Shown: positions 1 to 64,000 of the stretch, piece by piece
Layout of the letters: each line of letters opens with the position of its first letter
Position numbering within the stretch: the first letter of the stretch is position 1
Assembly: GCF_963921235.1 (NCBI RefSeq)
Contig: NC_086108.1
Span: 64,420,001 to 64,484,000 of the forward strand
Reading direction: 5' to 3'
DNA from: Mobula hypostoma
Taxonomy: Eukaryota
DNA: 64,000 nt
Position numbers and translations under genes: made by a program
The notes under the pieces: model-generated
Seen by the model: the letters and a program-made list of their open reading frames with translations, nothing else
What the model was told of the DNA's origin: nothing
Databases searched by the model: none

Positions 1-56
1 AAATTTCACATCACATGCCGGTGATAATAATCCTGATTCTGATTCTGATTCTGATT
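1..56 (+). repeat. 3' tail of a LINE ending in (GATTCT)n
   Basis: 'gataataatcctgattctgattctgattctgatt' is a microsatellite-type LINE tail. Confidence 0.5.
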
Positions 57-480
57 GCCAATAGGTGTCTTCTTCCTAAAATCAGTAGAAAGATGGGAAG
101 ATGCGCTGAATAGCTATGCTTCTTTAGCTGCCATCTCCATAGATGTACCAGTTCTGAAGTATTCAGCCACAGTCTGACTAAAAGGGGATTATTTTTTTAA
201 ATTACGAAATGTTTCATTACAGGATATAAATGATCAAAAGCATAATTACACTATTTGCATGATACAGAAACATACCAAAGTTCTCCCAATAACTAAATTT
301 TAGTTGGTGTGGAGTTAATTTGTGATGTTATAATCTTGCACATTATAAGGTTACAAAACCATTGACTTTTGGAAATATTGGTAAGAAATCCACTTTGAAC
401 ATAACATCCTTAAGATGCTTCTAAAACCAATAAGTACTTAAACACATGACATACTGCAGATGCTGTAAATCCAGAACAAC

Positions 481-1332
481 ACCATAAAACATAAGACATG
501 GGAGCAGAATTAGGCCATTTGCCCCACTGAGTCTTCTCCACCATTGGATCATGGTTGATCCATTTCCCTCTCAACCCCGTTCACCTGCCTTGTCCCCATA
601 ACCGTTCACACCCTGACTAATCGAGAACCTATCAACCTTGAATAGGCCCAATGACCTGCCTCCACAGCCGCCAGTAGCAACAAATTCCACAGATTCACCA
701 CCCGCTGGCAAAAGAAATTCCTCCACATCTCCGTTCTAAATGGACATCCCTCTCTTCTGAATTGTGCCCTCTGGTCCAAGACTCACCCACTATAGGAAAC
801 ATCCTCTCCATATCCATTCTGTCCAGGCCTTTCAACATTTGATAGGTTTCAATAAGATCCCCCCCCCCCGCCTATTCTTCTAAATTCTAGTGAGTACAGG
901 CCCAAAGTCATCAAACATTTCTGACATGATAAGCCTTTCATTTCAGGAATCATTTTCACAAGCCTCCTTTGAACCTTCTCTAATGTCAGCACATCCTTTC
1001 TCAGATATGGGGTCCAAAACTGCTCACAACACACCAAGTGAGGCCTCACCAGTGCCTTATAAAACCTCAACATTTCATCCTTGTTTTTGTATTCTATTCC
1101 TCTCAAAATGAATGCTAACATTGCATTTTCCTTCCACAGCACTGACTCAACCTGTGGGTTAACTTTTAGGGAATCATGCACAAGGACATTTGCACCTCAG
1201 ATTTTTAAATTTTCTTTCCATTTAGAAAACTTCTACCAAAGCACATGACCATACACTTCCCAACATTGTATTCCATTTGCCACTTCTTTGCCCATTCTCC
1301 CAATATATCTAAGTCCTTCTGCAGCCTCCCTA
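481..1332 (-). mobile_element. CR1 LINE 3' fragment (degenerate)
   Basis: ORF 849-1181 contains YKALVRPHL..QFWTPYLRKDVLTLEKVQRR..LGLYSLEFRR (CR1 ORF2 C-terminus). A CR1 3' tail lies at the left end. Confidence 0.9.
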
Positions 1333-2467
1333 CTTCCTCAGCACTACCTGTTCCCATGGGCTGTTGATTTCAATACTTGAACTTAGCCATGAGAGTGGAA
1401 TAATAATCTACTTCTGTATCTGGGTAGGGATGACCTGGAGTTCGTAATATTCCCCATGTTGGTGATATTCTGTCTTTGTCCTTAAGGGGCCAAAACTGTG
1501 GGTACGGGTTAAATCTGCTCACACAGTTCTTCTTCAACACTGTATTGATGAGTCAACCTAGCCGTTTTTTCTCAGATCCTGAAGTGCAGTCAGAAGCATA
1601 TACTTCTAACTAATCAAAAAGTAGCAACCATATCCTCATCTAGACCCAAGTCAAATCCAGTTCACATCCTAATAAAATCGCCATGTCTGAAGGGTTATAT
1701 GTAAAGAAGGACTTTGCTGACTGTAGTCTGTTGTGTGGTTGCGTGATGAGAGTTTTTTTTTAACTGTTAGTTTTAGAGGAACTAAGCAATTACATATTAA
1801 AGGTTTAGGGGCATCTGGGGCAAATGGGGAAGCTTTGATGGGCATCTTGGCCAGCATAGTCTAGTTGGGCTAAAGGGCCTGTTCGCAAGCTGTGTGAATC
1901 AATGGCTCTATGACTTGTAACCGTCTGCTTAACTGGTTCCACCAGAACGATGGGGTTAAGTATGACCCACAAATAAATAATTAAATAATCAGGGCAAAAA
2001 GAAATTACATACAGATCATGGACATGGGACATTAGGTAGTCATTCAATCTTTCTTCCCTGTGTTGAATATAGACCCATCTGGAAGTTAATTTTACTTCTT
2101 CCATTTTCCTTTTTCTGTCATAAGATATTTTAAAGTTCTTGTCTTCCTGAGTATAATCTACTAAATTCTTAGTCATAGACATAGTGTTATACACCCTAAA
2201 AGTAGGCTATCATCCCTCCATGACCATGCCGCTCTTGAGCCCATCCACACTAATTCAGATCACCCACATTGTTCTCTGCCCTATTTGCATCATCTTCACA
2301 TTCCCTGCTCCACTTCCAATCATCCCGCCCTTCCTGCCACACTTGACCACTGATTACTACAGCACATTCCTCGGTTAAGTGTTCATTTGCTCTGACCATC
2401 TCTGTTCCTGGTTTTTCCTGCATGGTTCACTAGGCCATCACTCTTTTAGGTCTGCATCCATCAATGA

Positions 2468-2822
2468 CATAGAAACATAGAAAACCGACAGCACAATACA
2501 GGCCCTTTGGCCCACAAAGTTGTGTCAAACATGTCCTTACCTTAGAAATTACTAAGGTTACCCACAGCTCTCTATTTTACTAAGCTCCATGTACCTATCC
2601 AAAAGTCTCTTAAAAGACCCTATCGTATCCGCCTCCACCACCGTTGCCAGCAGCCCATTCCATGTACTCACCACTCTCTATGTAAAAAACTTACACCTGA
2701 CATCTCCTCTGTACCTACTCCCTAGCACCTTAAACCTGTGCCCTCTTGTGGCAGCTATTTCAGCCCTTGGAAAAAACTTCTGACTATCCACACGATCAAT
2801 GCCTCTCATCATCTTATACACA
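2468..2822 (-). mobile_element. CR1 LINE 3' fragment
   Basis: VYKMMRGIDRVD..TRGHRFKV in ORF 2678-2866, plus a (catagaaa)n tail. Confidence 0.9.
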
Positions 2823-4079
2823 TCTTCCTTCTGGCAGGCAAGCGCCACACTGCTTCTCCCTTTCAAGTCTTCATAAGCCCCACTCTGCAGTCAGATTGTC
2901 AAGTCCCCTCAGGGCCATCCTGCTTCCTCCGTACTCTTCCCTGCAGCCCTCTACCTCTGTGCCTTCATAGTTCATTCTCGTTTTGTTCTGTATTCAAAGT
3001 AAACTGGTCCATCCTTCATCCTACCTGGTACGGTGGCTTACCACCCTGCACTTCCTCATGTTTTACGGTCCATTTCCAACCACCAGGCTTTCCGGGCAAC
3101 TGATTCTGGTTACGCACTCCTTGGTTTATTGCCCCTTCACCCTGTCCATCTATTCAAACTATACCGTCAGTTAGGGCATCGCCCTTTCAGGTCATCATGA
3201 GCTTCGTCCTGATATCTGACTTTCTGTTCCACCTGAGCCACAACTTGCCTTCTCCTCTTAAAAAAGAATAAATCCAAGGTAAAAAAGAAGCATGGGGTGA
3301 TGGTTATGGAGGGTATTTTTACTCATAATGGTGTCGTTTTACAGAAAAGAAATAGACCAGATAATGTTTTTTCAATGTGTCTGTAAAATTCAGCTCTACC
3401 AAAGCAATTCAACAAGAAACAGAGAATGGAAACCAAAATCTAATCCGCAATACAAGTCTTGAAGAGTCATTTTTAGCTAAGGCTGAATTTTACGAACCTC
3501 CAGGATTTCTGCAGTGAAAGTATTTACTTGTGGAAAAGTGTCAAAGACTAAGTCATGACAAAGTAAACTAGACTTGGAAAGATTTGGTGATCTCTTCTGT
3601 TCCAGTGGGGAACAGCTTATACAGGGACACACCTGGGAAATTGCTGTGTGCAACTGTTCTCCACTCCTTGGGATTGCAGCATCACCCAGTCATCCTTCCT
3701 TCCTCATTAGTGTTAGGTGGCAGCTAGCAATTGCTACTAAAATGATAAATTGCAAGATTGCGTGAAATTACCAAGTGCTTGAGCAATGCCATAGAGGCAG
3801 TGATGTTGTCTTTAAAATTATACATTTTAACATGTGTTTTCACCTGTGGTCTGTGGGTGTTGTGAAGTTTGAATAATTTGATTTTAATTTGGAACTTATT
3901 GCAGCCTGAAGTAAATGTCATCTTTCCTCTTACAAGGTGGATTGTTTTACATATACTAATTTAAATTAGCACTTCATCACCAATGCAGTTTTAAAATATG
4001 TATTTCAGAATTCTGTAGAAGTCTCTATTGTTCATATTTACAGCAAAATGAAACCATTTTTATGCTGTAGAATTAATAT

Positions 4080-5735
4080 AAATTGATTCATGTCCTACTT
4101 TGGAATGAAAAAGAAGAGTTCGTCACATAAACTAAACACTAATTTGGAAGACTTTTGAAGTCTTACTAATGAATGACACACATAACTGGCTTGAAAGTTT
4201 TGTGGAAAACAGTTGTTAAGCACACTATACTTGTTGTCAGATAGTATCTTGTAAAGATTGAAACACTTCAAACAAAAATGTTCCATCTTGCTTTCAACTC
4301 CAAGAGATTTATGCTTTCTTCTATAGAACTATTCTGTGTACAGAAGGTTTCAGTAGAGTATAATAGGAATACTTATGAATATAACTCCAACAACAAATAA
4401 TGTTTTTTATCTGCTTGATCTTTGTTCATTAGGTTTTGAGTTTGTTTTCCACTTGAACACAAAAATGATGGATCATTAGTCACTAAGAATTTTTGAAAGG
4501 AATAAAAGGAAAATCGATAACAAAAAGGCACTTGTCATTCATAGATTCCCATCACTGGACTAAACAATAATAGATGTCTATATTGCCATACTCAACCAAG
4601 CTGATGAATTTGAAGGCCAAGTACTTCAGCTAATTTATTGTTGTCAATTTCTCACTGAAGAATAACACAGTGCTATTGCTGTTGTACGATTACCTTAGTT
4701 TGTATTATAAAGCGTTTGCAAAATGTTTCTGTACATTTTACAGCTTAGAATGTGCAATTGAAAGTAAAATATTGCAGTTGGACATTACCCAAGTCATTGC
4801 CTTGAACCCCATATTAACGAATAGGAGGTCAAAGAGCAGGGAGTAAAAGAATCAAAAGGACCCTGCTGAACTTGACAAGAAACCCTCAGATAAATTTGAT
4901 AACTAGTCAATTTGGAGACTGGTTAGCCATGAAGAAGGAATGTCAAGGCAACTGAATATGATAGTTACTGTCAGAGTGGAGTGGGCTCAGAATGTGGACA
5001 GAGTGGGGATTGGGTAACAGTGCTGAGGGAACTTGTAAGGTTCTAACAGCATGAGGCAATTATCGAGTCAGAGAGGAGATTATAAGAACATAAGAAACAG
5101 AAGCAGGAGTAGATTACGTGACCTCTTGTGCCTGCTCCATCATTCAGTAAAATTATGGATGATATTTTACCCTAGTGCCACTATCCTGAACTAATTCCAT
5201 GCCACCTGATTCACTTAATATTAAAAATCTATCAATTTTAGTCCTGAATATTTTCAATAATTGCACCAGCTCTTTTAGGCAGAGAATTCCACTGAATCTG
5301 GGTGAAGAAGGTTCAGATTATTTAGTCTGTCCTGAATAGTTACCCCTAAATTGAGGCTGTGAACTCTGTAAAATCATTGAGCATTTCAGTGACATTACCA
5401 CTTATGCCTTGAAAGTCAGAACACTGTTTATTTAACTTCTCTGATCCCAAAAAAAAATGCCATTGCAGGATGCAGATCAGAATGCTAACAAATCTAACTG
5501 AATTAATCTCGACTCCCTAGCTTGAGTGACAATTTGGGAGTGCAAAGGTGCTGCAGTTAGTGGGGCTGACTCACACCTCCAGAGGCTCGGTTCAGTTCCA
5601 TTCTCTGGCACAGTTTGTGTGGAATTTGCATGTGATTGCATGGATTTTCTTTCGGTTGTCTAGTTTCCTTCATCATCCCAAAGGTATTCTACAAGTTAGA
5701 AGTAGAACTTCCCGTACCTAATAAAGTAACCTTGG
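4080..5735 (+). repeat. Left arm of a long inverted duplication (partner 62236-63911)
   Basis: The reverse complement aligns colinearly with 62236-63911. It covers ~1 kb of sequence I do not recognise as a repeat, a CR1 tail, a SINE fragment and a Tc1 end, in the same order in both arms. Confidence 0.97.
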
Positions 5736-6084
5736 AAATTTTTAAAAGATAGTTGTCCTCAGTGAGTTTTAAATATGTTCTAAGAATTTTATCTAAATTT
5801 CAACAGCCATCACAAAAAATATTTTAACTGGGTTCAAACTACCTCATTAACTGGAAGTATTTCCTCCTTGATAGGAAGGGAGGACCAACTGCTTAAATAG
5901 TTCACATTGGCAGTGAAACACAGTGGAGGATAAACAGGGAAGTAATCTAACCTTTGATGAATAGGTAGCTACTGCTTAACCTTCCTTAATGAGGGTACCC
6001 GTAGCTACCTATATCAGATATCTTTATCCTTAAGATCTTTGTTTGAGATCAGAACTTTATGCACAGTGAACAAAATACCATCGC

Positions 6085-6545
6085 ACTGTTATTGGAGAAG
6101 GTCATGAGGCGATCTCGGGAACAAGAGGGTTAATATATGAGGAGCACTTAATGGCTCTGGGCCTGAGCTCACAGGAGCTTGGAAAAATGAGGGAAGATCT
6201 CTTTGAAATCTATTGAATATTGAAAGGACTAGATAAAATGAACATGGAGAGGATGTTTTTAATAGTGGGAGAACTTCAGAATAGAAGGACATCACTATTG
6301 AACAGAGATTATGAGAAATTTCTTTAGCCAGAGGGTGGTGAAGCTGTGGAATTCATTGTCACAGCTGGCCATAGAGGCCATCAGTGGGTATACTTTAAAG
6401 TAGAGGTTGATAGTTTTATGATTAGTAAGGGGGTCAATGGTTACAAAGAGATGTAACCATGAAAATGGAGTTGAGAGGGAAAATAAATCAGCCATAAATG
6501 AATGGCAGAGCAGAACTTGATGGGCTGAATGGCCTTTTCTCTCTG
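6085..6545 (+). mobile_element. CR1 LINE 3' fragment
   Basis: 'aaatttctttagccagagggtggtgaagctgtggaattcattg' followed by the CR1 3' UTR 'gatgggctgaatggcc'. Confidence 0.85.
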
Positions 6546-7049
6546 AGTTCAATGGTGTGGCAGAGAGTTCATCCCTCCTCCATCCCCTCACATGTTTTCA
6601 CTTAAGTTTATAATTGTCCCTTCTCTAGGTTTAATAATAACTGAGCAACAGTTTGATTAGCATGACAGAGGTCATATGATGATCTCTGGAAAGAAAATCA
6701 AGGCAACCTTGGCTCCACAGACAATCCAGATCTCCCAGTACAAGGCCTTCAGCCAGCTGTTTATGCATCCCCAATTAATGTAAAATAAATACTCAGGGAA
6801 GTAACAGCACTGTTCAATTCTAGGAAACAATTTGCCTTTTTAATACCTTGAGTGGTTTCATTTACTGTGCACAATGTTACAAAAACATTAGCCATTTCCA
6901 TTTGTCCTTACTGGTTCTGCACTGCCATTTTGCCATGCTTATGCTTTTGTGTTTTCAAAAACTGCTTGGAAAATCAATGAAGCTCCAGGAGATATTGCAG
7001 ATATTGCTGCATGGAATTGTGCCTCTGAATCTTTATGACACTTATTAGT

Positions 7050-7703
7050 CAAACGCCCTCGTTTCCTTGGCTGCGTAAGTAGAAGGAAGGCAACCTCCAG
7101 CCCCGTCAAACTCATGAGATTGAGGCGTGCCCGATCCCACCCCAAAGCCCCGGTGTGTGTGGATGCTGTGTCATTTGCTGCCCTGTTACAAATTAGTGCC
7201 ACAAAATAACAGACAGCACAGTGCAAACCGATTAAACGAATTATATTTAAGAATCTTAACTGAAGGGCTAGTGAAGAATAACATAAAGAAAAGGGCCCAT
7301 TCTGATTAAACAGTCAAATGTGCGCAAGTTGGAGCTCATTTTGAACTTCTCTATCACTCACATGCTGGGCCCTCAGACAACGTGAAAGCACACACCGCCT
7401 CCTGAACGTCACTCACAATCCATCTTGAATAAACTGATCTCCCACCGGTTCACATGCTACAAACCGGTTCTCCCCAGCATCTTCTCTCTTCGTCTCCTCT
7501 CAAGCAAAAGCTCCCAGCCCAACCTTAGTGGCCCTCACCACAGAAATCTCCCCTTAATCCGACCATCCTAATTAGATGGCACACATTTCTCCTCTCTCTT
7601 ATCTTCAGCAGTAACCCAAACAAACAGGAAAACAGAACAGACTGTTCTTACAGATCCGCCAAAATGAAATACATACAGTAAAAATATGAACCAGGAAATT
7701 ACA
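7050..7703 (-). mobile_element. Probable solo LTR
   Basis: A ~650 bp block, richer in CpG than its surroundings, ending '...aattaca'. It resembles a reverse-oriented Gypsy LTR. Termini and TSD are not clearly resolved. Confidence 0.35.
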
Positions 7704-9237
7704 TTCCATAATATTGTCCTAATATTGAAAGGAGCAATTTGTCCTTGAAAATAAATCTAAGCACAATTTTGTAACTCAGCTGCCTGCCTAATAAAATGAT
7801 CTCCCAAAGATTCACACCTCCTTTAACATCTCATTGGAAAGATCTTGGGACCTAACTTTGTTTGTGGGCTGTTAAAAAGTAGTATTCAGCCACTGTCCAC
7901 ATGTCTGAACTCCCAACACATCTCTCTTTGGGACCTTGTTTCATTTTCTGCCTAATATCTCACTATTCAACCAGTTAATTACTGCTACTTAGAGACTCTG
8001 CTGTTACAGGCTGAAATCCTCTCAGCATAGTTGTGCGGCATGCTGCTTGCAGAGGACTGCTGAGACAGCGGTCTGAGGGAGGCCGCAAAGAAACCCAGCA
8101 CCTCCCTTGGCTCTCTGCAACAGCAACAAACCCGTAGGGAGGCAGCCAACAGAGAGGAAGGCATGGTATTGTGGTAGGAACAGCAACACTTTGCATAAGA
8201 TTGCCGATCCCATGACACACACATTGTGGTAGGATCTGTACAGTCCAAAAGCCATGATGCATCACTTGTAAACAGTTAATAAGGAATAAGTACCTGTGGA
8301 ACTGGATATTATGTGACAAAACTAGGATCCTCCAGCAATAAATTTTATTCATTTGTTGTATTCATCATGAGTGGAGAGCATCATTTGTTTATATAGGTCA
8401 GATTTAAATGTTAAAGACAAACATGCATTTAAACCCGAAGGCCCCCACATTTTTTTCTCATGTGAATGAGGTTTTTGTATTAATTGTTGCCACGTGTTTA
8501 ATAATGTTTCACTTTCCCAATGTAAAGTTGCACAATAGTGTGAGATCAAAAATTTTTCAAGGTTTTGCCATAAATAGCATGACTTGTTTTCTTCCTACCA
8601 TGCATAACTTCTGACAAATTTGATCATTAAGTACAATTCATTCCATATGCATAGAAGATACAACTGCTAACTAACTGTCAAGTCTTATAGTGCACTCAAC
8701 GTTCTATATTTTTTATGGCTTAGAGGTCGGCATATCACCACTTCCATAGTTGGCACAGCTCCACCTGGTTAATAAACTTAATGGACCTTTTTAATTAAGG
8801 ATGACAAAAAAAGCCTTATTTATTAAAAACTTAAAAGACTTTTATTTTATCCAATGATTTTCAAAGTGATCTGACAGTGATCTATGGTTAATATTACCCT
8901 TCATATCTCAATCTTTAATTACTATCGGCAAAGATAATGGAAAGTATTTAAAATCAATGCTGCACTTTTTCTTTAATCTGGGTATGCTGGCAATCCCGGG
9001 ACACTCTCGCCCCTGCCCCATCAGAAAATGTGACCTTGCTGTTGTGTGTGTATCCAGGGTAGGAGAGGGATCCTGAAACAGTACCTGTGTCCAGATCAAG
9101 GATTAGATATGGTAGGCATTAGATGAAGAAAGTGTATAAAAATCTCAAGAATTCAACATTTTTATTGATAATATGAAAAAGCTCATTCATGTCTTGCCTC
9201 AATGGTAGTACTTTTCTCTTTGAATGTCAACACTATA

Positions 9238-9549
9238 CGAGGGGTGATTGATAAGTTCATGACCCAAGGTAGAAGGAGTCAATTTTAGAAAACCTAGCAC
9301 ATTTATTTTTCAACATAGTCCCCTCCTACATTTACACACACAGTCCAGCGGTTGTGGAGCATATGGATCTTGGACCTCCAGAAAGTGTCCACAGCAGGGG
9401 TGATTGATAAATTCGTGGCCTACGGTAGAAGGAGATGAGTTATTAACTTCAAGATTTCTGAATAATTACTGAAAGAGTTCAACTGCATGTGCAGGTAATG
9501 AGAGATGATCTCCTTCTACCTTAGGCCACTGACTTATCAATCACCCTCG
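9238..9549. mobile_element. mariner-like MITE
   Basis: TIRs CGAGGGGTGATTGATAAGT...ACTTATCAATCACCCTCG flanked by TA, with a third internal TIR copy near 9397. Confidence 0.9.
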
Positions 9550-9560
9550 TAGACCTATTC

Positions 9561-9814
9561 TGTTATGTTTTCTAATTCCAAAACATAAAACTAATTCAAA
9601 GGAAAAGACAGAGAGTCCAAAATGCGTCTAACTTTATTTTTTGCTTTAACTAAGGCATGCATGTATTACGTGATGGTGTAATGACATGTGACATTCATGT
9701 ACTATTACATTCCTCTATAACCCATATGATTTATTTGAAGCAAGAAAGAATGCTTAATCAAACAATATATTTACAATATTATTCAAATATTACTGAAATA
9801 TTAAATACACAACA
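9561..9814 (-). repeat. 3' LTR of the Gypsy element
   Basis: TGTT...AACA termini, adjacent PPT, similar to 14207-14451. Confidence 0.9.
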
Positions 9815-10082
9815 CTTCTCCTCCCTGCTCAGCTATAAATCCAACTCAATGTGGAATGCATCTCAATATTCTATATAATACCACTACTATACTGACATCC
9901 ACAACATTGTAAATTTAAAATTGACTCATCCAAACCTAAAGATTTAATTACCATGGAGGATTTCTTATTCTTGTGGGATAATGGCTTTCCTGATAAGGGA
10001 GGTCACTCTGCTTGGCAGGTCAGACTTGTAACTGTGAAAACAATCTCAGACTCTAGGGTTTGACTTAGGAAGTGGTTCTCTC

Positions 10083-11377
10083 TGGGGCCGGATTAACCTA
10101 GTAGCAAAAGTAGCATACGCTACAGGCCCCGCATTTTTGAGGGCCCTGCCTGCACTAAACGCTTGCAAGCTGCAGTCTGGTGAAATCGGCATCTCACTGT
10201 ATTCTCACGACTGTTAGAGTGAGTTTTGGGTAGACAATTCATTTACACTTAAATAAATGACTTCAGCCATCAGTTTTCTGTTCTTTGACAAAGTACTGTG
10301 GATTGAGTGGATAACAATGCATTTCCTAAAAGCTGTGAACCCAGTTTCATTTGTAATAATGCATCTCTGGTGCCTCTGAGGCAAAAGTGCTAAGTTTACA
10401 GGTAGTTGCGAAGACATTGTATCTATGCTTTTTGAATATGAATTGTCCTCTATGTTAGCACGTAACATACCAAATAATGTATTATGGATTTTAACTTGCA
10501 TTCCTAAAGGCCATGAATGTCAGTTTAGGCATACTGGCGCCGGTAGAATGAATTTAATCAAAAGATGTGAAAACTTTAAAGAATTGTCTACACTTGTAGC
10601 TATGAACTGTCCTTTGTTTAGCAAATAAATATCGAGTCTCAATCATAAAGTGGTTAGACCTGTTCTGCCAGAGGTCTCTGCCTGCTGTAACCTTGTTTTG
10701 TCAAATAAAGTAACCGCCTTCCATCTGCTGGTAACGCAACGCTCTGTGATTTCATCCACGCCACAACAACGTCATGTCGGGGAGCTGCATGCTGCATGGT
10801 ACAGTATGTGTGTGCAGGCGTGTGTTGGCTCCTTGCTGTGTCATGGTGACCTTAATGCTATTTCCCACGCTCCCAAGCTGTTGCAGCATGCGCTGTTACG
10901 CTGCACCGTCCAGCAGCGCCACGGTGAGCCTGCGACAAGGGATGTGCAACTCAATAGTTTTATGTGACCCAGTTCATGATTCCTCATTTTCAAAACTAAA
11001 AAAAGGATTAAAAATGAACCAGGAGCACCATGGGTCAAAACAGATTGAACTATTTCACTCTAATGAGCATTGAACATGAACTTCTGCATGAAATAGACAT
11101 TTCCAGTATCATCATCAAGTTTGCTCATGCTAAACCTAGAAAATCTAACTCTTAAATTGTAGTTTTGACATTTGAAATTGATACCTACATGTAAGTAACA
11201 CTATTACTGAAGTGTCAGACATTTGTTGTATTATCTGGCTGTATAGCAAATGAAAAAATTGAATTACTTTACTATGCAATTAAATAATTTATGTTTTAAT
11301 ACTTATGTTCATTTTCTAAATTTAGGGCCCCTTTATAACATATGCTACAGGCCCCGCACTAGCTTAATCCAGCCCTG
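10083..11377. mobile_element. Non-autonomous hAT DNA transposon
   Basis: TIRs tggggccggattaa / ttaatccagccctg. Perfect 8-bp TSD gttctctc at 10075-10082 and 11378-11385. Subterminal motif gctacaggccccgca near both ends. Confidence 0.9.
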
Positions 11378-11389
11378 GTTCTCTCAGAT

Positions 11390-12320
11390 CTGAAAGTGAA
11401 AGTTTCACCTTTCTTTTCCTTTTTTCCACTTTTTGCTTTTCTCCTAGTCCTGTCTTCATTCTCTCTCTTTACCCCACTCTTTATCTCTCTAACATTATTT
11501 CTCTCTTTTTTGCCTTTCTCTTTCTCGCTCACAATCTTTCCCTCAATCTCTTCTCTCCTTGTCAACTTCTTGTCTTTCTTTTCCTTGCCTTCCATTTTCT
11601 TCTTCTAGTTTCTTGGGAGATTCTCTGCTTTTGCTCAGATATTGAGAAATTGGATCTTGTTTACCCTCTTCCACTTCCATAGCATTAATGTCATCATCTT
11701 CTTTCTTTTCCTTTTGTTTTACTTTTTAGTTTGTGCATCTTGATCTTGGGAAGGTGCATTCAGTTCCCTGGATTACTCGCTTATTAATCCTTCCATTGTT
11801 CTCTTTACAATTTGATCTCTCCTCTTAGTTTCCTCATCCACAACAACATCTCATGAATCCTCAGTTTTTGTATCTCAATTGACTCCTTTCTTTTTGGCCT
11901 TCCATTCACCCATCTGGGCTTTGGTCTTTGCATCCACTTTTACAAGCAGCTTTTTGTCTTCCCTTGGAGTTTATGTAATAATCTTAAAGTTCACAGAGAA
12001 GAATCTGGCTCTATTTACTCACAAAAAAAATGAGTGCTTCCAATTTTCCTGAATATCTTTGAACTCTCTTCCAGCTTAAAAGCAAGTCATATTTCACACG
12101 TAATTGTGCCTGATTTACATAACAGAAGCTTTCTCAGATACTGTATGTTGATTACAAAAAATGTTATGGTCAGACCATTATTTTCTCACTTTCACAATCC
12201 CTCTGAGCAGCATGGTCCTTCCTTGGTCTAATATGCTCTCCAAACAAAGGAAAAGAGGTTGGCACCAACACGCTCTGTTGTGTTTTGTTGGGCAATGGTC
12301 CATGGTGTGCAGCATGGCCA
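11390..12320 (-). pseudogene. RBM25: Processed (intronless) RBM25 retrocopy fragment: N-terminus, RRM and start of the RE/RD-rich region, with stops and frameshifts
   Basis: Minus-strand translation gives, in order: VLVPT..RKDH, SEKAS, LSWKRVQ..SGKL, FCE..EP..LRLLH, KKLLVKVDAKTKAQMGEWKAKKK, DEETKRRDQ, ELNAPSQ, KEKKED, DINAMEVEE, KKLEEE. These are colinear with RBM25 as I recall it, with no introns. Confidence 0.92.
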
Positions 12321-12489
12321 CAGTTGTAGCATCGTCTAGTAACTTTCTTAATTCACTTCCAGTTGACTCTATTGCAGGGGATGTGGCATGTAAATGGTAG
12401 ATGGATCTCTAATCGAGTTATAGTTGTCTCAGTCATTCATAACCACACAATGCTGGCCCTCCTGTTTCTAACCATATAGATGATTCCTA

Positions 12490-12905
12490 TATACACTGGA
12501 ATTCAGAAGAATGAAGGGTACTATCATTGAAACTTATTGAATGCTAAAAGGCCTTGATAGAATATATATGGAGAGGATATTTCCTATGGTGGGAGAATCT
12601 AAGACCAGAGGACATAGCCTCAGAATAGAGAGGCGCCCTTTTAGAATGGAGAAGAGGAGGTATTTCTTTAGCCAGAGAGTACTGAGTCTATGAAATTTGT
12701 TGCCACAAGCAGCTGTGGAATCCAAGTCTTTATGTTTATGTAAGGCAGAAGTTGATAGATTCTTGATTGGTCAGGGCATGAAGGGATACAGAGGGAAGGC
12801 TGGAGACTGGGGCTGAGAGGAAAAATGGGAATCAGCCAAGATGAAATTGCAGAGCAGTCTCAATGGGCCAAGTGGCCTAATGCCACTCCTATATCTTATG
12901 GCATA
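12490..12905 (+). mobile_element. CR1 3' fragment inserted into the Gypsy protease region
   Basis: SKTRGHSLRIERRPFRMEKRRYFFSQRV followed by the CR1 3' UTR. Gypsy protease sequence continues on both sides. Confidence 0.9.
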
Positions 12906-13289
12906 TCACTGTTACAAATGTCATTCACACAGGAGTTATCTTTTCTCCAGTATAAACTCTTAATTAGATATCTGCAGGATTCAGTTTAGTATCTTTGAAA
13001 TGCCATTCAAGCTCATTTTCTGGAATAACTGAAACAGCCGAGCCATTGTCCAATTCCATTTTAATTAATTTGCCATTCACTTCTGGTTTAAACTATATTC
13101 TCTCCTTTTAGTTTTCACATAGAAAATCTCAAGGCTACACAGTCCTGTGTCACTCTCATCATTATCAGATCTTTCATCAACAACATGCAGATTAATACTC
13201 TTTTTGAAACTGCAATTTGACTTTTTACCTTTATCTCTTCTCTATGCAGTCCATGTATTTTTGACAGACCAATATGTGCTTCCTATGTG

Positions 13290-13955
13290 TCCTATTTTGT
13301 TGCACTTTCAGCAAGTTTCACCTTTAAACCTGCATTGGTCTGGTGTATGTGAGCCCCTGCCACAACAGTAACACAATTTGTTCAGCCAGGCAAGTTTCTG
13401 TTGAGACCTTGTACTTTTGTTCATGCTCACTTTCATTCCTGACTGCAACTCAGTTGCATCTCTGTCTGCTGTTTCCATTGATACAGCTATTTCAACTGCT
13501 CTTTTAAATGTAAGTTGTGTTTCAGTTAGGAGCCATTTTTGGAGGCTTTCTTGTAAGATTCCGCAAACCAAATGATCTCTCAGTGCATCATTAAGCTCAT
13601 ACTGAACCGACAATGCTCAGACAATCTCTTCAATCAGCCATATATGCTGAAATGGACTCCCCTTCCTTCTGATTCCACTTATGAAACCAAAAGCACTCAG
13701 CAAACAACAATGGGTTCATTTCTAAATGTTGCTGCATTACTTTCATTTTCAGCTGGTTTTGTTGGAGCTGTTAAACTTCTAAGCAAACTGTATATCTTTA
13801 AATCCAATGCCCTCAGCAAAATAGGCACTCACTTCTCGTCTCATCAGCTATTTCATTTGCTTTAAAATCCCTCTCAATTCACACAGTACACAATTATCCA
13901 GTTATCTTTTGTGTAATTAAATGTGTCAATCTGTCTGATGTAGCCAGCAATTTCT
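13290..13955 (-). pseudogene. Gypsy gag remnant with CCHC zinc knuckle
   Basis: ORF 13308-13613: LNDALRDHLVCGI..CYCCGRGSHTPDQCRFKGETC. Confidence 0.8.
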
Positions 13956-14206
13956 GTTTATTTTATGATTATCACCAACCAGTGCTCATTGTTTATGAGC
14001 CTGTGAATTCTTCGGTTTTCTAACTTTTTTAACTCAATCATCTTTCCTTTTGCTAAGAAAATGTGCTGCTCCGAAAAAACAAAAACATGCTACAATTCTT
14101 TTTAACTCTACCATTTTTTGCTGCGCTTATTTTTACTCAAATGTCTTGCTGCTCTTCAACAAGTAGGTAGTCGTCTCAGGTTCATTTAAAACTTCCTCGT
14201 TGCCAC

Positions 14207-14451
14207 AGTCATGTTTTGTAACTCCAAAACATAAAACTAATCAATATAAAAACATGAGATTGTGGTATAATGTATCTAACTTCATTCTTTATTTCAAGCA
14301 AGGCACTCATGTATAATGTAAGATGATATATGTCATTCACGTACTGTTACATATAACCCAAAATGAATTATTTAAACAAATAAAGAATACTTAATCAAAC
14401 AATATATTTACAATATCACTCAAATATTACTAAAATATTAAATACACAACA
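14207..14451 (-). repeat. 5' LTR of the Gypsy element
   Basis: Matches 9561-9814 and has the PBS immediately internal. Confidence 0.9.
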
Positions 14452-14854
14452 CATTCCTGAACTTTAAGTTCAAGGTTAAGGCTCATAATCTAATGTAGAA
14501 GTGCAGGAGATGTCTTTTAGATAAAAGTTAAACCACCTGTTCTTTCATATGAGTGCAATAGAAAACATGACAATTAATAGTGTTACAACATCATGATCAT
14601 AATTTCAGTCCAGGGACGGTAGTGTTATTGAGTTTACATGATGGAAAGAAGATGGGGGTTGCAATTATGCAATGCTTTTGACATAAGAATATCCAGTACT
14701 CACCATGGGGGCTTGAGAGAAATTTTGACTCTTTGGCAATTAAGGAAAAATTAGGCGACACAAGAGACTGCAGATGCTGGAACCTGGAGCAACAATTGAT
14801 CTGCTGCAGAAACTTTGCAGTTCAAGCAGCATCTGTAGGTGGAGGAAAGGAACT

Positions 14855-15400
14855 CAAAGTTCAAAGTGTTATTCTCAAAGTGCATACATATCACCATATA
14901 CTACCCTGAGATTCATTTTCTTGTGTGAATTTACAATAGTTACAAGAAAACACAATAGAATCAATGAAAAACTACATACAAAGATAGACAAACAACCAAT
15001 GTACAAAAAAACGACAACTTGTGTGAACACAAAAAGAAAAACAAAATAATAAATAAATAAATAAATATTGAGATCATGAGTTGTAGAGTCCTTGAAAGTG
15101 AGCCCATAATTTTTGGAACCAGTTCAGTCTTAAGGTTGGTGAAATTATCCATTCTGGTTCAGGAGTCTGATGGTTAATAACTGTTCCTGAAACTGATGGT
15201 GTAGGATCTAAGGCCTCTGTACCTCCTTTCTGGTGGCAGCGAGAAGAGAGTGTGGCCTGAGTGATGGAGGTCCTTGACAATGGATGTAGCTTTCTTATGT
15301 AGGCTTTTCCATTTAAGGAGATTGGTGTTTCCATACCAGGCCATTATGCAACCAGACAGTACACTTCTCGCTATGCAAAGAGTTTGTTGATGCTTTAGGT
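14855..15400 (-). mobile_element. Rex1/Babar-type LINE 3' fragment
   Basis: VLSGCIMAWYGN..SIVKDLHHSGHTLFSLPPERRYRGLRS..FRNSY, plus a (ctttgaa)n tail. It is inserted in a Penelope-like end starting near 14757. Confidence 0.8.
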
Positions 15401-15844
15401 GACAATCATTCAATAGTTCCATTTAATATCAGAAAAATGTATGCAATTTACATCCTGAAATTCTTGTTCTTCACAGACATCCACAAAAGCAGGAGATTGC
15501 CCCAAAGAACAAATGGCGGTTAAAACATTAGAACCCCAAAGTCCTCTCCTACCCCCCACCCCACGCACAAACAACGACCCCCCCCGCCCACTTCCGCAAA
15601 AGGCATCAGCACCCTTCTCCAACCAAGCATGCAATAGCAAAGCCTCCAATGCTGAATCTCTGCAAACTTCTTAGGTTGAAACTCTGCATTGGGAAAGATG
15701 AGTTATAATAGTGTATTAGTTATTTCGGTGAAGTTGTAACGTCACTAAGGTAGGAAAAGGTAAGATATCACAAGGAGACACAAGAATGAGAGAAATGAGG
15801 ATTTAAAGGAAGGGCTAAATAGGTGGAGTGAGAGTCAGAAGACC

Positions 15845-16050
15845 AATGTGTGCGTCCTCCCCATGGAATGTGTGGGTCTTCCCTGGTCCTCTAGTTTCCA
15901 TCCACAGTCCAACAACATACCAGGTAGGTGAATTGGTCATTGTAAATTGTTCTGTGATTAGATTGGTGTTGATTTTGTTTGCCAGGGGTTGTTGAGGCTG
16001 CGTGACTCAAAGGGCCTGAAAGGGTCTTCTTCGTGCTGTGTCACTAAATT
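15845..16050 (+). mobile_element. SINE fragment (shark/ray SINE2-like)
   Basis: 'tgcgtcctccccatggaatgtgtgggt...aattggtcattgtaaattg'. Similar copies lie at 58290-58515 (minus) and 59370-59650. Confidence 0.55.
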
Positions 16051-16788
16051 AATTAATTAATTAATAGATTTAACAATAAGCCTTATTTGATTGGCATCAC
16101 GGTCTACACAGAAGAGGATGTGGAAAGCAAAAGCAGCATGGTTGGGAAGTAGGATTTTGGTGAGGAGCAACATCTCTTCAGCCGCGAATCAGCATTCATG
16201 CTAATGACAAAATCTACATCTCCTTTGTGCTCTGTATGGGTCTTGTGTACAGGAGAGAGCAGAAACACTGGAGGAAATTGTGAAGCAGATCTGCAAGACC
16301 TGGATCAGGCTGGTTGGAGAGCACAGGGCAGAAGGTCCTGTCATGTTATCTCTGATGAGCACTTAAACACCAATAACAGTGGTTATCAGAGCAGCTTGGG
16401 TTGCTGTACTTCAAGGAAACTGTGTCAAGTATCACAATTCACTGTTTGTGTTTGCTGGGAGAAGAATCGAGGGCAGCAAAGTCTCATTCAATGGAGATCT
16501 CAGCTAAGAAAAAATATTGAGTGATAAATCAGACTGAGGATCAGCAGAAAAAGAGAGAAATTATAGTTCACACTATTGACATCATTACTGATTATCTCAG
16601 ACAGGCACTAACATTGTGCCTTTACCAAAGGCAATAATTGTAAAACTGACACTTAAACCACACTAAATCACCTGACTATTTTGTCTTTCCGTGGCCATTT
16701 AGGCTATTTCCAGTGGGTCCTCATTTCCTGTAATTTGTCCAATATCATTTCAATGCAGTTAAGTCATTTGATTAGTATATATGAAATA

Positions 16789-17741
16789 CAGTGGATTCTG
16801 GTTAACTGGGCTCAATTAAGCAGCTGCCCTAATTAGCCAAAGTTTCATGGAAATAGTTAGAAAGGTATAAAAAAAAGACCAACTACATTTAACTGAGTAA
16901 CAAATTATGTATTTAAGTGAAATACAGAACAAATTAGAACACTACCAATACTACTAGATTACTATAAAATTGTGTATTAGTTCCTAATATTTTTGGACAG
17001 GGAAACTCAGCATACATTGTCACATTCTTTTGATTAACAAAAACAGTGCTCTAGGTAATAGAGTGCCTTTATACAACGCTATCAATGATTGCATCCTCCA
17101 AATCTTCATTCTCATTCTAACATTCAAGATGATTGGCGATACCATCAGATTCTTCGTAACTTGTTGAAGTAGCGAAATCATTTCACTTACACTCCCAGTC
17201 GTTTCTGGCATCTCCAAGCCTGAATATTGAAACTGCAGTAAGCAAAACAGTTCTGAATTGTCTTACTGCTTATTTTTCACCAACTATCAGTGGCAGAAAT
17301 CACTGTTTCTTGAACACAAGCACATGCGACTGACACTATCTAAACACTGTTCATTCTAAGCACGGTGCAGTGTCTAATGGCCATGTACGAGGGATGATTG
17401 ATACGTTCGTAGCCTAAGGTAGAAGGAGATGAGTTATACAGCTCTCATTACATGCACATGCAGTTCAATGCTTTGAGTGATTATGCAGAAAGTTTAAAGT
17501 TAATAACTCATCTCCTTCTACCTTAGGCCACGAACTTATCAATCACCCTCATAAGTGCACGCGTCTGACACAAGCTAGAAACTATTTGCCAAATGTCCCC
17601 TGCCCCAATTCAATGTCTTAGTGTCCCAAATAAATGAAGTAAATCCCAGCTATTTTCTTGATTAGCTTTTGTTCTTTAAGAGTTGTTCCAAATAAGTGGC
17701 TGCCCCAATTAACCATTCACCCAAATAACCAGAATCCACTG
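16789..17741. mobile_element. Tigger/pogo-like non-autonomous DNA transposon
   Basis: Perfect TIR cagtggattctggtta / taaccagaatccactg with TA on both sides. Confidence 0.9.
17388..17551. mobile_element. Short mariner-like MITE nested in the Tigger element
   Basis: Same TIR family as 9238-9549, with ~50 bp inverted arms and TA flanks. Confidence 0.9.
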
Positions 17742-18296
17742 TATCTTGAAATTGATTGGAACACATTCAGAATCTGTTCAAACACACCAGATCACTAAAG
17801 AAAAATCTCCAAGAAGATTGTTTTAAGTTTCCAGCACAAAAACAGCTGCTTTTTTTCATCCATCCATGTAAGCTTCATGTTTTGCAAGCACGTTCAACCA
17901 CATGAATCATGGTTTTCTCTAAATTAAAAGGAGAAAAAGTTGAACATTTTCAGCTGTTCGGGCAACATCCATGGAGAACAAAAATACTAGGTTGATGACC
18001 TATTTTATTTCCTTAAAATGGGAAAGAAAATATCAGTAATTGGCTTTAATGTCTATGTTTAAATTGCAGAACAGGAGAAAGGATAGAAGGAATAAAGGGA
18101 ATATTCATGACAGGGCAGAAATCAGGAGAGTTGGTTGAGAGAGGGTGGTGAAGGCTTCTACAGGAAGTGTATATGGTCGGAGATAAATGAGAATGGAGGA
18201 GAGAAAAAAATTGCTGGAACTGTGAGATAGAACATATGGCAGTTTCTAGAAATTTGATATTTAAAAGGAGAATGCTAGTAATCCCCAGTAGGTAAA

Positions 18297-19460
18297 CCAC
18301 ACAGGAGATTAGTGTGCAAACTTAAAGCACACGGTATTGGGGGTAAGGTATTGGTGTGGGTGGAGAATTGGTTAGCAGACAGGAAGCAAAGAGTGGGAAT
18401 AAACGGGACCTTTTCAGAATGGCAGACGGTGACTAGTGGGGTACCGCAAGGCTCAGTGCTGGGACCCCAGTTGTTTACAATATATATTAATGACTTGGAT
18501 GAGGGAATTAAATGCAGCATCTCCAAGTTTGCGGATGACACAAAGCTGGGCGGCAGTGTTAGCAGTGAGGAGGATGCTAAGAGGATGCAGGGTGACTTGG
18601 ATAGGTTGGGTGAGTGGGCAAACTCATGGCAGATGCAATTTAATGTGGATAAATGTGAAGTTATCCACTTTGGTGGCAAAAATAGGAAAACAGATTATTA
18701 TCTGAATGGTGGCCGATTAGGAAAAGGGGAGGTGCAACGAGACCTGGGTGTCATTATACACCAGTCATTGAAAGTGGGCATGCAGGTACAGCAGGCGGTG
18801 AAAAAGGCGAATGGTATGCTGGCATTTATAGCGAGAGGATTCGAGTACAGGAGCAGGGAGGTACTACTGCAGTTGTACAAGGCCTTGGTGAGACCACACC
18901 TGGAGTATTGTGTGCAGTTTTGGTCCCCTAATCTGAGGAAAGACATCTTTGCCATAGAGGGAGTACAAAGAAGGTTCACCAGATTGATTCCTAGGATGGC
19001 AGGTCTTTCATATGAAGAAAGACTGGATGAACTGGGCTTGTACTCGTTGGAATTTAGAAGATTGAGGGGGGATCTGATTGAAACGTATAAGATCCTAAAG
19101 GGATTGGACAGGCTAGATGCGGGAAGATTGTTCCTGATGTTGGGGAGGTCTAGAACGAGGGGTCACAGTTTGAGGATAGAGGGGAAGCCTTTTAGGACCG
19201 AGGTTAGGAAAAACTTCTTCACACAGAGAGTGGTGAATCTGTGGAATTCTCTGCCACAGCAAACTGTTGAGGCCAGTTCATTAGCTATGTTTAAAAGGAA
19301 GTTAGATATGGCCCTTGTGGCTACAGGGGTCAGGGGGTATGGAGGGAAGGCTGGGTTCTGAGTTGGATGATCAGCCATGATCATAATAAATGGCGGTGCA
19401 GGCTTGAAGGGCCGAATGGCCTACTCCTGCACCTATTTTCTATGTTTCTATGTTTCTATG
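18297..19460 (+). mobile_element. Young 5'-truncated CR1 LINE with an open ORF2 C-terminus (RT)
   Basis: A 349-aa uninterrupted ORF (18312-19361) with SGVPQGSVLGP, FADDTKL and YKALVRPHLEYC. Ends in a (TTTCTATG)3 tail. Confidence 0.97.
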
Positions 19461-19469
19461 CCATTACTG

Positions 19470-20190
19470 GGAGCTTAGGATCAACCTTGCAGGCTGAGCA
19501 GAGGTATTCTGCAAAGCAGTCACTAAACCTGTGGTTGGTTTCTACGATACAGAGGAGACCAGAGCTTGAACATCAATCCCAGTACATTAAATTGAAAATA
19601 GGGAACGTGAATCATAGCTTTACCCGAAAGCTCTCTTTGGGTCTGGAAGATATAGAAGTGCAGGTGTTGTGCCTCTTATGATTGGTTGGGAAGGCACTGT
19701 GAAAGGACATAGGATGTTGATGGATATGGATGAATGATCTTAGGGATCACAGAAAGAATGGTCCTTTCAGAATATTGAGAAGGTAGGGGAGTAGAAGTCA
19801 TCTTATTGACTGTGGCAGAAATTGCAGAGGGTGACTCCTTGAATGTGGAATTTGGTGGGATGAAAGATTAGGCAAATGGGAATCCTATCCTTCTCTGTGT
19901 GAGAGGAGTAGTGGTGAGAACAGAATTGTGGGGAAAGGAACAGACATAAAGGTGAAGCTTTTCCACCATGCTGGAGGGAAAGCTATAGTCAAGGAAAGAG
20001 AAAGAAAACCCATAGCATTGTTGTGAAAGGGTTATCATGAGTAAATATAACACAGTTACAGAAACTGGAAAAACAGGGTATTGGCCCAAAACGTCGACTG
20101 TACTTTTTTCCACAGTTGCTGCCAGGCCTGCTGAGTTCCTCCAGCATTTTGTGTGTGTTAATCGGATTTCCAGCATCTGCAGATTTGCTC
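19470..20190. mobile_element. Penelope-like element remnants
   Basis: Degenerate GIY-YIG-like sequence on the minus strand at ~19500-19600. The terminal motif 'cccaaaacgtcgactg...cctgctgagttcctccagcattttgtgtgtg' is shared with the element at 25636-26030. Confidence 0.6.
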
Positions 20191-21289
20191 TCGGTTATGC
20201 TATGGTCATTGACCATTTGCTTTGCTCTCCATCTGAGTATCAGCCCTGGTTTGACCTTTGGGCTCAACTTTCAGATTTGCACGGAACTCTGACTTTCATG
20301 ACTCCCATCTGTACCTGCGTCTTGCCGCCCATAAGGACTTCCAGCCCACTGGCCTGGGGATCGTTGATCTCCTCGGTGTCTGCTGACCTGACCTCCGAGA
20401 TTGCTGATATTTAATAACAGAGTGCTCTGACCTGAACTTGAACTCCTTCCCAAGCTCTTCCTTTACTGCCCTGACCTCGGTCCTGTCACTGGACCTTAAA
20501 CTGACCCCTAACTCCCTGCGCTGTCTCCAAAACTGACCCTACAAATCAATATGAAATAATTAAGTCTGAGTCACAATGTCAGTGGATTTCATATCCCGAT
20601 GTCACATGAACCAATTACTGCCCAGGGCAGGTGTGCGGAAATATATAGTACTGTTTTCTCAGGTTACAACCTGTACTCAGCTTCAGAAATAACCTATCTT
20701 GAACTATCATCCCCAAAATATGCCAATCCCATCAAGAACTGAAGGAGGTCAATTCACTTTATTTAAGATGTTAAGAAATTTTGGCAGAGACACTGATACA
20801 CTTCCCCAACTATTGCCCCCCTAATCCTGCCCAAAGATCTTGTCATGAGTAGATAAATTATGGTTGAAGCTACAGGAAAGTACCCATCAGGATTCGTCAT
20901 GATTCATTTTTGTTGACGGCTAATCAGCTTTGTGCTGTGAAGTAATGTTTAATTCGACAAATGGCTTACATAGATAGATATGAGGTTCTTACCATATCAA
21001 GAAGCCATCATAGAGCAATTCTCTTGCTTGGTACACTTGAATAAATTCGGGGCAATCTTACAGCACACCTCAACAGGTATCTCATGATTGATTACAGATT
21101 GATGCAAACACTCATGTGGAGATAGGGCTCTTGCAGTCAGAAAAAAGGCAGTACATTATTGGAATTATGTGAAGTGATGTGGATTCATTCGCAGGGTAAA
21201 AGTTTCAGTTGCGGGGGTGCGGTTTTTAAATCTGCTCTGCAAGGAAGCTGAGAAAGGGATGTGAGTTGGTTTCATATGATTATGCTATA

Positions 21290-21870
21290 CGAGGGGTGAT
21301 GGATAAGAATTGAATTGAATTGAATGATCTTTATTGTCATTATGCTTAGGTACAATGAAACTCGGCTTTGCTTCCTCTCAGGCAATTAAATAAAGTGGTA
21401 GATAAAAACAAGACAGTAATAGAAAAACAGTATTAAATAGATAAGTAGCAGAAAATAAGTTGCAGCGGCACCAGAATATCACAATAATGCACGAAGTGCC
21501 ATTAGTGCAAGTATTTGAGTCCTTGTGTATGCTTGTGTGAGCTCACAGTTTCAGTCATTGTTCTGTGGGAGTAGTGTGACGGAGGCCACAGTTCGTGGAC
21601 TAAGGTAGAAGGAGTCAATTTTAGAAAACCTAGCACATTTATTTTTCAACATAGTCCCTTCCTACATTTACACACTTAGTCCAGCGGTCGTGGAGCATAC
21701 AGATCCCTTCTTTGTAGAGTCGGTGTCCTGAACCTCTGGAAAGTGGTCCACAGCAGGGGTGATTGATAAATTTGTGGCCTAAGGTAGAAGGAGATGAGTT
21801 ATACAGCTCTTGTTACATGCAAGTGCAGTTAAACTCTTCGAGTGATTATGCAGAAAGTTTGAAGTTAATA
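21290..21870. mobile_element. mariner-like MITE interrupted by a LINE tail (~21309-21589)
   Basis: The TIR cgaggggtgatggataag is split from 'ttcgtggactaaggtagaagg' by an insert tailed with (aattg)n. The body matches 9238-9549. Confidence 0.8.
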
Positions 21871-24393
21871 GCTAAATTTGGAAAACTTGTGCTTACCAAC
21901 CAGCACCTCAAACAGAAAACTCTATTTGAAGGAGCAAAATACCAATTAGCAATTTAAACACCATTATGAACATGCATCTGGCAGAATGAACCCCTTAGGT
22001 ATGATTTTATTATTTGCAGTAACTAAAAATATGAAATTTTAAATTATGTTTGGTTGGACATCATTACCTTGCAAATGAATCAAGCAAACATCAAAACTAT
22101 ATAACATTAGTTCACAGATAGCAGATTGAAGTTAAGCAGTTAGCCCTCAAGTGAAAATTTTATTCCACAGTTCTAGAATAGGTGTGTCACTTGGGGTAGT
22201 ACTTGGATTTAGCCCGTGCAGATCAACCAGCGATTATAGACCTGAGTGTAACCTATTAGAAAAATACTGTATGTGTATGATCAGGATTGGGATATAGCTG
22301 TAAGGAACAAGTGGCATCTCTATCCAAGCTCACATAAAGGAAATGGCTCCTAGATTTGGAGCTGGATGCTGCAGGGAGCAGGAAGAATGGCCCATGGATT
22401 CTGTTATGTGGAAAGGATAAAGAGAAATGACACAATTCGGAGGGGCTCCTTGAAAATGCCATGCAAAAAGTCCATCAGAAAACTGACCACTGCACATTTA
22501 ACTCTTTGGCTTAATGCAGTTTTCATTTCAAAATGATACATCTTGTTTAATATTGGAATCAATCAAACCCTATGCTCTTCCGAGCAAACCATTTTTATTT
22601 AAGAAATTATTGGGCTAAAACCACTAATTCATTATGACACAGTGTATGAATGCCTGTGCTATTTTAATGAGTCAAGAAAATAAAGAAATATATCATGTAC
22701 AGAAGTAATTTAGTTTAAACTTTTAAGTTTTCTCAGCGTGATATGAGTCAGTTAGTCCAGAATGGCAAAATATATTCTACCTATTTTACACATCATAGGA
22801 AATAGGTGTATTTCAAAGCATGCCCACTGACTGAGATATCCTGCAATAATTTATGATGAAGGTGCTTTAGGGAAAGTGTACACATACCTTCAGGTGAATT
22901 TCTCTGCTTTGGTTTAATGTAGGCACTGTCAGGTCTGTTTAATGAGTTGGTTCCCTCTGGTGTATCATGCTTTTACAATATGAAAGTCACGATTACTTTG
23001 TTTATATCCAGAAAGGGAACAGTAATGGTCTGTGTACAAGGTGATACTTTGTCACAGATAAATCATTCGTCTTATAAATCACTTGTACTAGGAGAGGTCC
23101 ATTTGAGGCATCCAGCAGGATCCAATATTTTATTGGGAAAAAAGTGCATTTAATTTTTTCTTATTTTTTTCATCTTATTTCCTCTTGTTTCTTAACCATA
23201 TCATGGGAACAGAAACCATTGTTTGCTCCTCCTGTATCTTCAAAGCTACTCTCTGTGACACCAGGATATAGAAAATGATTCAGGTAATTTTGTATGTTAT
23301 AAATGGAGAGGATAAGTTTCATCAAATTTGTGACAGTAGTTTAATTTATGAAATGTCATTATTAAATCAATAATTTCTACTTAAGCTATCCTTCTGCTGT
23401 TCAGTTCTTCTGATTGATAAAGCTTTCAGCAGACCTTACTAGTGCTAGTTTTGTGAGAGGATGGCAAGGTTGTTAAGGCTGTGTCTCCATTCACGAATGA
23501 AGTAAAGGGCAAATAAAGTCAAAGTGGATGTCAGTCCTGTATTTTAGTAGTGATAAACTTCTAATAGCATTCGACAATATTAGTGCTCAGCAAAATATAA
23601 GTTAATTAAGCAGCCAGAAGAAAGCCACATCTAGCAAAGTTAACAGTGATGACAGAATAAGAATGCATTAATATCATGAAATGCAAAGGATATTGCAGAC
23701 ATTAATTGTCAAATGATTCCCATTGAGGTGTCTCTGCAGAGACATGGGCGGAATTGAGAAAGAATAATACTGCAACAAATGTGGCAGCTTCTTAAAAAGT
23801 TGACTGAGGTAAAAGGGCAGCCATGAAAGTTTTATTAAATTACCTAAGTCTGTGTTGGGACCACTATCCATGTAAAACAAATAATATAGATGACAGTATT
23901 GAGACTATGTTAAAAACTGCAGACAACAGTAGAGTTCAAATTGTATAGCAGTCAAAAAAATGAAAACCTAATGTCATAAACAACAAGAGGGAGAAGAAAT
24001 TGGTAACCCTTCAAGAGCTGCAGGAGGATAATTTCTTGAAGCTGACAACTTCGCAAAGGTTAGAAATACTACTCATGCTTCATTTACAATAAAGTAATAC
24101 CTACAATATATTTTAGTTTGGTTTTAAATAGAAATCTACCAGATTCTAGTTATTTTCTAGCTGAGGTATTTATCATTCAACATAATACCATGCCTATTTA
24201 AAGGAAATGCTACTACTAGTTTGTGTATGTAAATTTTGGAATAAAATTGACCATAAAACAAATTATTAAGATTAATTTTGGTTGAATTGATTGCAAGCCT
24301 TTAATTCATATGCCCAAATATATTATTGTGGCAAAAGTCATGAATATAAAAGACAAGTTTTACGATTTTAGTTATGAACTAACTAAATCATGT

Positions 24394-24588
24394 CCCGCTT
24401 GGTGGTGCAATAATATCAGCGCCGGACTCCGGAGCAAAGGTTCCCGAGTTCGAATCCAAGTCAGGTTGAGTGCTGAGTTAGCAACTTGGCCTCGTAAAAA
24501 CAAGAATAGCTTGCTACTGAAACACCGTCAAAAGACGGTGCCCCGATAACTCCACTGCCAAGTTAAGGGCTATTCTTCTTCTTCTCTT
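24394..24588 (+). mobile_element. tRNA-derived SINE with (CTT)n tail
   Basis: A-box-like tggtggtgcaat and B-box gagttcgaatcc. 15-bp TSD ctaactaaatcatgt at 24379-24393 and 24589-24603. Confidence 0.9.
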
Positions 24589-25635
24589 CTAACTAAATCA
24601 TGTTTTCTGTAATTGAATAGTGAATTGTATTTCAATATATTAATGTAAACATGCATAATGAATATAAAATGGCTTAGATTTAATCTTGAATGATCTCTGT
24701 GATAAATACAACATTTTTACTAACCTTGTGTTCCTTTCATACTTCCAGTTGTGATAGTCTTTTAACTGAGAACTATGTATAATTTATTTGGTGTTCTCAG
24801 CAGCCATATCATTGCAATGGCACAGTGTCAAAAGCCAGGGCTCAGTAATGTTATAGCCAGGGGGAATGATGGGTAATTTAACAAAACCAAGTCAATGTGC
24901 CCTGAAACAACTACCAACTTCTATGAAAAAGCTTTCTCCTAGATTCTCAGCTTTCTCATTTTGTGTTAAAACAGTGGATTAAGACGTTAAGGCAGAAGTT
25001 CAACACTTTCTTTTGGTGTCTATAAACAAACACTTTGAATGATAAGTCTTTTGTGAAAGTGAAAGAAGCATTCCTGGGGAGGAATCCAAAGACAGTGACT
25101 CTCTCCAGGGATCACAGATTCAAGCAATAAATATTCAGAATATCCATTGACACTTAACGCAGTCACCAAAGGAATATGGAAAAACTAGGATTCTTCTACT
25201 CCCAGCAATATTGGCAAGAGGTAAGAGGAATTAATAATCACTTGGTTCATCCAAGATCATCTTAATTTGCCTCTGTTCCATTTTGACTCTATTCTCCAGA
25301 ACAAGACAGAGGCTGATTGTTGTAGTTTAGTTGCAATGAAACCCAGATATCAGCTTGTCTAATAAAAATGTAATTGAGAATTAAATTAAAGGAAGAGGCA
25401 TTATTATCATTTTTAAACACAGGAGCATATTATACTGTAAAGACTTTAAAATATACCGTGGAGAAGATTCATGTGGAAACTGCCCCATCCACACAGTTAA
25501 GTGTGAGGTCAGCTGGTGTTTCTTTTATTCTTTGTGAAGAGTGAGAAATAGTATAACACTTACCCCAAACATAAGTCTAAAATAATTTACTCCATTGTAA
25601 GTTTCCAACCAGAAGAACGGACAAATTTAAAAGGG

Positions 25636-26030
25636 CAAACACGAGGAAATCTGCAGATGCTGGAAATTCAAGCAACACACACAAAAAATGCTGGTGAACG
25701 CAGCAGGCCAGGTAGCATCTATAGGATGAGGTACAGTTGATGTTTTGGCCCGAGACCCTTCATCAGGACTAACTGAAAGAAGAGATAGTAAGAGATTTGA
25801 AAGAGGGAGGGGGAGTGGGAGGGATGGAGCTAAGAGCTTAGCTCCATCCCTCCCCCTCCTGTCTTCTCCTATCATTTCGAATCTCCCAAACCCCTCCCAC
25901 TTTCAAATTTCTTACTATCTCTTCTTTCAGTTAGTCCTGACGAAGGGTCTCTGCCCGAAACGTCGACTGTACCTTCTCCTATAGATGTTGCCTGGCCTCC
26001 TGCGTTCACCAACATTTTTTGTGTGTGTAG
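25636..26030. mobile_element. Palindromic Penelope-like insertion (two inverted pseudo-LTR fragments)
   Basis: 25676-25803 is the inverted copy of 25900-26028. It is flanked by the 11-bp direct repeat atttaaaaggg. Confidence 0.85.
25933..25968 (+). ncRNA. Minimal type I hammerhead ribozyme (Penelope-type)
   Basis: Stem I agtc/gact, CTGACGA box, stem II ggg/ccc, GAAA box, palindromic stem III ACGT and a GTC cleavage triplet. Confidence 0.8.
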
Positions 26031-26705
26031 ATTTAAAAGGGTCTAGTTTGGCCACTTAAGACCTATCGTTGTCTCGGAATTTCAAGTAAATATCATAATA
26101 TTCCTGTCAAAATATCTGATTTGTCTAGATCTGATTTCTAATTTGCTGTGTGGTGAAAAGTGTCCATGCATTCAGTCTGTTCCAGCCCTTATCAGCAATG
26201 CAGCAGCAAGAAGTGTAAGACAAACAGTAATCTGAAGAGTAGGAAAAGGTGAAGTCAGGACCACCAGACAGCAAAACTACTTGAGGTCATAGGACAGGAA
26301 ATAACTCAAGCAAAAAAGTTTCACGTGAGGCAGCCCCATCATTACATCAATGACCCATTGCTTAGTGCCTTTGAAACTTTCTAAGTCGCTTCAGTGGATG
26401 TCATCTTTACCTTCATGTCTTGATTGTATCATTTTAAGCAGAAGAAAGAGAGGAGATTGCAGGGATATAAGAGGGGAGAGAAGTGGGAGAAGGAATGTAG
26501 GATGGAGGGAGGGGTGTAAATAGGTTATTGACCTATAAAGCTGTGATTTATAGATAAGGCCAGCATTATTGTTTAAAAAGCATCAGTGAATTCATGAATG
26601 TTGCTGTCAGGCAATCAAAGCAATAGCAAAGAGTTTTTTCTAGTATCATTCCTTCAATCAAACTGGTATTTGATTACCACCAACATTCCCTTTAATTTTT
26701 TTTTA

Positions 26706-27175
26706 CATAAGACCATAAGACATAGGAGCAGAATTAGGCCATTCAGCCAATCAAGTCTACTCTGCCATAACATCATGGCTGATTCCAGATCCCAATCAAC
26801 CACATACACCTGCCATCTCACCATATCTTTTGATGCCCTAACCAATCAGGAAACAATCAGCTTCCACCTTAAATATACTAACGGACTTGGTCTCAACTGC
26901 AGCCTGAGGCAGAGCATTCTACAGATTTACTACTCTCTGGTTAAAAGAATTCCTCCTTACCTCTGTTCTAAATGGTCACCCCTCAGTTTTGAGGCTGTGC
27001 CCTCCAGTTCTGGATACCCGCACCATAGGAAATATCTTCTCCACGTCCACCCTATCTAGTCCTTTCAACATTCAGTAGGTTTCAATGAGACCTCCCTGCA
27101 TTCTTCTAAATTCCAGTGAGTACAGGCAGGTCCAAAGCTGCCAAACACTCCTCATCTTAACCCTTTCATTCAGCC
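26706..27175 (-). mobile_element. CR1 3' fragment
   Basis: Tail 'cataagaccataagacataggagcagaattaggccattc' followed by the reverse complement of the ORF2 end. Confidence 0.9.
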
Positions 27176-28291
27176 AACCTTGTGGAGCAACATATATGTT
27201 TACATGGACCAACCATTGCTCTGAGCAGGAAATTTTTACACAGCCTGAAAACTACATGGCACTTTAAATGTTTCTTTTTGTAATATGCATATTATGAATC
27301 TTTAGAATAAAAACTGAAAAATCACATATTTTTGATTTGATTTATTAATCGATGGGTATAATGAAATACAGTACAATAAAGAAAATCTTTCATGCTGTTT
27401 CTAGCTGCTTCCAATACCCACAGCATGGCAACAAAGGCTATGTGTGTAGGAGCATTTCAGATTGCGTGGCCACACTCCCGAGCAGCTTAGAGGGAACAGT
27501 GATCACCACTGAAGAATTATCTGTGTCTGTGTCTTTTTGTTGACAGCTGTCATAACGTTTATATCCCATCTTTTCCTCTGCACGAATGCCAAAGAGTTTT
27601 GGCTGGGGCAAAGAAGATCATAACTTGGGACAACCCTCAGCAATTCTACCATGCATGAGTAGCATAGGTACACTAACAGAATTATCATTACAGAATTGTT
27701 ATGACACTGATGGAAGCTATTTGTCCAAATGAGTCTAGCTATGACCTAGTGTAGAAATCTTGTTCATCCCAGTACGGTGCTCTTTCCTGATAGTCTGCAA
27801 GCGAATCTTACGCTGGTGCCAAACTAATCCCCTTATAAAGCACTGATTGATTCTATTTCCACCAATCCAACAGGGACAGAATTCCAAGATATAGCTGTGT
27901 GTTGCACAAAGTAATTTTTCCTCACATCTTCCTTATACTTTTTGCCAGAATTTAAGATCATCTCCCGCAATTTACTAACGGAAGCAGCATTGTTCTGTCA
28001 TTTCAGTCTAAATCAATTCTAGCTGTTCTATTTTCAATGTTTGTTTCTCCAAGGAGAACAACACAAACCTCTCCAGCTTAACCCTGGAGCTGAAGCCATT
28101 CTAGTGCAGCTCAGGCGCCGTTGTAACCATAGGCGACCACAAAACTCCAATTGTGGCCGCCGATGCTATTTATTTTATGAAGGTTCAACAATACTTCCAT
28201 GCTAATGTATTGTATGCCTCTATTTATGAATCACAGGATGCAGTCTGGTTTACCAATTGCACTCTCAATATGTTCTGGCACTTTCACAAGA

Positions 28292-28520
28292 GTATTGCTG
28301 GGATGATGTAACATGTTAGGTGCTAAGGATGATGCAACTGTTGAGGGTGCTGGGGATGTTGAAATGTGTGCTGGGGAATGATAACGTGATGGTGCTGAGG
28401 AGGATGTTGTGGTGAATGATGATGCTGGGGGAGACATGTTGACGTGTGTGATGGTGCTGGAGAGTGATAGCATGATTTTGCTGGGGGGAGTAGAGGATTG
28501 CAGTATGTGATGCTACTGAG
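28292..28520. repeat. Degenerate (GAT/GGTGCTG)-rich tandem repeat that resumes at ~31075-31170 after a CR1
   Basis: Recurring gatg(g/a)tgctgggg-like units. Confidence 0.45.
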
Positions 28521-31068
28521 GAAACTGGATATTCTGATGCATATCAACATTGTGAAAGAGGATGTGCTAGAGGTCCTGAAATACATAGAGTCATACAGCA
28601 CAGAAACAGGCCCTTAGTCAGAGTCGAGCCATTTAAACTGCCTACATAACAGTAGTGCATTCCGGAATGTTATGGGACATAAGGAGGAAATTTATGGGAA
28701 TTTATAGACCAATAGAGATTTTATAACTTCGTTAACCACCATTGAAATGCCAGAAAACTGAAAGACAGTTCATGTTTTGCCTCTGTTGAAGAAATATAGC
28801 AGGGATAAGGCAGGGAACTACAGGCCATCACTGTGTTATGTAGGGGTTCTGTTTTTTACATACCTCTATCAGTTGTTTTATCTGTAAGTTAGAAAATATA
28901 CAAAATCACTTGATTTGGTTACCGTATCTTCATAGAATTGTAACAAAGAGTGTCAAATCACTCAAGACGGATAAGAAAGAATAATTACAGAATGTGGAGA
29001 GAGAGAATACTAGTTCTGCCAAGAGGAGGAACGAGCCTACATAATAGTTTTGAATTTAATAGTATAATGGGGAGCTCATTAGTATTTACAGGTTTCCATG
29101 GGTTGGGCATTTGTAACCAGGAGATGGCCTGTGCTGGCTGGTGAGCTTTACATCAGTGCTGGGAAAGTTCATGGAATAGATTCTGAGATATATGATTTAT
29201 TACAACAAGGCAAAGACAGGTTGGGATAGTCAGCATAGCTTTGTACCTGGGAGATTATTTTTGAAGAGGAGGCCAACAGGACTGATGAGGGCATAGACAT
29301 TAGCAAGGTTCTGCAGAGTTGGCTAGTCCAGAAGGTCAGGATACAGGTGGGTTGCCGGAGGGGGAATGGGTAGTGGAGGGGGAATGTTATCTTGGTATCC
29401 AAAGTGAGCTAGCCAATTAGATACAAAATCAGCTTGGCGATAGGAGGCAGAGGAGGGAGTAGTGGATGCTCTATTATCAGATTGGTGGCCTGTGAATGGT
29501 AGTGTACTGCAGGGATTGATGTTGTATCCTCTGTTTGTGATATATATTAATGATTTGAATGAGAACAACAGGAATTCTGCAGATGCTGAATGAGAATATA
29601 GTTAATTTGGAGATTACACCAAAAATAGTGGTATAGTGGACAATGATGAAGGTTATCAAAGGTTACAATAAGATATTAATCAATTGGGGAAGAGGACAAA
29701 GGAATAGCAGATGGAATTTAACACAGACAAATGTGAAGTGGTACATTTTGAGGAGTTAAACTAGGGCAGGCATACATAGTGAATGGCAGGGCTCTAGTAA
29801 TGTTGAAAGGAAAAAGACATTGAGGTGCAAGTACATATTTCCCTGAAAGTGGAAGCACAGGTAGACAAGATGGTGATGAAGGTATATTGTTTACTTACCT
29901 TCAATGGCCAAAGAGCTGAGAACAAGAGTTGTGGTGTCATGTTACAGTTATATGGTTGGTTAAGCTGCACCTCAAAGTTTCAAGTAAATTTATTATCAAA
30001 GTACATGTATGTCACCATATAAAGCCCTGAGATTCATTTTCTTGCAGGCATACACAGTAAATCCAAGAAACACAATAGGATCAGTGAACAACCATACCCA
30101 ACCATACCCGGATGGACAGACAATCAATGTGCAAAAGACAAGAAACTGTGCAAACGCAAAAGAGAAAATAATAATAATAATAAATAAATGAGCAATAAAT
30201 ATTGAGAACATGAGCTGAAGACTCCTCCAAATTAAGACTAGAGGTTTTGGGAACAGTCCTGTGATGAGACAAATGAAATTGGGTGAAGTTCCCCCCTCTG
30301 GTTCCAGAGCCTAATGGTTGACGGGTAATAACTGCTCCTGAACCTGGTGGTGTGTGTCCTGAAGGTCCTGTGCCCTCTTCCTGATGGCAGCTGTGAGAGC
30401 AGAGCATGGTCTGGGTGGTGGAGGTCCTTGATGATGGACGCTGCTTTCCTGCAACAGCGCTCCACGTAGATCTGCTCCATGGTGCAGGGGGTACAATTCA
30501 TGAAGGACAGGGCCACATCCACCACATTTGTAGGATTTTCCGTTCAAGGAAATTTGGAGTATTCTGCACCACACTAGTGGAAAGATGTGATTAAGCTAGA
30601 GAGAGTCCAGAAAAGATCATAAGGATATTGCCTGGATTGGACAACTTAAGTTATAAGGAATGGTCAACTGAATTGTTTTCCCGAGAGCAAAGGAGGCTGA
30701 GAGGTGACTTAACAGAGACATATAAAATAATGGGAGATATAGTTAACATAGATAGCCAGGGTCTATTCTCCATGGCTGAGCTGCCTAAAACTAGAGGGTA
30801 TAGATTTAAGGTGAGAGAAGGAGGCTTAAAGGGATTCTGGGGGGTAAACTTTTCCCAAAAAGGGTAGTTGGTCTGTGTAACGAAATACTGGAGGCGGTGG
30901 TGGAGGTAGGAGCAGCAGTAACATTTAAGACCTATCTGGACCAGGTATACAAGACGTAGAGGGGTTTGGAATTAACGCTGGAAAGTGAAATTAGTATAGG
31001 TTGGCATGATGGTGGGCAGAGACGCAGTGAGCCAAAAAGTCCTGTTTCTCTGCTGTATGGCTCTCTGG
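28520..31068 (+). mobile_element. Degenerate CR1 ORF2 with nested insertions
   Basis: Remnants of LLKKYSRDKAGNYRP, YINDLNE and EQRRLRGDLTETYKIM..KTRGYRFKV. Inserts at ~28828-29140 and 29975-30545. Confidence 0.8.
29975..30545 (-). mobile_element. Rex1/Babar-type LINE 3' fragment
   Basis: RCCRKAASIIKDLHHPDHALLSQLPSGRGHRTFRTHTTRFRSSYYPSTIRLWN. Confidence 0.85.
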
Positions 31069-34000
31069 TTATTCGTGATGGTGGTAGGGATGATTTAACA
31101 TGAGGGGTGATGTACAGATGATGCTGCTGGGTTACGATGGAGTATGTGTGATGTTGTGCCTCAGAAAGATGATCCAGCACTGAGGACTATTATACCAGAT
31201 TGAATGGATATTGAGAAACTCCTAGACCAAGGAAAAAAACAAGATTTAAATCGACCTTGGGAGACTAAATAATTCAGGAGACATAAATCACAATATAGTT
31301 TGAAGCAGGCATACGCACTGAATCTGTGTCTTGTTAATGCTCAATAAAGGCACATTTGTTGGAAGACAGATTAATTTAGGTGTCCAGCCTTTAAATTCCT
31401 GGAGTGGCTTGCTTGGGTCATCTCCATAGAGAATCACAAGCCTAGATTGTCCTTTCCCGGGCTGGCCACACCACAGTAACTGCACCAGAAATAGATGGCA
31501 AGAAATCATGGGAAGTTGCTAAAGAGGAGAGAGATGATGTACACAGCTTGTGCTGGTGGTTTGTGCGGTCAGAGGGTGTTGAAGCTATAACATAACCAAG
31601 TTGAGCAGGTGTTGAGTGGAATGTGGGAATTTGGAATGCATGGAATGATTGGGGATCCTACGTAGTTTTATTCTGCTTGTGTTTGTGCAAATCGTCATTC
31701 CGCCGTGAGAGAACTCATTAACTCGATTCAGTCTGCAAATCACCAGACCACTCTCATCTAAACAATTGGAGACAATTCCATTGTTACCAATAACACTAAT
31801 AGATAGTGTTTTCTTCCAGAAGTGAAATAAAAATTTTAAACTGCAGCTCTTTGCAGTACATCCTTTCCTTTCCTAATTGTTATTTTTGGATCGTCTATGT
31901 TTAGATGCTAAGTTCTTTTGAACAAGATAAACAAGAAACTGCAGAGACCTAATCTATGAGAAGGCACTGATTGTTGAAATTTTGTTAACATTTCATCCCG
32001 TCATGGGCACAAATACATAATTTTGTTGTTGGTTCCAAGCAATATTATTTCTTTATTGGTACAAAACCATCAATTCTGTGAAACATTAATTTTTCCCTCA
32101 AAGAAAATTTATCCAGCTTTAGAATGTTGAGAGATTTAGTCAACCATTGATGATATAGTACCTTTAAAATGGATATCTCAATGGCTGGGCAGTAAATTCA
32201 CTTTGGTGCACAGTGTAGAATAGAAAGTCTGGAACATCAGTGTAGAGCTGAATGTTTGCATCCAGAGCAGCAGTCACAATGTCACATAAGATCTCAGCAT
32301 CCCTCCTGCCATCCCAGGGAGGGAGAAATGCATCTAAGTTTGTGTTCTGTTCACAGTCTAGTGACCCTCTGCTAGGAAGTGAACGCTTTTAAGCATTGGC
32401 TAAGCACAGGATTGGGCTCAGCTGTGATATCTGCCGCTGAATAGATTGCCAGCATTGACTGTTTAGGCTCACAAATGAAGAATGGTCACCTGGGCAAAAT
32501 AATGGAGAGATGCCAGTGCTTTTTGGAATTGTACCCAATAATGAAGCACTGCCTTCAGGGTAGAAGTGAAATTCGGATTATAAAAAAAAAATCAAATGAA
32601 TGAAAAATTGTAAAATTAAAAATCCATGCTTTTTAATATGGCTCAAGAATATGTATATCATTCTTTCTAAAGAAAATCCTCCCTACCCAGACTCATCGAG
32701 GAATACTAACACAGCTGCTTAAAATAAATAGCTGAAACTACTTCTATTCCAATTAAAATAAAAATAGTAAAATTGTGACGGTGTAAGGAGAACTAAATAA
32801 TAAAATAGAGGGTCAGAGATGTTACATATCTATAGTAAGATTTGATTTGGATTTTGTATTATGTTATAAATAAATCTCCTTTAAACAGACGGTTTACTCA
32901 GCATCAAGAGAACTGAAAATCTTTTTTTTAATTTACAGTAAGTTTGATATTTAGACTTTTATTTCTATAAGACCCATAGAAAAAAAAGTTGGGGATTTAA
33001 CAGGATTTTTTTCCTCTGTTCTGTTGAATGTAATTAGATCCTGCAGGACATTCCAAGCCCCTAGAGAACTTTTAGTAAGGAACGTTAATCCTCTAACTCA
33101 ACCATTTCTACTTGCCAAAGGAAAAGGGATAATGGAGTCATTTGGTTAAACTTTCTGCATACAGAGTTCTGCTTTCAGATGGCAATGAGACAAAAAATAA
33201 ATACAGGAACAGCAGTTGTAGTGTGAAATCTGTTTATGTGGAACAGATGGAAGAGAATAAGGAAATGCAGAAATGTGAGAAACGCTTGGAGCGATCTCCA
33301 CATGAGGGCTACAGTGAGATACAGAGTCAGAACAAATCCTGGAAAATAAATCTGAGAGCTGACAGTGGCAGGGCAGTAAATCAAAACAGGAATAAAAACT
33401 GAAGAGCATTTTTCTCAGTAGGAGAGGAAGACTGCAGTTTTCAGTTATTTCAGAGTAAAGTACAACTGAAGGGCAGCAAAAACAAGACACCTATCATTCA
33501 CCTCAAACATCCACAAGTCTTACTATGTGTCAAATACATATAGAGACTCATAAATAAATCCATGTAAGAAAAACATACAGGACATACACAACATACAAGG
33601 GTATATCCACAATCTGCAACAGAATCAAACTCATACCAGTTACACATTCTTCACATTTAACGCAAATAAAAATGCACTGCACACAGTGATATACATTTTA
33701 ATGCATGCACCATTTTCACTTGCTCATACACACAATACTCAGACTTGTATTGACAAATCACATATGGGCACACCTTTTAAGTGTAAACCCATTACATTGT
33801 AGCAAGATAAACATACTCATATTTTATGTATGTCTTACAAAAGTAAATGTCACATGTCCACACTAGTTCTGCAAAGTTGTTGTGAGGATAAGTTGGGGAA
33901 AAAAAAGTCCAATATTTGTGAGTATTGTCAGTGTATCAAAGAAAAATGGCTTCTTTCTCTTGTAATAATGTTCTCACTCTCCCATTCTCTGGTACGATCT

Positions 34001-34789
34001 CACTGTGCTTGGAAATGCATGTATCATTGGTATTCTGGAATTGCCTGCTCAGAGAACCACAGGAGTGGTACTGGATGGCTCTTCCTTTGATTTTCCCTGG
34101 GAAAATGTGTTTTCTTTTTATTAAGTAGCTTCCCACAGGAATATGGCTGACATCAGGAGCTGAAGGTATGATCATATTCAATTTCCGCTTGCAACATGGC
34201 ACGGTGAATTACAGAAAACCGTTTCTGCCATCGGTACTAAGTTCTATTCCAATCATTCTAATCTGGAAAGTGTATGGTGTTATACAGTATATTAATAGTA
34301 ATGTTTCTTATTCATCATGTTAACTATCTGGTATGAAAATTTGTGCAAGATCACACCATGCAGGATCCAGAGGTGAAGAACACTAATCCATCGATATGCT
34401 GACAGATGGACCTTATTATAATCAATTGCTGGTCAGGTGTGTATGGAAACTTAAGGCCCATTTTGATCAAATTTGGGGAAACAGGAGTCAGTGAGCAGCA
34501 ATGCTACCATGACCACGTCTGGGTTGTTAAGAGCTGATGAAGTGTTAAAGAGAATAGTTAAAACACAGCACTAGGCATTGAAACAATCAGAATTGATTGG
34601 GAAGAATCAAAGCAGAGGAATCAATAGTTGCATATTATGTGATTAGTTTTCATTCCTGAGATGGGTTAGATGATTGTACAATGGCAGGATTGGGTCACCC
34701 TCCTGAAGTCAGCAAAAATCTTCCAAATTGTTCAGCTGAACCTATTGTATATCATTATAGAATCTCTTGGGATTCTCCTTAAAAATACA

Positions 34790-35940
34790 AAAGAAAATAA
34801 AAAGAAGAAGAAATTGGAAACAAATATAGGTATATTAAATGCAGAAGAATACCTAAGGAGAGAGTAGGTCCTCTCAGAGATCAGCAGGGCCAGGAGCTGC
34901 AGGAGGCAGATCGGGTTTGAAATGAATATTTCTACTTGAAAACCATGGAAAGTTAGGTGGATTCGAAATTGGCTTAGAGGTAGGAAGCAGGGGGTGGTGG
35001 ATGAAGGCTGTTTCTTGGAATGAAGGCCAATGACTAGTCGTATGTGACTGAACCTGGTGCTGGAACCCTTGTTATTCGTTATTTTATATAAATGGTTTGG
35101 ATGGGAATGCAAAAGGCATGATCAGTGAGTTTGTGAGTGCCTCACAAATAGGAGGTGTTGTCAATAGTTCATGGTAGATTATAAAGGGATCTTGATCAGT
35201 TTGGGAAGTGGACTGAGAAGTGGCAAACGAAGTTCAACACAGGTAAGTGTGAGGTGCTATATTTTTGGAAAGTTATAGCTTGTTGAAAGCAGTGTCGTTG
35301 GTAGACAGGGCGGTGAGAAAGGTGTTTAGCATGCTGCCCTCCATCAGTTGGGGCATTGAATATTGGATTTGGGACATTACCGTATGTTGCAGTTGTTTAA
35401 GTCTTCGGCGAGGCCCCACTTAGAGTGCTGCGTACAGTTTTAGTCACTCTGTTATAGAAAATATGTAGATAAACTGAAGAGTGCAGTAAAGATTTTTAGC
35501 AATGTTGTCAGGCTTAGAAGGCCTGAGTTACAGGAAAAGGTTGGCCAGACCAGCTCTTTATTCCTTGGAACACAGGAGAATGTTTAAAATTATGAGATAC
35601 AGATGGATGACAATAGTCTTTTCCGCAGGGTAGGTGGGTCAAAAGCCGGGAGGCATAGAATTAAGGTGAGAGGGAAAGATGTAAATGGGACCTGAGGGTA
35701 ACATTTTCACATGAAGGGTGGTGAGTATATGGAATGAGCTACCAGAGGCAGCATTTAAAGTTGCTACAGTGGTATCATTTAAGAGGCACTCAAACAGGTA
35801 CATGGGGGGTGGGGCTTAGAGGGATACGGGCTGAATGCAGTAAATTAGGACTGGCTGAGGGGGCACTGCGGACAACATGGACTCATTGGGCTGAATGGCC
35901 TGCATCCACACTGTATTGCTCTACAACTCTATGACTCTAT
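34790..35940 (+). mobile_element. Degenerate CR1 fragment
   Basis: 'gaggccccacttagagtgctgcgtacagtttt' (RPHLEC) and a tail 'ctctatgactctat'. Confidence 0.8.
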
Positions 35941-37151
35941 AATTCTTGGCTAGGATCCATCTCGATGTTCATTTTTCTGGTCTTCTTACAGTGAGGGGAC
36001 CACAGGGAAATGAGATAGGCATTGGCTGTCAACCTGCAGCACTCAGAAAGTACCCCAAACACATGGAAAGCAAAAAGAAAACCACCTTAAATTGTCATAG
36101 AGAGACACAGAACAGAAACAGGTCCCTGAGTCCACAAGAACCATTGAGCACACAGCTTTGCACCGGTCATTTTCTTCTCCTCTCATTCCCATCAACCCTT
36201 CCCTGATTCTGCTTCTCACCTACACACAAAGGCATGATTTACAGTGGCCAATTATTCTACCAGCCCCCACAGTTTTGGGATGTGGGAGCACCCAGAGGAC
36301 ACTCATGGGTGACAAGGAATTTGCAAGCTTCTGCAAACATCACTGCAGGTCGGAATTGAACCCACATCATTCGAGTTATAAGACAATGGCTCTACTAGTT
36401 ACACCACTCTGCCTCCCCATGTTGGTTTCTAGTAATTGCTTTTTATAAATGTTTTTGATTAATAATTTATTTTCCTTAACTTTCTGTTTGTCTCAGCTGA
36501 ACATAAAGCATACTCTTGGTTATAATTGAAGTTATACTGTCATATGCGAAAGAGCATTTTTATTTTTACGGAGATATGAAAGTATTTAAAATACATGTTT
36601 TATTTTATTTCAGCAGTACAGAATATACAGAGCTAAGTTCCACCAAAGGCTGATATTCTGTCCTACTTATGCTTCACACTAGCTACCAGTGAGTTTCCCC
36701 TCCATTATCTCTTGGCTGCAAAGCTCCTTTGCATCGGGGTTTTCATCAAGGAATGCCGAGATCAGCAACTTTTGTATGGATGGTGAAACCAAAGCTTTCA
36801 TGTTGAAATAGCCCTGCATTTCCAGCATGTGCTAGCTTTGTAAAGGTCCTGTTTACAAGGTGTTACACCTGGAACTAAAACTCCGATTTCTCCATTTAAG
36901 TTACTATATAAAAAGAGATGTTGTTTCAGGAGCCTACAAAAAGGCTTGTGAATGACCACAAGGATCCTACGTTCATCTAGGATTTGACTATGAACCCCAG
37001 ACAGATTTAGCATCCAAAATACTATATGCAATTACCAATTTATGTATTGTAATGTATGCCACTTCCATTTTAGATAAGAATGCAATGGCTATCTATTATG
37101 TGATCCAATAAAATTTTACACTTTTGCAAAGAGTGCGGCCTCCAGTGATTA

Positions 37152-37510
37152 CAAAGTTCGAAGTAATTTTTTTATCAATATATCTATATGTCACCATATA
37201 CTACTCTGAGATTCATTTTCTTCTGAGCATTCACAGTAGCTACAAAGAAACACAATAGATTCAGTGGAAAAACTACACACAAAGATGGGCAAATAACCAA
37301 TGTGCAAAAGAAGACAAACTGTGCCAATACAATAAATTAATAACATTGAGAATGCGAGTTGTAGAGGCCTTGAAAATGAGTCCATAGGTTGTGGAATCAG
37401 GTTGGTGTTGAGGTGAGTGAAGTCATCAATACTGGTTCAGGAGCCTGATGCTTGTAGGGTTACAACCTGGTGGTGTGGGACCTAAGACTCTCATACCTGC
37501 ATGGCCTGGA
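37152..37510 (-). mobile_element. Rex1-type LINE 3' UTR fragment
   Basis: Same 3' UTR as the copies at 14855 and 29975 ('tgtcaccatata..ctgagattcattttctt'). Confidence 0.75.
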
Positions 37511-37630
37511 TGCCTGGAAATGAGATAATAGCATTAAAGCAAAGATGATGAGATGAAAGACAGACAAGGGCACTAGTAGGACAAGTCAAGCTCTGTTTTT
37601 TTTTCCCAAACAGTCAATTAACTTATTTAC

Positions 37631-37716
37631 CTTCTCACTGGTATAGTTCCGAGAACTCGGAACCTTCTCCCTATCTTCTATTTCAGGGAATGCAGCAGGA
37701 CTGATGATCCGAAGAA
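37631..37716 (-). other. Candidate 86-nt exon of an unknown gene
   Basis: Strong polypyrimidine acceptor (ttttttctcccccccattttgtctgtctgcag) and donor AAG/gtaaat. One open frame: LRIISPAAFPEIEDREKVPSSRNYTSEK. Confidence 0.3.
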
Positions 37717-38999
37717 CTGCAGACAGACAAAATGGGGGGGAGAAAAAAGAAGTACTTCCTGTTCTGGCTTTCCCAGTCTGGGCACAGCTTGAAGTCAGCT
37801 CTACTCCTGATATGAATCCCACCTTACATAGTAACAAGTTTAATTCGCCAGCTGCACAAATCACATTGATCTTTCTCTTCACAGTCTGTTCAGTTGCCGA
37901 GGGAAGATCATTTGAAGGCAGGCTTAAGAAAACCAGACCTGGACACTTTCAAGCATAAAATTATCACAAAAAAATGTATTTCTATTTTGTGAGTGTCATG
38001 TTGCCGACCGACATAAACTTTCTGGGAAAGACAGTGACACATTTATCAGAATACATTGTTGATATTTTGAGCCCCTCTGGTGGCTGAAAATTTCTTACAG
38101 GATCATTATGCTGTTTTTTTCTCTCCTCACATGTGTAAAAAGTTAACAGAGCTTTATATAGCAAAGGGGCCTTCCAAACAGTGCACAACTAGATGCAAAT
38201 TGTAACAGAGTTTCTTTTTATCAATTCCAGCATCTTCTTCATTTGAAAAATATTAAATAAAAGAGTCAAAGGTAATATTTCTCAGCTGAACAATATCACT
38301 ATACTTGCAAAGAAGCAATAAGTCAAATAAAAAAGAGAAGTGAGTTAAAAAATGCATTCATTTTCCTTGCAATTTTTATGACCTTCAGTTAATTCTGAGT
38401 TCCCTGATGAGGGAAACAGGGTGGAGTTGCTGGGAGTGGGCAAGAGGCACTCCCAGGACTCTGCCAGCACTGTGTTTGAAATGATGTTGAGAGCTGTTTT
38501 GTCAGCAGTGTGGATTGACTATTGTTCTGATTATTTCCCACTTATGGAGAGACATTTGTCCTGCACATCCTACTTACCTCACTACTGTGCATCACATTTC
38601 AAAAATATCTCATTGATTATCAATCACTTTGGGTTGCTCTGAGTAAATGACATTCTCATTATAAGTGCCTAGATTTTGCCCGAACCTTCAAACTTTTATG
38701 AGTGCAAAGGCATATACATTACAGACATACTGTATACATTACAGACATTCTTTTCATCCGCTAATAGAGCTTGAAGAAAATAAACAACAGTGGGAAAATC
38801 TAATTAGTTTATGCATAAACAGGATCCTACCTATCTGCCTTACCTAAAGGTGGCAAGATTTGCTTTTCCTGGTTTGCCTTTTCTATTGCTATAAATATTT
38901 TACGTTTAGAGGAAATCAGAGAGTTCCTGATCATAATATTCCAAACATCTATCAAATCAGTGATAGCGGATGGACACTGGAAAACTCTTGTGCAGATAA

Positions 39000-41900
39000 T
39001 AGCATAGCAATAGATGCAGTAAGACCCTTCAGTCTAACTTCAGTGGAGGGGAATATTATTGATACAATATTCTGCGGCCATGAAAGAGAAGTCAGGATGG
39101 TGTGTTGCCTCCCAGGTGTTGAAATCCAAGATGTCTCAGAGCAGCTGCAGAAGATTCTCAAGAGAGAAGGTGAGCAGCCAGAGGTTGAGGTGCACATTGG
39201 CACCAATGACATTGGTAGAAAGGTAGAAGAGGTTCCTGCACAGTATATATAGGGAGTTATTGAAAAGGCTGAAGGAAAGGACCTCCAAGATAGTAATATC
39301 CAGATTACTCCCAGTGCCATGTGCTAGTCAAGGCAGGAATAGGATGATGAATGAGTGGCCTTGAAAGTGGTGCAGGGGGCACAGTTTTAAATTTCTAGAT
39401 CATAGAGATCTCTTCTGGGGAAGGTATGACCTGTGCAACAAGGACAGGTTTACACTTGAACCCGAGAGACCAATGTCTTTGTGGGCAGTTTTACTAGAGC
39501 TGTTGGGGAAGTTGGTATACAAGTCAATACAGTGTGTAGTGAAACTGTGAGGATAGACAGGCAAATGATAGGGCAAAATTGCAGTCTGTGGGATGAGGTG
39601 AAGTGCAACATGGGGGCAAAATTGAAAAAGGTGATGAACACAGGACAGAAGGTGTTATATTTCAACACAGGCAGAATATGTAATAATGTAGATAATCTTG
39701 CAGTACAGTTAGAGATTGGGCAAGACTGTGGGAGAGATCATAGTTTGGGAGAAGATCATAGCTGAGAGCTTAACATCCAAGGATGCACCTTGTGTAAAAA
39801 GGACAGGCAAGTAGGCAGAGGGGGTAAGTGGCTCTGTTGGTAAAAAATGAAATCAAATTCTTCAAAAGAGTTGACATAGAATGAGAAGATTTAGAATCTT
39901 TATTGGTAGAGTTAAGAAACTGCAAAGGTAAAAAGACCCTAATGTGAGTTATATACAGTAGCCAGGATGTGGAATATAAATTTCAATGGGAAATAGAGAA
40001 GGCATGTAATAGGAGCAATGTTACAATAGTCATAGGAGATTTCAATATTCAGGTAGATTGAGAAAATGAGAGGGAATTTGCAGAATGCTTACGAGATGGA
40101 TTTTTAGACTATCTTCTGGTTGAGCCCACTAGGAGAAAAGCAATACTGGATTGGGTGCTTTGTGATGAACCAGATTTGATTAGGGAGCTTAAGATAAAGA
40201 TACCCTCAGGTGACAGTGATCATAATATTGTAGAATTCATCCTGCAGTTTGATAGAGAGAATGTAAAGTCACATGCATCAGTATTAAAATGAAGTAAAAG
40301 GAATTACAGAAGCATGAGAAAGGAGCTGGCCAGAGTTGATTGGAATGGGACACTAGCAAGTTTTACAGCAGAACAGCAATGGCTGGAGTTTCTGGGGGCA
40401 ATTCAGAAAGTTCAAGATAGATACAAACCAAAGATGAAGGAGTATTCTAAAGAAAGGATGAGGCAACCATGGCTGACAAAAGAAGTCAAAGTATAAAAGG
40501 GCAGGAGAGAATATATAATATAGCAAAAATTAATGGGAATTTAGAGGACTGGGGTGTTTTTAAAACCCAACAGAAGGCAACTAAAAACCATAAAGAGAGA
40601 AAAGATGAAATATGAAGGTAAGTTGGCCAAAAATATCAAAGAGGATACCAAAAGTTTTTTTTAGATATATAAAGAGTAAAAGAGAGGCGAGAGTGGATAT
40701 TGGAACACTGGAAAATGATGCTGGAGAGGTAGTAATGGGGGACAAAGAAATGAAGGACGAACTTGATAAGTATTCTGCATTAGTCTCACTGAAGAATGTA
40801 CTAGTAGTATGCGCAAAATTTGAGAGGGTTGGGGGCAGAAGTGAGTGCATCTACTAAGGAGAAGGTGCTTGGGAAGCTGAAAATGCTGAAAGTAGAAAAG
40901 TCACCTGGACCAGATAGACTACATTCCAGGGTTCTGAAAGAGGTATCTGATGTGATTGTGGAGGCATTAAGTGTGATCTTTCAAGAATTACTAGATTCTA
41001 GAATGACTCCAGAGGACTAGAAAATTGCAAATGTAAATCCAACCTTTTAGAAGGGAGAGAGGCAGAAGAAAGGAAATTATAGGCCAGTTATCCTGACTTC
41101 AGTGGTTGGGAAGATGTTGGAGTCCATTATTAAGAATGAGGTTTCAGGGTACTTGGAGGTGCATGATAAAGCAGGTCAAAGTCAGCATGGTTTACTTAAG
41201 GGGAAATCTTTTCTGACAAATCTGTTGGAATTCTTTGAGAAAATAACAGGTAGGATAGACAAAGAGAGTTGGTGGATGTTGTTTACTTGGATTTTCAGAA
41301 GGCCTTTGACAAGATGTTGCACATGAGGCTGCTTAACAAGATAAAAACCTATTACAGGAAAGGTACTAGCAAGGATAGAAGATTGGCTGATTGGCAGAAG
41401 GCATAGAATGGAAATAAAGGGGACCTTTTCTGGTTGGCTGCCAGTAACAAGTGGTGTTCCACAGGGATCTGTATTGGGTCCACTACATTTCTCATTTTAT
41501 GTCAATGATTTGGATTACAGAATTGATGGCTTTATGGCCAAATTTGCAGGTAATACAAAGGTAGGTGAAGGGGCAGGTAGTATTGTGGAAGCAGGAAGTC
41601 TACAGAAGGACTTGGACAGGATGGGAGAATGATTGAAGAAATGGCAGATGGAATATAATGTAGGAAAATGTATGATCATGTACTTTTCTAGAATGAATAA
41701 AAGCATAGACTATTTTCTAAATGGGGAGAAAATTCTGAAATCAGAGGTGCAAAAGGACTTTGAAGACCTTGTGCAGGATTCCCTAAAGGTTAACTTGCGG
41801 ATGAGTTGGTGGTAAGAAAGCCAAATGCAATATAAGGGAATATAAGAGCAAGAATGTGATGCTGAAGCTTTATAAGGCATTGGTCAGAACGCATTTGAGA

Positions 41901-42445
41901 AACGTGAGCCGTTTTGGGCCCCTTATCTAAAAAGAGATGTGCCGGCATTGGAGAGGGTCCAGAGGATGTTCACAAGAATTATTCCATGTATGAAAAGATT
42001 ATCATATGAGGAGAGTTTGATGGCCCTAGGCCTATACTCACTGGAGTTTAGAAAAATGAGGAAGGTCTCATTGAAACCTATTGAATATTGAAAGGCCTAG
42101 ACAGGGAGGATGTGGAAAGGATGCTTCTTATAGTGGGTGAGTCCCAGCAGAGGGCATAACCCCAGAATACAAGGACGTGAATTTAGAACAGAGATGAGAA
42201 GGAATTTCTTCAGCCAGAGTGTGCTCAATCTGTTGATTTCATTGCCATGGATAGCAGTGGAGATCAAGTCATTGAGCATATTTAAAGCAGAAGTTGATAG
42301 GTTCTTGGTTAGTCAGGGTGTCAAAGGTTGCAGAGGGTAGGCAGGAGAATGGGGTTGAGAAGGATAATAAATCAGACATGATGGAATGGCGGAGCAGATT
42401 TGATGGGCCAAATGGCCTAATTCTGTTCCTATATCTTATAGTCTA
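39000..42445 (+). mobile_element. Near full-length degenerate CR1 (ORF1 esterase remnant plus ORF2 APE-RT)
   Basis: ORF1-like VCCLPG..VHIGTNDIGRK. ORF2 motifs IVIGDFN, KSPGPDRLHSRVLKE, TNLLEFFE and SGVPQGSVLGP. 3' tail present. Many stops. Confidence 0.93.
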
Positions 42446-42479
42446 ATAGCAATAGTAACAGTAATATGTATAAACTGAT

Positions 42480-45356
42480 TAGAGAAAACCCGCATTTGTT
42501 AAGAATAAGGTGTGTCTAAATACTTTGTTAGAGCTTTTTTGATGAGGTTACAGAGTGGATTAATAAGGGAGTTATGCTCGATATGGTATATATGGACTTC
42601 CAAAAGGTATTGACAAGGGGAACCATTATAAACTTGTAATTAGGATTGAAGGAATAAAGGGTACTGTTGTGGCATAGATTGAAATTTGATGAGGTAATAG
42701 GAAACAGAGTAATTGAGAAAGGCTATCTTTCAAACTGAAAGAAAATTTCTCCTGTGGACTGGAATGGCAACCCCCAGGACTATAACTTTAGTTAGCAGAT
42801 ATTATTGGATTTGAAAGTGGTTTATCATTATCACATGTACTGATATACAGAGAAAAGCTTGTCTTGAATACTGTCCATCCAGATAATATCATTACACAGT
42901 GCATTGAGGTAGTAAAAGGTAAAGCAATAACCAAATGCAGAATAAAGTGTGACAGCTACAGAGAAAGTGCAATGCAGGTAAAAAATAAAGTGTAAGATCA
43001 TAATGAGTTAGATTATGAAGTCAAGAGTCCATTTCATTATACATACAAACTATTAAATATCGTAATTGCTTTAATTCTTGCAACACTGAGCTGCATCCAT
43101 AATTCTTTTAAAAGACTTGGAAATCAAATCAAACACTAAATGAATCTAAAACTAAAGTGGAAATGCTAAAAAAAAAGTCATTGACCATGGAAGGAGAAAC
43201 TAGTCAATATTTTGGGTTTTTCTTTTCACAGATGCTGCTGAACTGGTTGAGTTCATCCAGCATTTCAAGTATGTCTTCTCCTTCCTACCAGTTGCATCAC
43301 TGACATTCAGTGCAGCAATGAAGGCCCTCCACCTCTGTCTATCCATACCGTTGCCTACAGATATAGAAGGATTGTTGAATGCCGTTTCCGTAACAATTTT
43401 GTTTGACCAGTCAGGGTTGTTGGTCCTGAGCTAAACCCCTGAACATGGAGGACAGGTGGACCACTCTTAGTTTGGCCTCTACTCTTTGACCTGTTTGGCA
43501 TGGGTGACCCTACCATGAGCTAACGTGCAAGACCGTGGCTCTAGCCAACATAGCTCTCCAGGACAATGAGGCACACAAGGCTCTCATCCCTGAGACAAGT
43601 TTGTGGTCCTCTTGGAGGTTTCAAGTATGTAGATGGTACTAAACTCTGAAGTTTGTTTAACTGTAAGGAGGATAGAAATAGATTTCAGGGAAATACTTAC
43701 ATGGTATGAGCAGAAAGATGGTAGATGGTTGAAAACAGAGAAATTTTACGTTTCAGTCAGAAAGATGAGAAGAGGCAGTTTTAAATGGTGGGATAGTTTG
43801 AGAAAGTAAGTATAAAAACAGAGACCCAGGCTTTATAAGTAAAGATATAGAGAATAAAAGGAAGGAATTTTTATGTAAGTTTGTAAAACACTGGGTCATT
43901 TTGTCAAATTCTGGACACCAGACTGAACAAAAGATGTGAAATCTTCGGAGAGGTATAGAAGAGATTTACTGAAATTATTCCAAGGGTGAAAGACTTTAGT
44001 ACAGATAGATGGAAAGGTTAGGGTCATTCCTGATACACACAAAATCTGATGGAGCTATTTAAATAGATAAAGTAGGATTGTAACTAAGTGAAAAAATCCT
44101 GAAACCCTCATGAGACAAAGGGAGAAGATTGGCTGGCCTGAAAGAGATTTTTAAATCTTTACTCACCACAGGTGAAATGCCAGATGACTTGAGGATAGCA
44201 AATATGGTGCCTTTATTCACGAGGGCATCAGAGATAAGCTAGGACTATATGTCTATCATCAGTGGGAGGAAAATGACTGAGTACTTTCTAAGGGTTACGA
44301 GTAATGAAAAGGAGGGATTAACCAAAGTTAGTCAGCATGGCTTTGTTAGTGGGCAATCCTCTCTGACCAATTTGAATGAATTTTTCAAAGAGATAACAGG
44401 TGTATTGATGTATACTCGTACAAAGGGTTAGAGTGCATGATATCTGGGATAAATTGGCAAATTTGATCCAAAATTAGTTGATAATAGGAAGCAAAGGATG
44501 ATGGTGAAGGGTTGTTGTGATTTTGAAATTATATCTGTTTACCATGGAGATCGGTGTTGAGAATTTTGCAGATTGTTATTTACTGCAGGTTAACAATTAA
44601 GATGTGAATACAGGCGATATAATTAGCAAATATGTAGATGACACAAAATTGCAACTATAAGATGATATTGTTGAGCTGCAAGGATGGGCAGAGCTATGGC
44701 AGGTGCAACTTAAACCTGGTAAGTGAGATGATTCATTAGGGTAGGACATATACAACCAATAGTAAACAAGGTGATTAAGAAGTCATTCAAGATACTTCAT
44801 TTATTAGCTAAGAAATAGAATACTGGGGAAGGTAGATTATGGTATTACAGTATTATATAAAATGCTGGTTTAGCCACAGTTTGAGTTCTGGTTGTGGATG
44901 GGTGTGATTGCACTGGAGAGAGTGCAGTAGATTCACCAGGAGTTTGCTTGTAATGGAGAGCTTCAGTTATGAGGAGAGACTGGATAAGCTATGTTTGTTT
45001 TCCTTGGAGAAGATGAGGGTGAATAAGGACCTGATTGAGGTTCACAAAATTATGAGGTGCATAGGTAAGGTAGATTCTAAGAAACTTTTCTCCACAGTAA
45101 GACTATATAAACCTGATGCCATAGGTTCAGGAAAAGAGGGAAAAGGTTTGGAGGGCATCTGAGAAAGACTTTTCTCACCTAAAAGGTGATTGAAATCTGG
45201 AATGCAGTGGGGATGGGTGGAGGCTGAGACTCTCACATTTAAGAAGTATCGGGATTAACGATGCATGGTACTAGAAGATAAGGTAGGTGTGGATGGGTAC
45301 TTAATAGTTGGCCTAGACATAGTACAGACATAGTTCAATAGCATATGACTCTATGA
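42480..45356 (+). mobile_element. Two or more heavily degraded CR1 fragments with nested inserts
   Basis: YMDFQK, SQHGFVSGQSSLTNLNEFF and SYEERLDKLCLFSLE remnants. Confidence 0.7.
43275..43618 (-). mobile_element. Short non-autonomous RTE-type retroposon
   Basis: 12-bp TSD tttcaagtatgt at 43263-43274 and 43619-43630. RTE-like 5' region 'ggtagggtcacccatgcc' and a (gaa)-type tail. Confidence 0.7.
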
Positions 45357-45776
45357 TAATAGAAAGAGAGAAACTATATTCATTAGTGGAGGAATCCAAA
45401 ACTAGCATGAAGGCAGTTGCTAAAAGGACCAGAATAATGAAAAAGTAAAGCATGCTTAATTCCTGATCCCTGACATCCTGAAAACATTTTGCACTGTCAG
45501 ATGTCTACATGCATGTATTTTCCAGCACATGTTATTAGTTAGAGAAAATAAATGGGAACTTAGCTCATCAACCATCATTATAGTGCTGAGAATGTTTTGA
45601 AATTAGTTCTAATCTTCCTCCCAGTTTAAGAAAGACCTAAATGCTAAACTAAACAAAATGAAACAAATGTGAATCCCCGACCTCGATCTACTCTTCAGGG
45701 CACAGGGTACAGGAGGTATATGATTATAAAATAGCAAAGAGACACAAGAGAGTCTGCAGATGCTGGAAAACTGGCA

Positions 45777-45777
<1 letters not shown>

Positions 45778-45818
<41 letters not shown>
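45778..45818. repeat. (CA)n microsatellite inside a Penelope end fragment
   Basis: About 20 CA units between 'ctgcagatgctgga' and 'tgctggaggagctcagcagg'. Confidence 0.95.
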
Positions 45819-45820
<2 letters not shown>

Positions 45821-47554
45821 AAAGTGCTGGAGGAGCTCAGCAGGTCAGGCTATGGAAAGTAATGAACAGTCAACATTTTGGGATAACGGTTGTCAATGAT
45901 AAAATTATAAATGTATTTAGAAAGAAGAGCTCATAAATTCAATATCTTGAGTGCACTGACAATACATTCCTCCAATAAAATTATTTATTTTAAATTGATA
46001 ACATAACTGCTCCAGACAGGTAGAGAACAAAATATTTTGCTTTTCATTTATGTCTTTTTTATTATCTCAATGCAGAAATAAAAATTTAAATATTGTCTAA
46101 TCCCTCAATTTTTATCTCTGACAACAACAGTCATTATCTCTCAGTTAAACGGACAGGTGGCAGCATGTGTATGTTTGTGCATGTAAATTTTGATTTGCTA
46201 CCAACATAATCTGTGAAATCAATCAGAAACCTACAAAGCAAGCAAGGCAATACTTATGCAGCTGGAGGTGGCATGTATCATTAGCCAAGGTTTCTGATTA
46301 CAGAATAAATGCAATCTTGTCTAATATTGGAGACGGTTGTGGTTGGAGAAGGCTTGAGGGGGGGAGGGTGGTTAGAGATGGGGAGGGTAGTTCCTGAGAA
46401 GTTGAAAAGTTCATGTCCAACCCATGTAGGCCAGCTGAGCGATATTGCCATCATGAGGAGATTTGTAAGGAGATTTTCACCGAATAAGTACTGAAACCGT
46501 TGCTGTTTGCAACTTTCAAAAAAAAAGTAAAACAGAGTGTACACAGTTACTGCTTACTGTGATGGAAACTATCTTGGAATATACTGTAAGTACACTGTGG
46601 TTTCCATAGAAGCAAGAGTATCAGGCAGATCAGTTTATAACGGTATAAATGCAGCATTATATGACAGACTTAATGCAATCCAATCCTCCTGCCCTTCAAT
46701 TGACAGCACTTCCCTGGAAAGTTCAGTTCACCATTTGTTATGCTCTCCCAAGATACTTCGTTTCAATTTTAATTGGAATAGTTTGCTTAAATTACACAGC
46801 CAAATATCAACAGGACTGCACTCAGATTTTCCATTATAAATTACTATATATTTAAACTTCTTTCTTCTATAGTAGAAAGTGAATTAGTGGGGCCAAGTTT
46901 GTAGCTTTTTCATGTAAATGTTTTAATTGATTTGACTTTGATTTAATGTCACTGTCTTGATTTGACAGTTTTATTGTTGAAAGGTAGATTGGGACAGTTG
47001 GGACCAAACACTGCAAATATCTTCCATCTTCTGCCTGAAGTATCACATCTCCTGACGCTGTACCAATAGTCATTAAGTTGGGGAGAGGTCTCCTTTTAAG
47101 CATAATGAATGGGAAAAAATGAATAAATAGCATTGTTAACTCTAGGCAAGCCAGAATATTTAAAATAATTCAAACCTGTGAATCAGATCGTTCTGTAAGC
47201 AAGATATTCGACGTATCATTGGTTGCTGCAGGGCACTCTCAGACCTGTACTGACATATCTCAATGTAGTAATTCAATTGTTTAAAAGTAATAAGCATCAG
47301 GAAAATCAGTTTTGAACTTGGATTAAATAATTCTCACATCTCCAAATAATGCCACAGTTTTCAGCACAGTTAATCAATGTAAACTCGAACTGTTTTGAGT
47401 TGTTTCTCATGTCTAGATCCTTGAAGAGTAAATGAAAATCAAGACTGAAACCTGAAGCTGGAAATCTGAACTAAAGACAGAATGAGCTGGAATTATGTAC
47501 AGTCCTGGCAGCATCTGTGGAGAGAAAAACAGAGTTAATGTTTCAAATCAATAA

Positions 47555-48615
47555 ATGTACAAGACATTAATGAGGCCCCACTTAGTTTTTAGGTTTCAGT
47601 TTTGATTACCATGCCACAGGAAAAATTAAACTGGAAAGAATGTAGAAAATAATTATGAGGATATTGCCGGGACTCGAAGGATAGGGTTAAAGGGAGAGTT
47701 GGGCAACCAGTGCTTTATTCTTTGGGACAGATGAGACTGAGGAGTGATTTTGTAGAGGTGAATAAGATCATGAGGGGCATAGAAGAGTGCACACAGTCTT
47801 TACCCAGGGTTGGGAAATCAAGACTGGAGGGCATAGATTTAAGGTGAGAGATAAAAGATTTAATAGGAACCTGAGGAGCAACACTTTCACACAGAGGGTG
47901 GTATTTATATCAAGATGGTTGAGGCAACCTCAACAATAACAGTTAGAACATAGAACAGTACAGTCCAGGAACAGGCTATTGCATCCACAATGTTGTGCCA
48001 AGCCAGCTAAATAGCAAATCAAAAACACCCAAACACTAATCCCTCCTACCTACACCATGCCATATCCCTCCATCTTCCTTACATCAATGTGCATATTTAA
48101 ACACCTCTTAAAAGCCTCTAATGTATTTGCCTCTACCACCAAACCAGGCAGTGCAGTCCATCCACAGCTCTCCGAGTAAATACTTGCCCCTCACATCCCC
48201 CTTGAACGACCCCCTCTCACCTTCAATGCATGCCCTCTGGTATTCAGCTTTTCAACCCTGGGAAACAGATATGCTCATCCACTCTATCTACGCCTCCCAT
48301 AATCTTGTAAACCTCGATCAGTTCTCCCATCAGCCTCCTGGAAAACAACCCAAGTTTATCCAGCCTCTCATGATAGTACATGCCCTCTAAAGAATGCAGC
48401 ATCCTGGTAAACCTGTTCTGCACTCTGTCCAAAGCCTTCCTATACTGGGACAACCAGAGCTGCATGCAGTACTTCTAGACAAGCACATGCATAGGGAAGG
48501 TTTAAAGGCACCTGGGTCAAATGCGGGCAAATGGAACTAGCTTAGGTGGCATCTTGGTCGACGCAGATAAGGTAGGCCAAGAGGTTTGCTTCCATGCTGT
48601 CTGACTCTCTATGAC
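47555..48615 (+). mobile_element. CR1 3' fragment with an antisense CR1 nested at ~47946-48472
   Basis: The outer copy resumes at 'tagacaagcacatg'. The inner copy has the tail 'tagaacatagaacagtac' and ORF 48244-48465. Confidence 0.85.
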
Positions 48616-50299
48616 CTTCACTCTAGTCCTTCAGTAGAATTCAGTTGTGCTGAAATGCTTTTGAAAAATCACTGATTGGAAATGTAAATTTTGACTCTTC
48701 CTCAATAAATCACTGCTTGCTCTGTTCAATTTGTCAGGCACTTTATGTTTTTATCTCCTGTAGATAGATCTAGGAATTGACATCTGTGATAATCAATAAT
48801 TCCATGATCGACAAATCATGAGATCATGAATTAGATGAAACGTGGATCTTGTTTACTGAATAGTTTCTGTGTACCCAAAGCCCTCTGAGCTCAGATTTTC
48901 CACCAAGATTACCACTTCTTAACTTGGAGTATCCTGACAGTTGATGGTTCAACTGTACAAATATGATTTTACTTTGAATTACAACAAAAAAAAGTTCTTG
49001 TAATATGAATTTGAATGGCAGTAGGCCAAAGGGTAATTAGGTCAGATTTTTTCACAATTTTATATTCTGCTTCTCTAGTGAGATGATGATTCAGAACACT
49101 AGAATTGTGCCACTGGCCTCACAAATCAGTTTTGTATTTTGTCTCTGCTACTGATATTCAATACTAATTTGATACAAGTACTTGATGGCTGTGAAAATGG
49201 TCTAAACAAATAAATTTCCAATGGTTTTATTTCATTCTATGTTAAAATATTAAAAATAATTGTCAGTCTATTCGAGAATTCACTGTGTGGTGAGAGGCTA
49301 CTAAACAGGAGTAAAAATTCAGAATTATAAGTATCTTGCCTGATTCACCTCCTCAAGTTCATTGAGGAAGTGAGTGTCTACGTGAATAACTAGAAGTCCT
49401 GTGATGTGACTTAATCAGACTTTCCATATACATCGGACAATTTCACATGAAAGATTATGGATTAGACATTCAATTATTTGGCGTAACATCCTTATGAAGT
49501 GTGATGAACTGAATCTAAAACATGATGGCAGACTGTCATCAAGTCATGTATATTGTGGTTTAGAAAATCTCAAATTCAACCCACATCAATTGTGTATACT
49601 CATGGTCCACAGGACAAATGCAATGACACCAAATGATATATTTTTAGATCACTTGGGTAAATTAATTTCTTGTGCATTTGAGATTGTGGGCTGCATTTAT
49701 AAACATGAGGTTCAACCGCAGAGTTGAGGTTTGATTGAGCTTTTGTTAAAGTGGGGTTGACTTTACTAATTTCCTTCAAGGCATCTGGTGTCCTGCTGTG
49801 GTGGTGGTCTTCAAGTGGATTCTTGGGATTCATTTCTGCTCTTCCTCACCTTACTTCCAATATCCTTGGGAACCCTGCTCACTTGTTCAACTCCATACCT
49901 CTGGAAATGATCATAAAGTACCCCTGATACTATCTCAATACTCCCAGTACCCTGCCCACTATTCTTCCCTCTCCGAACTACCTGCTGCAAGTGGAAAGAC
50001 GACGTGAATTTCCCCACTGCTCCATATTAGTCTTTCTTCACAATCTGTACAAGGCCTAGGCTGTTGTGGGCTATGCTTTGAGATAATAAATAGGCTGACG
50101 GACAGAAGGAACAAAATAAGTGTCCATTGGAAGAACTAATACTGAACAGAATACAGTAAGGTCAATACAGGTAGCACCATAGGTACCGCATATAACTGGA
50201 ACACGATTGATGAGAGTAAGCAGAATAGATCAAAGGATGGAGAATTTACTTTCATTGAAATACTGAAGGGAGGAAAAGGAGCACATATCTAAAATCAAT

Positions 50300-50918
50300 T
50301 GTAACACTCAGCTCTATCAACTCCTGTTTGTCTAGGGGAAACTGCCGTCCACCCGCCAAACTGTGTCTACGTTTGCGTAGATGCTGCGTAATGCACCCCT
50401 GTACAAACCCACAACGTAAAATATCCGAAAGTAAACAACATATGATTAAATGATTACACTTTATAACTCTTTTAGGTGGTGTGGTTAGTAGAAACAAGTA
50501 ACACAAAGGTGCCACTCAGTAAGTTTATCAGTCTTGTGCCAAAATATAATTCGTTGGAGCTCACGCCTTCCCAATCAATCCACAATCGACCTCCGAACCT
50601 CCGACAGCATCCGAGCAGTCAAATTCTGGTATCCGCCGTCCGGGAACCACCAGCCGCTCCCGTACTCTCCCTTTCTCTTCACTTGCCTCACCGAAAAGAC
50701 CGTGAACTCCTCCTCTCGGTTCCCACTATACAAGATAGCAAAACAGGTCATCATTGTTTCCCATTTATCTGTAACTTTAACCCAAACATCGCAGCTACAG
50801 AGAAATATTACCTCATCAGTTAACATTACAGAGAAGCCATTTCATATAACACTACAGAGAAGCCATTTTGTTAGCCTTAACAGTTAACATTACAGTTAAT
50901 ATTACGGAGAATTCTACA
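50300..50918 (-). repeat. Gypsy LTR (minus orientation)
   Basis: TGTAG...GTTACA on the minus strand. It is the inverted homolog of 53640-54263. Confidence 0.95.
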
Positions 50919-53639
50919 TTCCGATGAGTGAGGCCAACAAAAAGAAAACGGCATTTATATGCCCTCTGGGATTTTTCCAGTTCGAAAGGATGCCCCAGGG
51001 CATATCAGGAGCCCCTGCCACCTTCAGAGGGTCATGGAGAAGACAGTGGGGGATATGAATTTGCTTGAAGTGTTGGTGTATTTGGACGACTTGGTAGTAT
51101 TTGGATCCACCTTGGAAGAACACAAAGCGAGGCTACTGAAGGTACTAAGCTGACTGAAGGAGGAAGGGTTAAAAATTTCCCTGGACAAGTGCCAGCTCTG
51201 CAAGACCTCTGTTAGCTATGTTGGGCACATAATCTCACGGGATGGAATTGCTACAGACCCGGCTAAGATAGAAGCGGTGACCACATGGCCGAGGCCCCAG
51301 ACTATGAGCACTCTGTGCTCATTCTTGGGTTCTGTGGTTATTATTTGAGATTCATCAAGGGCTATGCCAAAGTGAGTCACCCCTTGAACCAGCTTCTGCG
51401 TGGTTACCCTCCCTTGGGGAAGAAAGGGAAAGGGAAAGGGAAACGGGGATGGGAAGTTCGAGAATATCTCAACCCATCGGAGCCCTTCAGACAGAGGTGG
51501 GATGCAAATTGTGAGGAGGCTTTTAAATCGCTGAAAGAGTTGCTGACCCAGTCACCGGTGCTGGCTTTTGTGGACCCCCGATTGCCTTATGTACTACACA
51601 TGGATGCCAGCCAAGAGGGATTAGGGGCCGTCCTGTATCAGGATCAGGGCACCAGGCTCAGGCCTGTAGCGTTTGTCAGCCGGAATTTGTCACCCTCCGA
51701 GAGAAACTATCCCACCCACTAGTTGGAGTTCCTGGTGTTGAAATGGGCGGTGGTGGATAAGATGAGTGACTATCTCTACGGGACCAAGTTTGAGGTGAGG
51801 ACGGACAACAACCTGTTCACTTACATCCTGACCTCGGCGAAACTGCATGCTACAGGTCATCGGTGGTTGGCGGCATTGTCGATATATGATTTCAGCCTGA
51901 AGTACCGGCCAGGGAGCCAGAATGTCGATGCAGACACTTTGTCCTGATGGATGCCTGAGGAACTGGAGAGGGACAAGGAGTGGGAGAGGATTCCTGCCCC
52001 TGAGGTGAAGGCCATGTGTCAGTTTGCTATCACTGTGAAGGCCGAGGAAAAGGAGAGACCGGATCGCGCAGTGGACACATTGGGAGCTTCTGATAACGTC
52101 CTACCCCCAGTTTACTGTGTCCTAACTGCTCTGAAGACCAAGCAGCTGACGGAATTAAGTGGGGAAGTGGCAGCTGCTCAGCGAGATGACCCAGGCATTG
52201 GCAACATTTGGTACACGGTGGAAAAGGGGGATATGGGGCAGGCGGAGAAGACGAAAAAGGTTTTGGTGCCTCCATTACTGAGGGAATGGCCTCAGTTGAA
52301 GTTGAAGAACCAAATTTTATATCGGGTAATGTCACCCCCGGATCGACCTTGGTGTTGGCAATTGGTCCTGCCTGAGAAGTATCAGAAGATTGCGTTAAAG
52401 TCACTGTACGGTAATTCTGGACGTCTGGGGGTGGAAAAGACCTATGGATTGCTCAAAGACAGGTTTTACTGGCCCAGAATAAAGTCAGAGGTTGAAGAGT
52501 ACTGCAAGTCGTGCAATCGCTGCATATGCCAGAAGACACTGCCTGTGCAGGCCACTCCTCTGACACACTTGCAGAGTGCGGGGCCCCTGGACCTGGTGTG
52601 TATGGATTTTCTGTCCATTGAACCTGATGCCAGCAACACGGCAAATGTCTTAGTCATCACAGACCACTACACTAGATATGCTCAGGCTTTTCCTACCAAG
52701 GACCAGAGGGCAACTACAGTGGCAAAAGTGTTATGGGAGAAGTATTTTGTACATTATGGCCTTCCCCAGCAGATACATAGTGACCAGCGATGGGACTTTG
52801 AGAGTATGCTCATCTATGAGTTACTGGGCATGCTGGGAGTCGAGAAATCTAGGACCACACCCTATCATCCACAAGGCGATCCTCAGCCTGAGAGGTTTAA
52901 TCAGACCTTGCTAGAGATGCTCAGGCACTGGAGATCAGCAAAAAGAGCAGATGGAGACAACATATTGGGCATCTGGTTCACTGTTACAACTGTACATGCA
53001 ATGAAGCTACTGGGTATTCACCCTATTATCTGATGTTTGGGCATGAGGCAAAGTTGCCCATTGACCTCTGTTTCGGGACTGATGCAGGTGACGTACTGCA
53101 GAAGCATTATCTGACGTATGTGTCTGATATGAGGAGAGAGCTGAAAAGGGCTTACAGAGGATGATGATTCGGATGTGTGGTACATGCTGCCATTTGCTAA
53201 CTTCCCTGTAACAGAGGAAGAGACTCCAGGCCCTTCTCCCACTGCATCAGGTGAGGTGAGGGGGACTATTGGTGGGCAGCTGAGAGTACAGCGGTACTCT
53301 GGAGTAGAGGAAGTGGGGTCTGAACCTGAGACAGGAGGCTCCAAGTTGCAGAAGGGTTTGAGTGACAGATCGCGGGAGGTTTTGCCAGGCAGCCCCAGAG
53401 TGTCTCCAGTAGTGTCTGAGCTGAAGGAGCTAGAAGAGGGAGTACGGAGGTCTCAGAGGATTAGGAATCACCCAGATAGGTTGGCCTATGTAGCGCCTGG
53501 GGAGCAGGGTGTGATCTCTACTGTTTTGGGGAGGTAGGTCACTGCTTTCTGCACTTGGATTGGGCTCTGTGTTTTGCAGGAGGGGTTGGCGAATTATCTG
53601 AACGTCATGAGGGCATGACTAAATTCTGTGGGGGGAGAA
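50919..53639 (+). pseudogene. Gypsy pol 3' half (RT-C, RNaseH, integrase) ending in a PPT
   Basis: [70 protein letters not shown] ggggggagaa at 53630-53639. Confidence 0.95.
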
Positions 53640-54263
53640 TGTAGGGTTCTCAGTAATATTAACTGTAATGTTAACTGTTAAGGCTGACAAAATGGCTTTT
53701 CTGTAGTGTTATATCGAATGGCTTCTCTGTAATATTAACTGATGAGGTAATGTTTCTCTGTAGCTGCAATGTTTGGGTTAAAGTTACAGATAACAGGGAA
53801 CTAACCAATGACGACCTGTAATGCTATCTTGTATGATGGGAACGGAGAGAGGGAGTTCGTGGTCTTTTCAGCAAGGCAATTGAAGAGAAAGGGAGAGTGC
53901 GGGAGCGGCTGGTGGTTCCTGAACAGCGGATACGGGAATTTGACAATTCGGATGCTGTCAGAGGTTTGGGGGTCGATTGTGGATTGATCGGGAAGGCACG
54001 AGCTCCAACGAATTATATTTTGTGCACAAGACTGATAAACTTACTGAGTGGCGCCTTTGTGTTACTTGTTTCTACTAACCACACCACCTAAAAGAGTTAT
54101 AAAGTGTAATCATTTAATCGTACATTGTGTACTGTCTGATATTTTACGTTGTGGGTTTGTACCGGCGTGCATTACACAGCATGTACGCAAACATAGACAC
54201 AGTTTGGCAGGCAGACAGCAGTTGCCCCTAGACAAACGGGAGTTGAAAGAGCTGAGTGTTACT
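53640..54263 (+). repeat. Gypsy LTR (plus orientation)
   Basis: TGTAG...GTTAC(T), preceded by the PPT and followed by the PBS. Confidence 0.95.
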
Positions 54264-54267
54264 TTTG

Positions 54268-54285
54268 TGGGGGCTTGTCCGGGAT
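54268..54285 (+). promoter_or_regulatory. Primer binding site, tRNA-Pro type
   Basis: tgggggcttgtccgggat matches the tRNA-Pro PBS TGGGGGCTCGTCCGGGAT at 17 of 18 positions. Confidence 0.88.
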
Positions 54286-55581
54286 CTGGTAATATCCATT
54301 CCTCAAGTCCAGCACACTGAACGACTTTGCCCCACTCAGACAGGCCAGCGCATCTTCGACCCTCAGGACCATATACTGGTCAGGAACAGTGCGCTGGTTC
54401 AGGGTCCAATAGTCCACACACATGCGTAACTTTCCGTTCTTCTTCCAGGCCACTACTATTGGGGACGCATAAGGGCTTCAGGGTTCAGAGATGATCCCAG
54501 CGTCCTTCAACTTACGCAGATGCTGCCGCACATCTTCCACATCTGCAGGGGTCAGTCACCACGACCTCTCTCTGAACGGAGTGTCCTCAGTCATCCGGAT
54601 GGTGTGGCGAGTGCTCTTAGAACAACCCATATCAAACTTGCCAAGGGAAAAAACATCTTCCAGCTTCAACATCTTCGCCACCAGCCTTTGCTTCCAACCC
54701 GGTGGCACAGAAGAGTCCCCAAAGTTAAAGGCCTCAGCAGTCAACTTTCCCTTGTTTTCCGCTAGTTTCCCCTCAGCGGTCCTCACAGGGGCCCTAGACA
54801 TTACTGTCACTGGGAACAAATGCGCTAGGGGCATCTCTCTCTTCAGTGTGATTTCTCTCTTCATAGTATTCCTGACAATCACAGCCATCCTGCTTGCCTG
54901 TACCACCGAGGGCCTCTGCACTTCGGGCCTCACCAGCACCCCAGCTGGAAATCGCGACGCCCCCTCGACATCTTCCAGGGCGTCCACTAAAGTGGCCTCG
55001 CCATCAGGCACTCCAGGAAATCTGGGGGCTCCCATCACTCTCGCTACTTCCCCGGGCCTTATTACCTTCGGCTTCGACTGAGTGCACCACACAGTCTCTC
55101 ATTTAAATTCAGTATCCGGCCCAGGGCAGCTCCGCACTTCCTCAAAAGCAGCTTGCAATACTGGGTGCATAACCAGGGTCCCCAAAAAGTTCTCACCCGT
55201 CCTCTCCTTACAGGCCCCCATGAGCCTCTGCACCGAAGGGGTGCTGGTCCCCACCAGAAATGAAGCAGCGCCCATCTCAACCGGGTCCAGACAAACCAGC
55301 ACTAATGTCTCCAGAACTGAAAACTCCAGTCTCACGGAAAAATACCTGTCATACGCATAATCACCAGCACTGACGCCCCAAATCTCCAGCGCACTGAATG
55401 GGGTCAAGGGCAAATGCTTTAAATACTGGTTGTAAAACGAACGGTATAGTAACGTGACCTGCGACGCGGTGTCAATTATGGCTTTAGCATAGATTCCCTC
55501 TATCCGTAGTGACACGCTGGAGCCCGGTCCCACTAATCCGTCCATAAGCGGGTCTTTTGCTTTCGGGGGTTCCTTGGTCAT
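54286..55581 (-). pseudogene. Gypsy pol 5' half (protease, linker, RT-N), inverted relative to the 3' half
   Basis: AIIDTASQVTLL (protease) and [24 protein letters not shown] (RT N-terminus). Confidence 0.93.
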
Positions 55582-56789
55582 TAAAAAGATAACTTAGCAT
55601 TGATGTCTACAGGAAATATTATTTCCCACAAAGACACCAACACACAGAATAAACTTCCCAGAGGAATAGAGGGAACAGAAACTTTGGAAACTTCTAAAAA
55701 GGCAATTGAATAATGAAAATAAGCAGCTTTGGGAGTTTTCAAGCTAAATTAACCAGGATGATCCAAATGGAATTCTCCGTCTATAACTATGCTGTGAAAG
55801 CATTACCTCTGGGCTCAAGCACTAGAATATACTGCTGACTGATAGTTAGACAAAGATCCCTCCTGGAAAGCACTGGAGGGAGGACAGAATTGTATTTCGC
55901 TATAAAACAATTATAGGGACTCAAAATGAGTTACCCTCTTCCCTTAACTCCCACTTGCAAACTCCCACCTACACAAAGTGGCACTGTGCAAGTTCTAATA
56001 TAAAAGAATGACGTCTATTATTTCAGCGTATTGTAGTGAGAGATCAGGAGGGACGCCCCACATTTCGGTAAATAGAAAACTGTGCCCATAAATGCTAAAA
56101 TTTAGTAACAAGGAAGAATCCCACTATTTCCATAAGAAAAGGTCTCTCAGTTGTTTGAACAGGCAGCTGTGGTTACGCAGGGGCATCCTAATGAACATAG
56201 TGGTCAACAACCCTCCTCAGTGATTTAGCCTCGTGCAATCTGTGATAGTGGTCAGCAGCTTACGGTCTAGTTTCACATGGTGGCAAAAGTCAACAGTCCA
56301 GGCGGCATCTGCAGAGAACGAAAGAGATTCAATATGACAAAATAGCTCCTTTCACAGCTTATCCTTTGCTCAATAAAGGGCATTATTATCTCTGCATTTC
56401 AGTAGATTGGCTCCAGAGAATCAGTAGATTCTCACCTGAGCCATGAGATTATAACCAATCCAGAATTTTAAATTGCAACTCAAAAATTAAAAATGCTAGA
56501 ATGTGTCAGCAATTTTGGAAAGGACAAGTAAGTTAATGCATCAAGTGTGATTACCTCTTCTAGGGCTGAAACGTTCTATTTTATCCCCAAGTGTTTTAAA
56601 CAAGGGGGAAAGTACTGTTTGAAAACAAATATATATATATATATATGTAGTATACAGATACTGAACATCCAGAGGAATCCAAAATGTCTTGCTGACCAAA
56701 TTTCTAGTTACCTGTCCCAATATTTCCTGTTGCACTTTGGTGGTAAAGTTTATTCATTTTATTCCCCCAAAACATAGAAAGATACAAAA

Positions 56790-58255
56790 TGGAAAGATAC
56801 AAATGCCTATTAGCTGGATTTTTAGAGCAGTTTGTTGTTGTGCCTACTAGGAGATCAGCTATACTGGATTAGGTGTTATGTAATGAACTGGAGCTTAAGG
56901 TAAAAGAACCCTTAGGAGTCGGTGATCACAATATGATTGAGTTCAACTTAAAATCTGACACAACAGTATTTCAGTGGAGTGAAGGAAATTACAATGGTAT
57001 GAGAGAGGAATAGGCCAGAGTAAATTGGAAGGAGATGCTGGTAGGGATGACGGCAGAGTAGCAATGGTGTGAGTTTCTAGGAAAAATGTGGAAGGTGCAG
57101 CATTGATGTAATCCAAAAATAACGAAATATTCAAATGGCAATATAGTACAACCGTGACTGACAAGGGAAGTCAAGGCTAATGTAAAAGCAAAAGAGAGGG
57201 CATACAACAAAGCAAAAATTAGTGGAAAGATAGAGGATTGGGAAGCTTTTAAAAACCTTTAGAGAGCAAATAAAAGAGTCAATAGGAGGGAAAAGATGAA
57301 AAATGAAAGCAAGTTGGCAAACAATATCGAAGTGAATACTAAAAGCTTTTTCAAGTATGTAAAGAATAAAAGAGTTGAGGGTGGATAAATACCACTAGAA
57401 AATGAAGTCGGAGAAATAATAATGGAGGACAAAGGGATGGCTGATGAACTAAATGAGTATTTTGCATCAGTTTTCACTGTGGAGAACACTACCACTGTGC
57501 CAGGCGTTGTAGTGTGTGAAGGAAGAGAAGTGGTTGCAGTTAGTATTACAAGGGAGAAAGTTGCTCAAGAAGTTGAGAGACCCAAGGGTACATAAGTCAT
57601 CCGGACCAGATGAGCTGCACGCTAGTGTTAGAGATTGTGGAGATATTAGCAATGATCTTTCAAAAATCATTGGACTCCGGCATGGTGCCAGAAGATGGGA
57701 AATCTGCAGATGTCACTCCACTCTTTAAGAAAGGAGGAAGGCAGCAGAAAGTAAATTATAGACTAATTGGCCTGACCTCAGTGGTTTAGAAGATGTTGGA
57801 GTCAATTGCTAAGGATGAGGTTATGGAGTACTTGGTGACACAAGATGATAGCACAAAGTCAGCATGGTGTCCTTAAGAGAAAATCTTGCCTGATGAATCT
57901 GTTGGAATTCTTTGAGGAGTAGGATAAATAAATGGAATGCAATGGGGAAAGGGGCGCAGCCTCAAGATAGAGGGGTGTCCATTTAAGACAGAGATGAAGG
58001 GAAATTTCTTTAGCCAGGGTGTGGTGAACTTGTGGAATTTATTACCATGGGCAGCTGTGGAGGCCAGGTCATTGGGGGTATCTAAGAGAGATATTGATAG
58101 GTTCTTGATTGGCCAGGGCATCAAATGTTATGGGGAGAAGGCCAAGGAGTGATACTGAGGAGAGACAGAAAAAAGGATCAGCCATGATTGAATGGTGGAG
58201 CAGACTCAGTGGACAAAATGACCTAATTCTGCTCCTCTGTCTTATGGTCTTGTGG
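56790..58255 (+). mobile_element. Degenerate CR1 with an internal deletion
   Basis: KSSGPDELH..NLLEFFEE jumps at ~57930 to GRSLKIEG..NFFSQGVVNLWN. Tail is cttatggtcttgtgg. Confidence 0.88.
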
Positions 58256-60856
58256 CCCTTTGGCACACCAAAGCAATGTTAACAATCATGCATCCAACCC
58301 TATCTTAGTTTACTCTCCCACTCTGGGGCAATTTACAGCGGCCCATAAGCCCAACAACCCGCACATGTTTCTGATTGGAAGGAAAGGAAGCAGAGTACCC
58401 TGTGGAAACTCACCTGGTCGCAGAGTGAACATGCATACTCCACACAGACAGTACCAGAAGTTCAGACTGCAGAAGTTGTCAAGCAGCAGCCCTACTAACT
58501 GCACCACTCTACCACCCTGACCTTGAGGTGCATCGTTCTTTAGAAATGCAAATTGTTGTGGCGAGTCATTTTACCTTTGGCCTAGAAATTTTTCTGTGCC
58601 ATTCCCATTTGCGTTTAAATTGCAGTGCTAGTCATCTATCACTGTAGTATGTGAATGTTGCATTTAAAACAAGACTTTCAAGTACGAGATTGATGGAACA
58701 GCATTGTGAGATTTCTTTGTATGATGGTGCACTGCGACTGAGACTGCCAGTTCCTGCATTCGCTGTGGATATATTGAAAGTTCCCAACAACTGTTACAAT
58801 GTAGCTGTACAGAGGCACTTGTTCCAGCCAGATCTTATAAGGACAAACTTTATCAATACACAAGCAGCACTCTTCCTGCTTCAGGACAATATCACCAATG
58901 AGTGAATGAATGCTGTGGCTCGGGATTTCTCAGTACTTGGGTGAGTTGGGGAGTCTGGGAAAAAATAGGTTCCATTACAAGCATTTCTTAACTTTGGCGT
59001 TGTTGTGGGGATCAGGATTTTTTGGCAGGAAGTTAGCGAGGAGGTCTCTGTAAGAACATGTGCAGTCTCTGAATGTGTGTACTTTGCGAAGGCCTGCAGT
59101 GCAACCATTGTATAGGAGGAAACAGCAAATAATGAGGTGTGGCAAAGAATATTAACAACTTGGTTCAGTCATGAGGAAAGGAAGCTGACCTTGACATCCA
59201 TGAGCAAAACAGTCCAGGCACACATGTAAGATTACATTTAAGGCTGTATGAGGTTACAGATGACAGTGAAAACAAGAAATGCATTTTAAGGGCTAGCTCC
59301 TAAAATAGCATGGAAAGGTGGAAACAGGGTAAGTAACACGAGTAGTTGCTCCACAAGGGCTCCAAGTTAGAGTAGCAGTGAACACAACACTATTACAGCT
59401 CAGGCATCAGGATTCAGAGTTCAATTCTGACATCTTCTGTAAACAAGTTCGTGCATTTCTTCATGTGCATGCATGGGCTTCCTCCAGGTTTCCCAGTTTC
59501 CTCCCACAGACCAAAAGCATACTGATTAGTAGTTCATTAATCACTGTACATTGTCCCACAATTTGGCTAGGGTTAAATCGGTGGGTTGCGTGCTGGTGTG
59601 GCTCAAAGGACCAGAAGGGCCTATTCCACGCTGTATCTCTAAATAAATAAAATACATAAAAGTTTTCATTTTGCAGAACAATGAGGTGAAAGTATTACTA
59701 GGGATGGAGTTTGTTTGTGCATAACTAGCGGAGTTTTACTCAGAAGAACAAAAATCCCTCCAACAAATCAAGAGACAATTGAAAAAGTGTGTGCCTAATT
59801 GTTTACCTCCAATCTTACTCGATTTTCAACTCTACAACACTTTTTTATTTGGACTTATCCAGATTAATTACTTTCACTGTAGTATTAAATGTTATATTTC
59901 TAACTTTAATTTTCTGAAGTTTGGTGAAGTATTATGATATTCCTAGAGTGAGTGCGTGAAGTAGAAAGTGAATTTTTTATTTGAAAGTTAAAACCTCTAC
60001 ATTCTTTTGATTTCATGCTGAGAAGTATTGAATATCTAATATCATCACCAGTTCAAGACAATTCACTGGCAGAAGAGTAAAAGAACTCTGCTTTTGAAAT
60101 GAAGATCACAGGATAGAGATAGTTTTATCTAACTTAAAGGTAATCAATGTCTGTGCTGAAATACTAACTTTATACTGTTCTGAAAGTTTTTGAAGTATTA
60201 TTCAAGAACAACCTATCCCCTGCACTGCAGGCAGCATGTTAAACATGAGAAAAATACCAAAAAGTTAAAGACAAACTAGTTTCAGGAATGCACTTGCCTT
60301 GAATGTCACTGAGACCTCTAGTCATAAATGAAAAAACAAAGTGCTGGGGAGGAGAGCCAGCAGGTCAGGCGGCATCTGTGGAGAGAGAAGCAATGCTGTC
60401 ATGTTAGGTCTTTCATAATAGCTTTGTTCTTCCCAAGCTTTCTCCCCTACCTAAAATTTAAACCACACTTGTTTTTGTACTTCTCTCATTTTGATGAAGG
60501 GTTATTGAGCTGAAACATTAACTGCCTGATCTGCTGAGTATCACCACCATTTTAGATATTTTGTTTTTTTTTCAGTGATTGCCTCTAATTAATTGCTTAT
60601 TGCAATAGACTAAAGCCTTTCTGGTTCAATTTCAATAACTGAAACTTCCATGGTGTTACATTTCTAATCATCTTGTCTCAATATGAAATACCATTAACAG
60701 AAATTTTGTTGCATTAATTAAAGAATATTTCCTCAGATGCTCTTGTTCTTTTTTTTCTTCATTTTTTTACCCTTCCCTCTGGAAAGCTTTGCCTCCTGTA
60801 ATGTCCTTGTAACTCTAACTTCCCTGACATTTGACCTGGTGCATATCACTTTTGTG

Positions 60857-61158
60857 TAGTGTGGCGCATGGCCAAATGGCTAGGGCGTTGGACTAGCGAT
60901 CTGAAGGTCATGGGCTCCAGCCTCAGCCAAGGCAGCGTGTGTGTCCTTGAGCAAGACACTTAACCATGCAATGCTCCAGACTACCCAACTGGGAATGGGT
61001 ACCAGCAAAAATGCTGGGGGTTAACCTCGCGATAGATTGGCATTCTATCCTATCCAGTGGGGGGAGTCTCGTACTCTCAGTCGCTTCATACCATGGAAAC
61101 CGGCATAAGCACCGGCCTGATGGGCCACAAGGCTCATGACAGTCTTTAATCTTTAAAC
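60857..61158 (+). mobile_element. tRNA-derived SINE with a CORE/Meta-like central block
   Basis: tRNA-like head 'gcgcatggccaaatggctagggcgttggact' and block 'gtgtccttgagcaagacacttaac'. 12-bp TSD atcacttttgtg at 60845-60856 and 61159-61170. Confidence 0.85.
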
Positions 61159-61390
61159 ATCACTTTTGTGAACAATGCATCATAACATTCTTGCAAGTTC
61201 CAGTTACAGTCATTGCATGCTCAAAGTAGAACTTTGATCTTTTTATGAAGACTTTCAAGAAGGCCATCTGATTCATCAAGCTATACCAGTCTTTTTCCTC
61301 CACTTATTGTTTTTTTTTCTACTGTCCACTCTCTCATACATGCTCAATAACATTCAATCCTTGCCAACTCCTCCCACCACTATCCATCGA

Positions 61391-62266
61391 CACTCAGTGG
61401 CTACTTTATAAAGTACACTTGCAAGTAAAGCAACTTAATCTATAAAACCAGGCAGATGTAGTCAAGTTCAGTTGATGTTCAGACAAATCATCAGAGTGAG
61501 GAAGAAATGTGTTCCAAGTGACTCTGATCAGGGAATTATTGTTGGTGCCAGATGGGGTGATTTGAGTATCTCAGGAACTGCTGATCTCCTGGGATTATCA
61601 TGTATAACAGTCTCTAGAATTTACAGAGAATGGTGCAAAAAAACAAAAAAGAGCATCCAGTTCTATGGGTGAAAATGCCTTGTTACTGAGAAAGGTCAGA
61701 GGAGAATGCCAGACTGGTTCAAGCTGTCAGGAAGGGGTGACCTGATTGAAACCTTTTGAATGTTGACAGGCTTGATAGAATTTATAAGAAGAGGATGTTT
61801 CCTATGGTGGGTGAGTCTAGGACCAGAGGACACAGACTCAGAAAAGAGGGGCATACTTTTAAAATGGAAACAAGGAAGAATTTCTTTAGCCAGAGAATGA
61901 TGAATCTGTGGAATTCATTGCCACAGGTGGCTGTGGAGCCCAAGTTTTTTGTATATTCAATCAGAGGTTGATAGATTCCTAACTGGTCAAGGCATGAAGG
62001 GATCTGGGGAGAAGGCAGGAGATTCGAGCTGTGAGGGAAAATGGATCAGCCATGAGGAAATGGTGGAGCAGACTCGATGGGCCAAATTTTAGAATTTGTT
62101 CCTATATCTTATGGTCTTATAGTCTATATAACCATGTGTTACAACAATGGTGTGTGAAAGAGCATGTCTGTATGTATAACACACTGAACCTTGAAGTGAA
62201 TGGGCAACAGCAGCAGAAGACCACAAACACACAGCCCATGGTCACTTTAATAGGTACAGGAGGTTC
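61391..62266 (+). mobile_element. Tc1-like transposon remnant interrupted by a CR1 fragment (~61737-62123)
   Basis: TIR cactcagtggctacttt. Transposase N-terminal HTH reads GIIVGARWGDLSISGTADLLGLSCITVSRIYREW. Confidence 0.85.
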
Positions 62267-63911
62267 TACTTCTCACTTCTAGAATTCATTTGTGATGATG
62301 AAGGAAACAGGACAACACAAAGAAAATCCAAGCAGTCTCATGCAAACTCCACACAAATATCACCAAAGGTTGGAACTGAACTGAGCCTCTGGAGGGGTGA
62401 GTCATCTCCACCAACTACAACACCATTGCACTCACAAATTGTCACTCAAGTCAGGGGGTCAAGATTAATTCAGGCAGGTTTGTTATCATTCTGATTTGAA
62501 CCCAGTGATGGCATTTTTGTGAACAAGAGAAGTTAAATAAACTGTGTTCTGACTTTCAAGGTATAAGAGGAGATGTCATTGAAATGCCCCACAATTTTAC
62601 GGAGTTCACAGCCTCAAATTAGAGGCTAACCATTCAGGACAGGCTAAATAAGCTAAACCTTTCTCGCCCAATTCTCTGCCTAAAAAAGCTGGTGAAATTA
62701 TTGAAGATATTCAAGACCAAAATTGATAGATTTTTAATATTAAGTGAATCAGGTGGCATGGAATTAGTTCAGGATAGTGGCACGAGGGTAAGATATCATC
62801 CATAATTTTACTGAATGATGGAGCAGGCACAAGGGGCGCGTAATCTACTCCTGCTTCTGTTTCTTATGTTCTTATAATTTCCTCTCTGACTCGATAATTG
62901 CCTCATGCTGTTAGAACCTTACAAATTCCCTCAGCACTGTTACCCAATCCCCACTCTGTCCACATTCTGAGCCCACTCCACTCTGACAGTAACTATCATA
63001 TTCAGTTGCTTTGACATTCCTTCTTCATGGCTAACCAGTCTCCAAATTAACTAGTTATCAAATTTATCTGAGGGTCTCTCGTCAAGTTCAGCAGGGTCCT
63101 TTTGATTCTTTTACTCCCTGCTCTTTGACCTCCTATTCGTTAATATGGGGTTCAAGGCAATGACTTGGGTAATGTCCAACTGCAATATTTTACTTTCAAT
63201 TGCACATTCTAGGCTGTAAAATGTACAGAAACATTTTGCGAATGCTTTATAATACAAACTAAACTAAGCGCACAACAGCAACTGCACTGTATTATTCTTC
63301 AGTGATAAGTTGACAACAATAAATTGGCTGAAGTACTTGGCCTTCAATTTCATCAGCTTGTTTGAGTATGGCGTATAGTCATCTCTTTTTGTTTAATCCA
63401 GTGATGTGAATCTATGAATGATAAGTGCCTTTTTGCTATCGATTTTCCTTTTATTCCTTTCAAAAATTCTTAGTGACTAATGATCCATCATTTTTGTGTT
63501 CAAATGGAAAACAAACTCAAATCCTAATGAACAAAGATCAGGAAGATAAAAAAACATTATTTATTGTTGTAGTTATATTCATAAGCATTTCTATCTATAC
63601 TCTACGGAAAACTTCTGTACACAGAATAGTTCTATAGAAGAAAGCATTAACCTCTTGGAGTTGAAAGCAGGATGGAACCTTTTTGTTTGAAGTGTTTCAA
63701 TCTTTACAAGATGCTGTCTGACAACAAGCATAGTGTGCTTAACAATTGTTTTCTGCAAGACTTTCAAGCCAGTTATGTGTGTCATACATTAGTAAGACTT
63801 CAAATGTCTTCCAAATTATGTGACGAACTGTTCTGTTTCATTCCAAAATAGGATATAACAGATTGTATCATTTCACCATAGTTCTGCTACTTGCCAGACA
63901 TGAATCAATTT
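62236..63911 (-). repeat. Right arm of the long inverted duplication (partner 4080-5735)
   Basis: Reverse-complement match to 4080-5735, with a ~43 bp indel near the outer end. Confidence 0.97.
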
Positions 63912-64000
63912 GCTTGTCAGAGATTTTGACTAAGTTTTATTTCCCCTGCAAATTAATTATCATCCAATGGTCCAAACAGCGTATTTGGTGTAATGTGGCA

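Follow-up and report, generated by a model that had tools for sequence, protein, structure and literature searches.

A Gypsy LTR retrotransposon family of Mobula hypostoma that carries a spliced piece of RBM25 in place of its RT-RNaseH-integrase core

The genome of Mobula hypostoma contains a large family of Gypsy LTR retrotransposons in which a spliced piece of the host gene RBM25 occupies the position of the RT-RNaseH-integrase core. It is likely that this core was replaced by way of two template switches and that the resulting hybrid was then copied in trans by RT-bearing sister elements. During reverse transcription inside a particle, RT would have jumped from the element RNA onto a co-packaged RBM25 mRNA and then back, one time; the sisters would have served as helpers supplying RT and integrase, and the chimera may also have traded gag-protease backbones with them. 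We infer mobilisation in trans from the anatomy of the elements and from shared gag-protease polymorphisms.

One copy lies on the minus strand at positions 9,556-14,456 of the window, the whole 64-kb stretch of DNA that was analysed. It reads, on that strand, 5' LTR, primer site, gag-protease, RBM25, pol tail, polypurine tract and 3' LTR, with a 5-bp target duplication outside, and all parts of this order, as given in the original prediction, were located in the sequence. The duplication copies (5' copy GAATG, 14452..14456; 3' copy GAATA, 9556..9560) share 4/5 bases. The 5' LTR (14207..14451) and the 3' LTR (9561..9814) have TGTT...ACA-type ends and are 83% identical (201/242 aligned bases). 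The primer-binding site TGGCAACGAGG (14195..14205) pairs, with one mismatch, with the 3' terminus of the host's tRNA-Ser(GCT), the type of the tRNA genes with a matching 3' end that were located in the host genome; the polypurine tract lies at 9815..9829. Paired TG..CA-type LTRs, primer site, polypurine tract and target duplication are features of Ty3/Gypsy elements, and the domain order protease-RT-RNaseH-integrase without env is present in the RT-bearing sisters L086 and L088.

The gag-protease region (12903..14000, its start approximate) contains two CCHC knuckles, numerous stops and frameshifts, and resembles the teleost Gypsy polyproteins P0159 and P0161; the frame ..ELRKLLDDATTV is found in this copy. 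A Pfam scan of its frames gave no useful domain match, and searching with the protease turned up no scored relative. Two CCHC knuckles and a single gag-pol ORF characterize the Mag clade of Gypsy, and on the strength of the knuckles Mag might be offered as a name for the family, as a lead only. The window copy is a dead, decayed member of its family, and it has received two later inserts. A LINE 3' fragment, which we take to be CR1-like from its C-terminal motif, lies on the plus strand within the protease region at 12480..12902, where the original prediction passed over it, is missing here in other copies, and has six further relatives of its kind in the window. A DNA transposon of hAT-like type, bounded by terminal inverted repeats (10083..11377, no strand assigned), is restricted to this copy and flanked by the 8-bp duplication GAGAGAAC; its presence had been recognized correctly, the boundary of 10083-11385 having taken in the duplication at 11385-11378. 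That duplication forms the last bases of the first part of the pol tail (11378..11407), and the second part (9948..10082) runs up to the stop codon. The tail, predicted as the last ~100 bp of pol, is ~155 bp split by hAT, and its frame reads QESHYPTRIRNPP rather than ERHYPT.. as proposed.

The captured piece (11408..12331) is intronless, lies in the same sense as the element and measures 924 bp, in good agreement with the ~930 bp anticipated. An 83-codon segment matches RBM25 proteins, the best being a shark protein at 82% identity; over the window segment, 716/854 positions (84%) agree with the spliced host gene. The piece comprises the end of one exon, a 48-nt cassette exon, the RRM exons and an RE/RD-rich exon; seven exon junctions are crossed in the window copy and an eighth in other copies, bearing out the expectation of multiple junctions. 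In the window copy it has internal deletions, stops and frameshifts. The parent gene, located with the C-terminus of a fish RBM25 as query, is intact at C1:99.79-99.84 Mb, on a different contig from the window, with AG/GT ends at 9/9 of the exons used; parent exons scattered across ~29 kb are united in the captured piece. A search by PWI family recovered exons that are presumably SRRM1- and PRPF3-like rather than those of RBM25. The host counterpart of the piece differs from the shark protein at 7/203 residues, a likeness that supports the predicted cartilaginous-fish host.

The element does switch into RBM25 and back, at 12331 and 11408 rather than at ~12320 and ~11390, and the microhomology that had been sought was found at both points. 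At the 5' switch point (12325..12331), which follows a protease-RT linker (12332..12479) common to chimeric and RT-bearing copies, the host mRNA and the RT-bearing copies have the 7-nt TGCCACA in common, altered to TGCTACA in the window copy. At the 3' switch point (11408..11417), the host mRNA and pol tail have the 9-nt GAGAAGAAA in common, again altered in the window copy. Identities of at least 7 and at least 9 nt are expected by random switching with chances of ~7e-4 and ~5e-5, respectively. The 5' junction is in frame; the proposal that both are was rejected, as the 3' junction is shifted relative to pol. The insert is cut inside coding exons at both ends, and inspection found neither poly(A) nor a target duplication bracketing it, as had been claimed. 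It lacks the poly(A), target duplication and intact 3' end of a LINE-made processed pseudogene; an intronless partial mRNA in place of an internal ORF, with microsimilarity at the switch points and neither poly(A) nor target duplication, is the form of an LTR-mediated retrocopy. No RNA source of the chimera was listed, which weighs neither for nor against co-transcription from the LTR, a further feature of such retrocopies.

What the insert replaced is evident from the RT-bearing sisters, which are 4.5-4.8 kb long and have LTRs, primer site, gag-protease and pol tail in common with the chimeras. Where the chimeras carry RBM25 these sisters hold RT-RNaseH-integrase (RVT_1, RT_RNaseH_2 and Integrase_H2C2, in that order, in L086), and the missing core of ~2.3-2.5 kb lies precisely between the two switch points, as predicted. 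When loci were selected by the sequence directly upstream of the switch, RT followed in 28/30 and RBM25 in 2/30; among the loci examined none combined RBM25 with RT. Nearly all loci begin RBM25 at one and the same host base, 40 further chimeric copies having been selected by the 5' junction itself.

Genome searches allowing up to 2 mismatches returned 913 matches to the 5' chimeric junction (control 0) and 1,953 to the corresponding RT-type junction (control 0); for the 3' junction the numbers were 460 (control 1) and 817 (control 0). Chimeras, at least 913 copies, account for roughly one third of the family as a whole, and their total is estimated at about 2,000-3,000. In 17 chimeric copies the 5-bp target duplications match at 47/85 bases, compared with 23.7 after shuffling, and 0/5000 shuffles reach 47. 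Since the copies have one switch point in common, bear separate target duplications and fall into deletion subfamilies, the hybrid was amplified whole and transposed as a unit. Dispersed copies with their own target duplications and without RT or integrase, alongside a partner sharing LTRs and primer site, constitute a non-autonomous LTR family, so that the predicted spread of a chimera retaining its cis signals, with copies in different flanks, is substantiated. The K2P distance between LTRs is 0.24 in 12 chimeric copies and has a median of 0.23 in 6 RT-bearing copies; by this divergence the chimera is old, and both classes date from the same era. PMC10587355 gives a rate for sharks of 7e-10 per base and generation; an absolute date derived from it was rejected, as it comes to an implausible 1.7e8 generations. 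The chimeric family is also high-copy in four further organisms.

The sampled copies, picked because they were similar or matched a junction exactly and hence biased toward well-kept ones, show different variant patterns in the two parts of the chimera. Rare variants in the RBM25 part have a pN/pS of 0.9-1.0, calculated without strata, and include stops; in a test of shared variants stratified by transition and CpG, 2/9 are synonymous where 2.2 are expected, nine variants giving low power for the active phase. Neither purifying selection nor an open frame was detected on the piece, and these copies hold no evidence of its retention for function; it decayed as a passenger. In chimeric gag-protease, 21/36 shared variants are synonymous versus 10.6 expected (p=0.0003), as are 12/20 of those whose alleles RT-bearing copies seldom carry (p=0.004), whereas RT-bearing gag-protease, a weak positive control, has no significant excess (14/34, p=0.11). 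Such an excess is not by itself expected from a pure passenger. It may best be read as backbone exchange with helpers, although this reading rests on a thin sample because the matching derived haplotype was found in 2/54 RT-bearing copies, compared with 21/53 chimeric ones. The gag-protease tree is almost star-like and does not resolve the chimeras as one clade; a 29-copy chimeric clade within it has one diagnostic RBM25 site and no others.

These data bear directly on how much the chimera did for itself. It is possible, if rather unlikely, that after the same capture the chimera relied on helpers only in part, making its own in-frame Gag-protease-RBM25 product whose frame was kept by selection during spread. 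The in-frame 5' junction and the synonymous excess agree with this, as does the derived haplotype, which is mostly chimeric and co-occurs only with a derived RBM25 marker (15 versus 0). The absence of stops among 45 frequent RBM25-part variants and the retention of the ancestral frame in 19/41 deletion variants point the same way, but neither is significant and the copies are non-independent. An in-frame junction, however, arises by chance in 1 of 3 cases, and the linked RBM25 part is far poorer in shared synonymous changes than gag-protease (2 per 207 codons versus 21 per 278, p=0.0004), so that one backbone swap fits better than slow change in cis. No junction-spanning predicted protein occurred in 40 matches or among the 150 matches listed of 353; P0155, a candidate, proved to be a lizard RBM25 gene model. 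A bolder version, to which we give little credence, is that in-frame capture was advantageous, through a Gag-protease-RBM25 fusion (RRM plus RE/RD) or through RBM25 RNA acting as a silencing shield. If so, a polymerase-less derivative would have reached about half the helper copy number thanks to RBM25, and a retrotransposon would be using a transduced splicing factor as retroviruses use oncogenes.

Other routes to the same structure fare worse. Template switching is not directly visible, and a DNA-level event would produce identical junctions: break repair can give microhomology and clean replacement, and a microhomology-mediated repair or replication switch templated by an older RBM25 retrocopy, followed by non-autonomous spread, would be compatible with both. 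We regard such an origin as very unlikely, for no retrocopy extending past the captured 3' end was found (the 3' exons and the PWI exons gave 3 and 3 matches, all to the parent gene), and the same-sense orientation and structure agree with the retroposition cases described in PMC5131818. Hardly credible, and already largely refuted, is the placement of an RBM25 cDNA in an existing element by a LINE, with pol lost separately or simultaneously. CR1-like LINEs are plentiful in the window, but the RBM25 part has neither poly(A) nor duplication around it and terminates within a coding exon, both of its ends are pol breakpoints at microhomologies, and the RBM25-plus-RT copy is absent among the loci examined. 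Capture by double template switching, as originally predicted, is supported by the junctions, the missing core and the copies.

The family represents a population-scale record of mRNA capture, a process known mostly from single loci. The capture with its precise points of switching, the parent gene still intact, the helpers and thousands of descendants can all be found in one genome and in related species. Because all components occur in one genome, enzyme borrowing and backbone swapping by non-autonomous LTR elements become testable, as does any effect of thousands of copies on silencing of the essential RBM25. In these fishes the chimeric copies will confuse the annotation of RBM25, the mapping of reads and the counting of retrocopies, and their insertions are usable as presence/absence phylogenetic markers.

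Among the papers listed in literature searches, none reports an RBM25-carrying retrotransposon, judged by title or abstract start, and RBM25 is absent from the main text of a vertebrate-retrocopy preprint (10.64898/2026.06.26.734816), whose supplements may list it. The closest named backbone relatives among the matches listed are P0161 (Labeo rohita) and P0159 (Metynnis hypsauchen), which across gag, protease, RT, RNaseH and integrase are 40-60% identical to the decayed frames; unlike the chimera they have no host insert. The mechanism of capture is already known from LTR-mediated retroposition (Tan et al. 2016, PMC5131818), and the scale is the new part. In that paper, as here, a partial mRNA replaces part of an internal ORF, microsimilarity marks both switches (median 6 bp, against 7 and 9 nt), poly(A) and target duplications are lacking, both LTRs are kept and further non-autonomous rounds follow; those cases occupy one to few sites each, whereas the RBM25 capture has at least 913 copies, subfamilies and a distribution across species. 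Maize Bs1, as described there, likewise has host exons in an LTR element, shared switch points and secondary retroposition, but with 1-5 copies, three parent genes and a reported function, in contrast to the thousands of copies, one parent and lack of detected constraint seen here. According to PMC4299795, crocodilian ERVs with nectin3 or KIT-ligand are also vertebrate LTR elements with host mRNA that predate speciation; these are true ERVs in which nectin3 replaces env, with six insertions and ORFs under purifying selection, whereas in the Gypsy element it is RT and integrase that are lost, and the RBM25 piece is unconstrained. Bat Helitrons with nested retrogenes (PMC4224331) resemble the RBM25 chimera in that a transposon multiplies host cDNA in a vertebrate; they differ from it in being DNA transposons that carry LINE-type insertions with poly(A) and target duplications, and they amount to 118 copies over four cases.

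The element proposed for the minus strand at 14451-9561 of the window, a Gypsy LTR retrotransposon, is bounded as predicted by two LTRs (5' LTR 14451-14207, 3' LTR 9814-9561; 201 of 242 aligned bases identical) flanked by GAATG and GAATA; a primer site comes directly after the 5' LTR, while the 3' LTR has a purine tract ahead of it. Sixteen matches were found to host tRNA genes whose 3' end is complementary to the primer site, and the three of these scanned are all Ser(GCT). Two later insertions are private to the window copy: an insert at 11377-10083, which we take to be hAT-like and which is bordered by an 8-bp duplication, and a presumably CR1-like fragment at about 12480-12902. The former has clear inverted ends, is single copy within the window, and is richer in GC in its middle (about 10600-10970), which may be a further nested insert. 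Several window copies of a ~155-bp element with terminal inverted repeats of ~40-46 bp, at 9240-9551, 17386-17553 and 21755-21873, look like a MITE.

The original prediction that the insert is a spliced piece of RBM25 was borne out. An 83-codon piece (X at stops) matched 148 proteins, led by one from a shark at 82%, and among the 120 best those with functional names are RBM25 or RRM/PWI proteins throughout. An intact parent gene lies at C1:99.79-99.84 Mb; nine of its exons, all bounded by AG/GT, make up an open frame. Of 854 bases compared between this gene and the window piece (12331-11408), 716 are identical. The piece crosses seven exon junctions of the parent; an eighth is deleted here and present in other copies. 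The captured exons extend over about 29 kb of the parent. The piece begins 10 nt short of one exon's end, stops about 30 nt into another, and includes neither start codon nor PWI domain. Genome searches with downstream RBM25 exons found no copy beyond the parent (three matches each, all parent). A 48-nt host exon, VSMLYTMNRCPTEGKQ (G000:C1:99832633-99832586, in locus L046), is present in shark proteins P0002/P0123 and not in the bony-fish and frog proteins compared. The captured mRNA included this exon, and the element is a fossil of that RBM25 isoform.

What RBM25 replaced is seen in sister elements. Among 30 loci chosen by similarity to the 149 bp upstream of the 5' switch (12331), 28 continue downstream into RT-like sequence, one of them (L074) with an interruption exactly at the junction, and two (the window and L069) into RBM25. 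Long RT-bearing copies and the window copy have LTR, gag-protease and pol tail in common. In the RT-bearing locus L086, RVT_1 (E 2e-11), RT_RNaseH_2 (4e-20) and Integrase_H2C2 (6e-7) follow in Gypsy order. The switch points lie 2,278-2,497 bp apart in the three least disturbed RT-bearing sisters and 1,044-3,250 bp apart in all those measured (8 of 12). Comparison of L086-L096 with polyproteins of Metynnis hypsauchen (P0159) and Labeo rohita (P0161) places the backbone close to teleost Gypsy elements despite decay.

Host mRNA and pol have TGCCACA (7 nt) in common at the 5' switch, where the RBM25 fusion is in frame; at the 3' switch (11408) they have GAGAAGAAA (9 nt) in common and the join is out of register with the pol frame. 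Identity of this length at a random switch has a probability of about 7e-4 for 7 nt and 5e-5 for 9 nt. Neither poly(A) nor a duplication borders the insert in the window copy, in agreement with the initial reading.

The genome-wide junction search proposed at the outset, conducted with 5' junction 25-mers at two or fewer mismatches, returned 913 chimeric and 1,953 RT-type junctions and 0 matches to control patterns; the 3' junctions number 460 and 817. The chimeric and RT-type sets do not overlap because the patterns differ at five places. The 5' pattern was passed by 15 of 35 copies picked irrespective of junction, which puts the estimate at about 2,100 chimeric copies; a binomial calculation at 12-14% divergence gives 2,200-3,000. 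Similarity to RBM25 DNA retrieved 19 loci besides the window; gag-protease lies upstream in all of them and pol tail or LTR downstream in 18. The 5-bp flanks of 17 chimeric copies with both ends located match at 47 of 85 bases versus 23.7 in shuffles; 11 of the 17 match at fewer than four of five bases, as expected of decay or misplaced ends. Deletions in the purine-rich part, measurable in 41 of 75 copies, recur in classes, with 14 copies in a short one, and reveal a succession of source elements. Three near-identical neighbouring chimeric copies (L028, L033 and L037; G000:C76, 4.5-5.1 Mb) have a long common branch (support 1.0), with a fourth match nearby at C76:4998349, and are likely a later segmental duplication. 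Locus L034 contains the junction and RBM25 piece twice in tandem, and a further chimeric copy lies at G000:C50:64374445, about 46 kb ahead of the window start.

LTR-pair K2P averages 0.24 (0.17-0.30) in 12 chimeric copies and has a median of 0.23 in six RT-bearing copies, two of them poorly delimited; chimeric copies diverge from host RBM25 by 13.4% (73 of 75 kept). Sequence words of the window copy occur in sequencing runs of ten organisms. Among the matches listed, summed contig depth on the RBM25 part in four runs is about 1,800-19,000 versus 0-17 on unique flank, contigs bridge the 5' switch in at least three of the four, and one run (X15) spans the LTR-flank border of the window copy at 90% identity. 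This depth, the bridged switch and the X15 match indicate that the family, and likely the window insertion too, predates the splits from those organisms.

Rare variants of the RBM25 part are neutral (pN/pS 0.9-1.0, stops among them), and 212 of its 240 small indels are frameshifting. Over 207 codons, column majorities differ from host RBM25 by 22 synonymous and 6 replacement changes; at 5-6 of the 6 replacement codons the shark state is that of the host, which fits a constrained host gene and an unconstrained element. For shared variants (non-CpG, at 20% frequency or more), the RBM25 part has 2 of 9 synonymous (2.2 expected). The chimeric gag-protease has 21 of 36 (10.6 expected; p=0.0003), an excess also significant at 15% and 25% thresholds, and the RT-bearing gag-protease 14 of 34 (p=0.11). 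Such an excess could arise if the chimeric Gag-protease were under selection in cis. Of these 36 alleles, 16 are frequent in RT-bearing copies as well, and a derived haplotype, carried by 21 of 53 chimeric copies and 2 of 54 RT-bearing ones, co-occurs solely with a derived RBM25 marker. In our reading the excess reflects a move of the cassette onto the backbone of a diverged helper, because the RBM25 part linked to this haplotype lacks matching changes (p=0.0004); the sites compared were picked post hoc, and the copies are skewed to well-kept ones.

We infer that RBM25 mRNA was co-packaged with element RNA, and that reverse transcriptase jumped onto it at the 9-nt match and returned at the 7-nt match. 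The product would have retained LTRs, primer site and purine tract, and would then have been integrated and transcribed. RT-bearing sisters of the same age probably copied the chimera in trans; it would also have recombined with them, shed parts of its GA-rich repeat and finally become extinct as a family.

In the literature covered by our search, including the main text of the preprint 10.64898/2026.06.26.734816, no paper on an RBM25-bearing family was found. That preprint names MIPOL1, SUDS3, SDF2L1, SLU7 and ZNF276 as top retrocopy parents in cartilaginous fishes, and these unusual parents may represent similar element-borne captures. The proposed course of events follows the one modelled by Tan et al. 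2016 (PMC5131818), and the capture mechanism is already known. Among the published cases consulted, Bs1, the Drosophila retrocopies and CrocERV31 nectin3 amount to 1-6 copies each (PMC5131818, PMC4299795) and the Helitron cases to 118 copies over four (PMC4224331); what is new here is the scale.
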